IMG/VR virus record: IMGVR_UViG_3300021964_000021
Span: 55,142 to 119,141 of that record
From: a virus
Reading direction: 5' to 3' (one strand)
DNA length: 64,000 nt
Positions 1-64,000 of this stretch are shown piece after piece. The translations under genes and the position numbers were made by a program. Positions within the stretch are counted from its first letter, which is position 1. Each line of letters begins with the position of its first letter. The notes under the pieces are model-generated. The model was not told where the DNA came from and did not search any database. It was given only the letters and a program-made list of their open reading frames with translations.

Positions 1-2348
1 AGGGATCTGGAGACATAACCTCCAGATCCTTTTTTATATGGCATGATATCTTCTAAGTCATTGAATAGCATACCAAGATACTCTTTTTTAAGAACATATA
101 TTTGTCTTTTTTCGCTTTCTTTTTTATCTTCGTACTGATAATTTGTTATAGGTACAGAAGATAATCTGCCATTAATTTCAGTCAATTCATCTGCTACTTC
201 ATCAAAGTAGACAGTCCCGAATGTTATTCTTCTTCTCCAATTGAATCCATCAAACTTCCATTCTTGACCATTTCTCTCATATACTTCATCTACTTGTGGT
301 GTATATGTTGGTCCTGGTTTACTGAAGAAGAGTTCTGGCATTGAATTATAACCTCTTCCAGGATTTGTCAATGTAATTTCTTTTACTCCTCCATTCTCTG
401 TTTTTAAGACTGCTTCGGCAGTAATTGGAGGTAATGGATTTTCTACAGTTGCAATTGGTGCAGTTCTATAATTGTATCCACGGTCTTGTATTACAACCTG
501 GTTTACGGAACCATTGACAATCGTAACATAACCCTTTGCAGTTCTATGTGGGATTGGTGGTTGAATTACTATCGATGGTAGTGGTGCGGTTGTATATCCA
601 GATCCAGGTTTTGTGACTGTAATATCAACAATTGTCTCTGCTCTAGTTCCGACACCCACAGTTGCAGTTGCTTTTGCAGTAACATCAGTATCATATGTGT
701 AGATTCTTCTGTTAATTGAACCACCAATGAAGAATAAAGTTTCAAAGGGATTTGTAAATACATCTAATGGTGTTGAATCTCCACTAGCAGCTTGAACGTT
801 TAATACGCCAAGTAAAGATAGTGCAGAAAGATCCCAAGCAGTACCTAATGTAATTACGAACGTTGAGTTGTTATCCGTACCACTAACATACATTTTTGTG
901 CCATCATCTTTAAAAGAGAAACCACGAATTGATGATTCTGTTGGTTGGCATATTACGGATATATTTGCTGTTTGTACTGGAAGTGGGAAGATGGAAGTTA
1001 TATCCCAAGGAACAGTACATTCATATTTTTTGATTGTGTCTGGATCTTGAGTATCAAGAACAAACATATGATCGCCATTATCTTGGAATCTAACTCCTGC
1101 CAGCGCAGGGAAGCTAACGTTACCTGCCAATGTTGCTGTGAGTACATCCCATGGAGTACTTAAGTCATACTGAGCAATTTTATTACCAGAATTGGTTAGA
1201 CCACTAACATACATCCTTGTGCCATCTGGTTTAAATTCAACGCCAGTAGCATATGTGAAGTTAAGACCACCAGTATTTAAGGTAAGTACATTTACTTGAG
1301 AGGCAGTATTTGGATCGTAACCACTGCTCATCTCATATTGTTCAATCGTTCCTTGAGTATAAGAATTTGCACCATGAGCAGTGTAGAAGTAAGTACCTGC
1401 AGGATCCATGTACCAACCTTCAAAACCACCATCAACAGTTACGCTACCGTTATTAACAAAAACAGCACTCTCAATGACATTTGGTGGGGGTGGGAAGGTA
1501 ACTATAGGCGTGAATGTATATCCATCACCTGCAGATGTAATGCCAACACTTTGAATTGTTCCACCAGCACCGATCACTGCTTCAAGAACTGCAGGAACCG
1601 TTGGAGGAGGCTCACTGAATGTTAACAATGGTTGGAATGTATAACCAGTTCCTGCATCAACGACAGTTATAGTTCCAATCTCTCTATCATCTGGTGGGAC
1701 ATTGAGTGTAGTGGTAATTGTTGCTAATCTTGGATTTGGTGGATCTGCAAATGTCACCTCTGCAAATGCTGTATATCCTGTTCCTGGATTAGTAACTGTT
1801 ACTGTCTTAACTTCACCACTAACTGGATCATATGTACCTGTTCCTGTTGCAAAATCTCCAGGAATTTCTGATGGTAAAATTACACTTGTGTCTAACTCAA
1901 TCTCATATTCTGGTGCATTGAAGAATCCTTCATTGACTTCAACACCACCTTCTAAGATTACATATCCATTTCTGGATTTAGTTTGAATGGTTTCATAATG
2001 ATGAATACCATTATATAATGTATTATAATCCCCATACTTTTCTATAAGGTGCTTATCAAAAGAATATTGTGTTTTTGGCCATTCTTCATATACATTATGA
2101 ACATTATTTGATAAGAGAACCACCCAATCTAAAGAAGAATCTCCATACAACTTATCAGCAACCTGATCTGGTCGTTCATCACCAACGATAGTATACTTAT
2201 TGAAGTAACTTATGCTTTGAAATATATCTTCTCTTATTTTGGCACGCTTAAATAAGTTCTTTGTGACTGTGTAGTCATTCAAAGAATTATTCTCAAGATC
2301 TCTTGAGATATATGCAATGCTTGGAACGTGGGTAAAGTAATTTGCCAT
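1..2348 (-). CDS. gp53: Baseplate wedge protein gp53-like with a large internal insertion (3' end runs just off the window)
   Basis: Not in the ORF track because it has no stop in the window. Manual translation from ATG at 2348 gives MANYFTHVPSIAYISRDL...KNLFKRAKIREDIF...YTIVGDERPDQVADKLYGDSSLDWVVLLSNN...EEWP, and at the far end ITNYQYEDKKESEKRQIYVLKKEYL...DIMPYKKGSGGYVSRS. These are typical cyanophage gp53 termini; the gene sits next to gp48. Confidence 0.85.
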   Translation of the reverse strand, partial: MANYFTHVPSIAYISRDLENNSLNDYTVTKNLFKRAKIREDIFQSISYFNKYTIVGDERPDQVADKLYGDSSLDWVVLLSNNVHNVYEEWPKTQYSFDKHLIEKYGDYNTLYNGIHHYETIQTKSRNGYVILEGGVEVNEGFFNAPEYEIELDTSVILPSEIPGDFATGTGTYDPVSGEVKTVTVTNPGTGYTAFAEVTFADPPNPRLATITTTLNVPPDDREIGTITVVDAGTGYTFQPLLTFSEPPPTVPAVLEAVIGAGGTIQSVGITSAGDGYTFTPIVTFPPPPNVIESAVFVNNGSVTVDGGFEGWYMDPAGTYFYTAHGANSYTQGTIEQYEMSSGYDPNTASQVNVLTLNTGGLNFTYATGVEFKPDGTRMYVSGLTNSGNKIAQYDLSTPWDVLTATLAGNVSFPALAGVRFQDNGDHMFVLDTQDPDTIKKYECTVPWDITSIFPLPVQTANISVICQPTESSIRGFSFKDDGTKMYVSGTDNNSTFVITLGTAWDLSALSLLGVLNVQAASGDSTPLDVFTNPFETLFFIGGSINRRIYTYDTDVTAKATATVGVGTRAETIVDITVTKPGSGYTTAPLPSIVIQPPIPHRTAKGYVTIVNGSVNQVVIQDRGYNYRTAPIATVENPLPPITAEAVLKTENGGVKEITLTNPGRGYNSMPELFFSKPGPTYTPQVDEVYERNGQEWKFDGFNWRRRITFGTVYFDEVADELTEINGRLSSVPITNYQYEDKKESEKRQIYVLKKEYLGMLFNDLEDIMPYKKGSGGYVSRS

Positions 2349-2351
2349 TTA

Positions 2352-3764
2352 TCAGTATCCGATTGGGTGTTCAGCGTTAGTTCCTTCGTTATAATCTTTA
2401 GCATATATTGGAACGAGTTCCATGAATTGCAGTTGTAAATCATATGAGAACATGGAACCGTCGTCATATCTCATATACGTTCCATCTGGCGTATAGTCTA
2501 CGGTACATGCTTGTAAAGCACAGTCCTTAATAAGATTTATACCAGAGTGCTGTTGACCACCCTTAAAGTATTCAATTCTGAAAATATTTGGTGCTTTTAA
2601 GAATAAGTTTGCATCACTAGTTTTTGGTGCCATGTGGAATTTGAAGAATTTGATGATACTCTTCACTATGGCTGCTTCTGTTGATGATCTTGGAGTTAAC
2701 TTAAAGTTAAAAGAAAATGCTCTTAACTGAGGACCTTGGAACAGAAGTTCTGTATTTGGGTTGAGGATTGCCCTCTCAGTTCTTCCTATAACATTAGATC
2801 CCACTGCTTGACCTGCCATTGCAGTCTTAATGGCAGTCTTTGCTGGACCAGAATTGCTACTTAAAGTTCTAGCTTGATCAAGAAGGGTATTTACAGCAGC
2901 ACTAACACCCTTTCCAATAAATTCTGTTGCAATCTCCGCTCCAGCAGCTTGTAAGACGTTCATAGTGTCTTCATTCCATCCAACTGCATTGGAATCTTGA
3001 ATGCCACCTTGAATTGGAAGTTGTACGCTTTGCCCAAGTGATGTTCCACTTTGATATGATGTACCAAAGGAACCACCTGAAGTGTTTAGTGTTCCTGGCA
3101 AGTATTTTAGTGCGGTAAATTTCATATAATCGGATTCATTACCTATTGCACCTTCTGGATAAACTAAATCACTTTTTCCTGCGGCAAAACTTTTTACTGT
3201 CTCTTGATTTGCTGCTGAACTTACAGTGAGTCCGTTTAAAGATCCATCACCAGTAACAGGTTCTGTTTCTCCATCTCCACCACTTGGGTTTTCTGGATTG
3301 TCTGGCGGTATTGGCGTCTCTGGTTTTTCACCTTTTGCTTCTGCAACTTGTGCTGGCGTAAATGTTCCGTCTCTAGACGTTTGTTTTAAAGCACTTTTTA
3401 CTGTATAGTCTACAACGTTCTCAAAAGTTGCTTGAGCGGTGTCCTCTTGCAATCTTTTTACTAAACTCTCATTAAGATTACCTGATGCATATTCGGTAGG
3501 AAGGAATGTACCATCAGGTCCTTTAACTGCTATTGCCTTATCTGGATCTATTCTTTGTAGAGCTCCAATAATATAAGTTCTTTCGTATATTGTTTGTTTT
3601 TTTGTTACTGGGTCAATTACAACTGAATAGTTTATCTCCTTACCGTCTGATGACGAAAGTTTATGTGGTGGGGAAGTGTGAACTGTATTTTGGCCCTCAT
3701 TAGAATTATATGTACCAAAAATAAACGTTGAATTTGCAGATTCAACTTTTGCTGGTGTTGGCAT
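2352..3764 (-). CDS. gp48: Baseplate tail-tube cap gp48-like
   Basis: C-terminal ILNPNTELLFQGPQLRAFSFNFKLTPRS...FLKAPNIF...CALQACTVDYTPDG...LQFMELVPIY; synteny with gp53/gp2/gp4. Confidence 0.85.
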   Translation of the reverse strand: MPTPAKVESANSTFIFGTYNSNEGQNTVHTSPPHKLSSSDGKEINYSVVIDPVTKKQTIYERTYIIGALQRIDPDKAIAVKGPDGTFLPTEYASGNLNESLVKRLQEDTAQATFENVVDYTVKSALKQTSRDGTFTPAQVAEAKGEKPETPIPPDNPENPSGGDGETEPVTGDGSLNGLTVSSAANQETVKSFAAGKSDLVYPEGAIGNESDYMKFTALKYLPGTLNTSGGSFGTSYQSGTSLGQSVQLPIQGGIQDSNAVGWNEDTMNVLQAAGAEIATEFIGKGVSAAVNTLLDQARTLSSNSGPAKTAIKTAMAGQAVGSNVIGRTERAILNPNTELLFQGPQLRAFSFNFKLTPRSSTEAAIVKSIIKFFKFHMAPKTSDANLFLKAPNIFRIEYFKGGQQHSGINLIKDCALQACTVDYTPDGTYMRYDDGSMFSYDLQLQFMELVPIYAKDYNEGTNAEHPIGY

Positions 3765-3769
3765 GTTAA

Positions 3770-4402
3770 TTAACCTTTAAAATCTTCATCGTTTGATCCA
3801 TATCCTTTATATATTAGTGCTCCACGGAGCATCTTCCTAAAGGATCTGTTATTATTCTTCCAAACGTCTGTAATATTAATAGAGCGAGATTTGCCGTCTT
3901 TAATATTAACGAAGTCTTCTATTGGTAAATTAGAAGCGGATGTCCACTCAGACCTAGCAACGTCTAGCAACAGACCTTTAATTTGACTTATATTATATTT
4001 AGATACTGAATTATAAGGTAATGTTAATTTGTTGCGTCTTAAATTTTCAACGACTATCCCTCTTTTAAGTGGATGAATGTAATGAAGATTACATCCTAAA
4101 AAAGAAGTTCCCTCAACTTTAATTACAAATACTAGTGGAAATGGGTCAAATACAGATACATTATCTTTTTCAGAGGAATATTCAAACATAAAGAGATGTC
4201 CCTGTTTTGGGAATCTTCTGATCATATTGTCATCTGGATCATCACTGGTGCGATCTTTCATCTCATCTCTGATAAGACGTTGTGGATCTGCTGCATATTT
4301 TTTTGATAGTCTCCTGAATGCTTTTCTGTAAAAGAATGGAGATCTACCAGGTTCTACATCAACTTCCTGTCTTAAATCTTCAAAAAGAGTATTCTTAGAC
4401 AT
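3770..4402 (-). CDS. gp2: DNA end protector gp2-like
   Basis: GHLFMFEY...FDPFPLVFV...FLGCNLHYI motif; position between gp4 and gp48. Confidence 0.6.
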   Translation of the reverse strand: MSKNTLFEDLRQEVDVEPGRSPFFYRKAFRRLSKKYAADPQRLIRDEMKDRTSDDPDDNMIRRFPKQGHLFMFEYSSEKDNVSVFDPFPLVFVIKVEGTSFLGCNLHYIHPLKRGIVVENLRRNKLTLPYNSVSKYNISQIKGLLLDVARSEWTSASNLPIEDFVNIKDGKSRSINITDVWKNNNRSFRKMLRGALIYKGYGSNDEDFKG

Positions 4403-4848
4403 TACTTGATTCCTAGTTCGTCTTCGGTTATAATTTTAAATTCAAGTCGTCTATCCTTACACCATTCTGTTGCTGCCTTCCATTTGGCTTTGTTCACTTC
4501 ATATGTCTTTGCTTCATAGATGAAGGATTTAGTCACTTTTTTAGACTTTCTCTCAGGTGGTTTAGTTTGTTTTTTAGGTTTTACTTCAACCACATATGTT
4601 TTTGTAGATCCATTTTTTTCTTTGACTTTTATAAGAAAGTCTGGGAAGTAACGATGAACTCTACCATCAATTGGCGATACATATGGAATACAAAACTCCT
4701 CACTTGCCCACTCTAAGATATTCTCATTAAGGTCACACCAAGCACAGAATCTACGCTCCCAACTACTTCTACAAATAATATTGTTGGGGTTACCCTTGTA
4801 TTTTTTGGGGAACGATGGGCGGTATCTACTTTTAATACTTTCGCTCAT
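4402..4848 (-). CDS. gp4: Head completion nuclease gp4 (TnsA-like fold)
   Basis: KYKGNPNNIICRSSWERRFC...WASEE...IPYVSPIDGRVHRYFPDF...EVKP...NKAKWKAA...FKIITEDELG. Confidence 0.92.
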   Translation of the reverse strand: MSESIKSRYRPSFPKKYKGNPNNIICRSSWERRFCAWCDLNENILEWASEEFCIPYVSPIDGRVHRYFPDFLIKVKEKNGSTKTYVVEVKPKKQTKPPERKSKKVTKSFIYEAKTYEVNKAKWKAATEWCKDRRLEFKIITEDELGIK

Positions 4849-4891
4849 AAACTTGGCTACATATAATATAGGGATCCTTAAACTTATTTAG

Positions 4892-5701
4892 ATGGCAAAT
4901 CCTATCAATCCTGGCGTTAAGATGACGGACTTAAAGTCCAAAATAATGCGACCCTCTTTGTCATCTGTTTATGGCGTAGTGGTTAAAACGCCAAAAGGTT
5001 TTAAATTTGATGGATTTGAATCTGGTGGACAGGAGCTACTTGAATTAACTTGTGTGGAAGCTACTCTTCCAGGATCCAGTCTTGGGACAATAGAAACTAA
5101 TAGAGATTTTCGTGGAGTTATCGAGAGGCACGCATATTCAAAATTATATGATGAAACTATTGATTTCACCTTTATGGTGACAATGGATCCAGGTAATAAT
5201 TCTCAAAAATCATACTTACAGATCAAGTTTTTTGAGGCTTGGATGAGATATATTGTTGGGGAGGACGTAGGAGATAAAGCATTACAAAAACCAACATTTC
5301 AATCTACTCTAAGATATCCACAAGATTATCAGGCACCTCTTGCTATTGTTAAATTTGAGAAAGATTTGGGTTTTGGACTTGAATCTAAACAAAACATACT
5401 AGTATATGAGTTTGTCCAAGCATTCCCTAAAGCAATTAGTTCTGTTCCAGTTAGTTATGAGGGATCTAATGTCTTAAAAACTACAGTATCCTTTACTTAT
5501 ACTAGATACTTTATTTCTGAAGTTGCAGATAAGGAAGATGTAAAATATGCACCACCATCACTTGTATTTAATCCATGGGATTTCAATTCAACGAAAAATT
5601 TATATAATAGATCTGGATTGGATTTAGATATTTTCAACTCTAATCCTGGTGCTTCATTATTTGGAGAGTCTTCATTCCCAATATTCAGAACTACTGAATA
5701 A
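4892..5701 (+). CDS. Baseplate/tail-tube initiator (gp54/gp19-like)
   Basis: CVEATLPGSSL...FFEAWMRYI...YEFVQAFPKAISSVPVSY...TVSFTYTRY tube-fold motifs; divergent from gp4 and upstream of gp26. Confidence 0.7.
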   Translation: MANPINPGVKMTDLKSKIMRPSLSSVYGVVVKTPKGFKFDGFESGGQELLELTCVEATLPGSSLGTIETNRDFRGVIERHAYSKLYDETIDFTFMVTMDPGNNSQKSYLQIKFFEAWMRYIVGEDVGDKALQKPTFQSTLRYPQDYQAPLAIVKFEKDLGFGLESKQNILVYEFVQAFPKAISSVPVSYEGSNVLKTTVSFTYTRYFISEVADKEDVKYAPPSLVFNPWDFNSTKNLYNRSGLDLDIFNSNPGASLFGESSFPIFRTTE

Positions 5702-5705
5702 CCCC

Positions 5706-5712
5706 ATAAATA
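5706..5712 (+). promoter_or_regulatory. T4-type late promoter ATAAATA
   Basis: ATAAATA about 20 nt upstream of the gp26 start. Confidence 0.6.
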
Positions 5713-5733
5713 AACACATGAATTGATAAGTTT

Positions 5734-6453
5734 ATGCCATTACCTACTATAGCAGCCCCAACTTATGATCTGGTTCTTCCTTCCACTGGAGAAGAGTTGC
5801 AGTTCAGACCATTCTTGGTAAGAGAGGAAAAACTTCTTGTTCTTGCCTTGGAAAGTGAAGATCCGAAACAAATCACTACAGCAATTAAGACCGTAATTAC
5901 AAATTGTATTTTGACAAAGGGAGTAAAAGTAGAGACTCTTCCTACTTTTGATATTGAATATCTCTTCTTGAACATTCGTGGTAAGTCTGTAGGTGAAGAG
6001 ATTGAAGTAAATGTTCTTTGTCCAGATGATGAAGAGACTTATGTCCCAGTGACTATTAATATTGATGATATTAAGGTCAAGAAGTCGGAGGGTCATGATA
6101 GATTGATTAAGATTGATAGTACCATTGCTATGGAGATGAAGTATCCATCTTTAGAGCAATTTATCAAGAGTAATTTTGATTTCTCTGGTGAGAATAATGT
6201 TGAACAGTCATTTGATTTGATCGCTACTTGTATCAGTCAGATTCTTACTGAAGAAGAAACTTGGGATCTTGATTCTGTTCCTAAAAGTGAAGTTACTGCA
6301 TTCTTAGATCAAATGAATTCTAATCAGTTCAAACTGATTGAGAAGTTTTTTGAAACTATGCCCAAGTTGTCACATGAGATTGAAGTTACCAATCCAAAAA
6401 CTAAAGTAAAAAGTACAGTCTTATTGGAAGGATTGTCGAGTTTTTTCGCATAG
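5734..6453 (+). CDS. gp26: Baseplate hub assembly chaperone gp26
   Basis: MPLPTIAAPTYDLVLPSTG...FRPFLVREEKLL...LPTFDIEYLFLNIRGKSVGE...CPDD...FFETMPKL...LEGLSSFF. Confidence 0.92.
   Translation: MPLPTIAAPTYDLVLPSTGEELQFRPFLVREEKLLVLALESEDPKQITTAIKTVITNCILTKGVKVETLPTFDIEYLFLNIRGKSVGEEIEVNVLCPDDEETYVPVTINIDDIKVKKSEGHDRLIKIDSTIAMEMKYPSLEQFIKSNFDFSGENNVEQSFDLIATCISQILTEEETWDLDSVPKSEVTAFLDQMNSNQFKLIEKFFETMPKLSHEIEVTNPKTKVKSTVLLEGLSSFFA
6441..6447 (+). other. Putative -1 programmed ribosomal frameshift site T TTT TTC joining gp26 to gp51
   Basis: X XXY YYZ heptamer correctly phased in the last codons of gp26 (AGT TTT TTC GCA TAG); the -1 frame is open into the gp51 ORF. Confidence 0.6.
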
Positions 6454-6464
6454 CCCTCTCCCAT

Positions 6465-6638
6465 ATGGATTTGGAGAACTACTATAAGTTAAACTTTGCT
6501 TTGCTCCAGTACCATAAATACTCATTAACTGAGGTAGAGAATCTAATTCCATGGGAGCGGGAAGTTTATGTTGCATTGTTGAAGGCTCATTTGGAAGAGG
6601 AAAAACTCAAAGCGCAACAAGCAAATAATAGTAACTAA
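6465..6638 (+). CDS. gp51: Short gp51-like baseplate hub assembly catalyst ORF (57 aa; possibly the frameshift extension of gp26)
   Basis: Manual translation MDLENYYKLNFALLQYHKYSLTEVENLIPWEREVYVALLKAHLEEEKLKAQQANNSN; below the ORF-track cutoff. Confidence 0.85.
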   Translation: MDLENYYKLNFALLQYHKYSLTEVENLIPWEREVYVALLKAHLEEEKLKAQQANNSN

Positions 6639-9169
6639 TGGCGAGAACACCAACATTTATTCGCGAATTTGTACCATACTCCACAGTTAAGCAGAACGAG
6701 CTTAAGTGGAGTAGTTATGCTGCCAGCCGTATTTCTTACAATAGAAATCTTCTTGCTCGCGAATTTGGTGTAGATCCAGATAAAGTATATTCAACTTTTG
6801 CAAGGAATTTTAAGAAGCATACAAAAGATTTTCCTTTAGCAGCAGTAGATACTGGAACAGAGAAGAATAAGGCAGATTATGAGAAGCAGGAGCAGTATGT
6901 TCTGTTCTTGTGGAATTATTATGTTGTAGATAAACCGAAAAAGGTAAGTTTACCTAAGAAACCAAAAGAGACTACGGTACAAAAACCTAAGGTAGAGGAT
7001 TCTTATGACGAACAAGAGGTAGATCCAGATAACCCTTATGCTGGTGATACTGATGACCCTCCAATGATTGCGGAGATGAGTCGTGTTAAACCAAAAAAGG
7101 GTGGTGCATTAAAAAAACCAAAAGCAACAGTATCAAAAACATATGTACCAGCGGGACCATCAAAAGATGATCTTCTTGGTGATGCTGCAGAAGAGATTGA
7201 TCCAAGGATAGCAGAACTTCTTGGATTGGAAGATGGTTTTGATTTCAGTTATGATGATTATCTTACAATGTTAAAAGAGTGGCAAGTTGCTGCTCGAATG
7301 ACAGATAGCAAGGTATCTACTGAAGATTCCATGCTGATTGACGAGGAGAGGAAGAGAGTAAGAAGTAAGACTGGCAAATTTAAGGTAAATGTAAAGAGAG
7401 TTGATAAAACAACAACAAAACCTGCAACAAAACCAACCAGTGGTATGGTTGGAAGTGGTCCAGAAAAACAGCAACTTCTTCTTGCTCCTGGAGAAGATAG
7501 TAAGAAGAAGAGGAAGCGTAAAGCATCTCTTGAAGAGAATGTTGCTGCGATAAGAAAGTCTGTTGAGAAGATATTCAAAGTTCTGAATGGTCAATTTGAG
7601 GCTATAAAAAAGAAGTCAGAACTTGATAGACGTAATAAACAAAAAGAGAAGAGAAGAAAGAAGGAGAGTGCTTTAGAGGGAGCTGGAAAGTTTATGATGA
7701 ATCAGGCAATGAAACTTGCCGCTCCTACGTTTGATTTGTTAGACAGATTATTTAAATTCATCGGAACTATTTTACTCGGAAGAGTAATGATCAAGTTGCT
7801 TGAGTGGTTGGCAGATCCAAAAAATCGGGAGAAAGTTGAGTCACTGGGAAGATTCTTACAAGATTGGTGGCCAGTATTATTATCTGCATTTGTTCTGTTT
7901 GCAACTCCATTAGGTGCATTGATTCGGTCTGTTCTTGCAGGAGTAGTGAAACTGTCTATGTTTATGGCAAAGAAGGCAATTCCAGGTCTTCTTAAATTTG
8001 CTAGAGCACATCCTCTTGCAGCAGCTGCTACGGTAGTTGTTGGTGGTGCAGCAATTGGTGGCATCATGCAATCTCAAACACAATCAAATGATCCTGAGAG
8101 AGCAAAAGACGGTAAGACTCAGTTAGATGATACTCTAGAGTTTGGTGGCGCTACTGGAGATCCCATGAGTGTATTGGGTACTATGTCTGGCGGTGGTCGA
8201 GTTCCAAGATACTCTAGAGGTGGAGGGGTTCAAAGAAATAGAAGAACTATGCCATCTGGTGGAAAGGTAACACATTCCACTGGTAAGAGAGTTAGGGGTG
8301 CAGGAAAAGATACTCAGATGATTGTTGCTCAACCTGGTGAGATTGTAATGTCTAAACCAGCAGTTGATAAGATTGGAGCACCCTTCCTCCTTGGTCTTAA
8401 CAAGATGGGTGGTGGGACAAACCAACCAACATATTCTAAAATGGGAGATATTCAATTTGCTCAGGGTGGTGGACAAATTGGAGTTAATATTAATGATAAT
8501 TTAAATAATTTAAGTATACAGGAGTTAAGTAAGTTATTAGATCCAACAGAACCAGGTGCAAGAAGACCTCACGTATTCAGAGCAGCAAGAGAAGCAAGGC
8601 AAAGATATTCTGCTGCTCCAAGAGAAGAAATAGAAAGACAGGCATTAATTGCAACTATTCGTGCTGTTAGATCTCCAGAACCACAACAATCATCTAGATC
8701 TCCCCTATCGTCTTCCACATCAAGAAGAGAATCGACATCTGGTACTTCTATGGCAGGAGCGATGACTGGACGTAGAACCTCTCCACCCCCATCTTCACCT
8801 TCACCTCAAATGCAAACTCAGGAAAGTGAGAGTGATTCTGAAATGGGTGTACAAGGTCCTGGTAATATGTTATCGAGTTCTGCGGGAGCAGCGCCATTTT
8901 CTGGTGTCATACCAAAACCAACGAAACCACCATCAGCAACACCTAAACCTCCCCCAGCAATGCTAGGTAAAGGTAATTTGCCTCCTACTCCAGAAGCACC
9001 AACACCTCAGGTTAGTGTTATGGCATCATCTAATGTTGTTGATTCTGGAGGTAAACGTGCTCCTGGATCCACTGGTGCTAGAGATTTACCCACAGATTTT
9101 CAGGCATTCTATCAAACAGAATTGAGGATTCAGATGCTTGCTATCTATGGAATCACTGAGGTAGAGTAA
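6638..9169 (+). CDS. Tape-measure/baseplate hub-like protein (paralog 1)
   Basis: 843 aa directly after gp26/gp51; charged coiled-coil, hydrophobic helices, GGG..GAGKDTQMIVAQPGEIVM motif, Pro/Ser-rich C-terminus. Confidence 0.55.
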   Translation: MARTPTFIREFVPYSTVKQNELKWSSYAASRISYNRNLLAREFGVDPDKVYSTFARNFKKHTKDFPLAAVDTGTEKNKADYEKQEQYVLFLWNYYVVDKPKKVSLPKKPKETTVQKPKVEDSYDEQEVDPDNPYAGDTDDPPMIAEMSRVKPKKGGALKKPKATVSKTYVPAGPSKDDLLGDAAEEIDPRIAELLGLEDGFDFSYDDYLTMLKEWQVAARMTDSKVSTEDSMLIDEERKRVRSKTGKFKVNVKRVDKTTTKPATKPTSGMVGSGPEKQQLLLAPGEDSKKKRKRKASLEENVAAIRKSVEKIFKVLNGQFEAIKKKSELDRRNKQKEKRRKKESALEGAGKFMMNQAMKLAAPTFDLLDRLFKFIGTILLGRVMIKLLEWLADPKNREKVESLGRFLQDWWPVLLSAFVLFATPLGALIRSVLAGVVKLSMFMAKKAIPGLLKFARAHPLAAAATVVVGGAAIGGIMQSQTQSNDPERAKDGKTQLDDTLEFGGATGDPMSVLGTMSGGGRVPRYSRGGGVQRNRRTMPSGGKVTHSTGKRVRGAGKDTQMIVAQPGEIVMSKPAVDKIGAPFLLGLNKMGGGTNQPTYSKMGDIQFAQGGGQIGVNINDNLNNLSIQELSKLLDPTEPGARRPHVFRAAREARQRYSAAPREEIERQALIATIRAVRSPEPQQSSRSPLSSSTSRRESTSGTSMAGAMTGRRTSPPPSSPSPQMQTQESESDSEMGVQGPGNMLSSSAGAAPFSGVIPKPTKPPSATPKPPPAMLGKGNLPPTPEAPTPQVSVMASSNVVDSGGKRAPGSTGARDLPTDFQAFYQTELRIQMLAIYGITEVE

Positions 9170-9170
9170 G

Positions 9171-11876
9171 ATGGCAGTTAATACTCAAAGATTTTTGCCT
9201 TCAAGTGGTGGAGCATCTGCAACAACAAGACCAACAGCAACACTTGTCCCTTACAAAAAACCTTCTGGTGGGGCACTTGTAAAGCAACAATCTGATGATA
9301 GTAAAGAAGAAGAAATCACTCCTTCGTTGGAGGAGAATGTTGCTGCTATTAGAGTAACAACAAAGAAGATTGAAAAAATTATTGGTCGAACTTTAAAACT
9401 TAACAAGGATACAATGAGGTTCGAGGCGAGAACGAACCAAAAAAATCTTCGTGAAGAAAAGGAGAAAAAAAGAGAAAATAAAAAGAAGAAGGGTATAAAA
9501 ATGCCCAAGGGAATTAATATTCCTGGAACGGGATTTTTGGATGGAATTAGGAATTTTTTAGGAACAATAATTCTAGGTAGATTATTGGTGCTTTTGGTTG
9601 ATTATGCACCAAAAATTGCAGAGTTTGTTAAATTTATTTCCCCTATCGCTAAATTTATTGGTGATGTTGTTAGTGGACTTGCGGATAAATTAGTAACTGC
9701 AATTGACTTTGGATATAAAGTAAAGGATAAAATAGAAGAGACAACTAAAAATCTATTTGGTGATGATGGACTAAAGAAATTTAAAGAATTTCAAGGTCAT
9801 TTTACTAAATTCATGAATCTGGCAATGATCGCAATTATGCTTGCTGGAACTACTTCTTATGATGTTAACAAGGGAAGACGTGGAGGAGGTGGTAATAATC
9901 TTAATCGTAGAGGTGTAGATGCTGATGGATTTAAAAATCGTACTGGCAATGCTCTTCAAACTCAAAGAAATGCAAAAGGAAAATACACCCTTCTAGAGGG
10001 AGGTAGTTATAGAGACGATATTAAACAGAGATATACTCGAAGGTTTGGTGAAAAAGCTACTAGAAATAGATTTGGAGCAGCTGCTTCAAATGTTAGTAAG
10101 AAGGTAGCTACTAAAGGTCTTCGTGCTGGTGCAGGTAAGATCGCTGGTAAGATTCCAATTGTTGGTCCTCTGATTGACTTTGGAATCAGAGCATTTATTT
10201 TTAAAGAACCACTTGGTAAAGCAGCAGCAGGTGCTGTTGGTGCTGGTGTTGGACAAGCACTTGGAACTTGGTTAGGTGGTGTTGTTGGTGGTCTTGCTGG
10301 ATCCGTCGTACCAATTGTTGGTAATCTTCTTGGTGCTGCAGGTGGTGCTACATTAGGTGGACTGATTGGTGGTGTTATTGGTGATCAAATTGGTATCAGT
10401 CTTTACAATGTTCTTACAAATAAAGAAGATGCAGGTGCTGTTGAAGATGCTAGTCTTGAAGCGAAGGAAAAGGGTGGTGTAGTTGGTAAGGAAGAATATG
10501 AATCGGAGAGAGAGAAGAGAGCAAGAAATGCAAGAATCCAGAAGATAATGCCCTCAAGTGATCAACACATGAAGGTTAATGTTGCGAGAGCAAAACAAGC
10601 CAAAGGAAGGAAGGGCAATATTTTTAATAGATTATTCTCCTTTATGACAGATGCTGCTGAGACTGTCACTTCATTTGTCAATCCATTTGATAAAATTAAA
10701 GACGCTGTAAAGAAATTAAGAGCAACTAATAGTGGTATTTTAAGTAAGATCATGGCACTTGGTGCTGATCTTATTGCGGGTAAAAAACCAGACGCTAGAT
10801 CAATTAAGGCTATTGTTAAAACATTAATAACATTTTTTGATGCTGCTATCCCTGCACCAATAGGATTAATCACTAACATACTGCAAAAGTTAGCAAATGG
10901 TGGTTATGTTCTTGAGACTCCACAAGAACAAAAGAAGAGAACTCGTGAGTTTACTAAAATAGTTGAACGTAAGTTTCTGCGGGATGCTACTAGAGACACT
11001 ACACGGGCACTGAATGTTATTAAGGGTATTAAGGGGGAGACGGATGAACAAGCTGCTCGTAGGAGTGGTGGTGGTAATAATCCAACTACTCCTCTTGTTC
11101 CTGGAGGAAATAGACCAGCAAGTGCGGGAGCAACATTAAGCGGTTCTGATAAATTGGGTGGTGTGAGTGGCACTTCTGGTAGTGTTGCTATTAATGGTGC
11201 AGAGCAGACTGCCTTAAGTGTATCTTATACTCCTTTTGCAGAATCAGACATTCAAAAGGGTGGTGTTGTAATTACATCGGCTAAAGGGTACAGGAGAAGA
11301 ACTAATAGTACTCATAATGGATATGATATCGCTGCACCTACGGATACCCCAATGTATGCATATTTGGATGGAGAAGTGACTCATGCCAATGCCACAGACA
11401 TTAATGGTGCTGGATATGGTTACTGGATTGTATGGAAAGATTCTGTTCATGGTGCTTATCACTTCTTCGGTCATTTACATAGACCCCCTGCATTGGGTGT
11501 TGGTGCTAAGTTCAAAGCGGGTGCATTACTTGGCAACGTTGGTAGCACTGGTAGATCTACTGGACCACACTTGCACTGGGAAATATCTAATAGTCCTCCC
11601 GCAGCGAATGGTCAGTTCAGTAGTTACCTAGATCCTGGAAATTGGGTTAATACTCATGGAGCTCAAAAGAAAGAACCTCAAATAACACCACCTACCCCTA
11701 CAACCACTCCAGATGATATATCATCAAAAGCAGACTATGAAATAACTGGAACGGTTATTGCAGTCCATGAAACTACTAAGATTGTAAGAGTTCCTGTTCT
11801 AAACCGTAGGGGTCGTGAAGTAGGAACTAAGAATGTGACTGTTCATAAGGATGCTACAGTCATTGCACCTACTTGA
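9171..11876 (+). CDS. Tape-measure/hub-like protein with C-terminal M23 (LytM) peptidase (paralog 2)
   Basis: Gly/Ala-rich helical region; HNGYDIA...GYGYWIV...FFGHL...VGSTGRSTGPHLHWE = M23 HxxxD and HxH zinc motifs. Confidence 0.75.
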   Translation: MAVNTQRFLPSSGGASATTRPTATLVPYKKPSGGALVKQQSDDSKEEEITPSLEENVAAIRVTTKKIEKIIGRTLKLNKDTMRFEARTNQKNLREEKEKKRENKKKKGIKMPKGINIPGTGFLDGIRNFLGTIILGRLLVLLVDYAPKIAEFVKFISPIAKFIGDVVSGLADKLVTAIDFGYKVKDKIEETTKNLFGDDGLKKFKEFQGHFTKFMNLAMIAIMLAGTTSYDVNKGRRGGGGNNLNRRGVDADGFKNRTGNALQTQRNAKGKYTLLEGGSYRDDIKQRYTRRFGEKATRNRFGAAASNVSKKVATKGLRAGAGKIAGKIPIVGPLIDFGIRAFIFKEPLGKAAAGAVGAGVGQALGTWLGGVVGGLAGSVVPIVGNLLGAAGGATLGGLIGGVIGDQIGISLYNVLTNKEDAGAVEDASLEAKEKGGVVGKEEYESEREKRARNARIQKIMPSSDQHMKVNVARAKQAKGRKGNIFNRLFSFMTDAAETVTSFVNPFDKIKDAVKKLRATNSGILSKIMALGADLIAGKKPDARSIKAIVKTLITFFDAAIPAPIGLITNILQKLANGGYVLETPQEQKKRTREFTKIVERKFLRDATRDTTRALNVIKGIKGETDEQAARRSGGGNNPTTPLVPGGNRPASAGATLSGSDKLGGVSGTSGSVAINGAEQTALSVSYTPFAESDIQKGGVVITSAKGYRRRTNSTHNGYDIAAPTDTPMYAYLDGEVTHANATDINGAGYGYWIVWKDSVHGAYHFFGHLHRPPALGVGAKFKAGALLGNVGSTGRSTGPHLHWEISNSPPAANGQFSSYLDPGNWVNTHGAQKKEPQITPPTPTTTPDDISSKADYEITGTVIAVHETTKIVRVPVLNRRGREVGTKNVTVHKDATVIAPT

Positions 11877-11903
11877 TTAAATAATAAGTAATCTATAGAT
11901 ACC

Positions 11904-13526
11904 ATGCCTACAGCAAATCTAGCAACTAATTCAGGTAATATCTCAAAACTTGAGATATTCTCAAATAAAGTAAATGGCAGCAAAGACATCTCTGCTGGTG
12001 TTGTAGAGTGTGATTATTATGAGAGTATTCTTGAACCGACAGTAAGATTTTCTATTCTAGTTGCAGATTCTGGACATGAAGTTGGTGGTGGAGAACAGGC
12101 AGTATCTGCAATTCAATATTTAAAATTATCAGGTTCAGAGAAGGTGCATCTTACACTAGAAGATGCTTATGGTAATAAGTTGAAGTATGAGGGTGATAAT
12201 GCTTTATATGTGGAGAAGGTAAGGAATATAACATCATCTCAAAGTGGGGTGATGTATGTTATTGATTTGTTTTCAAGAGAGGCAGTTGCGAATGATCTTG
12301 TAGCATGTGAAGTTTATCGTAGATTTGATGGTGAAATAAGTGCTACAGCAACTGCCATTCTTAATGATGCACTAAAGACTACAAAAAATATTATTGTTGA
12401 TAGCACTGCAAATAAATTTAATGTTGAAGGTAGAGGTAAAAAACCATTCAGACTATTGGCAGAGATTGCTACTAGAGGAGTATCTGCCAAGTCTCAGAGT
12501 AGTGCAGGATACCTATTTTTTGAGACATATGATGGATTTAATTTTAGATCAATTGACAATTTATTTGATGATTCTGAAGGTGCTAGAGCATACATTTATA
12601 ATAATAGTACAGAACTTCCTGCGGGATATGAGGCAAAGATTATCAGTTATGATGCAGATCAAAGCATAAGTGTATCTAAAAATCTAAAGTCTGGTTCATA
12701 TGGTACAGTATTAGAAACGTCTAATACATTCTCTCACATTTTTAATCCAAGGGAACAAGAGATAACCACTGATGAGCAAAAGATACATGGTGGACTAGAA
12801 GTTCCAGAACTAGCCAAAGAATTTATTGAAGTATTCCAGAGCACTGTATCAAAGAGGTTCTCTAAAAAGGATGATGTTGGAAATCTTCCTACGGGATCTG
12901 TAGAGGAGCAGGTCGATCAAGCAACAGAACCAAATTTAAAGTTGGATGAAGTCATATTGCAGAGTGCTATGACCTATAATAAATTATTCAGTTTAGACAT
13001 TACTATTGTAGTTCCAGGAGATTACACTTTAAGAGCTGGTTCTATTGTTCATGCTGACTTCCCACAAAAAGACGCCAAGATGGAGAAGGGGGATGATTTT
13101 GATAAGGAATTAAGTGGACTTTATATTGTATCTGATATCTGCACTCACTTGACTCAGAGTCATACTTTGACTAAAATGAGATTAGTTAGGGATTCATATG
13201 GTAGACAACCAAATAGAAGCACTGCGACTTCTGGAGCTCCTATTTCAATAGGTCAAGAGAGTTCAAAGGGTATATTTGGTTCTGGATTATCCAATCCATT
13301 CTCTGTATTGGGTAATACTGATGATTCTATTGCAAAATTCTTATCAGCAGAAGAGAGAGATCTCGTCAATAAATGGAATAGTGGTACTTGGGAACCAAGT
13401 GGAACTACTGATAACATTACAAATGTGATTGATAAAACATCTGTTGGTAAAAATATTGATGTTGATTTGGATGCTGGTTATGATGACCCTAACTTCAAAC
13501 CAGAAGATTATCTGGATTTAGACTAA
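11904..13526 (+). CDS. Baseplate hub/tail protein (gp27-like)
   Basis: YYESILEPT...GYLFFETYDGFNFRSID...VPGDYTLRAG...SGLYIVSDICT...LVRDSYG; position just upstream of gp5. Confidence 0.6.
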   Translation: MPTANLATNSGNISKLEIFSNKVNGSKDISAGVVECDYYESILEPTVRFSILVADSGHEVGGGEQAVSAIQYLKLSGSEKVHLTLEDAYGNKLKYEGDNALYVEKVRNITSSQSGVMYVIDLFSREAVANDLVACEVYRRFDGEISATATAILNDALKTTKNIIVDSTANKFNVEGRGKKPFRLLAEIATRGVSAKSQSSAGYLFFETYDGFNFRSIDNLFDDSEGARAYIYNNSTELPAGYEAKIISYDADQSISVSKNLKSGSYGTVLETSNTFSHIFNPREQEITTDEQKIHGGLEVPELAKEFIEVFQSTVSKRFSKKDDVGNLPTGSVEEQVDQATEPNLKLDEVILQSAMTYNKLFSLDITIVVPGDYTLRAGSIVHADFPQKDAKMEKGDDFDKELSGLYIVSDICTHLTQSHTLTKMRLVRDSYGRQPNRSTATSGAPISIGQESSKGIFGSGLSNPFSVLGNTDDSIAKFLSAEERDLVNKWNSGTWEPSGTTDNITNVIDKTSVGKNIDVDLDAGYDDPNFKPEDYLDLD

Positions 13527-13532
13527 TAAATA
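13526..13532 (+). promoter_or_regulatory. T4-type late promoter ATAAATA upstream of cp12
   Basis: ATAAATA about 22 nt upstream of the cp12 ATG. Confidence 0.5.
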
Positions 13533-13554
13533 ATCAATAACTCGATCAACCATT

Positions 13555-13782
13555 ATGGATAACATCGAACAACACATCGAGGTAGATAAAAATATCCTTG
13601 AGGATCCTACTACCTCTCCACAACAACGTCGTCACATCGAGGAAGAATTACACGACCTCGAAGATTGGGTAGAGCATCATAAAGAAGAGATCGAAGCGGG
13701 GGATCATCATGATCCATCTCCACTTGAACTTTATTGTGATCAAAACCCATCCGCACTTGAATGCAAGATTCACGATAATTGA
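13555..13782 (+). CDS. cp12: CP12 Calvin-cycle inhibitor (auxiliary metabolic gene)
   Basis: C-terminal HHDPSPLELYCDQNPSALECKIHDN with the CP12 Cys pair; SPQQRRHIEEEL as in cyanophage CP12. Confidence 0.9.
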   Translation: MDNIEQHIEVDKNILEDPTTSPQQRRHIEEELHDLEDWVEHHKEEIEAGDHHDPSPLELYCDQNPSALECKIHDN

Positions 13783-13791
13783 TTTATATAA

Positions 13792-16563
13792 ATGGCAACC
13801 TATCTTACACACCCATTTTATGATGAAGGCAAGTCGTCCATGTTTTGGACGGGTATTGTTGCACCTAGAGAAGTCTGGGCAAGAGATGATGAACTTCTTT
13901 CAGATCGCTCAGAACTTAAAAATTGGGGTTATCGTGTAAAGGTTAGGATAGAAGGAGTTCACTCTCCAGATAAAAACGTACAAAGTGATGACCAGCTCCC
14001 TTGGGTTGTGGTTGGTTCGTCAAGTGCAGGGTCTGGTCATAAAAAGACAGGACTAACACCAGGGATTACTCAAGGATCAAAGGTTGTAGGTTATTGGGAA
14101 GACCCTGCAAAAAAAGAAGGACCAGTTTATCTTTATACTGTTCCAAATAATGATCAGCTTCTTCTGCCTAAGAATCAACCAGAGAATAATGGATTCATTC
14201 CTTATAGTGGATATAAGGATTGGGATCTTGTTGGTGGTCATTCTATTCCTGCATTTCAGGGTAATCCTTTAGAAGGTTTTACTTCTCCAAATATTATGTC
14301 ACTCAGTGATAAGACAATGATGAAGGAACCATCCTTCCCCTTGTCTACTCCTACAGAGTGTGGGGAAAGTGAATTGAGTTCCATTGGAGTTTACATGAAG
14401 GAACTCATTGCAAAGATTGAGAGGGCAACTGATCAATTAAATAGTTGGGAGAGTGCTGCTCAAGGATGGATTGCTGATAAACAGAAGTGGATTAATGAGA
14501 AGGCAGCAGAAGCTTCTGAGTTTATATCTCTTGGATTAAAAAACTTATTTAAGGATATTAGGAAGTTTGTTGAAGAGCAAATTAATGAAAAAACTAAATT
14601 TTTAGCGGAACTTATAAATCCACCAGATAGAGATAAAGCAAAAGTTGCTAAGGATGCTCTGATTGAACTGATTGTTTGTCTGTTCAATAAAATGATTGGC
14701 AACCTTAAAGCAATGGTTGGCAACTTTTTGACTCAGATGCTTGATCGTTATATTAACGTTCCTGCATGTGCAGTTCAAAATTTTATTGCTAGTCTTTTAG
14801 GAAATACTCTTGGTGCTCTTACTGGTGCTATAAATTCAATTATTAATAATATATCTTCTCTACTTGGTGGTGCATTTAGTATTGCTGGAGCTATTCTTGG
14901 TATTCTTGGTCAAATTGCAGGATTCCTTGTTTGTGAAGAAAAGCAAGAGTGCCCAGATACGAAAGAGTGGAATATCTTTGAAGGTGGATCTCCTCCAATA
15001 ACTTTAGATTTAGATAGTATTATTAATCAAGCAAAGGGAATCGCAGCATCTGCATCAAACTTAGTAGATATTGATAATCTTGCATCTATTGATTTTGATG
15101 GTCTAATTAGCGATGCAGTTCAGTCTATAAATGGTTGTAATGTTGGACCTTTATTTTGTGGACCACCTCAAGTAACCTTCTGGGGTGGTGGTGGATCTGG
15201 TGCGAGGGGTAATGCAATCGTCAGTGCTGCTGGAGAACTTTTGGGTGTTGATTTAATTGCTGGTGGTCTCGGATACAAAAAAGCACCAGGTATTCAAATT
15301 AAGGATAATTGTGGCAAGGGTGGTGGAGTTCGAGCTCAAGTAATAACTGCTCCAGATGGTGGAGTAGATCCTCAGACTGGGGATCCAACACTTAGAGTTG
15401 TTCAAGTTGTGATTAAAGATCCTGGTGGTGGATTTATATCTAGACCAAATGGAGATCTTGGTGGTGATGGTAGAGTCTGGGCACCATCAGATTATACTGT
15501 TGTTAAAAGAGGTGATGGAAGATGGGAGAAGTTTCCACCTGGAAGAGATTCTGATGAAGATATTGATCCTCGTGAGGGAGACACTGTAATTCGTCCTGAA
15601 GATAGGGCGGTTTATGAGGGTGGAATTCCTATTATTGGACCAGGTGGCAGAATAACTCCAGGTGTAGGTGGTAGAGAAGATGATAGTGGAAGTGGAATCC
15701 CAACTGGAGAATCTCAAGAAGAAAGACTTGCAAGACTTAGAGGTACAACTACTATTCCAGGTACAGGTCCAGGTGGTGCAACTGAGTTTGATGCATTCCC
15801 AACTATAGATGTTGGAAGTTATCCTACAATTCTATACTTGTGCGATATTAATATTGAGAATCATGGTATCAATTATAGCGATGGCGATCGAGTTGTTATT
15901 GAACCAAGCAATGGAACTGAAGTAGTTCCTACTTTTGGACCATTCGGTGTATTGCAGTCACTTAGAATTGTAAAAGCTGGTAAGGGATTTGTTGAAAGAC
16001 CTCTTATTTACATTGAATCAGAAACAGGTTATAATGCTATATTGAAACCAGTATTCTGTGTTGAGAGAATTGGTGATGATGTAGATGGCAATGTCCCAGA
16101 AGATCCTATTCTTGGTGGCATTGTATCTGTTGTAAATTGTGTTGGTATCATTGAGAATAAAGAATTTGCTGGTTATATCAATGGACAGCCATATTATGGA
16201 CCAACACATCAACATAGGGGAGTGAAGATGGTTGGTGCTCAGCATACGCAGAGAGCACATCCTTTAGTTTGGGATACTATTGGTGAAAGTTTATCTAATT
16301 ATGATAATCGTTTCCAATGGTTAGATGGTAATTTACTTCAGGTTATACGACCAACAAGTACAACATCACCAATATCATCACAACCATCTCCACCTTCAAG
16401 TTCAAACTCTGGAGGTCAATTGAACATGGGAACACAGGTTGTCGAGACTTCATCTTCTACTCCAGCACAACCCTCTAGTGCTCCACCTTCACCAACTCCA
16501 CCTTCACCAACCCCAACTCCACCATCACCTCCTTCTTCTGGTGGTGGAGGATACGGATACTAA
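13792..16563 (+). CDS. gp5: Baseplate hub subunit gp5-like (N-terminal OB fold), large virion protein
   Basis: FWTGIV...WGYRVKVRIEGVH...DDQLPWVVV...GSKVVGYWED = gp5 OB-fold; His-rich YYGPTHQHRGVKMVGAQH near the C-terminus; Pro/Ser tail ending GGGGYGY. Confidence 0.7.
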   Translation: MATYLTHPFYDEGKSSMFWTGIVAPREVWARDDELLSDRSELKNWGYRVKVRIEGVHSPDKNVQSDDQLPWVVVGSSSAGSGHKKTGLTPGITQGSKVVGYWEDPAKKEGPVYLYTVPNNDQLLLPKNQPENNGFIPYSGYKDWDLVGGHSIPAFQGNPLEGFTSPNIMSLSDKTMMKEPSFPLSTPTECGESELSSIGVYMKELIAKIERATDQLNSWESAAQGWIADKQKWINEKAAEASEFISLGLKNLFKDIRKFVEEQINEKTKFLAELINPPDRDKAKVAKDALIELIVCLFNKMIGNLKAMVGNFLTQMLDRYINVPACAVQNFIASLLGNTLGALTGAINSIINNISSLLGGAFSIAGAILGILGQIAGFLVCEEKQECPDTKEWNIFEGGSPPITLDLDSIINQAKGIAASASNLVDIDNLASIDFDGLISDAVQSINGCNVGPLFCGPPQVTFWGGGGSGARGNAIVSAAGELLGVDLIAGGLGYKKAPGIQIKDNCGKGGGVRAQVITAPDGGVDPQTGDPTLRVVQVVIKDPGGGFISRPNGDLGGDGRVWAPSDYTVVKRGDGRWEKFPPGRDSDEDIDPREGDTVIRPEDRAVYEGGIPIIGPGGRITPGVGGREDDSGSGIPTGESQEERLARLRGTTTIPGTGPGGATEFDAFPTIDVGSYPTILYLCDINIENHGINYSDGDRVVIEPSNGTEVVPTFGPFGVLQSLRIVKAGKGFVERPLIYIESETGYNAILKPVFCVERIGDDVDGNVPEDPILGGIVSVVNCVGIIENKEFAGYINGQPYYGPTHQHRGVKMVGAQHTQRAHPLVWDTIGESLSNYDNRFQWLDGNLLQVIRPTSTTSPISSQPSPPSSSNSGGQLNMGTQVVETSSSTPAQPSSAPPSPTPPSPTPTPPSPPSSGGGGYGY
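16481..16536 (+). repeat. 15-nt tandem repeat CTCCACCTTCACCAA (2 exact copies plus a degenerate one) encoding PPSPT
   Basis: Direct repeats at 16481-16495 and 16496-16510, degenerate copy after. Confidence 0.8.
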
Positions 16564-16577
16564 ACGTATAATAACAA

Positions 16578-17165
16578 ATGGCAGGACCAAAGATACATAA
16601 CCCAATAGACTTGGGTAACGACTTCGGGCACATTAAATTTGGGCACATAACTCCTAGATATGAATATGCTGGAGTTTTAGTTCGCAATGGGCATCCAGGA
16701 ATGTCTGCTGAGCACTACATGATGCTCATGTCTTCTGGTACGATGGCAGGAGGAACTATCAATAGATGTCCTGGTGTTTATCAAATTCATTGTGGCGAAG
16801 ATCCTGTTAATGACACTGCCATGGTGATAAATGCAGCAAGAGGTGATATAATTCTAAAGGCACCAAAAGGTAGAATCAGGTTAGATGCTAGAAATATTGA
16901 TTTAAAAGCAACTGGTCCTAATAACCAGAGTGGACATATTAATATTGAATCTAATGAAAAAGTTACCATTAAATCTAAAAATATAGAGGTTAATGGTGAT
17001 GCTGTTGCAAAATTTCTATCTTCAGGAACATGTGAATTAGTTGGTAATGCATCTCTTAATTTTTATGGGGGTATGATTGATTGTGCTGATTCTGCAACAA
17101 CTGTTAAACCATCTAAAGGAACATCGCCATTTGAATCTCAACAAAGAACTGGAGGATTTTTATAA
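16578..17165 (+). CDS. Putative baseplate spike / gp5 beta-helix-like protein
   Basis: Repetitive beta-strand pattern (GDIILKAPKGRIRLDARNIDLKA...INIESNEKVTIKSKNIEV); immediately after gp5. Confidence 0.5.
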   Translation: MAGPKIHNPIDLGNDFGHIKFGHITPRYEYAGVLVRNGHPGMSAEHYMMLMSSGTMAGGTINRCPGVYQIHCGEDPVNDTAMVINAARGDIILKAPKGRIRLDARNIDLKATGPNNQSGHINIESNEKVTIKSKNIEVNGDAVAKFLSSGTCELVGNASLNFYGGMIDCADSATTVKPSKGTSPFESQQRTGGFL

Positions 17166-17935
17166 TGAAAGTACCTGATTTAGAAGTTAAAAAGACTCTA
17201 TATGTTGGAGAGGGTGATCCTAGTGTCCCTCTAGGAAAGGGTCCTCTTCAAATTAGAGGAGGTGCTTATATTGAATCTCCAGCAGTCTTTGGAGCAATTC
17301 CACCATTTTTATTGGCTAATGTAAATATTGGACCAGCTATCAATCCAGATATTACAGTACCTCCACTGATTCCTGGTGCTCTTTGTACAGGAATTAATAA
17401 TCCATATTCTCTTGCAGTTCAAGGATCCTCAGCATTTTTGGGTGTTATTGATACTAACTCTAGCATTAATGCTGGAATGAATATCATCGCTCAGGGCGAG
17501 GTCATGTCTCGTTGTGGTGGACATATTTTATCTGCTAAGAAGAACTTTGACATTCCTCACCCAACAAAAGAGGGATGGAGATTACGCCATACTTGTCCTG
17601 AGGGACCAACAAATGACGTATACATAAGAGGTAAACTTAAGAATAATAGTGTAATTGAACTTCCTGAATATTGGAGAGAATTGGTAGATCCTGATTCAAT
17701 TACAGTGTCTATTACTCCAGTTGGCAGTCATCAAGATATTATTATCCACAGAATTGAAGACAATAGAGTCTTCCTTCACTCTGCTAAACCTATTAATTGT
17801 CATTATCATGTATATGGTGAGCGAGTAGATGGTGAGAAACTAATTCCAGAATATGAGGGTGCAACTCCCGCAGACTATCCAGGTAATAACGACGAGTATT
17901 CGGTGTCTGGATATCATTATGATACTAAGAGGTAA
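17165..17935 (+). CDS. Virion structural protein with a C-terminal chaperone-like domain (paralog A)
   Basis: KNFDIPHPTKEGWRLRHTCPEGP...VYIRG...IELPEYW...ITVSITP...EYEGATPADYPG. Confidence 0.55.
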   Translation: MKVPDLEVKKTLYVGEGDPSVPLGKGPLQIRGGAYIESPAVFGAIPPFLLANVNIGPAINPDITVPPLIPGALCTGINNPYSLAVQGSSAFLGVIDTNSSINAGMNIIAQGEVMSRCGGHILSAKKNFDIPHPTKEGWRLRHTCPEGPTNDVYIRGKLKNNSVIELPEYWRELVDPDSITVSITPVGSHQDIIIHRIEDNRVFLHSAKPINCHYHVYGERVDGEKLIPEYEGATPADYPGNNDEYSVSGYHYDTKR

Positions 17936-17937
17936 TT

Positions 17938-18645
17938 ATGGCAGAATTTATTCCACAGCAATCTGATACATCTGATTGTGCAGATCGTCCTGTTAATGGA
18001 ACCCCATCGTCAAAATATGATTACATTGTAAAATCTAGTACAGGTGATCCTGATTATCCAGCAGAGGCATGTACTCCATATCTTCTTTATAATGTTAAAG
18101 CTCAAAATCTTCAACTAGATAAGGATATTGTTGCTTGTCAAAATATTACCGCTGCTGGCACGATCAAAGCATCGACCTTTAATGGTCAGATTAATGTACA
18201 ATCTTGGAAGGGATTTGACATTACTCACCCCAATAAAGAAAATCATAGATTGAGGCACATCTGTGCGGAAGGTCCTGAAGCAGGTGTTTATATTAGAGGG
18301 ACACTAAAGGATAAAAATGTTATTGAACTTCCTTCTTATTGGGAAGGATTGATTGATCCAAATACAATTACGGTTACTTTGACTCAAATTGGATACTCTC
18401 AAGATCTAATTGTAGATAGAGAAATTCCTGAGTGGGGTAAAGTGATCAAGGTTAGATCTGGTTCTGGTGCTAATGTCTATTGCTTCTATGAAGTATGGGC
18501 AGCGAGAATTGATGGTGAACCTTTGATTGTTGAATATGAAGGTGCAACTCCTGCCGATTATCCTGGCAGTGACAAGCAGTTTTCTATCTCTGGATATGAT
18601 TATGATGCACGCGGTGATAAAAGCACTAAAGACATCAAATTATAA
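17938..18645 (+). CDS. Virion structural protein with a C-terminal chaperone-like domain (paralog B)
   Basis: KGFDITHPNKENHRLRHICAEGPEAGVYIRG...IELPSYW...EYEGATPADYPG, clearly homologous to 17165-17935. Confidence 0.55.
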   Translation: MAEFIPQQSDTSDCADRPVNGTPSSKYDYIVKSSTGDPDYPAEACTPYLLYNVKAQNLQLDKDIVACQNITAAGTIKASTFNGQINVQSWKGFDITHPNKENHRLRHICAEGPEAGVYIRGTLKDKNVIELPSYWEGLIDPNTITVTLTQIGYSQDLIVDREIPEWGKVIKVRSGSGANVYCFYEVWAARIDGEPLIVEYEGATPADYPGSDKQFSISGYDYDARGDKSTKDIKL

Positions 18646-18655
18646 GGAGTAATTT

Positions 18656-19405
18656 ATGGGAGTTGTTGTAGATAGATTGTCTGAAGAAAGAGATAATCTT
18701 ATAAAATCGAATGATTCAATTCCTGATCGCCGTAAGCGAGTAACGGAAGATATTGCAACATTTGGTCCTCCCGCAGAGGCAACCACTAATAATACTCTGG
18801 TTAATATTAATTCTGGTAATTCTTTTAAGAATGATATTATTGCAATAGGTGGAAATGTTGGACTTGGATCTGTTAGATATGGTTCTAGTACCAGCAATAT
18901 AACTTCTCAGTATGGATCTATTGTTGCTGGAGTTGGTACAACTACTGGTAATTTTACCTCAATCACTGGAATTGGATCAACTCAAGTCGTTGCATTTGGC
19001 AGAGTTAATGCTGATGTTGCGAAGATTTATGATTATCCAAATCTAACAAATTATAATACGGATTTGGTGCTTGATGGTGAGGGTTTTGTTACTTTAACAG
19101 CATCTAATGTTGGGCAAGGAGTTAGCACTAGGGTTTATCAGTCTGGTGGATCTCAACTAGGACTTGTTTATGATATTACTGGACCTGCAGTTGATGTGAC
19201 TTCGTTGATAAGTCAGTACAATACCGTGTGGGATAAATCTCAGAGTTATGCTGACGTTGCTACCAGGGCTCAAGAGTTAGTTGGTGACGCTCGTTTTGCT
19301 GATTGGGGTCTTTATAGGCAAGAGGCAAAAAATAACGTTGAGATTGGCAATCTCAATACTTCTATTGGGATTGCTTCTGATACTACATATGGTGGTCCAT
19401 GGTAG
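18656..19405 (+). CDS. Hypothetical virion structural protein
   Basis: 249 aa with AGGAG RBS; Gly/Thr-rich AGVGTTT and GIGST motifs typical of cyanophage structural proteins. Confidence 0.5.
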   Translation: MGVVVDRLSEERDNLIKSNDSIPDRRKRVTEDIATFGPPAEATTNNTLVNINSGNSFKNDIIAIGGNVGLGSVRYGSSTSNITSQYGSIVAGVGTTTGNFTSITGIGSTQVVAFGRVNADVAKIYDYPNLTNYNTDLVLDGEGFVTLTASNVGQGVSTRVYQSGGSQLGLVYDITGPAVDVTSLISQYNTVWDKSQSYADVATRAQELVGDARFADWGLYRQEAKNNVEIGNLNTSIGIASDTTYGGPW

Positions 19406-19408
19406 GAG

Positions 19409-19437
19409 TTGACAACAACACCTGATCAGTGTATAAT
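19409..19437 (+). promoter_or_regulatory. Sigma70-type promoter driving the tRNA region
   Basis: Perfect TTGACA-N17-TATAAT. Confidence 0.85.
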
Positions 19438-19499
19438 ATAAAGGTAATCAGTTGAGGGGTCGCCCAAGTCTCAGTCTAGATCTCTTACAGATTACACTC

Positions 19500-19571
19500 G
19501 CGGAGTTAGTTCAGCGGTAGAACGCTATCCTTCCAAGTTAGATGTCGTCGGTTCGATTCCGATACTCCGCT
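19500..19571 (+). tRNA. trnG: tRNA-Gly(TCC)
   Basis: Acceptor GCGGAGT/ACTCCGC, D-arm GTTC/GAAC, anticodon loop CT-TCC-AA, T-loop GGTTCGATTCC; no encoded CCA. Confidence 0.92.
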
Positions 19572-19604
19572 TCCCCCTTCGGGGGCAATCATTATAAAAG
19601 GTCT

Positions 19605-19760
19605 ATGCGTCCAGAAACACGTAAATCGATGGAAATGTTGTTCACTGCAAAGTGGAATTTACCAAAAGCAGCAGAACATGCTAATCTGACTAATAAGGAA
19701 ATGAAGATTACTTTTAATGAGTATTGTCATTTTCATCCACCAACTTATAAAGTATCTTAA
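19605..19760 (+). CDS. Small hypothetical protein
   Basis: MRPETRKSMEMLFTAKWNLPKAA...; start moved downstream of the tRNA. Confidence 0.65.
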   Translation: MRPETRKSMEMLFTAKWNLPKAAEHANLTNKEMKITFNEYCHFHPPTYKVS

Positions 19761-19791
19761 TAAACGTCATTTATTAAGAATACTTATTTTT

Positions 19792-19875
19792 GGGAGCGTG
19801 GCGGAATCGGTAGACGCACCAGACTTAAAATCTGTTGAGAATTATCTCGTGGGGGTTCAAGTCCCCCCGCTCCTA
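19792..19875 (+). tRNA. trnL: tRNA-Leu(TAA)
   Basis: Acceptor GGGAGCG/CGCTCCT, anticodon loop CT-TAA-AA, long variable arm GAGA-ATTA-TCTC, T-loop GGTTCAAGTCC. Confidence 0.93.
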
Positions 19876-19953
19876 TTGGGAAGGAGTACCCAAAGACTCT
19901 ATGTAGAAAGAGCGCCTTCCCTTAAAAACTAAATATTAGGAAACGGTAACAGT

Positions 19954-20256
19954 ATGAGTACGAAGCTCAAGCTTACTAAAGCATACTGCTGGTACGATTC
20001 AATGGAATTGGGAGTACCAGAAAGAGTAGTCAAAATGTACTTCATAAATGGCATACCTTTTACCTGGGATGAATTGACAGAAGCAGAAGAAGAAAATTAT
20101 TCTTGTAGAATTGCTGCTGACACACATAAACTTCGTTATACGCCAGAACACTTATTCCAATCTTCTGGATATTTAATAATGGAAGAATGTCATCCTTGTT
20201 TTTTTGAATTGGAATTAGAAAATCCAGAAATGCTTGCTGAGTTAGATGAATCTTGA
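19954..20256 (+). CDS. Hypothetical protein
   Basis: 100-aa ORF; YCWY...VKMYFINGIPFTWDEL...EECHPCF. Confidence 0.65.
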   Translation: MSTKLKLTKAYCWYDSMELGVPERVVKMYFINGIPFTWDELTEAEEENYSCRIAADTHKLRYTPEHLFQSSGYLIMEECHPCFFELELENPEMLAELDES

Positions 20257-20797
20257 TTATTCTAGAGAACCACATGCAATGTTCTCTGTTCCATTTTTTG
20301 TTGAAAAAGTTGATCTAGATAAGATTGACTTTAATGATAATCCTACTTTTGCCCCATCTTTTTTGAGTGGAGTAAATTCAAGCCTTTCTGGGGATTCTTT
20401 GACTGATGAAGCTTATGAATATTTGGGATCTATAATCTCAGAATGTATTGGTAGATTTTCTGATAAACCTTTTGCTATTGGTCAAGTATGGAGGAATGAA
20501 TATAATAAAGAGGATTGGCAAGATCCTCATATTCATTCTGGTGCTCAATGGAGTTTTATCATATATGATACCGTTCAATGTTCTAAAACAGTATTCATGA
20601 ATCCTGCCAGGAAGGAATACATGAATCAATGGGGAATGTATGCCCATACTATTCCAATGGACTTTATTCCAGAAATTCCCTCTGGTGGTATGATTATATT
20701 CCCTTCCTGGGTCGAGCACTTTGTAATGTCTGGTAATGAAGGATCAACAATATCTGGGAACATTTACCTTGTGGAACCTCCAGCAGGACCACAATAG
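20246..20797 (+). CDS. 2OG-Fe(II) oxygenase family protein
   Basis: WRNEY...QDPHIH...WSFIIY...IIFPSWVEHFV...TISGNI double-stranded beta-helix (DSBH) pattern. Confidence 0.8.
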   Translation: MNLDYSREPHAMFSVPFFVEKVDLDKIDFNDNPTFAPSFLSGVNSSLSGDSLTDEAYEYLGSIISECIGRFSDKPFAIGQVWRNEYNKEDWQDPHIHSGAQWSFIIYDTVQCSKTVFMNPARKEYMNQWGMYAHTIPMDFIPEIPSGGMIIFPSWVEHFVMSGNEGSTISGNIYLVEPPAGPQ

Positions 20798-20799
20798 AC

Positions 20800-20871
20800 G
20801 CCCTTGTAGCTCAGTGGTAGAGCAGCTGTCTTGTAAACAGCAGGTCGTCCGTTCAAATCGGATCGGGGGCT
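20800..20871 (+). tRNA. trnT: tRNA-Thr(TGT)
   Basis: Acceptor GCCCTTG/CGGGGGC, D-arm GCTC/GAGC, anticodon stem GCTGT/ACAGC with CT-TGT-AA, T-loop GTTCAAATC. Confidence 0.93.
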
Positions 20872-20874
20872 TTT

Positions 20875-21990
20875 ATGTTTGACGCAGAAATATATAACTA
20901 TGATTCTGATAAATATCGCTTTCGTGATATTATATTAGATTCTATTCATAAGTATTACCCAGATGTGGTTGATCTGGAACACCTTCATGAAATAGTTCCA
21001 TATAAGCATATTGGGGATCTTGCTAAAAAAATTGGCAAGGATATTGCAGACACTGATTTTTATCAAAGATTTGATGAACTAATTGCTGAGAAAGTTCTTC
21101 CACTGTTGCCAACTGATGTTTTAGTGCAGAGGTTTGGTAATATTAGAATAACTGTTCCAGATCAAGATAAGGTTGGTACAGTTCTTCCATTCCACCAGGG
21201 TAAATGGGTTGGCAATGGTTTGGGGTTGAGAACAATATGGTTACCTTTTACTGATGCATATGAATCTAATTCTCTACAGATACTTGACATAGAGAAGAGT
21301 AGATGGATTACTGAGGGTTGTCTCAAAGAGAACTGGGATTATCAGAGATTCCAACACTTTTGTTTAAATCATTGTAAACCTGTTAACATAACTCAGAATC
21401 AGTTTTTGCTGTTCACTCAAGAGAATATTCATGGTGCGGTTCCCAACAGAACTGGTAAGACTAGAATAAGTATTGATGTTAGAGTTCTGTTGAGGGATGG
21501 ACAACCTCACAGGAAATGGCCAGGATCATATTTTAGAATACTTGGTGATACGGATATTCAGTCAAGGAGTGTTCCTATTCTGGATCACGAGAACGTTGTC
21601 ATGTATGCAGAATATGATGGATTTAAAACTCAATATATAGATTTGTATTTCCAGACGTTGACAGTAAAAGAATATTGTCATAGGATGGGATATACGTTCC
21701 CCCATCAAACAGGTGATAACGAGGGAAGAAATCATGTATATTTGGAATATTTGATCAAACAAGGTAATGTTGATCATATACTGATGTTCAGTATATTCTC
21801 TCTGCCTGATGATAAAGAGAGAAGACAGCATATTATGGAATTGGCTTTAGAGTTTAGAGTCAAACTCCACTTTGCTAACGAGGAATTTGTTCTCGATAGT
21901 CAAGATAACTTGGATAAGATTGAATATATACGCAATTTTACCAACGACTGGAGTAATCCTACGCATGAAAATAAATCTTTGGTACTCTAA
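20875..21990 (+). CDS. 2OG-Fe(II) oxygenase (StrG-like, HxG motif) fused to a C-terminal domain resembling the sporadic carbohydrate cluster protein
   Basis: VQRFGNIRITVP...LPFHQG...IWLPFTDAYESNSL...IHGAVPNRTGKTRISIDVR; C-terminal QTLTVKEYC...ILMFSIFSLP...LHFANEE. Confidence 0.7.
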   Translation: MFDAEIYNYDSDKYRFRDIILDSIHKYYPDVVDLEHLHEIVPYKHIGDLAKKIGKDIADTDFYQRFDELIAEKVLPLLPTDVLVQRFGNIRITVPDQDKVGTVLPFHQGKWVGNGLGLRTIWLPFTDAYESNSLQILDIEKSRWITEGCLKENWDYQRFQHFCLNHCKPVNITQNQFLLFTQENIHGAVPNRTGKTRISIDVRVLLRDGQPHRKWPGSYFRILGDTDIQSRSVPILDHENVVMYAEYDGFKTQYIDLYFQTLTVKEYCHRMGYTFPHQTGDNEGRNHVYLEYLIKQGNVDHILMFSIFSLPDDKERRQHIMELALEFRVKLHFANEEFVLDSQDNLDKIEYIRNFTNDWSNPTHENKSLVL

Positions 21991-22147
21991 AAGTATGCAA
22001 CAGTGGCGCTGGACACTCGCACAAGAGTGTAGAAACGGCACTACAAAAGGGAGGCAACATTCTGGTCAACAACCGTTCCTTAGGGATGCAATGAATGATG
22101 TTGCTAACACTGTTGAATATATTTTGAGTGCGACAGAGAATGAATAA
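21965..22147 (+). CDS. Small hypothetical protein
   Basis: MKINLWYSKSMQQWRWTL...LRDAMNDVANTVEY. Confidence 0.65.
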   Translation: MKINLWYSKSMQQWRWTLAQECRNGTTKGRQHSGQQPFLRDAMNDVANTVEYILSATENE

Positions 22148-22150
22148 ATA
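22144..22150 (+). promoter_or_regulatory. T4-type late promoter ATAAATA
   Basis: ATAAATA 30 nt upstream of the tail fibre ATG. Confidence 0.6.
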
Positions 22151-22180
22151 AATCATAGCAAAAGCATCTAGTGGAATAAA

Positions 22181-25100
22181 ATGGGTCTTAGTCGCTTAGA
22201 TAATTTCCTCAAGAATAGTAAAGGTGATATCCTTTACGTCGATCCTTCTAGTATTGACTCGACGGATAGTATTGAAAACCAGGGCAATTCCCTTGTTAGA
22301 CCCTTCAAGACTATTCAAAGAGCACTTTTAGAAGCAGCAAGATTCTCTTATCAGAAGGGTCTGGATAATGATAGATTTAGTAGAACAACGATCATCGTTT
22401 ATCCTGGTGAGCACCTTATTGATAACAGACCTGGATGGATTCCCATTCATGATAAACCATTAGTTGGTGACAACTGGTTGACTCGTAGTGGATCTACGTC
22501 AAATGATCTTACTCAGTTTACCTTAGATACTAATTTTGATATTGATGATCCAGAGAATGATCTTTATAAGATGAACTCTGTCTACGGTGGTGTAATTATC
22601 CCCCGTGGTACATCTATTGTTGGTATGGACCTTCGTAAGACGAAGATCCGTCCGATGTTCGTTCCTGATCCTGCAGACGCAGATATTAAACAGACCTGTT
22701 TATTCCGTGTAACTGGTACTTGCTACTTCTATCAGTTCACATTCTTTGATGCTAATCCCAATGCGTCTGTCTTTAAAGACTATGGTCTGACAAAGTACGT
22801 TCCTAATTATTCTCACCATAAAGTTACTTGTTTTGAGTATGCTGATGGTGTAAACGATGTTGGATTTAATGATAATTTCTTAAATTATTCTTCTGAGAGA
22901 ACTGACCTTGATATCTTCTATGAGAAGATTGGACTTGTCTTTGGTCCTTCTAGCGGAAGAAATGTATCTCCAGACTTCCCAGACTCTGGACTTGACATTC
23001 AAACCAAGATTGATGAATTTAGAATTGTTGGTTCTAAGGGTGAGAATGTTGGTATCAATAGTATTAAAGCAGGTGATGGTATCACTGCAAATACAACTAT
23101 TGAAGTTGAACTCACCGAAGCTATTGGTGGACTTGATGTAGATACTCCGATTAGAATTGAAGGTGTACCTACTGGTGGATATAATGGTTCCTTTGTAATT
23201 AGTGAGGTTCAAAGTCCCACTAAGATTGCTTACGAAGTATCTACTCCACCAGCAAATGCACTTCCATCTATTGTTGCAGGTGCTCCAACACTGAATATTG
23301 TTGTTGACTCTGTAACTTCTGCATCTCCATATATCTTTAACTGCTCACTCCGTTCTGTATACGGTATGTGCGGTCTTCATGCTGATGGTAGTAAGGCAGA
23401 TGGATTCAAGTCCATGGTTGTTGCCCAGTTTACGGGTATTGGACTTCAAAAGGATGATACTGCATTCGTAAAATATAATGCAATCTCTGGTGTATATGAA
23501 GACTCTACTGCCGTAAGTAACTTACACACCGACACCTCTGCAGTTTACAAACCAGACTACGAGAACTTCCATATTAAAGCATCTAATGATGCATTCTTGC
23601 AGTTGGTTTCTGTGTTCGCTATTGGATATGCGAATCACTTTGTTGCTGAGTCTGGTGGTGACCACTCAGTTACGAACTCTAACTCCAACTTTGGTGCAAA
23701 AGCACTTGTATGTTCTGGATTCAGAAATAATGCATTCCCAAGAGATGATACTGGATTTATCACTCACGTTCTTCCTCCTCAAAAACTTGATGATAATGAA
23801 GTAACTATTGAATTTGCATCGATTGACGTACAAAAAACTATCGATGCTGGTAATGATAATAGATTATATCTTTATAATGAGATCAATCAAAATATTCCTC
23901 CAAAGTCTGTACTTGAGGGATATCGAATTGGTGCAAAAGTCGATGATAGACTGAAAGTTATCATCAACGAGAATAATGTTCCTCAGACTAAAACTGCCAA
24001 AATTGTAATGCCAGACACCCAAGGAACGGGTGTCTATGAGGTAACTTCCACGAAGTTATCTACTGTTGGTAGAACTGCTATTGGTATCAATAGTATTACC
24101 TCCAATATTTTCACTCTGACTGAAGGACATCAGTTTAAGTCTGGTGAATCTGTACGTATTCTTAGTGATGATGGTGAACTCCCAGATGGTCTGGATCACA
24201 ATAGAGTTTATTATGCTATTACTGCTGGTATTAATACTGACCAGATTAAATTAGCACAAACTCTGAATGATACTATTAGTGCTTCTGCCGTTGTTGTAAA
24301 CAGTAAGGGTGGTATTCTTCAGATTGAATCTAGAGTATCTGATAAGAAGTCTGGTGATATTGGTCACCCAATTCAGTATGATGCTAATATTGGGCAATGG
24401 TATGTTAATGTATCCGATAACAATGAGATTTATAATACTGTTGTAGGACTTGGCACAAGTTCTCTTGGCGCAGCAACTCCAAAAACATTTATTAGCAGAA
24501 CTCCAGATAACAGAGGTCTTGAGGATGGAATCTATAAGGTAAGATACGTTGTACCAAAAGATTCTACTGTTCTTGGTAGACCACCTGAGGATTCATTTGT
24601 TCTTCAAGAATCTAGCACTACCGTTGGATTTACCAATCAAGAAGTCGCTAAATTTAAAAGTACATCGCCAGTAGTCCTCTCAAATACATCTGAGATCAGA
24701 AATCCAAGATTTATTTCGGATACTGAATGGGATGCAATCGTTGGTATTGCTACAATTAAAACTGAAATTCCCCATGATTTGTCTGTAGGATCTAAAGTAC
24801 AAATCTCAAATATTATCTCGACTGCAAATACTACTGGTCTTGGTAATACTGGATTTAATGGTGTTTTTAGTGTTACTGCTACTCCTGATAGAAAATCTTT
24901 TAGTGTTGGTCTGACTACTAATCCTGGTATTTTTAGTAACAATATTAATCTTAGAACTACAAGCCTTCCTAGATTTGAGCGTAAAGAGTATAATACTACT
25001 TTATTTGTATACAGAAAGGAAGAGATTCAAGAATATATTCCTAATGCAAAAGATGGTGTCTACCATCTGACTTTGATTGCTGCAGATTCTCAACCACAGG

Positions 25101-28009
25101 TTGCACCATTCCAAAATCTTAGATACAGTCAACCTCTTAAGAATCTTTATCCTCAGCTTGATAGAGATAATCCAACATCTGATCCTGAACAGACTAGAAC
25201 CTTCGCTCTGCCAACTCCACTTGGTTTGACTGAAGTTAATAATCCAAAGAATAGTCTTACAAAAGAGGTTATTAATAAGAGAACTAGAGACTTTGTATCT
25301 GGTATTAATATTGTTGAGATTACATCTTCCTCTGGAACCGCTCATACAGTAACTACTTCTGGAGACCACGGTCTTAATTACATCACTAAAGTTGGCATTA
25401 CTAGTGTTGGTGCTAATTACGGTGATGGATCTGGTAGTGTTCAGACACTTCATAACGCAAAATTGGTCGGATTTGCTGGATCTACAACTGGTAAATATGC
25501 AACTGCTAATATTGAGATTGATGCTACTGGTTCTATCTCTGACATCAAGATTGTTGATGGTGGATCTGCATATGGAATTGGTAATACCCTGTCTGTTGTT
25601 GGTGTTGGTACAACTACGGGACACATCCGTGGTTATGTAACAGTTGAGCACATTCACAATAGTATTGGTGATGTTCTTCGCATTGATGGAATCAGAGATG
25701 ACAGATTCAGGGATTACAATAACCTCTACAGAATTACAAGTATAGGTAATGGTGATGATGTAAACATTAATGTTGCTTCTGCAAGCACGGTATATTATAG
25801 AGAACAATTCGCTGCTCCTGCTGCTATCACTGGTATTAACACCAATGGATTAACTCAGATTAGCTCTGCTGTTCTCTCTGACACTACTGCTTATCTAACT
25901 GGTGATGCAATTGGTATCAGTTCTATTACATATGATAACTTATCTGGTATCTCCAGCATTACTACTGTTGATTCTCATGGTTTGTTGGTTGGCAACTCCA
26001 TTGTAATTGGTGGAGCAGGTAATTCCCTGATTGATGGACACTGGAGTGTTGATACTGTCTATAATGTCAATAGTATTGCAGTTAAGATTGGTATTGGTAC
26101 AACCACAGTAACACCAACTGGTGGTGGATTTATCTATAGAACTGGTGTTAATGCACAAGCATCTGGAATTGATCGTGCAGATGAAGCATCTTCTTCCAGA
26201 CTCGTACCACAATATGCTGGTATTACTACTACCTTGGCAGCTGCGCTGACCGATCCAACACTTAATACGTTGACTGTTACTAATGCATCTCACATGGGAT
26301 GGGATGTTGGTGACTATCTCATTATTGATAATGAAATAATGAGAATTGGTGAGTCTGTTACTAGTGATACTGCGATTGATGTCTTCCGTGGACTGTTTGG
26401 ATCTCAGAAGCAAAACCATGTAATTGGTGCTGTCGCAAGAAAAGTTAAGTTTGAACCAGTTGAATTTAGAAGAAACTCTATTATTCGTGCATCTGGTCAT
26501 ACCTTTGAATATCTTGGATTTGGACCTGGTAACTACTCCACTGCTCTTCCTGAGAGACAAGATAGGCAGTTCAAGCAAGTTGAGAGACTTCTGTCTCAGT
26601 CTATCTCTGTTAATGCAGGTACTCCGTTCTATAATGGACTTGATGACCAAGGTAACTCTTATACTGTTAACAAGTTTACTAGTGGTACTACAGGACAAGA
26701 TTTAATTACCAATGCACCAATTCCTACTGTAACTGGTGAGGATATTACTAGCGATACTGGTGCAGTTGGATTTGATGTAGATCAAACCGAACAACTGTCT
26801 GTTACTAGAGGTATTAAGGTTGACGGTGGTAAAGATAATGTTATTATCTCTCAGTTTAACGGTCCTCTTGTTGTTAATAAGAAACTGACTGTTAATGACT
26901 CTCTGGAAGGTAATAGTCTTTTGATCCAGGGTGATCAAACTATTGCTAGAGAGTATACAGTTGGCATCTCCACACCACAAATTGCAGGTAATGTTGGTAA
27001 TGTTGTCTATGATGCAGAACCAAATTCTGGTGGTGAGATTGGATGGGTTTATACTAATGACAACAACTGGAAGAAGTTTGGTCCTATTCAGGCAAATCCA
27101 GACAATTATTATGTTGGTCTCTGGAGTGGAACATTTAGAGGTGATGGATCTGGTCTGACAAACGTATCTGACGTTTGGGTGTTTGACGGTGTTGGTATCT
27201 CTACTACTGCAAACGTTGGTATTGAGACGACCTCAGCAAAACCAGGTTATTCTCTGTATGCTAGTGGTCCTGTTCTTTTTGAAAATAACGTTGAGTTTAG
27301 AACTCAATCGCTGGTTTGGAACATTCCAAACGGTTGGATTGTAGAGACTGGTATTAGTACCTTTAATCAGCAAGTCAACTTCAATACTGTCAATGCAGTC
27401 GGTGTTGCTACATTCTTGCAGAGTGTCATTGTCTCTACTGATCCTGCAGTTACAAATGATGCGTCTGATAATGATGGTAACTTTGTCAGATTTGTTCAGA
27501 CTGACCCAGCACTTAATGCCTCTTATGGATATGGTGGTCTGAAGTTTGAAGGTAATGACATTGGTAACACTGGTGAGCGTGGATACATCAAGGGTCTATC
27601 TGAGGGTACTTCTGGACAATTTGCTCTGGTCTTTGGTACAATGGAGAACGGAGTCTCCAATCCTCAGGAGAGACTCAGAATCAACGCTGCTGGTAATGCA
27701 AACTTCTCTGGCACAGTCACTGCTAACTCTGATGAAAAACTGAAGGAGAATGTTGTTGGTATCACCAACGCACTTGAGAAGGTCATGGATCTTAGAGGTG
27801 TCTACTTCAACCGTATTGGTAAAGAAGAGCGCGAGATTGGTGTTATTGCACAAGAAGTTGAGAAGATTCTTCCTGAACTTGTTAAGGAAGGTCCAGATGG
27901 AACCAAAGCAGTTGCATATCAAAATATGGTTGCGGTGCTTGTTGAAGCAATCAAAGAGCAACAAGAACAAATTAATGAACTAAGATTGAGATTGGATTAT
28001 CTTAAATGA
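22181..28009 (+). CDS. Large tail fibre/tailspike with C-terminal peptidase S74 intramolecular chaperone
   Basis: 1942 aa; N-terminal MGLSRLDNFLK...RPFKTIQRALLEAARFSY; C-terminal SDEKLKENV...LRGVYF...IGVIAQEVEKILPELV...VAYQNMVAVLVEAIKEQQ = S74 chaperone. Confidence 0.85.
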   Translation: MGLSRLDNFLKNSKGDILYVDPSSIDSTDSIENQGNSLVRPFKTIQRALLEAARFSYQKGLDNDRFSRTTIIVYPGEHLIDNRPGWIPIHDKPLVGDNWLTRSGSTSNDLTQFTLDTNFDIDDPENDLYKMNSVYGGVIIPRGTSIVGMDLRKTKIRPMFVPDPADADIKQTCLFRVTGTCYFYQFTFFDANPNASVFKDYGLTKYVPNYSHHKVTCFEYADGVNDVGFNDNFLNYSSERTDLDIFYEKIGLVFGPSSGRNVSPDFPDSGLDIQTKIDEFRIVGSKGENVGINSIKAGDGITANTTIEVELTEAIGGLDVDTPIRIEGVPTGGYNGSFVISEVQSPTKIAYEVSTPPANALPSIVAGAPTLNIVVDSVTSASPYIFNCSLRSVYGMCGLHADGSKADGFKSMVVAQFTGIGLQKDDTAFVKYNAISGVYEDSTAVSNLHTDTSAVYKPDYENFHIKASNDAFLQLVSVFAIGYANHFVAESGGDHSVTNSNSNFGAKALVCSGFRNNAFPRDDTGFITHVLPPQKLDDNEVTIEFASIDVQKTIDAGNDNRLYLYNEINQNIPPKSVLEGYRIGAKVDDRLKVIINENNVPQTKTAKIVMPDTQGTGVYEVTSTKLSTVGRTAIGINSITSNIFTLTEGHQFKSGESVRILSDDGELPDGLDHNRVYYAITAGINTDQIKLAQTLNDTISASAVVVNSKGGILQIESRVSDKKSGDIGHPIQYDANIGQWYVNVSDNNEIYNTVVGLGTSSLGAATPKTFISRTPDNRGLEDGIYKVRYVVPKDSTVLGRPPEDSFVLQESSTTVGFTNQEVAKFKSTSPVVLSNTSEIRNPRFISDTEWDAIVGIATIKTEIPHDLSVGSKVQISNIISTANTTGLGNTGFNGVFSVTATPDRKSFSVGLTTNPGIFSNNINLRTTSLPRFERKEYNTTLFVYRKEEIQEYIPNAKDGVYHLTLIAADSQPQVAPFQNLRYSQPLKNLYPQLDRDNPTSDPEQTRTFALPTPLGLTEVNNPKNSLTKEVINKRTRDFVSGINIVEITSSSGTAHTVTTSGDHGLNYITKVGITSVGANYGDGSGSVQTLHNAKLVGFAGSTTGKYATANIEIDATGSISDIKIVDGGSAYGIGNTLSVVGVGTTTGHIRGYVTVEHIHNSIGDVLRIDGIRDDRFRDYNNLYRITSIGNGDDVNINVASASTVYYREQFAAPAAITGINTNGLTQISSAVLSDTTAYLTGDAIGISSITYDNLSGISSITTVDSHGLLVGNSIVIGGAGNSLIDGHWSVDTVYNVNSIAVKIGIGTTTVTPTGGGFIYRTGVNAQASGIDRADEASSSRLVPQYAGITTTLAAALTDPTLNTLTVTNASHMGWDVGDYLIIDNEIMRIGESVTSDTAIDVFRGLFGSQKQNHVIGAVARKVKFEPVEFRRNSIIRASGHTFEYLGFGPGNYSTALPERQDRQFKQVERLLSQSISVNAGTPFYNGLDDQGNSYTVNKFTSGTTGQDLITNAPIPTVTGEDITSDTGAVGFDVDQTEQLSVTRGIKVDGGKDNVIISQFNGPLVVNKKLTVNDSLEGNSLLIQGDQTIAREYTVGISTPQIAGNVGNVVYDAEPNSGGEIGWVYTNDNNWKKFGPIQANPDNYYVGLWSGTFRGDGSGLTNVSDVWVFDGVGISTTANVGIETTSAKPGYSLYASGPVLFENNVEFRTQSLVWNIPNGWIVETGISTFNQQVNFNTVNAVGVATFLQSVIVSTDPAVTNDASDNDGNFVRFVQTDPALNASYGYGGLKFEGNDIGNTGERGYIKGLSEGTSGQFALVFGTMENGVSNPQERLRINAAGNANFSGTVTANSDEKLKENVVGITNALEKVMDLRGVYFNRIGKEEREIGVIAQEVEKILPELVKEGPDGTKAVAYQNMVAVLVEAIKEQQEQINELRLRLDYLK

Positions 28010-28194
28010 ATCTGTGGAGAATCTGGGCAAAAGCACTAGGTCAAAAGGAGGGTAAAAATGATAGAGAGGCAGATATTGTTGCTTGCATACGCACCTTTAT
28101 TCTTATTTGTTACATGGTCACTAATGTGGCTATCGTGGCAAATGCCGTAAGGCATTGGAACGATGTTCCTACGCCAGCTTGCGAAGTGTCATAG
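28006..28194 (+). CDS. Small hypothetical membrane protein
   Basis: WRIWAKALG...ADIVACIRT plus a hydrophobic helix. Confidence 0.6.
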   Translation: MNLWRIWAKALGQKEGKNDREADIVACIRTFILICYMVTNVAIVANAVRHWNDVPTPACEVS

Positions 28195-28197
28195 TAT

Positions 28198-28218
28198 GGG
28201 GGCAATGCCCCCTTTTTT
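28198..28218 (+). terminator. Rho-independent terminator
   Basis: GGGGGC-AAT-GCCCCC hairpin followed by TTTTTT. Confidence 0.75.
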
Positions 28219-28256
28219 ATGGTGTATACTTACTGCATACAACGATCTTCGCATTC

Positions 28257-31200
28257 GTGCTCAACATCTACGTCGATACTCTCAAGGGTTCTAAGAACTC
28301 CTTCAACGTTGGCGAGACCCACTTCACCTGGGAGCACCGTCATCGTGGACGTGACTATGGTAAAGCGAAGCAGGTTCTTACCCAGTTGGATTCCAAGTAT
28401 GTTCGTTGTGCTTGGTGGGAGAACGTGTCTACCCGTGATGACAAGGATCATCACCATGACACCATCATTCATGAGTGGTTGATGACTCTTCCTGGTGTCA
28501 AGAAGATTGGTCAGGAGACTTTTGAGTTTGATCTCAAACTTTATACAATTGAGATCCTTGTTCAGATGATGGAGGAGAAGTTTTTCTCTGGCAAGAAGAA
28601 GGAATATGTTGAGTTTGTTCCCCGTCCATATCAGCAGAAGTTCCTTAAGAAGATTGCATGGTGTACTAGCAACGAGTTCTTGCTGTTCGCTAAGTGCCGT
28701 GCAGGTAAGTCTGCAATGGTCCTTAAACATATTGTTGATACCAACTATAAGGTATCCCTGGTTTGCTCCCGTCAGAAGTCTCCTGAGGGGTCCTGGAAGG
28801 CGGATTCAAACCAGTTCTTCCCTTCAGTCAAGTACATCTCTCTCAAGGATCCTGGTTGGGAGACCTACCTTGAGTATTGGCGTGATCGTGATGTGAACGT
28901 TGTTCTCTGGGGTACAGTTCAGACTTGCCTGAAGCGTCTGGATAAGATCAAGAACGTTGACTTTGTTGCTTTTGATGAGGCACACATTGGTGGTAATGCA
29001 CCAGAGTTCGTTCAATTGCGTGAGGCACTTGACACTCGTATCTGCTACATCTCTGGAACTGCCCATAAACTCTGTTGGATGTTCCCTGATGAGAACCAGA
29101 AGTTTGTCTATACCTACTTTGATGAGCAACTGGATGTTCAGCGTGGGATCTTTAAGCGTCCTAAGATGAAGGTTGCCTTTGCCAAGTATCAAACATCTGC
29201 ATATCAGGAGATCTTCGGTGATGATCCTGATGCAATGAAGAATATTTTCACCATGAAGGGAACTAAGTTCCTGTATGAGGATCTGGTAAGGGAGTTCATT
29301 CATAATTACTTTGGACCGCAGCGTAATATCCGCATTGGTGATCGCCTTCTTAAAGGTACATATCACATGATGGCACTACCTAGTGTCAAGGCATGTCATG
29401 CATTCCAAAAACTGGTTGAGTGTTATTATCCTGCACTGGTTGTTACTTCTGATGCTAAGAAGAATCAGGATGACATCAATCGATTCTTGGATGAGCATTC
29501 CAAGGCATTGATCATCACTCAGTCTGCAAATGTTCTGGGTGTGACTGCTGAGAAGATTGATACTGTTATCAACTGCCGTGGTGGTGAGTCAATCGAGTTC
29601 TGGACTCAGTTTGCGTTCCGTGGTGGATCTGGTGATCATGACTGGTGGGTCATTGATTTTGATGCTCAGAGGTGCCTCCGTGCTATTCACACGGCATTCC
29701 AGTTGGCATGTGATAGCAATCCTTCTTTGTCACAATATAGTGTTGTTGACTTCACCAACATTCATGAATGGAACGATGGGTTCCAGGAACTGAGCAAGGA
29801 AGCATTTGAAGATGCTTTAGCGGCAGATGTTGAGAGCAGCATCTCTACTGTTACCAGCATCGTTGAGTCACTGGATCTCAGTGGACTGAGTGACTTTCAT
29901 CTCAATTTGAAGTCTGCTCTTACCTCTGTTGTCAAGGAGACCCAGTTGAATGACAATGGTGCAAACAATCGGAGCTGCATTGAGCGGGAGACTGAGATTG
30001 CAAAAAAGTCTGATGACCTTGATACTCTGAAGAAGCAGACTGTCAAGGCACTCTTGGAGTCAATTCCACTGTCTATGTTTTATATTATTCGTAATGGACA
30101 GAATGTTTATTCTATCAATGATGTGATTGGGTCTGATGTATATACTTCTGTCACTGGTGACAAGGAAGGTATTCTCTCTGAGGTTATCTCTAAGAATCCT
30201 CAGAGTATGGAGTTGTTGACTCGCCGCATTGGATTAGTCTCCAACAGCATCCAGAAGAGCATGAGGCAGTCTGTCTCTCAGACTATTAACAGTCTCTCAG
30301 TCTCATCTGCGATTCAGCAGTCAATTCCAACCACGTTGCTTGACAACATGATTGATCAGTGCAAAGATATGAGCAACACATACATGTTTGGTGATCCCAG
30401 TGGTTCCCATTCTGCTCGACTCCTGGAACGTGGTATCGATCCCAACCGTCTCACTGTGTGGGAGAGTTGCGATAGTCATCGCAGTCGTGTAGAATATATT
30501 CATAAACAGATCAACGTCGTTGCCTCCCACCCAAACATGAAGTTCACCGCCATCCTTGCCAATCCCCCATACAACGACCCCACAAAGAAGGCACGGAACA
30601 ACAAACTGTGGACCAAGGTGGTTGAGCAGCATCTGGAGATGCTTGCTCCTGGTGGAGACATGTGTGAGGTGACCCCTGCATCGGTGTTGGGTAACACAGG
30701 CAAGGGTAAGAAGTTTATGAAGTTGTTCTCTACTATCTACAACCTCAAACTCATTGACTACACTGCCGATGATTACTTCACTGAGGGTGTGGATATCTGT
30801 CGCTGGCACCTGGTGAATGAACCATATCAGGGCAAGACTACTGTGATTACTCATGATGGGTCCTTCACCTGGGATCTCCGTGATGGTCTGCCTCTCTTCG
30901 GTGATGCTGCTTTTAAGCACTCCATCCTGGAGAAGATTGCAAACTCAAACCACCCTCGTATTCCCTTGAAGATTGGTCAGGAGATTGCCAATGAGGACTA
31001 CGTTCCTGATGGTAAGTATGAGGTCTTCAAGACTGGTGACAAGATTGCTCGTACCAACGTGGTCCCAAACACTGGAGACGTGCTAAAGTTCATTGTACCG
31101 TTCTCCTCCAGCTACAAGAAGAGGTTCATCTCTAATGGATTTGTGGGTATGCTTAATGTTTGGTGCCCTATTCCTTCTCAAGAGGAGGGGACGCGCCTTA

Positions 31201-31382
31201 GTGAGATCTTTGATAATTCGATCATTCGGTTTTTTGTGGAGAACTATAAGCGGACTTCGGGATTTACTCCAGCTATTAAGAATGCGGAAGTACCTGACAT
31301 CACGAACTATGAGGATCTGCCTGGTCAATTTGGTCTCACCTCAGAAGAACTAAACTACCTCCAACGAATCAATGTCCTCTAA
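28257..31382 (+). CDS. Restriction-modification-like fusion: GIY-YIG-like nuclease + SF2 helicase + N6-adenine methyltransferase catalytic/TRD region
   Basis: N-terminal IYV...VGET...R...DTIIHEWL...QETF; PRPYQ, AKCRAGKS (Walker A), FDEAH (Walker B), ISGT; MKFTAILANPPY. Start placed at GTG 28257, downstream of the terminator and of TATACT at 28225. Confidence 0.75.
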   Translation: MLNIYVDTLKGSKNSFNVGETHFTWEHRHRGRDYGKAKQVLTQLDSKYVRCAWWENVSTRDDKDHHHDTIIHEWLMTLPGVKKIGQETFEFDLKLYTIEILVQMMEEKFFSGKKKEYVEFVPRPYQQKFLKKIAWCTSNEFLLFAKCRAGKSAMVLKHIVDTNYKVSLVCSRQKSPEGSWKADSNQFFPSVKYISLKDPGWETYLEYWRDRDVNVVLWGTVQTCLKRLDKIKNVDFVAFDEAHIGGNAPEFVQLREALDTRICYISGTAHKLCWMFPDENQKFVYTYFDEQLDVQRGIFKRPKMKVAFAKYQTSAYQEIFGDDPDAMKNIFTMKGTKFLYEDLVREFIHNYFGPQRNIRIGDRLLKGTYHMMALPSVKACHAFQKLVECYYPALVVTSDAKKNQDDINRFLDEHSKALIITQSANVLGVTAEKIDTVINCRGGESIEFWTQFAFRGGSGDHDWWVIDFDAQRCLRAIHTAFQLACDSNPSLSQYSVVDFTNIHEWNDGFQELSKEAFEDALAADVESSISTVTSIVESLDLSGLSDFHLNLKSALTSVVKETQLNDNGANNRSCIERETEIAKKSDDLDTLKKQTVKALLESIPLSMFYIIRNGQNVYSINDVIGSDVYTSVTGDKEGILSEVISKNPQSMELLTRRIGLVSNSIQKSMRQSVSQTINSLSVSSAIQQSIPTTLLDNMIDQCKDMSNTYMFGDPSGSHSARLLERGIDPNRLTVWESCDSHRSRVEYIHKQINVVASHPNMKFTAILANPPYNDPTKKARNNKLWTKVVEQHLEMLAPGGDMCEVTPASVLGNTGKGKKFMKLFSTIYNLKLIDYTADDYFTEGVDICRWHLVNEPYQGKTTVITHDGSFTWDLRDGLPLFGDAAFKHSILEKIANSNHPRIPLKIGQEIANEDYVPDGKYEVFKTGDKIARTNVVPNTGDVLKFIVPFSSSYKKRFISNGFVGMLNVWCPIPSQEEGTRLSEIFDNSIIRFFVENYKRTSGFTPAIKNAEVPDITNYEDLPGQFGLTSEELNYLQRINVL

Positions 31383-31788
31383 GAACCGCCACAACCAACA
31401 GCACGGGTCTAATATTGAACGCTCTGATGAGCGTATTAAGCAGACACAGGAGGTCTTCACTCCAATTGCTCTGATTGAGCAGATGATTCTGGAGATCCCT
31501 GTGTCACAACTGAAGGATCCCGAATCTAAATTCATGGACAACTGTGCTGGTAGTGGTAACTTCCTTGTTTGTCTGTGTGAGATACTGCAGGAATATCACA
31601 GCAGAGATCACATCATCAACAACATGATGTATGCTGTGGAGTTGATGGAAGATAATCACAAAGAGATGTGTAGGAGACTTGACATCCCTACAGATCATCC
31701 GCACTTCGTCTGTGCGGACGCACTTCAGTATCACTACAGGTTTGATGGGACCACAGGACCTGTCACGATGGATCAGTTTGTGGTATAG
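31372..31788 (+). CDS. Stand-alone N-terminal (SAM-binding) half of an amino-DNA methyltransferase
   Basis: RIKQTQEVFTP (motif X), FMDNCAGSGNF (motif I), YAVEL (II), VCADAL (III); no NPPY. Confidence 0.8.
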   Translation: MSSKNRHNQQHGSNIERSDERIKQTQEVFTPIALIEQMILEIPVSQLKDPESKFMDNCAGSGNFLVCLCEILQEYHSRDHIINNMMYAVELMEDNHKEMCRRLDIPTDHPHFVCADALQYHYRFDGTTGPVTMDQFVV

Positions 31789-31801
31789 TATCTCTATCGA
31801 T

Positions 31802-33037
31802 ATGAGTTCAATGCAACTTCGTCCCCATCAGGCAAAGGCACTTGATGTCATGACTCAGTGGTCAAACGGCATCATTGTGGTCCCTACTGGTGGGGGCAAG
31901 ACCTTTATTGCTATCTCTGATGCTAAACGTGAGCTTGCTACCCCTGGTCGTAAGACTATTGTAGTGGTTGCTCCTCGCTTGCTCCTGGCACAACAGTTGT
32001 CTGCTGAGTTCACTGAGCACATCACTAACGCTGCTGTCTTGCACGTTCACTCTGGTAGTGGATCGCATCACACGACAACCAATCCTGAAGAAATTCGGTT
32101 GTGGCAGGAGTATACTCCTGGTCACTTGTTAATATTTACTACATATCATTCTCTGCATCGTATCCAAGAGTCTAAAATTGATGTAGATGTAGTTTACTTT
32201 GATGAAGCACACAACTCAATCAAGAAGAACTTCTTTGGTCCTACCAGGTTTATCTCTGCTGGTGCTCGCCGCAGTTACTTCTTTACTGCTACTCCTAAGT
32301 ACACTGCCACTTATCGCAAATATGGCATGAATGATCCTATCTATGGTGGAATCATCTATAACGTCCCTGCTACAGAGTTGGTAAAGAATGGTTCTATCCT
32401 TCCCCCTAAGATCAATGCTATTCCTATTGCTGGTCACAGGGAGAAGGGAGAGGATGCTGCACAGGGAGACTGTGATACTCTCCTAGATACTTTGAAGTAT
32501 GAAGACTGCATGGATAAGGTGCTGATTGCAGCACCTAACACAAAGGTTATGATGCGTATGCTTGCAACCACAGACTTCATGTCTGAGGTTCGTGCCTTAG
32601 GTTATGACCTGCTCTGGATCACCAGTAAGCATGGTGCCTTCCACAACGATCAGAAGGTTACTCGTGAGCACTTCTTCAACCTTGTTCGCGCTTTTGGTGC
32701 TGACCCTGATAAGAAGTTTGTTGTTCTCCATTACTCTATTCTGAGTGAGGGCATCTCTGTTCCTGGTCTGACTTCTCTTGTTCTCATGCGACAGATGAAC
32801 GTTATTGAGATGTGTCAGTCTGTTGGACGTGTCATTCGTCTGCACCTGGATGACATTCAAGGTATCAAGCAGGGCACTCTCATCCCTGGTGATACTAAGC
32901 AATACTCCAAACCATTCGGTTTAGTCCATGTTCCTGTCTACAGCAACGTTGGAATCTCCACAGTCAAACGCCTTGAGAAGGTCGTTAACACTGTATTTGT
33001 TCAGGGTCAACCCGCTATTGCCACCATTAAACGATGA
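31802..33037 (+). CDS. SF2 (DEAH, ResIII-like) helicase
   Basis: LRPHQ, PTGGGKT, VVAP, FTTYHS, FDEAH, FTATP, ILSEGISVP, QSVGRVIR. Confidence 0.9.
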   Translation: MSSMQLRPHQAKALDVMTQWSNGIIVVPTGGGKTFIAISDAKRELATPGRKTIVVVAPRLLLAQQLSAEFTEHITNAAVLHVHSGSGSHHTTTNPEEIRLWQEYTPGHLLIFTTYHSLHRIQESKIDVDVVYFDEAHNSIKKNFFGPTRFISAGARRSYFFTATPKYTATYRKYGMNDPIYGGIIYNVPATELVKNGSILPPKINAIPIAGHREKGEDAAQGDCDTLLDTLKYEDCMDKVLIAAPNTKVMMRMLATTDFMSEVRALGYDLLWITSKHGAFHNDQKVTREHFFNLVRAFGADPDKKFVVLHYSILSEGISVPGLTSLVLMRQMNVIEMCQSVGRVIRLHLDDIQGIKQGTLIPGDTKQYSKPFGLVHVPVYSNVGISTVKRLEKVVNTVFVQGQPAIATIKR

Positions 33038-33468
33038 TTGAGTACATACACCACAAGAAGCAGTATCTATTTGCCACTAATGTTAGTTGGCTGGATGTTG
33101 CAAGTCAGATTGAATTAGAGAAGGTTAACGACACTTACAGAGCAATCAGTGATGAGACTGATCTTTGTATTGATTGTGGATGTGTTCCTGGATTTTTGGC
33201 AAACATCTATCAAAAATTCAAAAGAGATTATGGATATAATGCGATGCACATGTACACTTCTCGTAAGATTGGTGCTGAGACACTAGGTAGACACAATGAT
33301 GATCAAGACGTTCTTATTGTGCAGTCAAGAGGTAGGATGACATACAAATTTGATGATAATAATGTGGTAACATTGTACCCAGGTGATGGATTGTATATTC
33401 CCGCCTGGGTACACCACAACCCAATCACCATTGAACCACGAATTACCCTAAGTTTGAGCAGAGGATGA
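33034..33468 (+). CDS. Cupin/JmjC-like oxygenase
   Basis: LGRHNDDQDVLIVQSRG...LYPGDGLYIPAWVHH...RITLS. Confidence 0.75.
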   Translation: MIEYIHHKKQYLFATNVSWLDVASQIELEKVNDTYRAISDETDLCIDCGCVPGFLANIYQKFKRDYGYNAMHMYTSRKIGAETLGRHNDDQDVLIVQSRGRMTYKFDDNNVVTLYPGDGLYIPAWVHHNPITIEPRITLSLSRG

Positions 33469-33692
33469 CCACTGACAAAGAACTAAAAGAAATTTACAAT
33501 TTTTACAAAGATTGTGATGAAGGATTTGTTACTAGGGACGGGTATGCCGCTGTCCCACTTATGGGTTCAAAATCCCTTGTAGTAGTGTATAATGGAGAGC
33601 AACTAAAGGTGTGTAGGACTGAGAAGTCTGCTCACACTTTTATCAAAAAACATCGCACCCAAGTCAAAAAAGGAACTGTTTTTGTATCATGA
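33465..33692 (+). CDS. Hypothetical protein
   Basis: 75-aa ORF in an overlapping ATGA chain. Confidence 0.6.
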   Translation: MTTDKELKEIYNFYKDCDEGFVTRDGYAAVPLMGSKSLVVVYNGEQLKVCRTEKSAHTFIKKHRTQVKKGTVFVS

Positions 33693-33910
33693 TGAACGCT
33701 GATCCACATCCAGATACCCTGGTGACAATCACATGTGACAAGGAAGGTCTGAAGACTATGATTCAAGCATCTATTGCTGCTATTCAGCAAGGAGATAACT
33801 GGAACTTTGGTGACGAGTATGATCTGGATCTCACACCATATCACGATATGCGTGATTCCCTGATTAAAAAGTATGTGGAGGTGTATGGTGACGAAGATAT
33901 CACGATCTGA
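33689..33910 (+). CDS. Hypothetical protein
   Basis: 73-aa ORF, ATGA overlap. Confidence 0.55.
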   Translation: MMNADPHPDTLVTITCDKEGLKTMIQASIAAIQQGDNWNFGDEYDLDLTPYHDMRDSLIKKYVEVYGDEDITI

Positions 33911-34085
33911 GTTGGTACATCTTCAATTGCAGGCGATGCTCAGGGAGAACAAGTTCCCTAGTAGTGAGATTATGTACTGTGGTCAGAGAGAAGGAGAGCA
34001 CTGGTATCTTATTGGCGGTGAACATGAAGTGCCAGTGTCTCAAATTGTAGACATTAATCCAGTAGATGAAGATCAAGAAGTTTGA
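33885..34085 (+). CDS. Hypothetical protein
   Basis: LVHLQLQAMLRE...HWYLIGGEHEVPVSQI. Confidence 0.55.
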   Translation: MVTKISRSELVHLQLQAMLRENKFPSSEIMYCGQREGEHWYLIGGEHEVPVSQIVDINPVDEDQEV

Positions 34086-34557
34086 AGTCGATGAAAAAGT
34101 AACAGAGTATTTTACTTTGTTATTAAAGGTTTGCATGGCAAAACCTGAAGTAATTGATCATAAGCAGAGCTCTTTATCTCCAAGTTGCTCTGCTACTTTA
34201 AACTTACTCAATTTTAAGATGCCTGAAAAGTTTTATAACTATACTGGCAGATTACTAAGAAAGTCTGAAGAAGTTACTGGTGAGATATTAAGATACCATT
34301 ACATGCATATGGTGGATTATACTAATGGTGGTATAATGTCAGTACACTCACACAAACACAACGAGGACTATAGTTTTATCCTGTATCTTAACGATTGCTC
34401 TGACGGGGATACTGTTCTTCATTTAAAGAATCAGTATAGAGTAACTCCAAAAAAGGGTACTGTTCTATTATTCTCCTCGTTAATTCCACACTCGTCTGAA
34501 TACTCAAAAAGTAAGCAGGTATTTGTGGGTGGTCTTAAAGTAAAACACGAGGTCTAA
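34066..34557 (+). CDS. 2OG-Fe(II) oxygenase family protein
   Basis: HSHKHNEDYSFILYLNDC..GDT...PKKGTVLLFSSLIPH. Confidence 0.75.
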   Translation: MKIKKFEVDEKVTEYFTLLLKVCMAKPEVIDHKQSSLSPSCSATLNLLNFKMPEKFYNYTGRLLRKSEEVTGEILRYHYMHMVDYTNGGIMSVHSHKHNEDYSFILYLNDCSDGDTVLHLKNQYRVTPKKGTVLLFSSLIPHSSEYSKSKQVFVGGLKVKHEV

Positions 34558-34749
34558 ATGGATTGGGACAACACCACTAAACTAGAGAAGCGTAAAGATG
34601 CATTTTACATCTTTTATGAGAGTGTATTGAAGCCAGACCATGAGTTGCGTCAAGATGCTCATGAACAGAAGTGTTATCATGAACTGCTTGAATGGCGTGC
34701 AGAAATTATTGAATACCTTGACCGACGAAGGAATGAAGAATTCTATTGA
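34558..34749 (+). CDS. Hypothetical protein
   Basis: 63-aa ORF with GAGG RBS. Confidence 0.6.
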   Translation: MDWDNTTKLEKRKDAFYIFYESVLKPDHELRQDAHEQKCYHELLEWRAEIIEYLDRRRNEEFY

Positions 34750-35266
34750 TAAGTTTGCTATTCCGTTTTATCAAACAAAGATTGAGAACTGGGAAGAGAA
34801 GAAGCAAAAACTCCTGGACATTTACGATAGATTTGCCCAGGATAATATGGATGAGGGAGAACAAAATTCTGACTTTGAACAGGATAATAACTATCATATT
34901 TTGATTGAGACTATCCTGTTTGATGATATTAAGCGTGCAACAAAGGAACTTGATCTATTCAAGAGAGCACCGAGAGTTGCTAATGCATGGTTCCAAACCT
35001 ATGACTTAGCACACTCTCATGCCCTCCATAATCATGGATTGGGTAATCTTAGTATGGTCTGCTATATAATGTATGATCCTGAGCATCATAGACCAACTAC
35101 TTTTGTAGCACCATTCATGAGTCTTACTGACGGTAATATTATGGAATGGGAACCAGAAGGCGTTGAGGAAGGAACTTTAGTCATGTTCCCTTCTGGATTG
35201 GCACATTATGTACCAACAAACCAGTCTGATGTCAGAAGAATGATTTTATCTGCAAATATAGGGTAA
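34733..35266 (+). CDS. 2OG-Fe(II) oxygenase family protein
   Basis: AWFQTY...HALHNHG...YDPEHHRPTTF...EGTLVMFPSGLAHYV...RMILSAN. Confidence 0.8.
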   Translation: MKNSIDKFAIPFYQTKIENWEEKKQKLLDIYDRFAQDNMDEGEQNSDFEQDNNYHILIETILFDDIKRATKELDLFKRAPRVANAWFQTYDLAHSHALHNHGLGNLSMVCYIMYDPEHHRPTTFVAPFMSLTDGNIMEWEPEGVEEGTLVMFPSGLAHYVPTNQSDVRRMILSANIG

Positions 35267-36084
35267 TGTTAAAAGTACCTCATGAAATTCAGTTGCATTT
35301 GACTCACTCATGTAATCTTACATGTGAGGGATGTACTCACTACATGAATCAGGGGCACTCTGGTAAGGTTAGTATAGAGACTGCAACTGAATGGTTTGAT
35401 CAATGGAACGATAGGATACTTCCAAAAAGAATTACATTGATGGGTGGAGAACCAAGTCTTCATCCAGATCTTACTGAGTTTGTATATCTGACCAGAGAGA
35501 AATGGCCACATTCTTATATTGAGATTGTGTCTAATGGATTCTTTTTGCACAAGCACGGGAATCTTCCTGTAGCATTGAAGGAGACTAATACGACACTTGC
35601 AGTGTCTGTTCATGATGACAGTCATCCAACTTATCGTGAGAAGTTTGAACCAATCTATAGGTTAATGAAGAACTGGATTGATTTGGGCGCTCCAGTTGAG
35701 ATGAGACCATCTGTCATCCATTGGTTGGCACAATACAAGGGTTTTGGTGATAAGATGGAACCCTTTGAGGATAATAACCCCAAAGCAAGTTGGAAGGCAT
35801 GTGTATCAAGATTGTGTGTGCAACTGCATGAGGGTAAGTTATGGAAGTGTCCTGCATTAGCGTATCTTCCTATGCAGGCAGAGAAGTATAACTTGTCTGA
35901 GAAGTGGAATCCATATCTAAAATATATTCCACTTCATCATGATTGTACTGCAGAAGAACTAAAAAACTTCTTTACTCGTAGGGAAGAATCATTCTGCTCC
36001 ATGTGTCCTGCTACTGAGCAATATTTTAAACCAGAAAATCCTTTGTTACCTGTGAGTTATTGGAAGAAGAAGTATGATACTTGA
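35266..36084 (+). CDS. Radical SAM protein (paralog 1)
   Basis: CNLTCEGC (CxxxCxxC), MGGEPSLHP, IVSNG; C-terminal WKCP...CSMCP cysteines. Confidence 0.9.
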   Translation: MLKVPHEIQLHLTHSCNLTCEGCTHYMNQGHSGKVSIETATEWFDQWNDRILPKRITLMGGEPSLHPDLTEFVYLTREKWPHSYIEIVSNGFFLHKHGNLPVALKETNTTLAVSVHDDSHPTYREKFEPIYRLMKNWIDLGAPVEMRPSVIHWLAQYKGFGDKMEPFEDNNPKASWKACVSRLCVQLHEGKLWKCPALAYLPMQAEKYNLSEKWNPYLKYIPLHHDCTAEELKNFFTRREESFCSMCPATEQYFKPENPLLPVSYWKKKYDT

Positions 36085-36829
36085 TGGTGAATTACTAGAT
36101 CTTTTAGAAAAACTTGCAGACAAAGCAGGAGTATCTCCTTCAGACCGTCTGGATGAGATAATAAGAGATGAATACTATAGAATCAATAGAATAATACCGC
36201 AACAAGTATCTACAGATCCTTATTGGAGAGACAATAGGGATGTGGAATACTTCCATTTTTGTGGTAATACAATTTACAGGGCATATAATATGCTCAGTCG
36301 CCATCATATGGATAATCTTTTGGATGATATTGATGATGAGTTAAGATTTAGTAAAGATAAGTGGGACAGATCTGTAGAGGCAACAAATGGATTGCCGCAA
36401 AGGAAATTAAGACACTTTACCAGTTGGTATGTGTTTTTTAGTATGGTAAAGAAGCACCTTCACAACTATGCGAGGATAACAAATAATCCCAGAGTAAAAG
36501 AATATAAGGTCCAATCATATTGGGCGAAGAGAATGAAGGGTACAAATCCAGAAGATTATAATAATGAACTGGATATAAATTATAGGAACAGTCATAGTCA
36601 TGAGAACTTTGACCTGGGAATGATATACTATCTTAATAATCCATCAAGAATGTTTGGAACACTGATTGAGAATCAAGATAGAGAGATTATTGTTCCAGGT
36701 GATGAGAACTCTCTTCTCATTCATCATTCGCACATTAATCACCAACCAGTAATGCCTCCAAAGCAGATTGCTAACAAGTATTACAGGTGTGTTCTTGTTG
36801 TTGACTTTATGCATCCCTCAAAAATATGA
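36074..36829 (+). CDS. 2OG-Fe(II) oxygenase-like protein with N-terminal ribbon-helix-helix-like segment
   Basis: HSHENFDLGMIYYL...GT...PGDENSLLIHHSHINHQP...RCVLVVDF; N-terminal ILDGELLDLLEKLADKAGVSPSDRLDEIIR. Confidence 0.6.
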   Translation: MILDGELLDLLEKLADKAGVSPSDRLDEIIRDEYYRINRIIPQQVSTDPYWRDNRDVEYFHFCGNTIYRAYNMLSRHHMDNLLDDIDDELRFSKDKWDRSVEATNGLPQRKLRHFTSWYVFFSMVKKHLHNYARITNNPRVKEYKVQSYWAKRMKGTNPEDYNNELDINYRNSHSHENFDLGMIYYLNNPSRMFGTLIENQDREIIVPGDENSLLIHHSHINHQPVMPPKQIANKYYRCVLVVDFMHPSKI

Positions 36830-37059
36830 ACGCTTCTGACAGGATTAAATACTTTAGTATAGTATCAAAGATAAACAAGGGTCGGCTTGATGATATTAAT
36901 CCAGACGAATTTGCCTGGTTGCAAAAAAACCCAAACATTTTGAAGGATATGAATCTAACAAGAAAAAAAGAAGAGATCCTACAAAAATCTATGGGTTGTC
37001 AAGGTACTGTAGAAGAGATCCTATTTTCTTTAGACTTGTCAGATAGAATGTATCGGTGA
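36826..37059 (+). CDS. Hypothetical protein
   Basis: 77-aa ORF, ATGA overlap. Confidence 0.5.
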   Translation: MNASDRIKYFSIVSKINKGRLDDINPDEFAWLQKNPNILKDMNLTRKKEEILQKSMGCQGTVEEILFSLDLSDRMYR

Positions 37060-37065
37060 TATAAT
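37036..37065 (+). promoter_or_regulatory. Sigma70-type promoter upstream of the HNH gene
   Basis: TTGTCA-N18-TATAAT with extended -10 TGn. Confidence 0.6.
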
Positions 37066-37086
37066 GTCCTTAATGCCCTTGCCAGT

Positions 37087-37563
37087 ATGGAACATCTCAA
37101 GATACAACCACACCAGACAGTATTAGTTCTTAATTCTAGCTACGAACCAATCAACTTTACTAATTGGAGGAGAGCAGTTGTTTTAGTTCTAAAAGATAAG
37201 GTACAGGTTCTATCGTCAAGGGTTGTTAGATTGTTGACTTATATTAGAATTCCTGTGAGGAGTATCATGCAGAATCGTCCAACCAGAAGTCAGATTTATA
37301 AGAGAGATAAAAATTCATGTCAGTATTGTGGAGCAACTACTAGACTGACTATTGATCATGTTATTCCAAAAAGTAAGGGTGGTCAGGATACTTGGGAAAA
37401 TTTGGTAGTCGCATGTTCTTCATGCAACGTTAAAAAAAGTGATAAATTACTTGAGCAGACTAAACTAAAACTCAGGAAGGAACCAAGAGCACCATTTAAT
37501 ACAGTTGCTATTGACCTTGCAGAATCCAATGTCCCTGAATGGAGGGAGTACAGTTACACCTAG
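37087..37563 (+). CDS. HNH endonuclease (McrA-like)
   Basis: VLVLNSSYEPI...IYKRDKNSCQYCG...LTIDHVIPKSKGGQDTWENLVVACSSCNVKK. Confidence 0.92.
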   Translation: MEHLKIQPHQTVLVLNSSYEPINFTNWRRAVVLVLKDKVQVLSSRVVRLLTYIRIPVRSIMQNRPTRSQIYKRDKNSCQYCGATTRLTIDHVIPKSKGGQDTWENLVVACSSCNVKKSDKLLEQTKLKLRKEPRAPFNTVAIDLAESNVPEWREYSYT

Positions 37564-37571
37564 GAGATGAG

Positions 37572-38126
37572 ATGTTCTTTCGTAAATTGAATGAGAAGTT
37601 TGTAATTGATCATTACAACAAAACTGGCAAGAAGATTGAATATGGGTTGGATAGTCCCATAGGTTTTATGGGAATTAAGTATTCATATATCAATACTACT
37701 AATGATGAGGATCTTCTGCAGGTAATTCCTAGAGAGTATAGGTCTCAGTGTACTTTTTCATTGATGGAATTGAACTATCAGATTCCTCCTCATACTGATA
37801 GTGATATTGAAGCAATTATTAATTTCTATATTAGTACGGATGATTGTATCACTCAGTTCTATTATCCTCCAGATGATAGTGTTCCCCGTCAACAGATTGA
37901 CAACCAGACTGATGGTGCTATATTCCATGAAGGATATTTGAAGAAGGCAGTTAGGTTCATGGCAAAACCTGGTGATGCATATCTTCTGGACGTATCAAAA
38001 CCACACTCTGTTATTCCAACTAATCCTGGGATTACAAATCGTAAGTGTGTTTGTCTACAGATTCTGCATAAGTCGTTTGATGAAGCTGTAGAGATGCTTA
38101 AATCTACTGGTTATATTGATGATTGA
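37572..38126 (+). CDS. 2OG-Fe(II) oxygenase-like (DSBH) protein
   Basis: IPPHTDS...INFY...AKPGDAYLLDVSKPHSV...RKCVCL. Confidence 0.65.
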   Translation: MFFRKLNEKFVIDHYNKTGKKIEYGLDSPIGFMGIKYSYINTTNDEDLLQVIPREYRSQCTFSLMELNYQIPPHTDSDIEAIINFYISTDDCITQFYYPPDDSVPRQQIDNQTDGAIFHEGYLKKAVRFMAKPGDAYLLDVSKPHSVIPTNPGITNRKCVCLQILHKSFDEAVEMLKSTGYIDD

Positions 38127-38640
38127 GATTATCGATGATTATCTACCTCAACGTGAATTTGAGAACATTCGTTCATATTTTGAAGGTGATACTGATGATG
38201 GGACATTGAATGGATCATGTTCATGGGTATTCTTTCCTGGATGTGTTGGATTGAATGATCCAGATGACCATTTTCATTTCACTCATTTAGTATTTGCTCA
38301 GCATAGCATCCTTAGTCCTGCATTTAATTTGATGACACCAATCATCAAGAAGGAGGGTATGTCATCTATCGCTAGAATAAAGGTAAATTGTGTCATTAAG
38401 ACTGAGAAGTTAAAAGTTCTTATCAAAGGATTTCATACTGACTTCCCACAAACATTAACAACAGGCATATACTACATTAATACCAATGATGGGTATACCT
38501 TGTTTGAAGATGGGACACGATGTGATAGTGTTGCGAATAGATTTTGTAGATTCCCATGCACTACAAGACATACTGCTACAACATGTACCACAACTGATCG
38601 TAGACTACTAATCAATTTTAATTATTCAACATATGATTGA
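38116..38640 (+). CDS. 2OG-Fe(II) oxygenase family protein
   Basis: IIDDYLP...RIKVN...FHTD...TGIYYINTNDGYTLF...SVANR...H...RLLINFNY. Confidence 0.8.
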   Translation: MMIEIIDDYLPQREFENIRSYFEGDTDDGTLNGSCSWVFFPGCVGLNDPDDHFHFTHLVFAQHSILSPAFNLMTPIIKKEGMSSIARIKVNCVIKTEKLKVLIKGFHTDFPQTLTTGIYYINTNDGYTLFEDGTRCDSVANRFCRFPCTTRHTATTCTTTDRRLLINFNYSTYD

Positions 38641-39154
38641 AGTCATTGATGATTACCTGGATGCAGAGATGCATAGTGATTTGTATAATTACTGGACAGG
38701 TAATTATGACAATGGTGATATTGCTAATTCATGTGTATGGACATTTAACAATGGTATAAATGCTCCTGGAGATGGTCATTCTCAATACGTTCATTTAATT
38801 TACTCAAAGCATCATATTATTAGTAATGCATATAATATTGTAGAACCAATAGTTGACAAGGAGGATATGAGTGCGATTGCTAGAATAAAGGCGAACGCAA
38901 TCAGTCAGACTGAAGAATTAGTTGTATTTGATTGGGCATTTCATTGTGACTTTGGTCCCCATGCAGATAATATGTTGACTGGTATATACTATGTTAATTC
39001 AAATGATGGATACACTCTGTTTGAAGATGGATCTAAAGTAGAGAGTGTAGCAAACAGATTTGTTAAATTCCCTGCTACCATGATGCATACTGGAACATCA
39101 TGCACAGATGACTACAGGAGAATAGTTATCAATTTTAACTATTATGCAATTTAA
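38633..39154 (+). CDS. 2OG-Fe(II) oxygenase family protein (tandem paralog of 38116-38640)
   Basis: VIDDYL...RIKAN...FHCD...TGIYYVNSNDGYTLF...SVANR...HTGTSCTD...RIVINFNY. Confidence 0.8.
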   Translation: MIEVIDDYLDAEMHSDLYNYWTGNYDNGDIANSCVWTFNNGINAPGDGHSQYVHLIYSKHHIISNAYNIVEPIVDKEDMSAIARIKANAISQTEELVVFDWAFHCDFGPHADNMLTGIYYVNSNDGYTLFEDGSKVESVANRFVKFPATMMHTGTSCTDDYRRIVINFNYYAI

Positions 39155-39995
39155 TACTAAGCAGATAGAACTACATGTAACTCATGCATGTAATTTTACA
39201 TGTGAGGGTTGCTCTCATTACTCCAATCATGGATACTCTGGTAACTTATCTTTAGATACTGCTAGAGAATGGCTATATAATTGGAGTCAAAGGGTGGTGC
39301 CTGATACATTTGTCATCCTAGGTGGAGAACCAACATTAAACGAAGAGTTAACAGAGATTGTATATCTGGTTAGGATGATATATCCTGACCCATCAACTAA
39401 GATTGATTTAGTATCAAACGCTAGTTTCTTACATAAACACCCTAGACTCCCTCAAGCACTAAAAGCAACACAAACAAACCTAGCGATATCGATTCATAGC
39501 ACTAAACATAAAGATTATGTAAGGAGGTTCAAGAGAGGATATAAATTAGCAAAGGAATGGAAGCATAATTTGGGTGTACATGTAGAGTTTTGGGACTTTA
39601 CAAATACCCATTGGATACCTCAGTACAAGGGATATGGTAATAACTTTATGCCATATGAGGATGACAATCCTAGATTAAGTTGGGAGAAGTGTGTATCTAA
39701 ACATGCTATGCAAATACATGAGGGTAAGTTATGGAAGTGCCCTGCACTAGCATATCTCCCTATGCAAGCAAACAAGTATAATCTGAGTCAAAAGTGGGAT
39801 CCTTATCTAAAATATGAACCATTGAGTTTAGACTGCACTGACGAAGAGTTAAAAGAGTTTTTGAGTAGAGAGGACGAATCGTTCTGTTCTATGTGTCCAG
39901 CAAACAAGACCGAACCTTACATCAAACAAGATCCAACATTACCTGTTAGTTATTGGGAGAAAAGATATGATAACATGGGGGATATCATCGAATAG
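39144..39995 (+). CDS. Radical SAM protein (paralog 2)
   Basis: CNFTCEGC, LGGEPTL, HEGKLWKCPALAYLPMQA identical to paralog 1, CSMCP. Confidence 0.9.
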   Translation: MQFNTKQIELHVTHACNFTCEGCSHYSNHGYSGNLSLDTAREWLYNWSQRVVPDTFVILGGEPTLNEELTEIVYLVRMIYPDPSTKIDLVSNASFLHKHPRLPQALKATQTNLAISIHSTKHKDYVRRFKRGYKLAKEWKHNLGVHVEFWDFTNTHWIPQYKGYGNNFMPYEDDNPRLSWEKCVSKHAMQIHEGKLWKCPALAYLPMQANKYNLSQKWDPYLKYEPLSLDCTDEELKEFLSREDESFCSMCPANKTEPYIKQDPTLPVSYWEKRYDNMGDIIE

Positions 39996-41391
39996 TCACA
40001 ACGCTGCTCTAGCAGTGTTTTCTAATGACTCTCTCATGTTTGCTAGTCAAAGTGAACGTTTTAGTAGAAAGAAGAACGATCCATATATTTGTGAAGAACT
40101 GATTCATCATGCATTAAAGTATGGTGAACCTGAACTAATTTGTTGGTATGAGCAACCACTTAGGAAGAAGTTGCGACAAATTAGGGCGGGTCAAGGGATG
40201 TTCCAAGATAACTTCACCAAATACTTTAATTGTAAGCATAAGTTTATTGACCATCATTACAGTCATGCTTGTGCTGGATACTTCACTAGCAAGTTCCAGA
40301 GTAGTGCTATTCTTGTGATTGATGGTATTGGTGAGACAACTACTATGAGTATTTGGTCTGCCAAAGGTAGTAATATTAAGCAGTTATGGAAGCTCAAGTA
40401 TCCAAATAGCATTGGTCTCTGGTATTCTGCAATGACTCAACGTTGTGGATTTAAACCAAATGAAGAAGAATACCTAATGATGGGTCTATCAGCATATGGT
40501 AATGGTGGAGAATATGTTGGTAAGATTATGAGTGAATTGATTGGGATGGATTTTGAGTGCAAACAAAACATGCATAGGGGGATAGGTGACTGGCAACCAG
40601 AGGCATCTCCTGAGGAGATCGCTGCTGCATCTCAAACTGTTTATGCTACTTTATTTTGTAATGCACTCTCCCTCACAAAAAGATTGACTGGTAGTGATAA
40701 CATTGTAATTATGGGTGGGTGTGCATTGAATTGTGCTGCAAACACACATGCATATGACTTCTTTAAACGAGTGTGGATTATGCCAGCACCAGATGATGCT
40801 GGATCTGCTATTGGTGCGGTGCTTGCCCATAAGAAGATAAGAATACCATTCACTCCCTACTTGGGATACAAGATTCTACAAAAGGATACTAATGCTTCAA
40901 TCGTTGAATACTTGAGGTATCATAAGGTATGTGGTCTTGCTAGGGGTAGAGCAGAGTTTGGACCCAGAGCACTTGGTGCCAGGAGTTTGTTGGCAGATCC
41001 AACAGTTCATAACATTAAGGATGTTGTCAATACTATTAAGAGAAGGCAATCATTCCGACCATTCTCACCTGTGGTTCCGATTGAATATGCTTCAAAATAT
41101 TTTGATATGCATGATGACATGGTAGAGAGTCCATTTATGCAGTACACTGTTAAATGCAAAATGCCAGAGTTGTTACCTGGAGTGGTGCATGTTGATGGGA
41201 CCAGCAGGGTGCAGACAGTGAAGAAGACTGATACACCAAGATTGCATGATTTGTTACTTCGTTGGGGTAAAGTATCTGGCCATCCAGTGCTTCTTAATAC
41301 CAGTTTAAATATCAAGGGGCAACCGATAGTCAATGATGAATATGATGCTGGGGTTTGGTCTGAGACGCATGGCATAAGAGTATTCCAATGA
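39967..41391 (+). CDS. Carbamoyltransferase (NodU/CmcH/TobZ family)
   Basis: HNAALA...SERFSRKK...HHYSHA...IDGIGE...GGCALNC...DAGSAIGA...EFGPRALGARSLLADP...RQSFRPFSP...HVDGTSRVQTV...LLNTSLN. Confidence 0.93.
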   Translation: MITWGISSNSHNAALAVFSNDSLMFASQSERFSRKKNDPYICEELIHHALKYGEPELICWYEQPLRKKLRQIRAGQGMFQDNFTKYFNCKHKFIDHHYSHACAGYFTSKFQSSAILVIDGIGETTTMSIWSAKGSNIKQLWKLKYPNSIGLWYSAMTQRCGFKPNEEEYLMMGLSAYGNGGEYVGKIMSELIGMDFECKQNMHRGIGDWQPEASPEEIAAASQTVYATLFCNALSLTKRLTGSDNIVIMGGCALNCAANTHAYDFFKRVWIMPAPDDAGSAIGAVLAHKKIRIPFTPYLGYKILQKDTNASIVEYLRYHKVCGLARGRAEFGPRALGARSLLADPTVHNIKDVVNTIKRRQSFRPFSPVVPIEYASKYFDMHDDMVESPFMQYTVKCKMPELLPGVVHVDGTSRVQTVKKTDTPRLHDLLLRWGKVSGHPVLLNTSLNIKGQPIVNDEYDAGVWSETHGIRVFQ

Positions 41392-42101
41392 ACATTTACG
41401 AACTTGAGGATAGACCTGATCAAAGTGGTTCTTGGTTTGACCAAGATAGTAAGGAACTGTTTGTAAAGAATGCCAAGTCACAACCAGCTAGTTGGAGATA
41501 TAGGAATATTGGTGTCAGTTATCGGTTGAATTCTATGGGATATAGAACTCAGGAGTTTGATCGTATTCCATGGCACAAGTGTATTGTTTTGTTTGGATGT
41601 TCTTATGTTTTTGGTGTTGGATGTGAATTAAGTTCAACCATTGCTGCACAGTTAAGTGGAATGACTGGTCGTCCAGTTATCAACATGGGAGCACCTGGAT
41701 CATCTCCTATGTTCTCTCTACATAACTCTGCTAAGCTAAAGGCACTATACCCAGAACCACTTGCAGTGGTGTTCTCATGGTCTTCATCTCAAAGATGTCC
41801 ACTATATTTGAATGATTCTGTGGTTCATTGTGGTCAGTGGAAAGAAGACATTGGTGGACTTGGTAAAGCATGGAGAAGATTTGATCATCATAATGAAGAG
41901 CATCTAAGAATGACAAGGTTGACCGCACAGATGATGTGGAGCAGTACAAAATACTATGACTTTACTCTTTACCCGTCAAATAGGAAGGCAATAGATTGTG
42001 ATTACATTAAACAAGTAGATACTGCTAGAGACTTAGTACATTCTGGTATTGTGACTAATGAGATTATTGCGAAGAAGATTGCAGAATCCCTTGATATGTG
42101 A
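41388..42101 (+). CDS. SGNH/GDSL-like hydrolase
   Basis: YRLNSMGYRTQEF...FGCSYVFGVG...INMGAPGSS...ARDLVHSG (block I Ser, DxxH). Confidence 0.65.
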   Translation: MNIYELEDRPDQSGSWFDQDSKELFVKNAKSQPASWRYRNIGVSYRLNSMGYRTQEFDRIPWHKCIVLFGCSYVFGVGCELSSTIAAQLSGMTGRPVINMGAPGSSPMFSLHNSAKLKALYPEPLAVVFSWSSSQRCPLYLNDSVVHCGQWKEDIGGLGKAWRRFDHHNEEHLRMTRLTAQMMWSSTKYYDFTLYPSNRKAIDCDYIKQVDTARDLVHSGIVTNEIIAKKIAESLDM

Positions 42102-42128
42102 TAAAATCGAGACAGTCAGGAGAATAAA

Positions 42129-42290
42129 ATGACAAAGAAAACTTTTACTGGCAAAGGTGGAGAGACTTGGGAGTGGGAAGAGACTCCTGAGACTGTCGAA
42201 GCACTTAAGAATCTCCACAATTCCCTTGTCAACAATCGAGTAAACAGACCCCATCCCTATAAGAATGAACAAAGCACCACTAACTCCTGA
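42129..42290 (+). CDS. Small hypothetical protein
   Basis: 53 aa (MTKKTFTGKGGETWEWEETPE...) with AGGAG RBS and an upstream TTGCAG-N17-TAAAAT promoter. Confidence 0.55.
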   Translation: MTKKTFTGKGGETWEWEETPETVEALKNLHNSLVNNRVNRPHPYKNEQSTTNS

Positions 42291-42492
42291 AGAAGTACAA
42301 GAAGCAGCGAATCAGTTCTTCCCTCTGTTTGATATTGTTCTTAGGAACATGCCAGAGGGATCTAAAACTGAAGATACCCTAAAGGTTATGGAGACAGTTT
42401 GTGGTCTCGCACATAAAATGAGGGCAGAGAGAGAAGAAGAATCTCTCCCCTTTGGATTTAACAAAAAGAAAGATGACGGAACAGAAGACTGA
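42265..42492 (+). CDS. Hypothetical protein
   Basis: 75-aa ORF ending PFGF. Confidence 0.6.
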   Translation: MNKAPLTPEEVQEAANQFFPLFDIVLRNMPEGSKTEDTLKVMETVCGLAHKMRAEREEESLPFGFNKKKDDGTED

Positions 42493-42775
42493 GACCAAAA
42501 ACAAAGCACGCCTTCAAGATTCCTTTGGTGGAACTGTTGAGAAGGACATTCCCGAAGATGTAGAGTGGATTGATGATGCGTTCTACATCAAAAAGACTCG
42601 CTTTGGTATGCACACCAGTATTCTAAAAGATCCCTTGGGACAACACTTTATCACTGGAATGGAGTATGATACTGTTCTCAGTGTGACTCGTTGGCGTCTT
42701 AAAGCATTACAAGAAGGTAATCTTGATGAATATACTCGTGTTGTAAATAGTGGGGTTGTTGGAGGCAAACTATGA
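42473..42775 (+). CDS. Hypothetical protein
   Basis: WIDDAFYIKKTRFG...VVGGKL. Confidence 0.65.
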   Translation: MTEQKTETKNKARLQDSFGGTVEKDIPEDVEWIDDAFYIKKTRFGMHTSILKDPLGQHFITGMEYDTVLSVTRWRLKALQEGNLDEYTRVVNSGVVGGKL

Positions 42776-43011
42776 AACCAACTGAAAACTATGAACAATT
42801 GATTGAGCGGTTCACTAAAAGAACTGCTCAACTTACTGCTAGGGCAGATGAGTTGTACGAAGCATACTCTGAATATGTGAAGATTCAAGAAGATCTTGCA
42901 CGATTGACAGGTTCACTACAAGTAGCAGAGTATCTTGCACATGGTAAATTACCAGGTGATGGTAACCATGATGGTATGAAGGATCACCAACCTATGAGGA
43001 AATGGCGATGA
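42772..43011 (+). CDS. Hypothetical coiled-coil protein
   Basis: 79-aa ORF, GGAGG RBS. Confidence 0.6.
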   Translation: MKPTENYEQLIERFTKRTAQLTARADELYEAYSEYVKIQEDLARLTGSLQVAEYLAHGKLPGDGNHDGMKDHQPMRKWR

Positions 43012-43065
43012 GAAAACTAATTAATAAGGTCAGAGATTTTATTCAAAGGTTTAGGAACAAAAACC

Positions 43066-43239
43066 GTGACCCATTCATCTACAAGTGATTACCCATACCA
43101 TGAGTTAGATCCTACTACACCATGGTATGAATGGTTAATGTATTGTGAGATTTGCCATCAGTTAGATGTAAAAGATCAACCACGACTGGGTAGATTCATG
43201 GCATATCGTCGTTACCTTAAATACATGGGGATTATATGA
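43066..43239 (+). CDS. Small hypothetical protein
   Basis: Manual translation ...YPYHELDPTTPWYEWLMYCEICHQL...RFMAYRRYLK. Confidence 0.55.
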   Translation: MTHSSTSDYPYHELDPTTPWYEWLMYCEICHQLDVKDQPRLGRFMAYRRYLKYMGII

Positions 43240-43472
43240 AACAAAATCCATATTGGTTTTTTGAGAAGTGGGGAATTAAAGAACAACCACCAATCAATAA
43301 TATTCTTGATAAAGTAGAAGAACTTGAAGAACGAGTAAAGTATCTTGAGTTGGAACGAGTCGGTTTAATTAATGATTTGTATGAACTTGAGAACAGACTT
43401 CAAGCACAAATTGACAAACATCACCCTCCAACGTATAATTTGGGGGAGAATTATTCTCTAGGAGACAAATGA
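43236..43472 (+). CDS. Hypothetical coiled-coil protein
   Basis: 78-aa ORF overlapping the talC start. Confidence 0.55.
   Translation: MKQNPYWFFEKWGIKEQPPINNILDKVEELEERVKYLELERVGLINDLYELENRLQAQIDKHHPPTYNLGENYSLGDK
43411..43439 (+). promoter_or_regulatory. Sigma70-type promoter for talC
   Basis: Perfect TTGACA-N17-TATAAT 30 nt upstream of talC. Confidence 0.8.
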
Positions 43473-44143
43473 AAATCTTTCTTGACACCGCAGATACCGA
43501 AGAGGTCCGTAAATATTTTGCGACTGGACTTGTTGATGGTGTCACTACTAATCCTTCCCTGATTCGCAAGGCGGGTCGTGATCCCGAAGAAGTATATCAG
43601 GAGATGATTGATATTGGTGTTCCTGATGTCAGCATGGAAGTTGTTGGCACCGTGGGTGAGATGTACGATGATGGTGTTCGCCTTGCTGAGAAGTTTGGCA
43701 CTGCTGCCACTATTAAACTTCCCTGCACTCCAGATGGTCTGCTTGTTTGTAAGCGACTGACTGGGATGGGTATCAAGACTAACGTAACTCTTGTGTTCTC
43801 TGTTGCACAAGCATGTATGGCAATGAAGGCAGGTGCTACCTATCTGTCTCCCTTTGTTGGACGTTGTAATGACAATTCCTTCAGTGGTGTTGAATTGGTT
43901 CGTGCTATTGCTACTACTAGGACTGTTCATGGGATGAAGACTGAAGTGCTTGCTGCATCTCTGCGTGATGCACATCATGTCTCTCGCTGCTTCATGTATG
44001 GTTCTGACATTGTTACCATGCCAACCAAAGTGTTCAATGCAATGTATGATAGTGTGTTGACTCGTGAGGGACTTGCTATCTTCCAACGTGATTATGAAGC
44101 ATCCCTTGAGGCACTTAATACACCTGAAGTAACGGTGTTCTGA
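43469..44143 (+). CDS. talC: Transaldolase (TalC/FSA family), auxiliary metabolic gene
   Basis: MKIFLDTAD...GVTTNPSLI...TIKLPCT..GL...NVTLVFS..QA...GATYLSPFVGR...LAASLR. Confidence 0.96.
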   Translation: MKIFLDTADTEEVRKYFATGLVDGVTTNPSLIRKAGRDPEEVYQEMIDIGVPDVSMEVVGTVGEMYDDGVRLAEKFGTAATIKLPCTPDGLLVCKRLTGMGIKTNVTLVFSVAQACMAMKAGATYLSPFVGRCNDNSFSGVELVRAIATTRTVHGMKTEVLAASLRDAHHVSRCFMYGSDIVTMPTKVFNAMYDSVLTREGLAIFQRDYEASLEALNTPEVTVF

Positions 44144-44145
44144 TC

Positions 44146-44328
44146 ATGTATGAAGAACTAAATTGTTTTGAAGAAGCACTGAAGCACTTTGGCACCCGTG
44201 TTGAGATCATCACTGCTATGGAGATGTCTAAGAAACTTTCTCCTGAAGATGCTTATCAGTTGATTAAGGATGAACTGAAGGAAGTGAAGAAATGTCGTAA
44301 ATTGTTTAACAAGAACAATGACTGCTAA
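44146..44328 (+). CDS. Small hypothetical protein
   Basis: MYEELNCFEEALKHFGTRVE...EDAYQLIK. Confidence 0.65.
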   Translation: MYEELNCFEEALKHFGTRVEIITAMEMSKKLSPEDAYQLIKDELKEVKKCRKLFNKNNDC

Positions 44329-44593
44329 AATCTATGAGTCACCTGATGGTGGCAAGACAGTTTATATGCGTGAGATGGGTAGTGATGAACCACGTCGTCA
44401 GATCTACCCTGATCTCATGAATGAAGTTCAGGCAACATCACCATATAATGATGGGTGGACACAGAAATTCTATAGAGAACAGTGGCCACCTTTTGTACCC
44501 GATGGGTTTAAAGATCAGTATGAGAACTATCAAGCAGTTCTTGCAGATGGTTGGGAGTTCACTGATGATGGATTCTGGATTAAATGTACTTAA
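44318..44593 (+). CDS. Hypothetical protein
   Basis: KIYESPDGGKTVY...SPYNDGWTQ...GWEFTDDGFW. Confidence 0.6.
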   Translation: MTAKIYESPDGGKTVYMREMGSDEPRRQIYPDLMNEVQATSPYNDGWTQKFYREQWPPFVPDGFKDQYENYQAVLADGWEFTDDGFWIKCT

Positions 44594-44599
44594 TAAATA
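44593..44599 (+). promoter_or_regulatory. T4-type late promoter ATAAATA
   Basis: ATAAATA (and a second TAAATA) upstream of the short-fibre genes. Confidence 0.6.
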
Positions 44600-44626
44600 A
44601 GTAAATAAAGGAAGTATGGTTGTAAG

Positions 44627-45190
44627 ATGGCAGCACAATTAACCGCCACTGGGGTTACTTTTAGTGATGGTACATCATTATCTTCTAAGTATTCCGTATT
44701 AGCACAAAACACTGTAAGTGTATTCTACCAGGCAGCAGCACCAACTGGTTGGACACAAGTTACTGCACACAACGACAAAGCGTTGCGCTTGGTTAATGGT
44801 GCTGGTGGTGGATTTGGATTTGGTGGTAATTCTGGTTCTGGTGGTAGTAGTTTTACAACAGTTTTTCCATCAACTACTTCAAGTGTTGCCGTTAGTTTTA
44901 CTGCAACAGCCCCTGTAAGTGGCACTGTTGGTGGTCATACTTTGACTACCTCTGAGATTCCTGATCATACTCACAACTCTAATGTTGGTGGAACTGCAAA
45001 CGCTTCTGGTGGTGGTAGTAGTTTTAGAGTTCCAGGATCTTCCAATACTGGTGGTGTTAATTCTCCTGGTGGTATTGGACAGGCTCACGATCACCCATTC
45101 TCTGGTACAGTAACTCTTAATGCTTCTGGATCTGGCAATATTGACTTGAGGATTCAGTATATTGATGTAATCCTTTGCTCATTCGCTTGA
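44627..45190 (+). CDS. Short tail-fibre / collar-needle protein (paralog 1)
   Basis: FYQAAAPTGWTQ...DKALRLV...GHTLTTSEIPDHTH...AHDHPF...QYIDVILCS; HxH motifs as in metal-binding fibre needles. Confidence 0.7.
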   Translation: MAAQLTATGVTFSDGTSLSSKYSVLAQNTVSVFYQAAAPTGWTQVTAHNDKALRLVNGAGGGFGFGGNSGSGGSSFTTVFPSTTSSVAVSFTATAPVSGTVGGHTLTTSEIPDHTHNSNVGGTANASGGGSSFRVPGSSNTGGVNSPGGIGQAHDHPFSGTVTLNASGSGNIDLRIQYIDVILCSFA

Positions 45191-45191
45191 T

Positions 45192-45770
45192 ATGGCACGT
45201 TTAACAGGCAATGGGGTTCAATTCGATCTGCTGGACCCAAATAATAAGATAGATTCTTTTTATTGGTTGTATCCTGCAGGAACTAGGAAGTTATTTTTCC
45301 AAGCGACTGCACCAGTTGGGTGGACTCAAGATACATCTATGGGTGGAGATAAAGCTTTAAGGGTTGTGAATGGAACTGGTGGTGTTCAGGGTGGAACAAC
45401 TGCCTTTACTACTGTCCTTAGTTCAACAAGTGGTAATCTTAGTGTTACGATTAATGAGACTTTGCCAGTAAATGTAACGCAGGGTCAAGGAACTATTATT
45501 GGTAATCATACTCTATCTTTAACAGAGTTACCAGATCATACACACCCATCTAATGTTGGTCCTACTGGTGGTGCTAATGCTACACCATTTAGTAATACTG
45601 GTGCTCGCACTATCAGTGGTAATAATGCCACAGGAACTATGAATGAGTCAAGTGGTGGTGGAGCACACAATCACCCATTTAGTGGATCTACAACAATTAA
45701 TGATACATTTGCTAATAGTATTGATCTTGCAGTAAATTACGTTGATGTTATTATCTGCTCATTGAACTAA
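45192..45770 (+). CDS. Short tail-fibre / collar-needle protein (paralog 2)
   Basis: FFQATAPVGWTQ...DKALRVV...HTLSLTELPDHTH...AHNHPF...NYVDVIICS. Confidence 0.7.
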   Translation: MARLTGNGVQFDLLDPNNKIDSFYWLYPAGTRKLFFQATAPVGWTQDTSMGGDKALRVVNGTGGVQGGTTAFTTVLSSTSGNLSVTINETLPVNVTQGQGTIIGNHTLSLTELPDHTHPSNVGPTGGANATPFSNTGARTISGNNATGTMNESSGGGAHNHPFSGSTTINDTFANSIDLAVNYVDVIICSLN

Positions 45771-45803
45771 ATATGGTATACTAAATTAATTAAGTGATTT
45801 GTT

Positions 45804-46136
45804 ATGGCGCAAATTAAACCTGGTAATTTTTGTCCTTTAATTGGAGAGGACTGTAAAGGACTTGAATGTTCCTGGTATACTCAAATTAGGGGTCAGAATC
45901 CTAATACTGGGGAATCTGTAGATGAATGGGGATGTGCTATTACATGGATGCCCATGTTACTTATTGAAAACTCTCAACAGCAACGTTCAACGAGTGCTGG
46001 CGTGGAGTCATTTAGGAATGAGATGGTGAAGGCAAATTCAACTAACATCGATGTCTTATCTGCAGCGGCACAGATGCTGAGTCAGGCAAGAGATCAAAAA
46101 GTAATTACAGCAGATGTAAAAGAGGTAGAAGAATGA
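45804..46136 (+). CDS. Cys-rich hypothetical protein of the fibre cassette
   Basis: CPLIGEDCKGLECSWY...GQNPNTG..VDEWGCAITWMPMLLIENSQQQRST.AGVESFRNEMV. Confidence 0.65.
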   Translation: MAQIKPGNFCPLIGEDCKGLECSWYTQIRGQNPNTGESVDEWGCAITWMPMLLIENSQQQRSTSAGVESFRNEMVKANSTNIDVLSAAAQMLSQARDQKVITADVKEVEE

Positions 46137-47095
46137 AACAGTTTACCTTAATCGAGGCAGACAAGTATATCAGAATTGATGGTCTTGGTATCTTCTTTAC
46201 TGAAGAGAACTGGCCATTTGCTGATATTGAGCATCTGTGGGCAATTCAGTGGAAGGATAATGGCACTGAAGATGGTGTCGGTGAGGTAGAATATGATTCT
46301 CCTGTCCCAAATACTCCTGCTACTCGTAAAATGATCGAACGTTATGTTGATCATTTTAATGCTGAGAAGGAACGTCAGGAGGAAGAGAAGCGTAAGCAAG
46401 AAGAGGAAGATAGGAAGCAAGCATTGTCTTGGCAAGAGGCAATGGCAGAATTAGAAGGTCAGATGGAGGAGATGCAGAAGAGACATGATGATAATCTTCG
46501 TAGCATGAACTCTGATCATGATCAGCAACTGCAGAAGATGGTCGCTAATCATGATAATCAGATGGTCTCAATGCACTCTCTTCAAGAGAAGGTTGCACAC
46601 GATGCCAGTGAAGAGATTCATAAAACTCACCAGCGTATTGCACAAGCACATGAAGAATTCTTCTATGGTGAAGAAAGAATTCAAACTAATGTCAGTGAGA
46701 GTGAGAGGAACTTCCAGTTTGAAGCAGGATATGAGAACCTAACTGTATTTGATGGTAACGTTGATCCTTCACTGTTTGATGATGCTGTAGATGAATCTCT
46801 CTTTGAAGTTGAAGAAGCAGATATTGTATCACCAGATCAGGTTCCTACAGCAGTTCTCCTTCCCGAAGAGGAAGAGCAAGAGGATAATGTGGAGGAGGAA
46901 GATGATGATACTCCAACAGTAAGTAATTTTGATGACATTGACCTTGGTCTGCTTGACAATGAGTTCAGTCTTGAGTTATTATTTGAGGAAGACAGCACGG
47001 AGCAAGTCGTCTCTGAGATCGAAGAACTGATCGCAGAGGAAGAGTCTGAAGTCCCTGACGCCTCAATCCCTGATAATGAACCAACAACTGATTGA
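46133..47095 (+). CDS. Putative fibre assembly protein with coiled coil and very acidic C-terminus
   Basis: N-terminal FTLIEADKYIRIDG...WAIQW...GEVEY; central coiled coil; D/E-rich tail. Confidence 0.5.
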   Translation: MKQFTLIEADKYIRIDGLGIFFTEENWPFADIEHLWAIQWKDNGTEDGVGEVEYDSPVPNTPATRKMIERYVDHFNAEKERQEEEKRKQEEEDRKQALSWQEAMAELEGQMEEMQKRHDDNLRSMNSDHDQQLQKMVANHDNQMVSMHSLQEKVAHDASEEIHKTHQRIAQAHEEFFYGEERIQTNVSESERNFQFEAGYENLTVFDGNVDPSLFDDAVDESLFEVEEADIVSPDQVPTAVLLPEEEEQEDNVEEEDDDTPTVSNFDDIDLGLLDNEFSLELLFEEDSTEQVVSEIEELIAEEESEVPDASIPDNEPTTD

Positions 47096-48218
47096 TAACA
47101 ACTACGTCATTGTTCCTGACTTTATATCTAAAGAGAAAGCACAAAGTTTAGCAAAGCAATTCAAAGAGTATTGTGATACTCATGAACTTCCCGATGACCC
47201 ACAAGTGTCGGGAAGTAATGCTAAGTATGAGTTTAAACCATTCATTGAATTGTTGGTTCAGAAGAATCAACATGTATGTGAGTTAGTTGGCGAATCTGTT
47301 TTGCCAACTTATTCTTATGCCAGAGAATATAAGAAGGGTAATGTCCTTGTAGGGCATGTAGATAAACCACAATGTGAGATATCACTCACCATTAACTTGG
47401 AGTGTGATGAAGTATGGACTATTTGGATCTATACACCTTCAGGTGAGAAGAAGTGTGTTGATTTGCATCCAGGTGATGCTATGTTGTATTTGGGTATGGT
47501 TGGTGAGCATGGTAGGGATGCTTTTAATGGAGAATCTTGCACACAAGTATTCTTACATTATGTTAGGTTGCATGGTCCATGTTTCAAATACTATTTTGAT
47601 AAAGATCACCGATACAGGGAAGACTTGGTTAAGACTACTACAACAATTTCTGGTGAGAATAAGTTGCTAGAGTATATCAAAGTTTATGATAACATCTTCA
47701 CACCAGAAGAATGTGAGATGATTCTTGATGAGTATCAGGACTGTGAGCACTGGGCACCAGCAGGTGTTAGTTCTAATAATACACAGAATCCTAGTGTTCG
47801 TAACTGCGATATTATATCCATCTCTACACCACAGATCATCAATAAGAATAGATTACATCGTAACATGATTGATAAGATGATCTTCAAGAAGGCAAATGGA
47901 GCAGCACAGAGATACATTAAAGACTTCCCCACATGCTTCTTGAAGTCTGATAGTGGATATGATCTGCTGCGATATAATAAGAGTGGGTTCTATAGAGAAC
48001 ATACTGATAGTTATCAGGAACAACCAAGAACTGTTGCTATGTCTATCAATCTAAATGATGATTATGGTGGTGGTAATATGGCATTCTTTAATGAAGAAGT
48101 ACAAATTAGAGCAGGAGCGGGAAGTGTAATCATGTTCCCCGCTAACTTCATGTATCCGCATCAAATTATGGATGTCACGGAAGGAACACGTTACTCTATT
48201 GTAACTTGGTTTACTTGA
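47076..48218 (+). CDS. Tandem two-domain 2OG-Fe(II) oxygenase (prolyl-hydroxylase-like)
   Basis: Domain 1 LPTYSYAREY...HVDKPQCEISLT...H.R...QVFLHYV; domain 2 LLRY...HTDS...SINLNDDYGGG...FPANFMYPHQI....GTRYSIVTW. Confidence 0.85.
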   Translation: MNQQLIDNNYVIVPDFISKEKAQSLAKQFKEYCDTHELPDDPQVSGSNAKYEFKPFIELLVQKNQHVCELVGESVLPTYSYAREYKKGNVLVGHVDKPQCEISLTINLECDEVWTIWIYTPSGEKKCVDLHPGDAMLYLGMVGEHGRDAFNGESCTQVFLHYVRLHGPCFKYYFDKDHRYREDLVKTTTTISGENKLLEYIKVYDNIFTPEECEMILDEYQDCEHWAPAGVSSNNTQNPSVRNCDIISISTPQIINKNRLHRNMIDKMIFKKANGAAQRYIKDFPTCFLKSDSGYDLLRYNKSGFYREHTDSYQEQPRTVAMSINLNDDYGGGNMAFFNEEVQIRAGAGSVIMFPANFMYPHQIMDVTEGTRYSIVTWFT

Positions 48219-48227
48219 TGCTATAAT
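48199..48227 (+). promoter_or_regulatory. Sigma70-type promoter
   Basis: TTGTAA-N17-TATAAT with extended -10 TGn. Confidence 0.65.
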
Positions 48228-48248
48228 AATAAAAAATGGAGTTAATTA

Positions 48249-48479
48249 ATGGCGTTGGCTGAATCGGTTAAAGAATCTCTTGATGATGCAAGTTCATCAC
48301 TTCGCAATGCTTTGGCATTTGCTGCTCGCGGTGAAAAACCACATGTGTGTAAGAGCATCGCAGAGATGATTGCTAACATTGAGAACCTTACTACCATTGA
48401 GGACATCTTTGATAAGTTGGAGAATCGTAAAGATGGTGACTCTGGTAAGTGGGGTCCATTGACCGATCTTGGTGAATAA
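48249..48479 (+). CDS. Hypothetical protein
   Basis: MALAESVKESLDDASSSLRNALAFAARGE; GGAG RBS. Confidence 0.65.
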   Translation: MALAESVKESLDDASSSLRNALAFAARGEKPHVCKSIAEMIANIENLTTIEDIFDKLENRKDGDSGKWGPLTDLGE

Positions 48480-48545
48480 TTAAGCGATCCCAAAGAAATC
48501 GGACATCTCTTATAGATACTGTTATAATATGAACACACAACAGAG

Positions 48546-48764
48546 GTGCCCATGCCAGTCAATCTTCATCAGAAGTTCAACCATTATCTGCACACTCCTA
48601 AAAAATTAGATCTGCAAGATGTTGATGAGTGTGTCATTGGATATGGTTGGACTGATGATGGTAAGAATCTAACTGGTTACTATGTCCAAACAGAGACTCA
48701 TCGTATGTACTTTGATTTGAAGGAGAACTTTAAATACAAAGAGATATGGGAGAAAACTGCATAG
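48546..48764 (+). CDS. Hypothetical protein
   Basis: 72-aa ORF behind TGnTATAAT and GAGG. Confidence 0.55.
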   Translation: MPMPVNLHQKFNHYLHTPKKLDLQDVDECVIGYGWTDDGKNLTGYYVQTETHRMYFDLKENFKYKEIWEKTA

Positions 48765-48787
48765 ATAATATATTACGATAGTGATCT

Positions 48788-49189
48788 ATGGAATGGGACG
48801 ATCAAAAAAGAAGAGTTTTAAATAGGGTGGGGTTATTGTGCCTCGCCCTTACTAATGACTATAGAAAAGAGAACTACTGGCGTATTGATAGAATAGAAGC
48901 GACTGAAGGGGTTACTCTTGAGACAAAGTTTAAGCGTAGAGAACTTGATAATAACTTAGACATTGGTCTATTTGTTATCGATTGTGAAAAACGCAATAAA
49001 AAATACTTTAAAATTGGTATGATTAATGAGGATCTTGATCTGACTCCTCATGCCTTTGTAGACTTTACTACATCCAGAGTACACAGAGTAAAGGGCAAAA
49101 CAGCAGACAAGAATGTACACTGGGACCTCGATGAATGCATAAGATTATGTGATTGGAGAGGATATTATCTTAATAAGGATCCTAAATGA
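48788..49189 (+). CDS. Hypothetical protein, divergent paralog of 52447-52815
   Basis: KKYFKI...HAFVD...DWRGYYL. Confidence 0.6.
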   Translation: MEWDDQKRRVLNRVGLLCLALTNDYRKENYWRIDRIEATEGVTLETKFKRRELDNNLDIGLFVIDCEKRNKKYFKIGMINEDLDLTPHAFVDFTTSRVHRVKGKTADKNVHWDLDECIRLCDWRGYYLNKDPK

Positions 49190-49560
49190 TGATTGAACCA
49201 TTGATGTATGATACTATTTTGAATCACTATGACATTGGTCCTGGTTGGTTTAAAAAGACTTTGCGGGTAAAATCTATCACTGGAACACCATTGATGAGAA
49301 TATTTTGGTTAGATCCCTCTGCAAGACTATGGGAGGTTACTTGTGAAGGAACTCATGACTTCCATGAAGATGAAGGAGAATCAAAGTTTACATGGGTTGC
49401 AAATGGTAAGCATGGCAAATGCTCGCCATTTTATTATTCGGGTAAAATAATTGTTGCTCCAGAGAGGTGGGATGCTTATTATGCACCATATCCAGAGTGT
49501 AATCTCCTCTTCCGTGATGGTATTTTGGAGGTGGTAACGCATTTAAAAAAATATGTTTAA
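49186..49560 (+). CDS. Hypothetical protein
   Basis: FWLDPSARLWEV..EGTHDF...NGKHGK. Confidence 0.6.
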   Translation: MMIEPLMYDTILNHYDIGPGWFKKTLRVKSITGTPLMRIFWLDPSARLWEVTCEGTHDFHEDEGESKFTWVANGKHGKCSPFYYSGKIIVAPERWDAYYAPYPECNLLFRDGILEVVTHLKKYV

Positions 49561-49565
49561 GATTC

Positions 49566-49594
49566 TTGACTTTTGATTGAAAGAGTCTTATAAT
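49566..49594 (+). promoter_or_regulatory. Sigma70-type promoter
   Basis: TTGACT-N17-TATAAT. Confidence 0.75.
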
Positions 49595-49617
49595 TGGTCC
49601 ACACCGTGTGAGAAGAC

Positions 49618-49863
49618 ATGCAACCCTGGGAACGCATTGAACTTAGACTCAAAGAGATTGAGAAGAAGATCGAAGACATTCGCGAGGATGTTAATTCTTG
49701 GAAGCCTGCTGAGTGGGAATCATACTATGAGCATGATCCATTTGCGAAGGCAAATCTTCAAAAAGAAAGAGAATATAACATAGCAGAACGGCGTTACGCT
49801 GACATGCGGGCACAACTTGATCTCACTGGTGATGTAGATTTAGATTATTGGTATGGATCATGA
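49618..49863 (+). CDS. Hypothetical protein
   Basis: 81-aa ORF directly after the promoter. Confidence 0.6.
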   Translation: MQPWERIELRLKEIEKKIEDIREDVNSWKPAEWESYYEHDPFAKANLQKEREYNIAERRYADMRAQLDLTGDVDLDYWYGS

Positions 49864-50048
49864 ACCCAGATGACATAAAGTTAGAGAGCATGGGTAAATC
49901 TTTTGAATATGAGAAGGTTGCCCGTGAGATTGATGCGCTTGAAGATGTGAATATGCTGCGTAAAGTAGCAAAGTCTTATGTTAAATTGTTCCTTAAGCAA
50001 AAGGAGACTATTGCATCTATAGCAAATATGAAGATTGAGGAGATATAG
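49860..50048 (+). CDS. Small hypothetical protein
   Basis: MNPDDIKLESMGKSFEYEKVAREID...KSYVKLFLKQKE. Confidence 0.6.
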   Translation: MNPDDIKLESMGKSFEYEKVAREIDALEDVNMLRKVAKSYVKLFLKQKETIASIANMKIEEI

Positions 50049-50098
50049 TTGCACATTTGGATACATATGTTAGACTCGTATCGAAAAGGACGAATCGA

Positions 50099-50320
50099 AT
50101 GAATCCAAAGTTCGACAAACGACAATGGGAACTTATTCTTAGTGCCCTAAAAGAGCATCAACGACATGAAATGTGTGGTACTAAGTGGTATCGGGAGTAT
50201 GCTGATGTAATCACTGCAATTGAAAATAGTATGCTCAATATTAGTGAGGCAACTGAAGGTGACTGGGATGACTTTTGGGCAAGCGATTCACCTGGATTAA
50301 CATCAAATAGCATGTACTAA
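50099..50320 (+). CDS. Hypothetical protein
   Basis: ORF with AAAGGA RBS. Confidence 0.5.
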   Translation: MNPKFDKRQWELILSALKEHQRHEMCGTKWYREYADVITAIENSMLNISEATEGDWDDFWASDSPGLTSNSMY

Positions 50321-50553
50321 TGACTGTTCCATTTTATATTGAGGAACCTAATACCTGGAAGCAAGTACAGGTTCCTCCTGACATCATTGAATATTGTGAC
50401 GAGTTTACACTCGATGCAGATCGTGAAGATTTGCGTTATATTGACTGTGTATGGATGCATATGGGTTACTATGGCACACCAGCACATATTATGAAGGCGG
50501 TTCGTGAGGAATATCGTCAACGAATCATGACAGTAACCCCAATCTTTAATTGA
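50320..50553 (+). CDS. Hypothetical protein
   Basis: DLRYIDCVWMHMGYYG. Confidence 0.6.
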   Translation: MTVPFYIEEPNTWKQVQVPPDIIEYCDEFTLDADREDLRYIDCVWMHMGYYGTPAHIMKAVREEYRQRIMTVTPIFN

Positions 50554-50586
50554 TTCTTTATAGATACATTGAACCATAAGGTGACT

Positions 50587-51654
50587 ATGAAAGTAGGAAT
50601 GATCGGACTTGGACGGATGGGCGAAGGAATGTCCCGCCGTCTCATTGCAGCAGGACACGAAGTGCATGGATACAGAAACAATGTTAAAAAAGCTGATGAG
50701 CAATACGAAAAGGGTTATATCAGTGGATATACCACTTCTCTGGAAAGCCTTGTTCAAGTAATTAAAACCAAGGAAGTATATGGTGAGAAGTCTGGAGAAA
50801 CTCTACACTTCCCACAACCAGGCGTCTTTATGATGGTAGTGCCTGCAGAAACTGTAGAGGAGACACTCAATGAGTTATTACAATTTTGTCGTGAAGGAGA
50901 TATTATTATTGATCATGGCAATAGCAATTTTAAGGACAGTAGGAAGAGAGCAGAGCGTCTGGCAAAGTTGGGCATCGCGTATATTGACTGTGGCACTAGT
51001 GGTGGTGTTTATGGTCTGGAGCGTGGATACTGTCTTATGGTTGGTGGCGGAAATACTGCAGTCGATACCTGCCGTCCAATCTTTGATGCACTCGCACCAG
51101 GCATCAAGTCTGCCCCCAGGACTCAACCTGACAGCAACTTCACTTGGTATCCAGAGGAGTATGGATGGATGCATTGCGGCGGTCCAGGCGCTGGTCACTT
51201 CGTGAAGATGGTGCATAATGGTATTGAATACGGTATAATGCAAGCATATGCTGAAGGATTTAATATCCTACATGAAGCAAACGCGGGTGCCAAATATGTC
51301 AAAGCAGGAGACGCAGAAGTCGCCCCAATGGACAACCCTGCCGATTATCAGTACGACATTAACGTTGCTAAGGTTGCTGAGTTATGGCGTCGTGGTAGCG
51401 TGGTTGGCAGTTGGTTACTTGATCTTACCGCTGATGTTCTACGGAGCGATAGAGAGCTTAGCAAATTCGATGGGGGAGTTAGCGACAGTGGTGAGGGTCG
51501 TTGGACGGTTCACGCTGCTGTGGATCTTGGTGTACCCGCTCCTGTCATCAGCAATGCGCTGTTTGCGCGTTTTGAGTCGCGCCGTTTGGGTGCTTTCACT
51601 GCCAAGGTTCTGAATGGTATGAGAGCAATGTTTGGAGGACACGACGTGCGATGA
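50587..51654 (+). CDS. gnd: 6-phosphogluconate dehydrogenase (decarboxylating, short form), auxiliary metabolic gene
   Basis: MKVGMIGLGRMG, IIDHGNS, DCGTSGG, GAGHFVKMVHNGIEYG, WRRGSVVGSWLLDL, DSGEGRW, MRAMFGGH. Confidence 0.96.
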   Translation: MKVGMIGLGRMGEGMSRRLIAAGHEVHGYRNNVKKADEQYEKGYISGYTTSLESLVQVIKTKEVYGEKSGETLHFPQPGVFMMVVPAETVEETLNELLQFCREGDIIIDHGNSNFKDSRKRAERLAKLGIAYIDCGTSGGVYGLERGYCLMVGGGNTAVDTCRPIFDALAPGIKSAPRTQPDSNFTWYPEEYGWMHCGGPGAGHFVKMVHNGIEYGIMQAYAEGFNILHEANAGAKYVKAGDAEVAPMDNPADYQYDINVAKVAELWRRGSVVGSWLLDLTADVLRSDRELSKFDGGVSDSGEGRWTVHAAVDLGVPAPVISNALFARFESRRLGAFTAKVLNGMRAMFGGHDVR

Positions 51655-51872
51655 TCTCTTCAATCTTTATATTCTCTTTCGTCATTCTCTTGACAATTAC
51701 GCTAGAATTAACCTGGCCAGTTAAAAAATCCAAATATGGACCACGCTGATCATACTACGTTGGAGCACGCAATTCACATGTTACTCTGTTGTCTCGCTGG
51801 ACTAGGTATTGGCACTCTCGCAGTTTGGGGGTATAATAAGATCAAGGAGAACAAGAACCACAATCCTTAATC

Positions 51873-52172
51873 ATGTACGAATCTTCTGAGGAACAATTAA
51901 TGATGTCTTACGCTGAACAACGAGAAGAGCGCCTGCGGAATGCAATCTCTGAGTGGACTCTTGAAGATGAGGTCACTGCAAGTGATGCTTATGATTCCAT
52001 TATTAAAATGGTTAAAGAAGATGCATTGTACTTTAAAAAGAACTACGACAAGTGCAGGGATCTCCTTTTTAAGATGGGACACTATGGTCCACTAGAGGAT
52101 ATGGTATCAGAACCTGAACCACATCTCAAACCTGTACCAGGCACATTTGAGTTGCTGCAAGACCAGACGTGA
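51873..52172 (+). CDS. Hypothetical protein
   Basis: 99-aa ORF after TATAAT. Confidence 0.55.
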   Translation: MYESSEEQLMMSYAEQREERLRNAISEWTLEDEVTASDAYDSIIKMVKEDALYFKKNYDKCRDLLFKMGHYGPLEDMVSEPEPHLKPVPGTFELLQDQT

Positions 52173-52206
52173 TGTGATATGATATTGGGGTAACGCACAA
52201 GACACC

Positions 52207-52377
52207 ATGTCTTATCCCCTTGGCATTGACAACCCCATCGTCGTTAAGCAGGTGATGGGTAGCACAAACTGGGCACTGTACTGGAGGGAAGATTGGATCA
52301 AGATCGGCACCTTCCCCAATGAGTTCGTAGCAATGGGTGCTCGCCGTGCCATCCTGAATGGCATGGGTTACAACTGA
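52207..52377 (+). CDS. Small hypothetical protein
   Basis: Manual translation MSYPLGIDNPIVVKQVMGSTNWALYWRED... Confidence 0.55.
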   Translation: MSYPLGIDNPIVVKQVMGSTNWALYWREDWIKIGTFPNEFVAMGARRAILNGMGYN

Positions 52378-52379
52378 AT

Positions 52380-52424
52380 AACTGTCACAGGGGGGTTGCC
52401 AGGATACTGGTGACCCTTTATTAT
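52380..52424 (+). promoter_or_regulatory. Early promoter with upstream AACTGTCACA motif
   Basis: AACTGTCACA, then TTGCCA-N17-TATTAT. Confidence 0.65.
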
Positions 52425-52446
52425 TAAATCAGTTCAGACATCCACC

Positions 52447-52815
52447 ATGCGATCCACATTCACTGAGTTCAAAGAGACTCAGCAAGCGCGTGAGGACATT
52501 GCTGCTGCTGTTCTCAAGCACACCCATGCTCTGTGCAGTGCCTTGGAGCAGAACTTCAAGCAACGTCATCCCAATTCTGATCCTTACAAGTTCCACATTG
52601 AGACTGGTCGTAAGTATCACAAGATTCTGATGGAGACTGAATCGCAGTCTCAATCTGTCCATGCATTTGTGGATAAGAAGACTGGTGAAGTGTATAAGTC
52701 CGCCAGTTGGAAGTCTCCTGCTAAAGGTGTTCGCTTTGATCTGCGACTGATTGAGCAGCGTGAGTGGTTGTTTGAGCACGCAGATTGGGCAGGTTCTTAC
52801 TTGTATGTGAGGTGA
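52447..52815 (+). CDS. Hypothetical early protein
   Basis: GRKYHKI...VHAFVDKKTGEVYKSASWKSPAKGVRFDL...ADWAGSYLY. Confidence 0.75.
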   Translation: MRSTFTEFKETQQAREDIAAAVLKHTHALCSALEQNFKQRHPNSDPYKFHIETGRKYHKILMETESQSQSVHAFVDKKTGEVYKSASWKSPAKGVRFDLRLIEQREWLFEHADWAGSYLYVR

Positions 52816-52817
52816 TT

Positions 52818-52970
52818 ATGAATCGAACTGAATCTGTAGCATATGGTTCTCTTATTCTTTTATTGACTGTGTTGACTATTCACACTGTAAATGTTGAACA
52901 AGAGAGACCAGAACGTCGGGAAAGTATTTGTACAACACTTCCACAACCACATCCAGATTGTCCCCAATGA
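52818..52970 (+). CDS. Small hypothetical membrane protein
   Basis: Hydrophobic helix, C-terminal CTTLPQPHPDC. Confidence 0.5.
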   Translation: MNRTESVAYGSLILLLTVLTIHTVNVEQERPERRESICTTLPQPHPDCPQ

Positions 52971-53170
52971 ATTATACAAAGGAGCAGCTGATTGATGCAT
53001 TGTGTGCAGAGTATGATTATCTCTGCCACGATGATTTTAATCCTGATACTGATCCTACATTGGATGAGTATCGTGAGGATATTGAAAAACTTACAGTTGA
53101 TGAGTTAATTGAAGAGACATCAACTGATGAACACTTCACCCTTGAGGAGTTTATGGAACGATGGGCATGA
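52967..53170 (+). CDS. Small acidic hypothetical protein
   Basis: YTKEQLIDALCAEYDYLCHDDF. Confidence 0.6.
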   Translation: MNYTKEQLIDALCAEYDYLCHDDFNPDTDPTLDEYREDIEKLTVDELIEETSTDEHFTLEEFMERWA

Positions 53171-53251
53171 CCACCACACATAAACTGATCTTTGTGGCAT
53201 CCTTCATATGGATGCTACAATGGGGAACAAGAGTTACCACGGTAGCGATCA

Positions 53252-53683
53252 ATGCTCTATTTTGAGACAAGTGGGTATGGTTATCCAAAGTATCTCTGTG
53301 AGGATATACTTTGGTGGTTTGCTAAATCATTCTACCCACGGCATAAGATTGACATCACTGTAAACCATCGTGGTATGAAGCGCGAGGGTGTTTATGGTTG
53401 GTGTGACATCATGGAGAGGGAGCGTAAACCACGCACCTTTCTGATTGAGATTCAATCTAATCTTGATAAGAGAACCTATGCAGAGACATTGGTACATGAA
53501 CTTATTCATGTAGGACAGTGGATCGATGGTGATCTTACCTTGAAGCAAGGCACACTTTGCTACAAGGGACGCAAGGTCAGTGGTGACATGAATGCACCAC
53601 ATGAGATTGAAGCACATGAAGGTGAGAGAGATCATCTTCTCAAGTTCATGTGTGACAGTGGCAGAGTATGGACGGGGTTGTAA
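53252..53683 (+). CDS. Zinc metallopeptidase-like protein (HExxH)
   Basis: TLVHELIHVGQW...PHEIEA. Confidence 0.75.
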   Translation: MLYFETSGYGYPKYLCEDILWWFAKSFYPRHKIDITVNHRGMKREGVYGWCDIMERERKPRTFLIEIQSNLDKRTYAETLVHELIHVGQWIDGDLTLKQGTLCYKGRKVSGDMNAPHEIEAHEGERDHLLKFMCDSGRVWTGL

Positions 53684-53725
53684 GTGTCACAATCACTTGG
53701 CCGCGACGACCATACCATGTATACT
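53682..53725 (+). promoter_or_regulatory. Early promoter with upstream AAGTGTCACA motif
   Basis: AAGTGTCACA, then TTGGCC-N17-TATACT. Confidence 0.6.
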
Positions 53726-53943
53726 AAGCAAAGAGGGGTAAACCATAATGTGTTCCCTTACGCGGAACCGCCCCTCTCATCAACCCCATGGAGAACACCA
53801 TGTTTGAAGATCAAGTCAACTCTGAACTCAACATCATCGAGGACGAAGAGATGATCGATCTCAGCGTACCTGATGAGTACAACGAGTACAACTATGACAC
53901 GATGGTGCGCTGGCGCAACCTCAATCCTCTGTCTGAGTGACAC

Positions 53944-53972
53944 TTGACACTCTGACATTTATAAATTAAAAT
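53944..53972 (+). promoter_or_regulatory. Sigma70-type promoter
   Basis: TTGACA-N17-TAAAAT. Confidence 0.7.
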
Positions 53973-53994
53973 CAAGGAGTCTAATTACCGAGCA

Positions 53995-54240
53995 ATGGCA
54001 TCTAAGTATCTTTACATCGTTGAGCACTATGTTCCCTTCCCACAATCTGAATACGGTGGTATTTGGAATGTGATTGCTGACAATGATGAAGAGTGTTTTG
54101 ATCTGATCACAGATGCAGACAGTTCTGACTTCAATGTGCAATACTATGGTGATCTTCGTGAGAACATCACCAATGCCCAAGTTTACAAACTTGATGAAGA
54201 GAACGTTGTCTCTGGCATTGTAGAGGAGTTCACTACATGA
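53995..54240 (+). CDS. Hypothetical protein
   Basis: KYLYIVEHYVPFPQSEYGGIWNVIA. Confidence 0.65.
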   Translation: MASKYLYIVEHYVPFPQSEYGGIWNVIADNDEECFDLITDADSSDFNVQYYGDLRENITNAQVYKLDEENVVSGIVEEFTT

Positions 54241-54354
54241 ACATTACTACACTGGATCCCCAGTTCGTCAAATCACAAAAAGATCGGATGACGCACCTCC
54301 AATCACAATTGGAGAAGATTGTCACTGAGATGAAGAACATTCAGGAGTTTTTAA

Positions 54355-54543
54355 ATGAATTCGACCGACCCAAAGCATGATGAGTCTATGCTAGAGATTG
54401 AGGAGTTCTACATGGGACGACTCGGTGATCTGGTAGAGAGTAGTCGCTTCAATGATGCAGATGCTATCTTTGAGGAGTTCGTTATTGATGGCGAAGAACC
54501 GACTGAGTACCTCTTCATCTCTGATATGACCAATGCCATATAG
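54355..54543 (+). CDS. Small acidic hypothetical protein
   Basis: 62-aa ORF, AGGAG RBS. Confidence 0.55.
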   Translation: MNSTDPKHDESMLEIEEFYMGRLGDLVESSRFNDADAIFEEFVIDGEEPTEYLFISDMTNAI

Positions 54544-54769
54544 TCCACGTATCGATGACTATGTAATCTGGCATACAACTCCCCACCCTCAATCGGGGTG
54601 GGTTTATTTTGTATCTGAGTATTACATAACAATAGAGATTGGTGTCAGATGTAAGGACGATGAGAACATCAAGGATTGTCCTATACATAAGAAGACACAT
54701 TGTTTATTATTATGCTTCCCAGAGAATTGGGGAGAACTTGAATATGTGAAGAATAGGAGACAAGAATGA
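54533..54769 (+). CDS. Hypothetical protein
   Basis: YSPRIDDYVIW...GWVYF...YITIEIGV. Confidence 0.6.
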   Translation: MPYSPRIDDYVIWHTTPHPQSGWVYFVSEYYITIEIGVRCKDDENIKDCPIHKKTHCLLLCFPENWGELEYVKNRRQE

Positions 54770-55563
54770 TCACATCAGGCATTTTAGATATTTTAGATCA
54801 GGAAGGGATTGATAACACCCTTGAACGCATTGATTTGCTGCAAGAATGGTGGATTCCTCGCGGCATTTATGGTGGTAAAGAGAAGAAGTTTGCTCCCGAT
54901 GAGGACAATCCGATTGACTTCCATACCATTGGTGCTGCAACATATATGGATGATCCTATGATCTACCATATGATTTTGGAGGAAGCAGGTCCTATCATGA
55001 AGGAGTATTTTGAATGGTTGTATGGAGTCATTGAATACCATCTTTATGATGCTATTGGTCCTTGCAGAATAAATAAGGATCTTGCACCACCAGGATTTCA
55101 TATCTTTGGTGCTAAACCAGAGCAAGAACCAAAACCTGCAAGTAAAGAATATCTTGAACGCCCATGTGCTACAATTCATTATGATGAACAGCATTTGCAA
55201 CATAATGCAGTGTGGGATGATTATGAGAAGGTAGGTGCAACTGTGGACCTAGATAATCCTCTATCTTTTACATTGTGTCTTGCTGCACCTGAGACTGGTG
55301 CTGGTCTGAGTACCTGGGAGGAGGATTCTCTCAAGTGCTATGACAAGAATGATGATTATAGTAATCATGTCAAGTCTCTTGAATATGGTGGATATGGACC
55401 ACCAGATGCAGTTATTCCATATAATCCTGGTAAAATGTTCTATTGGATTGGTGCATTGAAGCATCAAATGTCACCAGGATTCAACCTTGACTTGCATGAT
55501 AAGCGCATTACTCTGCAGGGACATGGTGTCAAAGTCAATGATACTTGGGAGCTTTACTTCTGA
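54766..55563 (+). CDS. 2OG-Fe(II) oxygenase-like protein
   Basis: PGFHIF...IHYD...LSFTL...GAGL...KHQM...RITLQGH. Confidence 0.6.
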   Translation: MITSGILDILDQEGIDNTLERIDLLQEWWIPRGIYGGKEKKFAPDEDNPIDFHTIGAATYMDDPMIYHMILEEAGPIMKEYFEWLYGVIEYHLYDAIGPCRINKDLAPPGFHIFGAKPEQEPKPASKEYLERPCATIHYDEQHLQHNAVWDDYEKVGATVDLDNPLSFTLCLAAPETGAGLSTWEEDSLKCYDKNDDYSNHVKSLEYGGYGPPDAVIPYNPGKMFYWIGALKHQMSPGFNLDLHDKRITLQGHGVKVNDTWELYF

Positions 55564-56672
55564 TGATTAGATATCAACAACAATATACTGCTAGTGGCAC
55601 TGGTCTGGGTTGTCAGATCTCCACCTATGTTTTGATGCGGGCACTGGCACAAGACACTGGGTTTGATTGGTCTATCTCAAGTAAGGATTTTAATCTACTG
55701 CGTAATACATTCTCTGAGTTGCCACTGGTAATTGATGATAGTGATCAAGAGTATGTGGATATGGAGTTGGATGATGAGGTAGGATACAACTATATTAAAG
55801 ATAATATCCAAGATAATTCTAAATTGTTCATTTATCCAACAATTAAGAACATCAACTCTGAGCATACTATTCGTCTTTACAATGAGTTGAGATTTAGGCA
55901 GGACATTGTAGATAAGTGTCGCGCATTTAGGGATAAGTTTGATGGTGAAGTCATTGCCATGCATGTTCGTAGAGGTGACTTTATGGATCTAAGCAGTGGT
56001 ATGTTCCTTTGTGGTGCAGATTACTATCGTAATGCACTTAATGAATTACCATCAGATTTGCCTGTACTGATCTTCACCAATGACAAAGATAATGTTATTG
56101 CTGATAATGATCTGATTGCAAGTAATCCAGAGAGATTTACATTTATCACTGATCTATATAATGACAATGAATTGATTAATTGTGATGTAGGTCAGGAATT
56201 AGATCGTTTGATTGATAATGATGGTTTGAATTGTAAGTTTAACTATCAGAATGCTATTCTACGATTGGCTCATAATAATCTGAAGAGTTTTGCTCGTGAT
56301 GCCTCTGGGTATACAATGGAGCAACTGAAGAGTGAAGTCAAAGAAATCACGGCAGAACTACATCCCACATATAAGAGTAAGATTAAATCTCAGTCATATA
56401 ATGCATCATATGACTTATGCTTGATGTCTATGTGTGATTACTTCATCATGGCAAATAGTACATTTGGCATGTGGGGTGCAAAACTTGGTAATCCAAAAAA
56501 AGTTGTTTATCCAATGTATTGGATTCAAGGACATCCTGAAGAGGGTGCAGCAGCAATTAAAACTGATTTAAATGGATTTAATCAAACAAAGCATCATGCT
56601 GGTTCATTTATTAAAGAAAACTTTATTCCTGTAGAGAATCCCGATCCACGTTCATTTGAGGTTGTAAGTTGA
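55563..56672 (+). CDS. Glycosyltransferase family 11 (alpha-1,2-fucosyltransferase-like)
   Basis: GLGCQI, MHVRRGDF, YYRNAL, IFTND, DLCLMSMCDYFIMANSTFGMWGA. Confidence 0.85.
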   Translation: MIRYQQQYTASGTGLGCQISTYVLMRALAQDTGFDWSISSKDFNLLRNTFSELPLVIDDSDQEYVDMELDDEVGYNYIKDNIQDNSKLFIYPTIKNINSEHTIRLYNELRFRQDIVDKCRAFRDKFDGEVIAMHVRRGDFMDLSSGMFLCGADYYRNALNELPSDLPVLIFTNDKDNVIADNDLIASNPERFTFITDLYNDNELINCDVGQELDRLIDNDGLNCKFNYQNAILRLAHNNLKSFARDASGYTMEQLKSEVKEITAELHPTYKSKIKSQSYNASYDLCLMSMCDYFIMANSTFGMWGAKLGNPKKVVYPMYWIQGHPEEGAAAIKTDLNGFNQTKHHAGSFIKENFIPVENPDPRSFEVVS

Positions 56673-56673
56673 C

Positions 56674-56880
56674 ATGTCTGACAGAGCACGACGTTTAGAA
56701 CAAGAGTATTTGAAGCAGATGCAAGCACTGCTCAGGACTACTCATGATAAAAAGTCTAAGATTGGTGCTAGGGCACTGGGTGGATTTGTTCGCGCCCTTG
56801 TAGATGAGAGTCCTAGCATGAATTTGAAGACTGCAAGGGAATTATTCCAAATTGCAGAAGAACTGGAGCAACTATCCTAA
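56674..56880 (+). CDS. Hypothetical protein
   Basis: 68-aa ORF contiguous with GT11. Confidence 0.5.
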   Translation: MSDRARRLEQEYLKQMQALLRTTHDKKSKIGARALGGFVRALVDESPSMNLKTARELFQIAEELEQLS

Positions 56881-56890
56881 CTAGTTAAAC

Positions 56891-56936
56891 AAGTGGCACA
56901 CAGGCGCTTGTAGGGGGCACTCAGAGCATATATCTT
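56891..56936 (+). promoter_or_regulatory. Early promoter with upstream AAGTGGCACA motif
   Basis: AAGTGGCACA, then TTGTAG-N17-TATCTT. Confidence 0.55.
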
Positions 56937-57077
56937 ATGGGAGTCAACAAACTACTGACATGGACGACTACAACGAGTTCCAACTTCAGAACCTGATGAA
57001 CATTGATGACATTGACCTGGAGTCTCTCCTGGTTGAAGAGTTCCCCAAAGAAGAAGAACTACCAATGGACCTATTGA

Positions 57078-57296
57078 ATGAGTACTGATGATTGGCGCTA
57101 CAGTGATGAGCGCATGGACATTAGAACACAGGGACTGAACATTCTACTAAAGAAGTTTGGGTCTGAGCTGTGTTCTGATGGTTCGCCACGTTATTCCAAC
57201 CAAAGTATCTATGAATGCGTTCACGACTGGGTATCCCAGGGCAACGTGAGGACAGATGGCATCGTGGCATACTACAAGGCATATTATGGGAATTAA
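57078..57296 (+). CDS. Hypothetical protein
   Basis: DWRYSDERM...PRYSNQSIYECVHDWVSQG. Confidence 0.65.
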   Translation: MSTDDWRYSDERMDIRTQGLNILLKKFGSELCSDGSPRYSNQSIYECVHDWVSQGNVRTDGIVAYYKAYYGN

Positions 57297-57440
57297 ACTC
57301 CCAGGACCTAAAAACGGTGCTGGGTTGATCCCCATCGGACTCTGCTTCGTCTTTGCTATTGCAATTATCGTCGCGGGGTACTATCATGGCAACATGCACC
57401 TGATCACGGTGCTCAAAAACGCTGGATTCCTCAACTGATC

Positions 57441-57650
57441 ATGTTCACCAAACTGATGGACGACTTCTACACCTATCAGGAGGACAACACCTACCTGATC
57501 TTTGAACTGCAAAGGGACGGTACTGTTGCTGTCCATGAAGACTACTACCGCACTGGTGGTGGTGTACAATATGATCCTAACGTTGGTGCCAGCGACGATG
57601 AGTTGACTGACATCTGCGACCGTGCCTACGCTATCCTCAAAGCAGCATGA
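57441..57650 (+). CDS. Hypothetical protein
   Basis: 69-aa ORF in a co-directional early cluster. Confidence 0.55.
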   Translation: MFTKLMDDFYTYQEDNTYLIFELQRDGTVAVHEDYYRTGGGVQYDPNVGASDDELTDICDRAYAILKAA

Positions 57651-57804
57651 TTACCGACGACACCCAAACTGCTCAACTCCGCCGTCAGATTCTCAACAGC
57701 ATTGAGACCTATGACATTGAGTTGCTCAAGCGCATTGCTTATGAGTGCCGATGTGAAGAGAATGGCATTCACCCTGACATGACGTACATTCGCAACTGGG
57801 ACAA

Positions 57805-58062
57805 ATGATTGTCGAACTCAAGCGTAGTGAGTGGGAGTGTTATACTGACACTCCCGATGGTGTAATTGACACTGTAAATGGTTATTTTACCGATGTTCTT
57901 CGTCGGTGTAATACACCTGCTTTTGCACAACATGAGATGTACAAGTTCTTGAATCTCTATGCAGAGTGGGGATTCCGAGACAGTGAGTGCAATCAAGTTG
58001 TGACTGATGTAGTCAACAAACGGTTCAAAACAAACATCAATCGTTGGGAGTCTTTGGTATGA
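57805..58062 (+). CDS. Hypothetical protein
   Basis: 85-aa ORF. Confidence 0.55.
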   Translation: MIVELKRSEWECYTDTPDGVIDTVNGYFTDVLRRCNTPAFAQHEMYKFLNLYAEWGFRDSECNQVVTDVVNKRFKTNINRWESLV

Positions 58063-58241
58063 TTGAACAGCAAATGAATCTGAGTATTGACTCTGAAGAG
58101 CATGAGATGATTAACATTGCTCTGGGTCATATGATTGATGCCGCCCAAGAGTTTACAACAGAGAAGAATGATCGTGTACTCATTCTTGAACGTGTTCGTG
58201 AGAAGTCATGGAAGTTATGGGCAGAGAGGTTTAAGCAATGA
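58059..58241 (+). CDS. Hypothetical protein
   Basis: ATGA overlap with the previous ORF. Confidence 0.5.
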   Translation: MIEQQMNLSIDSEEHEMINIALGHMIDAAQEFTTEKNDRVLILERVREKSWKLWAERFKQ

Positions 58242-58389
58242 AGCGTATCACTGTAAAAATGACCTATCTTGATGGTAGGATAGAGGAGCAATCAGTTCCA
58301 GTGGCATGTAGTGCCGATGAATTGATCAATATGTTGATGGAGACAGTTCCTATGATTGCTAATGTTGAGTTTATCAAAGAGGGACCAGC

Positions 58390-58653
58390 ATGAAGTATGT
58401 CATAGAACTGGATGAAGCAACATATCAATACTTCAGGGGTATTGTATTGTCTGATGATGGATTGCCTATGTTTTCTAATGCATATGCAGATGAGGGATAC
58501 AAACTCCGTGTTGCAATGAAGCGAGCAGAAGCTGAAGTTGCATGGGAGAAGTATAATGAGTTGATGCCACCAGATACGCAGTTTAGGGAGTATAATAGCA
58601 AGGAAGAGTTCTTCGTCAACGAATACTTTATTAATCCTCATGAAGTGGTTTGA
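58390..58653 (+). CDS. Hypothetical protein
   Basis: 87-aa ORF. Confidence 0.5.
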   Translation: MKYVIELDEATYQYFRGIVLSDDGLPMFSNAYADEGYKLRVAMKRAEAEVAWEKYNELMPPDTQFREYNSKEEFFVNEYFINPHEVV

Positions 58654-58834
58654 TCCCCCCAAGACAATAGAAGGGTTGAAGAAGCGAGGTCAGTTGTATC
58701 TCCTTCTGATTAACATTATTATTGGAACAACCAACTTCTTTGTACTGGTTGATAGATTAGAACGACCGCAAGGTAATTTAATTCTTCTTTGTCGCACCGT
58801 TAATTTTACTGACACTGTTTGTGTAGAACAATGA
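58640..58834 (+). CDS. Small hypothetical membrane protein
   Basis: Single hydrophobic helix. Confidence 0.45.
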   Translation: MKWFDPPKTIEGLKKRGQLYLLLINIIIGTTNFFVLVDRLERPQGNLILLCRTVNFTDTVCVEQ

Positions 58835-59406
58835 CTTACGAAGCAGAAGTTCAATTCAAGTTTGATGCAACTTACACTCACTCCTATAGTGGTGGGTTTG
58901 GTTCTACCATTGGTGATGATGACTTCCTCCCTGAGGAGCATTTCCTGATCACTGCACCTGCTGCCGATCTGAATGCCAAACAGTATTTCAAACTGTTTGA
59001 GAAGTTCATGCTCTGTGTGGGTATGTGCCCCAGTTCTATTCGCTCTGGTGCTATGTCACTGGTCTTCAACGATTATGTTACTGAGGAAGATCAACGTAAG
59101 GTATGTAATGAGTATGAACTGACCATGGATGAGGACCTGGAGAAGAAATACCAGGACTTCAAACAACGTGATGAAGAATGGGCAAAACTGAATAAACAAT
59201 ACAAAGAACATGTTGTAAGTGAACCCAAGATCAAAGGTGACTGGGAGCAAATGACTGATGAAGAGCGTGAACATCAGTGGGAGAAAAGTTACTGGCAACT
59301 ATATCGTCGCTTCCAACGCTTTGCCATTTATAGTGATGAGCAACTGAATGAAATGGTTGATGCATACGAGCGACTCAAACTTGATAGTGCTAATGGAGTA
59401 GCATGA
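58831..59406 (+). CDS. Hypothetical protein
   Basis: MTYEAEVQFKFDAT...EHFLITAPAADLN. Confidence 0.65.
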   Translation: MTYEAEVQFKFDATYTHSYSGGFGSTIGDDDFLPEEHFLITAPAADLNAKQYFKLFEKFMLCVGMCPSSIRSGAMSLVFNDYVTEEDQRKVCNEYELTMDEDLEKKYQDFKQRDEEWAKLNKQYKEHVVSEPKIKGDWEQMTDEEREHQWEKSYWQLYRRFQRFAIYSDEQLNEMVDAYERLKLDSANGVA

Positions 59407-59627
59407 TGGAAAGTAAGTACTGGGATGTAATGAACAAGTTGGAAGAATCTTTCTCCAACATCAACTCTATTAGTTTCATGTTAGAAGAACTAACTGAAGC
59501 AATGGACAACAACCGTATGGATGCTGCCCATGACATTGCACATGCATTGAATGCATTCCTGCCAGTATATACTGACAACTGGGATCGAAACTTCAAGAAA
59601 GCATGGGATCATGTTGTCAATGAGTAG
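59403..59627 (+). CDS. Hypothetical protein
   Basis: 74-aa helical ORF. Confidence 0.6.
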   Translation: MMESKYWDVMNKLEESFSNINSISFMLEELTEAMDNNRMDAAHDIAHALNAFLPVYTDNWDRNFKKAWDHVVNE

Positions 59628-59802
59628 ATTCATTAAAAATCCTGATGAGATCGTCCTTGAAGACGTTTCCATGCTACATTATGAGGTGATGGAACAGGGA
59701 CGTGCTGTGTGGTTGGGAATCTATCTCAACAATGGCAAAATGTATCACCTGAACATCGGTGGTGACAATCTTTATGTGAATTATTCTGATGAAACTCTTT
59801 GA
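59620..59802 (+). CDS. Hypothetical protein
   Basis: RFIKNPDEIVLEDV..LHYEVME..RAVWLGIY. Confidence 0.55.
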   Translation: MSRFIKNPDEIVLEDVSMLHYEVMEQGRAVWLGIYLNNGKMYHLNIGGDNLYVNYSDETL

Positions 59803-60067
59803 TTATGTCTACTACGAAGACTTTGGGCACGAGTGGTATTTCCAACTGCTCCCAATCTCTACCAAGTTTGCTCTCATTGATATGGTAGTTCAGTGGGATG
59901 ATTTTGCTTCTCCTGAATGGTATCCATATGGAGTCATTGGCATTGGTCCTCGTGACATTGGTTTCACATTTAGGTGGAGGAAGTTTGAACTTCGTTTTGA
60001 TGTGCTGGACTTTGAACCACGCAATCTAGCAAAGTATCGTCGTTACAAATCAGGTGATTATCGATGA
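59789..60067 (+). CDS. Hypothetical protein
   Basis: YEDFGHEWYFQ. Confidence 0.55.
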   Translation: MKLFDYVYYEDFGHEWYFQLLPISTKFALIDMVVQWDDFASPEWYPYGVIGIGPRDIGFTFRWRKFELRFDVLDFEPRNLAKYRRYKSGDYR

Positions 60068-60208
60068 CTAACGAACAAATTACAATGCTTCGTAATCTCA
60101 TTAAAGATGAGATTGAATGTGCTCAGATTGATAGTATGGAGCATGGTCAATGGGGATGGGCAGAGAAACAACTGGATGAAGGATGGAAAGTATTTCAGGA
60201 GAGTTTCA

Positions 60209-60649
60209 ATGACTTACCCTGATGACATGTTTGAAGAAGCAGAACGTCGTGAACGTGAAGTTCAAGAAAATATTGAACGTGCTATAGAACTCGATAAAGA
60301 GATCGAAGAAGCAGCACGTAAAGAGAAAGAAGATAGAGTGCTTCAAATCGCCAAAGATGCTATGGATAAGTATGATGAAGCATTCAAGAAACTGGCACGT
60401 ATTGAACGTGCTGAGCGTATCTTAGAACGATACAATCGCTTCTACAACATTGAATGCTCTGGTATCACCTGGGGCACACCTATCACACCTGAGTTTCAAC
60501 AAGCGATGACTCTAGAATGTCTGCTTGATGCTCTACGTTGTGAGAATCTCAACCATGAGTTTGATGTGATTCCCACTGCTGACATCAATGATTTGATCGA
60601 CAATTTGTATCAACAAGGAAAAGATTATCTTGAACGAGTGAAACAATGA
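60209..60649 (+). CDS. Hypothetical protein
   Basis: Coiled-coil N-terminus; AGGAG RBS before ATG 60209. Confidence 0.55.
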   Translation: MTYPDDMFEEAERREREVQENIERAIELDKEIEEAARKEKEDRVLQIAKDAMDKYDEAFKKLARIERAERILERYNRFYNIECSGITWGTPITPEFQQAMTLECLLDALRCENLNHEFDVIPTADINDLIDNLYQQGKDYLERVKQ

Positions 60650-60855
60650 CTGAAGAACAACAAGAACTCTATGATATTGTAGCAGATTGGTGGGATGATG
60701 TATTCTGTGCCGCATCCTACAAAGGTAAAGATGCTTCACTCATTGATCTTGTCAATGCTATCACTGAATGGAGAAATCGAGATGAGTATGTAGAAGATCC
60801 CTGGAATCTACAACCACGTCAACCAATGCAACCTGTGAAGAAACCACAACTATGA
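60646..60855 (+). CDS. Hypothetical protein
   Basis: ATGA overlap. Confidence 0.5.
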   Translation: MTEEQQELYDIVADWWDDVFCAASYKGKDASLIDLVNAITEWRNRDEYVEDPWNLQPRQPMQPVKKPQL

Positions 60856-61064
60856 CTCCCGAATTTCGTAATGGTGTCGCATTTAGTATTGCCATCACGG
60901 CATTTGCTTTTGTAGTGATTGCCATGGTTGTTGGTGATAATACACCAATCGATGAGTCATCATTTGAGGTGGTTGACAAATACAAAGAGTGTGATATAGT
61001 AAGATATGCTCCCAATCAGGCAGCAACATACAAGTATTTCATGTATTGTGAGAAGAACAAATGA
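60852..61064 (+). CDS. Small hypothetical membrane protein
   Basis: TM helix then FEVVDKYKECDIVRY. Confidence 0.6.
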   Translation: MTPEFRNGVAFSIAITAFAFVVIAMVVGDNTPIDESSFEVVDKYKECDIVRYAPNQAATYKYFMYCEKNK

Positions 61065-61441
61065 GTATTCCCAATTTTAAATCTCAAGAAGATTGGCAAG
61101 AGTTTCTCAACATCTTTGATAGTCAGTGGCATTGTAAGCGAGAAATGCTAAATCGTGTCAAGGATGATATGCTCCCTGGATACAACTGGGATCAACTTCA
61201 ACCACATACAATGGAAGTCATCAATGATATTGTATCTAACCTTGTGTATGAGGTAGAGCGTCAGTTCAAAGAGAACCATCAGGACTATAAGACTGAGGAT
61301 GATGAGATGTTCATTCCTTATCGTTCGTTTAAGGAGAATGTAACAGAAGCACTCGAAAGTGCTCTTGATGCATATCATGTTAAGAAGGAATGTCCTCCAT
61401 GTGATGCATTAGCATGTGTAGATCATTTAGCTGATGAGTGA
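61061..61441 (+). CDS. Hypothetical protein
   Basis: 126-aa ORF, ATGA overlap. Confidence 0.6.
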   Translation: MSIPNFKSQEDWQEFLNIFDSQWHCKREMLNRVKDDMLPGYNWDQLQPHTMEVINDIVSNLVYEVERQFKENHQDYKTEDDEMFIPYRSFKENVTEALESALDAYHVKKECPPCDALACVDHLADE

Positions 61442-61643
61442 TCCAAGGGACATCAACAGTTATAAACATGGTGGGTTAAGTGTAACATCCATCAATATTC
61501 TGAGGTTAATATCAGAATTAGAGGGATGTTACCAACTCACGAAGTATATGGCATTTGATGATGACAATGCTATCATTAATGAGATGAAGGGTAGGTATTA
61601 CAAATTGTACCGTCAATTAGCAAAAGCGGAGAATTCCAAATGA
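61434..61643 (+). CDS. Hypothetical protein
   Basis: HGGL..TSINILRLISELEG. Confidence 0.6.
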   Translation: MSDPRDINSYKHGGLSVTSINILRLISELEGCYQLTKYMAFDDDNAIINEMKGRYYKLYRQLAKAENSK

Positions 61644-61801
61644 TCAGCACCACATTACAAATCAGTGAGGATGGTATTCTAACAATACCTGATGACATGC
61701 TAGAAGAACTAGGATGGAAGGAAGGAGATGAGTTAGAATGGGTTGAACAAGACAATGGAGCATTTATTCTAAGGAAACCAGATGCCAAGGAAGAAGACTG
61801 A
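61640..61801 (+). CDS. AbrB/MazE/SpoVT-like small DNA-binding protein
   Basis: Manual translation MISTTLQISEDGILTIPDDMLEELGWKEGDELEWVEQDNGAFILRK. Confidence 0.7.
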   Translation: MISTTLQISEDGILTIPDDMLEELGWKEGDELEWVEQDNGAFILRKPDAKEED

Positions 61802-62006
61802 AGTTCCAATTAAATTCAACAACTCAAAGAAGTTTGAATTATTCCCATGGGCAATGTTCTTATGGCGACTGGACAATCTAACAGAGAAGAGGACGTGTTG
61901 GTTTGAATGTTATGAACATGCAGAGAAGTATATAAGACGCTATAATTGTAAGTACACATTGCAGCATTACACAGGTGTCAAACACAGAACTAATTCAACC
62001 AAATGA
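61782..62006 (+). CDS. Hypothetical protein
   Basis: TCWFECYEHAEKYIRRY. Confidence 0.55.
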   Translation: MPRKKTEVPIKFNNSKKFELFPWAMFLWRLDNLTEKRTCWFECYEHAEKYIRRYNCKYTLQHYTGVKHRTNSTK

Positions 62007-62205
62007 TCCCAGGTATTTTACTCAGACGAGTGATGGATCATATGATCGTCACTTGTATCGTATTGTACTTGCCAACGGTGAGAGTCTTACGGTAGATGAT
62101 TATGAGCAGATGCGATCATTTTGGTTTAATTATGATTCAAAGTTACTGAGTCATGTTGAAGTTATTGATGATGTGAAGGAATCAGTCAAGGGATTTGGAG
62201 GATAG
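61975..62205 (+). CDS. Hypothetical protein
   Basis: YFTQTSDGSYDRHLY...EVID...KGFG. Confidence 0.6.
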   Translation: MSNTELIQPNDPRYFTQTSDGSYDRHLYRIVLANGESLTVDDYEQMRSFWFNYDSKLLSHVEVIDDVKESVKGFGG

Positions 62206-62211
62206 TACAGT

Positions 62212-63402
62212 ATGTCAGTCAGTAATGCATATGTTGTTGGTTATGGAATGATCGATGCACTGGGGAATACACCAACCCAGTGTTTTGATAATATGCTGAA
62301 TGATTATAATCCCATTCAAAAGTTAGACTGTATGGGTGATCATAAGATTCAGTATGGCATACCATGTCATCATGACACTCTTCTTCCCGAGGGGTTAGCG
62401 CCGCGAAAATTAAAGACAATGACGCGAGCACAAGAACTGGCATTACATGCAACTGAACAAGCACTAAGGCACTCTAAGTTACCACACAGTTCTAATGTCG
62501 CAGTAATTATAAGTTCCTGTTCTAATGATGTAGAGGCACTTGATGCAAACTATCAAAAACTCAAAGATAATAAGCGTGTAAATCCGTTTACTATTGTCAA
62601 TCGTATTCCAGATATGATTGTGGGTCATATCTGTACTGAGTATCAATTCCATGGTGCAAGTTTAGCATTACAAGCAAGTTGTGCTACTGGAATGTATTCT
62701 ATTGATTATGCAATGAGGATACTGGATGAGTATGACTATGTAATTGTCGGAGGTAGTGACGCAGGTGTATTTGAGATGGCATTAAAGTACTTCTCAAGTA
62801 TTGGAGCACTGGGTAATCATAATTGTCCTTTTGATGATAATCGTGAAGGATTTGTAATGGGTGAAGGTGCTGGTGTTTTAATTCTACAGTCAGCAGAGAA
62901 GGTAAGAGAGTATGGATCAAAGATTCATGCAAAGTTATTCCCAGTAGGTTCTGCTACTGATGCATTTGATCTTACGTCACCAGCTACAGATGGTAGGGGT
63001 GCAAAGATTGCAATGAATAAAGCAGTATCAAAGTTACCTACAAATAAGATTGACATGGTATCTGCACATGCTACCAGTACACCAGCAGGTGATGAAGTAG
63101 AGTATAATACTATCACTGATAAGTTCGGAAGTATTCCAATCTATGCACCCAAGTCTAAGATAGGACATACACTATCAGCAGCAAGTATATTGGAGTGTAT
63201 CTACAGTATTGAGAGTATGAAGAATAGAGTGATTCCAAGGTGTTTTAATCTTACTAATGCATCATATGATAATACAAATAGTTTGGTAAGAACACCAGTA
63301 GAATTGTCAGGCACCAATACACTAAGGACACTGAATAATAGTTTTGGATTCGGTGGTAAATGTGCCTCACAAGTTATTGAAGTGAGTTGGTTCTATCCAT
63401 GA
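62212..63402 (+). CDS. fabF: Beta-ketoacyl-ACP synthase (FabF/FabB-like ketosynthase)
   Basis: ASCATG (catalytic Cys), PFDDNREGFVMGEGAGVLIL, SAHATSTPAGD (His), KSKIGHTLSAA (His), NNSFGFGG. Confidence 0.9.
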   Translation: MSVSNAYVVGYGMIDALGNTPTQCFDNMLNDYNPIQKLDCMGDHKIQYGIPCHHDTLLPEGLAPRKLKTMTRAQELALHATEQALRHSKLPHSSNVAVIISSCSNDVEALDANYQKLKDNKRVNPFTIVNRIPDMIVGHICTEYQFHGASLALQASCATGMYSIDYAMRILDEYDYVIVGGSDAGVFEMALKYFSSIGALGNHNCPFDDNREGFVMGEGAGVLILQSAEKVREYGSKIHAKLFPVGSATDAFDLTSPATDGRGAKIAMNKAVSKLPTNKIDMVSAHATSTPAGDEVEYNTITDKFGSIPIYAPKSKIGHTLSAASILECIYSIESMKNRVIPRCFNLTNASYDNTNSLVRTPVELSGTNTLRTLNNSFGFGGKCASQVIEVSWFYP

Positions 63403-63701
63403 ATGCAAAGCAAAGATGGTATCAGAATAATAAGGAGTTGACAAAGAAGAGAGCAGCAGAATCAAAGGCAAGGAAGTATGAGTGGTATAGAGAGTATATG
63501 AGTGATAAGTCATGTAGTATGTGTGGTGTCACAGAGGATCTCCAATGGCATCATATACATGATAATAAACTCGATAATGTGGGGGATTTACTCTATAAAA
63601 AAGGTAAGAATACAATACTCCAAGAGATAGCAAAATGTATCTGTGTATGTAAGGAATGTCATCAAAAAATTCATTCAAATACCCATGGAGATACTCAGTA
63701 G
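63399..63701 (+). CDS. HNH endonuclease
   Basis: CSMCG...LQWHH...EIAKCICVCKECHQKIH. Confidence 0.8.
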   Translation: MNAKQRWYQNNKELTKKRAAESKARKYEWYREYMSDKSCSMCGVTEDLQWHHIHDNKLDNVGDLLYKKGKNTILQEIAKCICVCKECHQKIHSNTHGDTQ

Positions 63702-63964
63702 TATCTCAGCAGTATCTCTCTGATATATTGTATTAATTTATACCAAATAACGTTTTTTTAATATAATAAATGTTATTTTAAATGTATTTGTGTGTTTTGT
63801 TTGCTTTGATACATTGTTTTTCTGCCCTACTAAATATACCCTCTTTTATGTCTTTTTATGCCTTATAATAGTGCTCAGATCCTTGTGATCTTAGACCGCG
63901 TATTCTAGCACAACCGCAAAAAAATGTCAAGGGGCGGGCAAAAAAATTATGAGGATTCTCACAA

Positions 63965-64000
63965 ATCTCGACGAGGGGGTCGCTTGACAATCTCGACGAG
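63965..64000. repeat. Direct repeat ATCTCGACGAG (palindromic core CTCG-A-CGAG), 2 copies, may continue beyond the window
   Basis: Copies at 63965-63975 and 63990-64000 flanking a TTGACA. Confidence 0.6.

Follow-up and report, generated by a model that had tools for sequence, protein, structure and literature searches.

Why should a phage protein that carries all the modules of a Type ISP-style enzyme, an adenine methylase included, be followed by a separate gene for the cofactor-binding half of a methylase? The locus that raises this question belongs to a T4-like cyanophage and lies in the window analysed here, the whole 64,000-nt stretch of DNA that spans positions 55,142-119,141 of the IMG/VR record IMGVR_UViG_3300021964_000021. 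On the plus strand of the window, to which the features below refer, a large gene of 1041 aa with a GTG start (28257-31382) encodes in succession a nuclease-like domain, an SF2 motor, a linker, a gamma-class adenine methylase and a target-recognition domain (TRD). The small gene (31372-31788, 138 aa) begins at an ATG inside the large one. Both reading frames, their 11-nt overlap and every motif named for either protein in a preliminary description of this DNA were recovered at their positions. We found no paper describing such a locus.

Gene layout and the nuclease-motor part

A terminator-like hairpin with six G-C pairs and a loop of 3 (28198-28220; GGGGGCAATGCCCCC followed by a T run) separates the large gene from the 62-aa ORF before it. 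An early-type promoter had been proposed ahead of the locus; our scan found no sigma-70-like site between this terminator and the start at 28257, which speaks against it. The nearest plus-strand sites are located at 27613-27642 and 28522-28549, and the scanned region holds 14 sigma-70-like sites against 10.4 +/- 3.3 expected. At the other end, 14 nt past the small gene, a separate SF2 helicase gene begins (31802-33037; 411 aa from the ATG at 31802), with matches to Pfam ResIII (5.7e-17), Pfam DEAD (9.4e-14) and PHROG 16 (3e-62).

Homologues of equal length and start exist for the large gene, and in the closest relatives it is present as two genes, of 593 and 468 aa. The protein matches PHROG 22930 at residues 8-699 and PHROG 3689 ('DNA methyltransferase') at residues 710-1020. 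A search of PADLOC and NCBIfam matched no family beyond weak hits, among them PADLOC 'REase_MTase_IIG' (E 0.0029).

The N-terminal domain (residues 1-125, 28257-28631) carries a GIY-YIG-like pattern, NIYVD ... FNVGET ... R28 ... E87, and its residues G19, K36, D68, H72, E87 and F89 are invariant. Its predicted model (pLDDT 83.5) has the beta-beta-alpha-alpha-beta-alpha order, which fits a GIY-YIG core. A fold search with residues 1-125 returned weak matches only, at Z 3.8-4.5 (1ywl, At-HIGLE 7wme, Slx1 6seh and 7cq2); the better rows, all below Z 5, are GIY-YIG proteins and not Mrr, and Hpy188I was found by Foldseek at rank 36 with E 4.1. The domain gave no Pfam match, neither to Mrr nor to any other nuclease family, and a distant analogue in locus L082 matches T5orf172 at 1.6e-5. 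The GIY-YIG-like N-terminus of the preliminary description remains tentative: its motif pattern and element order fit, its fold matches are weak, Pfam gives none, and the nuclease assignment is weak.

Between this domain and the methylase lies a predicted SF2 helicase-like ATPase (about residues 126-480, 28632-29696), to which the PHROG 16 'DNA helicase' profile extends at residues 77-473 (E 4.7e-15). Its Walker A motif AKCRAGKS (residues 145-152, 28689-28712) and DEAH box (residues 240-243, 28974-28985) are invariant among 14 homologues, and further motifs are found at 29052-29066 (SGTAH) and 29616-29633 (FRGGSG). A Pfam ResIII match to the motor was obtained only in the MA01 homologue. The linker or coupler that follows (about residues 481-685, 29697-30311, with approximate boundaries) falls within the PHROG 22930 match, was assigned to no family and is helical at its C-terminal end in the model.

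Built-in and free cofactor halves

Residues 686-1041 present motifs X, I, II, III, IV (NPPY) and the TRD in the linear order of the gamma class. The built-in cofactor half (residues 686-760, 30312-30536) contains motif X (SIPTTLL, 689-695), motif I (GDPSGSHS, 712-719), motif II (LTVWES, 732-737) and beta3. The catalytic half (residues 761-880, 30537-30896) starts with the motif IV strand MKFTAILANPPY (residues 761-772), whose NPPY (769-772) lies exactly at 30561-30572. It matches a profile of the HsdM/TaqI motifs IV-VI and Pfam Eco57I (PF07669), the latter covering residues 747-840 only, with 27.4 bits against a cut-off of 25.3. Finally, the target-recognition-like domain (residues 881-1041, 30897-31379) aligns with CamA.

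The large protein's own SAM-binding half had been described as eroded, a view that its conservation contradicts. In 14 homologues of 42-86% identity, I690, P691, D713, P714, G716, H718, T733 and V734 are invariant, and the position following beta2 is acidic (E736, or D) in 13 of them, P0071 having P instead. With dN/dS of 0.11-0.23, compared with 0.03-0.06 in the catalytic half, the built-in half is under purifying selection, which argues that it works. The motif I of M.TaqI is likewise non-canonical.

To the same effect, an AlphaFold2 model of residues 651-1041 (overall pLDDT 78.2) places the built-in half, at model residues 38-110, in a complete Rossmann domain as its beta1-beta3; model residues 41-120, motif IV included, have pLDDT of 91-96, with beta1-beta4 predicted. 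The low values lie in the TRD-like part, at model residues 288-321 and 349-359. M.TaqI superposes on the model with Z 17.4 and an rmsd of 2.9 Å over 185 residues (model 38..231 on TaqI 21..245), CamA with Z 18.7 over 287 residues spanning model 22..377, and M.BseCI with Z 16.5. Residues 686-1041 are thus predicted to form a complete TaqI/CamA-like class-I Rossmann methylase domain and, with a built-in half that is conserved, under selection and completes the fold in the model, should do so without the small protein.

The small protein has intact motifs X (EVFTP, 27-31), I (DNCAGSGNF, 56-64), II (AVEL, 88-91) and III (CADAL, 114-118) and, as the preliminary description had it, ends before the motif IV strand, motif IV itself being absent. 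Its match to Pfam N6_Mtase is confined to positions 22-89 of 311 (23.4 bits, cut-off 20.4). Judging by its dN/dS of 0.08-0.10, the small gene is a real gene under selection. Its motif I has the canonical G-x-G-x-F form, whereas in GDPSGSHS of the built-in half neither the second glycine nor the aromatic residue is present. A comparison of the small protein with the built-in half by hhalign found no similarity (Probab 0.15, that is, a probability of 0.15%; E 0.4), so the two are not recent duplicates able to plainly swap.

Split and permuted relatives in cyanophages

A phmmer search with the small protein yielded 748 relatives at E <= 1e-3, and stand-alone relatives of 100-200 aa are very common. 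We examined the loci of the best 80 of 445 small-protein relatives, of which 75 had at least 600 nt upstream and were testable; these are the closest relatives of the small protein and many come from related phages, so the counts below are not independent events. A gene with motif IV abuts or overlaps the small gene in 69 of the 75 testable cyanophage loci (L082, with the variant NSPF, was counted among them by eye) and lies within 3 kb in the remaining six, so that the small gene occurs without a nearby motif-IV gene in 0 of 75.

In 37 of the 75 loci the first element of the partner is motif IV and a cofactor half is missing, which would make trans-complementation these phages' only route to an enzyme. 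Such split pairs also occur in isolated phages, as genes 036/037 of P-SSM2 and genes 75/76 of S-CAM7. Two loci (L023 and L033) encode proteins of 279-282 aa with motif IV at the N-terminus; these share 58-61% identity with residues 761-1041 and occupy the genomic position equivalent to that of the large gene. The large protein of the window, with its own cofactor half, is not of this kind. Single-chain forms exist as well: in P0136, a half resembling the small protein runs directly into FDVIVGNPPF in the gamma order, while P0146 and P0197 are permuted, with motif IV first and the small-like half last. On this sequence evidence, one form of the adenine methylase in this family is naturally split and order-swapped.

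A built-in half was found only where the partner carries, or directly follows, extra N-terminal nuclease-like or motor modules (30 of 80 loci); the 37 minimal partners have neither. The preliminary description had tied the small gene to a protein of about 1040 aa, a link that the co-occurrence check did not sustain, as the partner reaches at least 1040 aa in only 14 of the 75 testable loci. What the small protein appears constantly paired with is the catalytic/TRD module, not the nuclease-motor. In the reverse direction, the large gene is followed by the small one in all 28 loci with enough downstream DNA (one further locus, with only 38 nt downstream, was excluded), and the geometry of the 11-nt overlap is the same in 27 of these 28.

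We then compared the constraint on small proteins between the two kinds of partner. Of the 46 columns that are invariant where the partner consists of the C-terminal half only, 44 remain so among small proteins whose partner carries a cofactor half of its own. With these obligate-split residues kept, the small protein probably still docks on the catalytic/TRD module at the locus studied here.

A proposed second cofactor lobe: interpretation and known systems

Taken together, we favour a translationally coupled two-gene unit of the restriction-modification (RM) type, in which the small protein is a second cofactor lobe docking on the motif IV/TRD module, and we put the probability of this reading at roughly one half. 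The first gene would encode a Type ISP / Type IIG-like enzyme made of the nuclease-like domain, the ATP-driven SF2 motor, the linker, the N6-adenine methylase and the TRD, and the second a detachable SAM-binding half from the same methylase family. For partners that begin at motif IV, motifs X and I-III would have to come in trans from the small protein. Here, where the large protein also has a built-in and differently derived cofactor half, the small protein would not rescue a decayed domain; it would dock on the motif IV/TRD module, bind SAM and, as an alternative second lobe, give a methylation-competent assembly beside the nuclease-motor form. Docking and SAM binding are suggested by its retention of nearly the whole obligate-split constraint set. 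What the analysis shows is the anatomy, the complete predicted fold, the linkage, the selection and the split and permuted relatives; that the two proteins bind each other here, that either half takes up SAM, and that the unit methylates or cleaves DNA and serves the phage in self-protection, host DNA degradation or exclusion of other phages, is inference. Against the second-lobe reading stand the beta4 edge, the canonical docking site for a separate front half, which in the model is occupied in cis, the purifying selection on the built-in half and the lack of similarity between the two halves. The built-in and free halves might even be interchangeable and switch the enzyme between restriction-competent and methylation-only states, through displacement of the built-in half or a shorter product starting at the conserved Met761, a doubtful extension to which we give still less weight than to either of the two alternatives considered next.

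The preliminary description had the small protein complementing the large one in trans, and part of this stands: the small protein is a detached cofactor half, of the same methylase family as the catalytic/TRD half of the large one, and linked to the large gene in 28 of 28 loci, but the large protein's own half is not eroded. In the strict form of that proposal, the built-in half is a remnant unable to bind SAM and the small protein the sole working cofactor site. The degenerate GDPSGSHS beside a complete motif I in the small protein would agree with this, as would the linkage, the 44 of 46 retained residues and the faster evolution of the built-in half relative to the catalytic one; moreover, motif I is further degenerate in Bellamy gp86 (VFDTFLTL) and ACG-2014f gp53 (LFDAGCVI), both with a small gene nearby. 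We nevertheless consider it unlikely, as the invariant D713, P714, G716 and H718 and the acidic residue kept in 13 of 14 homologues form the pattern expected of a working ribose/SAM site, the built-in segment overlays the entire N-terminal half of M.TaqI, and a fold complete in cis leaves no open edge unless the built-in half is displaced.

With similarly low odds, the small protein could act independently of the large one. It might regulate by binding or sensing SAM, work with the downstream helicase, or pair with a C-terminal half encoded in the 41% of the genome that the record lacks; its linkage to the large gene would then go back to a split ancestor. In favour of this, the methylase fold of the large protein is complete in its absence, and stand-alone relatives of its size are very common. 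A stand-alone SF2 helicase gene is also syntenic with the small gene in many relatives, lying 3' of it in 8 of 15 listed loci (L018, L019, L023, L033, L040, L041, L081 and L082). Furthermore, the record is 59% complete, so a partner might lie outside it. Against independence stand the motif-IV gene adjoining or within 3 kb in 75 of 75 testable loci, the overlap geometry constant in 27 of 28, a constraint pattern matching that of the forms that dock on a C-terminal half (44 of 46 columns) and the lack of any Eco57I or N6_Mtase match in the 119-kb record besides this locus. Although the small gene looks redundant beside a complete built-in half, that it is a non-functional leftover of the ancestral split enzyme, made superfluous when the nuclease-motor acquired a complete methylase, is very improbable and already disfavoured by the selection data (dN/dS of 0.08-0.10), the intact motif residues, the presence in 28 of 28 loci and the 44 of 46 family-invariant columns retained.

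In textbooks, adenine methyltransferases are Rossmann enzymes of a single chain, and the existence of circularly permuted classes has long been accounted for by hypothetical intermediates that were split or duplicated. The cyanophage family displays most of these stages: gamma-order chains, permuted chains and two-gene forms that are swapped in order and divided exactly at the boundary of motifs III and IV. The fusion seen here is unusual: a motor and a nuclease-like domain are joined to the module, and the free cofactor half is retained. If, as in the second-lobe reading, both proteins assemble, they would be a simple, testable example from nature of how protein fragments complement each other, and might amount to a new control of restriction versus modification; abundant marine cyanophages would then carry their own motor-driven RM-like enzymes, which bears on host DNA degradation, phage-phage competition and the m6A marks of viromes. 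Should exchange of the two halves be true, it would represent a new regulation of RM enzymes, by subunit-level domain swapping through the Rossmann core.

Among known systems, the module order of the large protein (a nuclease or, here, nuclease-like domain, then SF2 helicase-like ATPase, linker/coupler, gamma-class adenine methylase and DNA-recognition domain) is shared with the Type ISP family, which is defined as comprising single-polypeptide systems (PMC4666363). Going by that definition, the large protein, always trailed by a cofactor-half gene, is not evidently a single-polypeptide system. It is also phage-encoded and, at 1041 aa, much shorter than Type ISP enzymes, and where they have an Mrr-family (PD-(D/E)xK) N-terminus it shows a GIY-YIG-like pattern with weak fold support. 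No Type ISP structure was present among the 50 fold matches listed for the methylase model. Type IIG/IIL enzymes and BREX PglX (MmeI, BpuSI, DrdV, BrxX) have a similar methylase core (Z 14.8-15.7) and likewise fuse a nuclease or other module to a gamma methylase and TRD, but without the ATP-dependent motor and the separate cofactor-half subunit seen here.

DNA methyltransferases made of two polypeptides from neighbouring or overlapping genes have precedents in M.AquI and M.EcoHK31I (PMC3404938). These are of the C5-cytosine class, unlike the adenine methylase here, and their split lies within or after the variable region, whereas the cut in the cyanophage family runs through the Rossmann core, between motifs III and IV; nor are they swapped in order or attached to a nuclease-motor. 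Closest in fold and in motif order (X-I-II-III-IV-TRD) to residues 686-1041 are M.TaqI, CamA and M.BseCI (Pfam Eco57I PF07669, N6_Mtase PF02384). They are single chains, whereas the cyanophage family also comprises pairs of genes in swapped order and permuted single chains, and the locus described here has two cofactor halves for each catalytic half.

Layout of the locus

The large gene runs from a GTG at 28257 to 31382 and encodes a 1041-aa protein with a nuclease-like domain, an SF2 motor, a linker, a gamma-class adenine methylase and a TRD. The small gene (138 aa; 31372-31788) starts with an ATG 11 nt inside the large gene and encodes a cofactor half (motifs X and I-III) that ends before motif IV. 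A separate SF2 helicase gene (31802-33037) begins 14 nt past the small gene, with a downstream run of small cupin/JmjC-like ORFs (33034-33468, 34066-34557 and 34640-35266), the first of which, the sole one scanned, matched Pfam JmjC_2 at 1.3e-8 and Cupin_2 at 3.3e-5. Directly upstream of the locus lies the gene for a fibre-like structural protein (1942 aa; 22181-28009), whose C-terminal ~100 residues presumably resemble the self-cleaving chaperone domain found in tail fibres and spikes of phages. This gene is separated by a 62-aa ORF from a strong terminator-like hairpin (28198-28220) 5' of the large gene. All motifs quoted in the preliminary description were located in place, including NPPY at 30561-30572. 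The early-type promoter that it had put before the locus was not recovered, as a promoter scan found no sigma-70-like site in the stretch from the terminator to the start codon. An Rfam search of 27500-33500 gave no match.

In protein searches, the products of the locus matched only Synechococcus and Prochlorococcus phages, Kyanoviridae and relatives, and the window itself resembles T4-like cyanomyoviruses. A nucleotide search of phage records returned no close relative of the locus, just one 151-nt match in a flank, and the defence and annotation families of PADLOC and NCBIfam gave weak, partial matches only. The G+C content is 0.451-0.462 over positions 28001-32000 of the window, whereas the flanking DNA has about 0.36-0.41. 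In relatives, the interval from fibre gene to helicase holds the full fusion, a pair of 593 and 468 aa, or a 280-aa catalytic/TRD half (C-half) alone. Together, the contrast in composition and the variable gene content suggest that the locus is a compositionally distinct, exchangeable cassette.

The small protein and its partner genes

The small protein matches the 311-position N6_Mtase profile at positions 22-89 only. It had 748 relatives at E <= 1e-3 (phmmer, full library), many of them stand-alone proteins of 100-200 aa. Other relatives are single chains: P0136 has the gamma order, with a small-like half followed by FDVIVGNPPF and a C-half resembling that of the large protein, and P0146 and P0197 are permuted, with motif IV first and the small-like half last. 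Among 22 diverse stand-alone small proteins, R21, E27, F29, P31, G60, G62, D94, N95 and F124 are invariant. A sequence search against solved structures gave a best, unrelated match at E 0.83.

To survey the partners, we examined the gene upstream of the small gene in the best 80 of 445 viral-contig loci encoding small-protein relatives; five had <600 nt upstream and were left out, so that 75 were judged. A motif-IV gene abuts or overlaps the small gene in 69 of the 75, and lies within 3 kb in the other six, where it is separated from the small gene by a 197-aa gene as in the Bellamy layout (four loci) or by a helicase gene (two); no locus lacked a motif-IV gene. More than half of the adjacent partners (37/69) start at motif IV and have no cofactor half at all. 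Thirteen are helicase fusions as in the window, and 15 carry another N-terminal extension (three 468-aa forms and twelve proteins like S-SKS1 gene 215). Two, encoded immediately downstream of a separate nuclease-helicase gene, consist of a built-in cofactor half and a C-half, one is cut by the contig end, and one, the 1063-aa L082 protein with NSPF as its variant motif, was missed by the search pattern and added by eye. Partner and small gene overlap by 5-44 nt, counting from where the tblastn match begins. Conversely, a small gene was found in 28/28 loci of large-protein relatives with enough downstream DNA (one more, with 38 nt downstream only, was left out), with identical junction geometry in 27. 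Many loci in this set and in the partner survey share a contig or lie on related ones, and so do not count independently.

The same arrangement is found in isolated phages. In P-SSM2, the product of gene 036 (193 aa) has MKFTLAIGNPPY at its start, and the gene overlaps 037, which is of the small type; in S-CAM7, gene 75 (317 aa), whose product begins shortly ahead of motif IV, overlaps gene 76. Two loci of the survey (L023 and L033) encode proteins of 279-282 aa that run from motif IV and share 58-61% identity with residues 761-1041 of the large protein; their genes occupy the same position, with the fibre gene upstream and the small gene and helicase downstream. Family-wide, the small protein is thus a detachable cofactor half, and the gene before it codes for the catalytic/TRD half.

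The partner genes vary further in form. The closest relatives (L007-L009, L087 and L088), whose small protein has 92-93% identity, carry two genes in place of the large one, the first encoding a ~593-aa nuclease-like/helicase protein (many clusters, 79-85% identity) and the second a 468-aa linker/methylase/TRD protein. In L041 and L081, the cut in the large protein falls elsewhere, after the motif X helix but ahead of beta1. The motif IV variants NFPF, NYPY and NSPF replace NPPY in S-CAM7 gene 75 (L005 3052-4005), S-SKS1 gene 215 (L006 2665-4044) and L082. Bellamy gp87 (L003 4445-5008) and ACG-2014f gp52 (L004 5482-6084) lie between methylase and small gene; proteins of this type have 187-200 aa, belong to PHROG 7683 (function not known) and show a D ... 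Q-x-K pattern resembling Mrr-type nucleases by eye, with no Pfam match. P-SSM2 gene 038 (L002 5538-6926; 462 aa), located between small gene and helicase, has a weak match to DpnI_C (Dam-replacing HTH) at 0.014 and a match to PHROG 27790, and may be a further member of the module.

The built-in cofactor half of the large protein

Along the large protein, PHROG families 22930, 16 ('DNA helicase') and 3689 ('DNA methyltransferase') matched residues 8-699, 77-473 and 710-1020, and Pfam Eco57I matched residues 747-840, barely over the cut-off. Across 14 aligned homologues of full length (identity 42-86%), neither the helicase motifs nor N769, P771 and Y772 of NPPY vary, and P770 is present in at least 90%. 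The cofactor half built into the large protein (residues 686-760) is conserved as well: I690-P691 (motif X), D713, P714, G716 and H718 (motif I) and T733-V734 (motif II strand) are invariant, and 13 of the 14 have an acidic residue after beta2. Its dN/dS of 0.11-0.23 indicates purifying selection, looser than in the catalytic half (0.03-0.06).

An AlphaFold2 model of residues 651-1041 had a mean pLDDT of 78.2. Model residues 41-120, which hold the built-in half, reached 91-96 and are predicted to form the motif X helix and beta1-beta4 in the expected order. With VIA-align, model residues 38-231 superposed on M.TaqI 21-245 (Z 17.4, rmsd 2.9 Å, 185 residues), which takes in the full catalytic domain of TaqI, starting with motif X, and model residues 22-377 on CamA (Z 18.7); the next fold matches of the model were M.BseCI, Type I HsdM, BrxX, DrdV, BpuSI and MmeI. 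When a profile of the methylase region was compared with PDB sequences, motifs IV-VI alone were matched (HsdM 5.9e-4, TaqI 0.13); the built-in half had no match and was recognised by fold alone. On the grounds of its invariant motifs, predicted fold and purifying selection, the built-in half is a conserved, non-canonical cofactor half rather than the eroded one that the preliminary description had supposed. It probably looked decayed without tools owing to this unrecognisability at the sequence level.

The small gene of the window is no relic either, judging from its sequence constraint, because its dN/dS is 0.08-0.10 and 44 of the 46 columns that are invariant with partners lacking a cofactor half (32 distinct sequences) stay invariant with partners that have one (12 distinct, window included); many of the conserved positions lie away from the SAM motifs. 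This shared constraint suggests that the small protein does the same molecular job in both settings, which in minimal pairs would necessarily include docking to the C-half. When profiles of the small protein and the built-in half were compared, no alignment resulted (probability 0.15%, E 0.4), so the two are not demonstrably recent duplicates.

It had also been proposed that the small protein complements the large one in trans. Across the family this is borne out, as about half of the loci (37/75) have no other source of motifs X and I-III. For the window, where the built-in half is conserved and well folded in the model, rescue of an eroded half in trans is only partly supported. Docking despite a fold that appears complete in cis could be explained if the built-in half is displaced, if a second large-protein molecule takes part or if a shorter product is made. 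The genome record, a 119-kb viral contig estimated to be 59% complete, yielded no second C-half-only gene: it has neither a match like P-SSM2 gene 036 nor any other match to Eco57I or N6_Mtase.

Met761 was considered as evidence for a nested product from an internal start. It is conserved in close relatives and missing in P0037, P0068 and P0069, and no Shine-Dalgarno-like sequence precedes it or the genuine starts. We rejected it, since M-[KRN]-[FY] before beta4 also occurs in 12/19 single-chain relatives and is thus a family feature; this feature probably accounts for the position of the split.

The N-terminal domain and comparison with known systems

The N-terminal domain (residues 1-125; pLDDT 83.5) is predicted to have the order beta-beta-alpha-alpha-beta-alpha. 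Across 26 sequences, G19, K36, D68, H72, E87 and F89 are invariant, and the pattern NIYVD ... FNVGET ... R28 ... E87 resembles GIY-YIG nucleases. Foldseek returned nothing at E <= 0.001, and Pfam searches with six N-terminal fragments gave no match for this protein at E up to 10. A wide VIA-align search reached a top Z of 4.9; GIY-YIG proteins made up four of the 11 best rows (1ywl, which we take to be such a protein; At-HIGLE 7wme; Slx1 6seh and 7cq2), at Z 3.8-4.5 only. The distant analogue L082 matches Pfam T5orf172, presumably a member of the GIY-YIG clan, at 1.6e-5. When the N-terminal 170 aa of the S-SKS1 type were compared with this domain, hhalign aligned the methylase part alone. A nuclease is therefore a plausible but unproven assignment. 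Methylation, cleavage and the biological role of the locus are points that we infer.

By motif order, Pfam score and predicted fold, the methylase of the large protein is a gamma-class member of the TaqI/CamA/Eco57I kind. Its module order matches that of Type ISP enzymes, given in one account as Mrr nuclease, SF2 ATPase, coupler, methylase and recognition domain (PMC4666363). However, the Pfam searches gave no Mrr match for the nuclease-like domain, whose better fold matches, at Z below 5, are GIY-YIG proteins, the fold matches listed for the methylase include no Type ISP structure, and the large protein was never found without an extra small subunit (28/28 testable loci). The likeness is thus one of module order, and membership is not established.

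The observation is real, and the phenomenon seen across the family is apparently undescribed: no account of cyanophage adenine methylases in split form turned up in the literature searched, which did not extend to subscription-only papers and REBASE. Natural two-polypeptide enzymes are known among the C5-cytosine methyltransferases, such as M.AquI and M.EcoHK31I (PMC3404938). Unlike the cyanophage adenine methylase, these are split at another site, and their order is not swapped.
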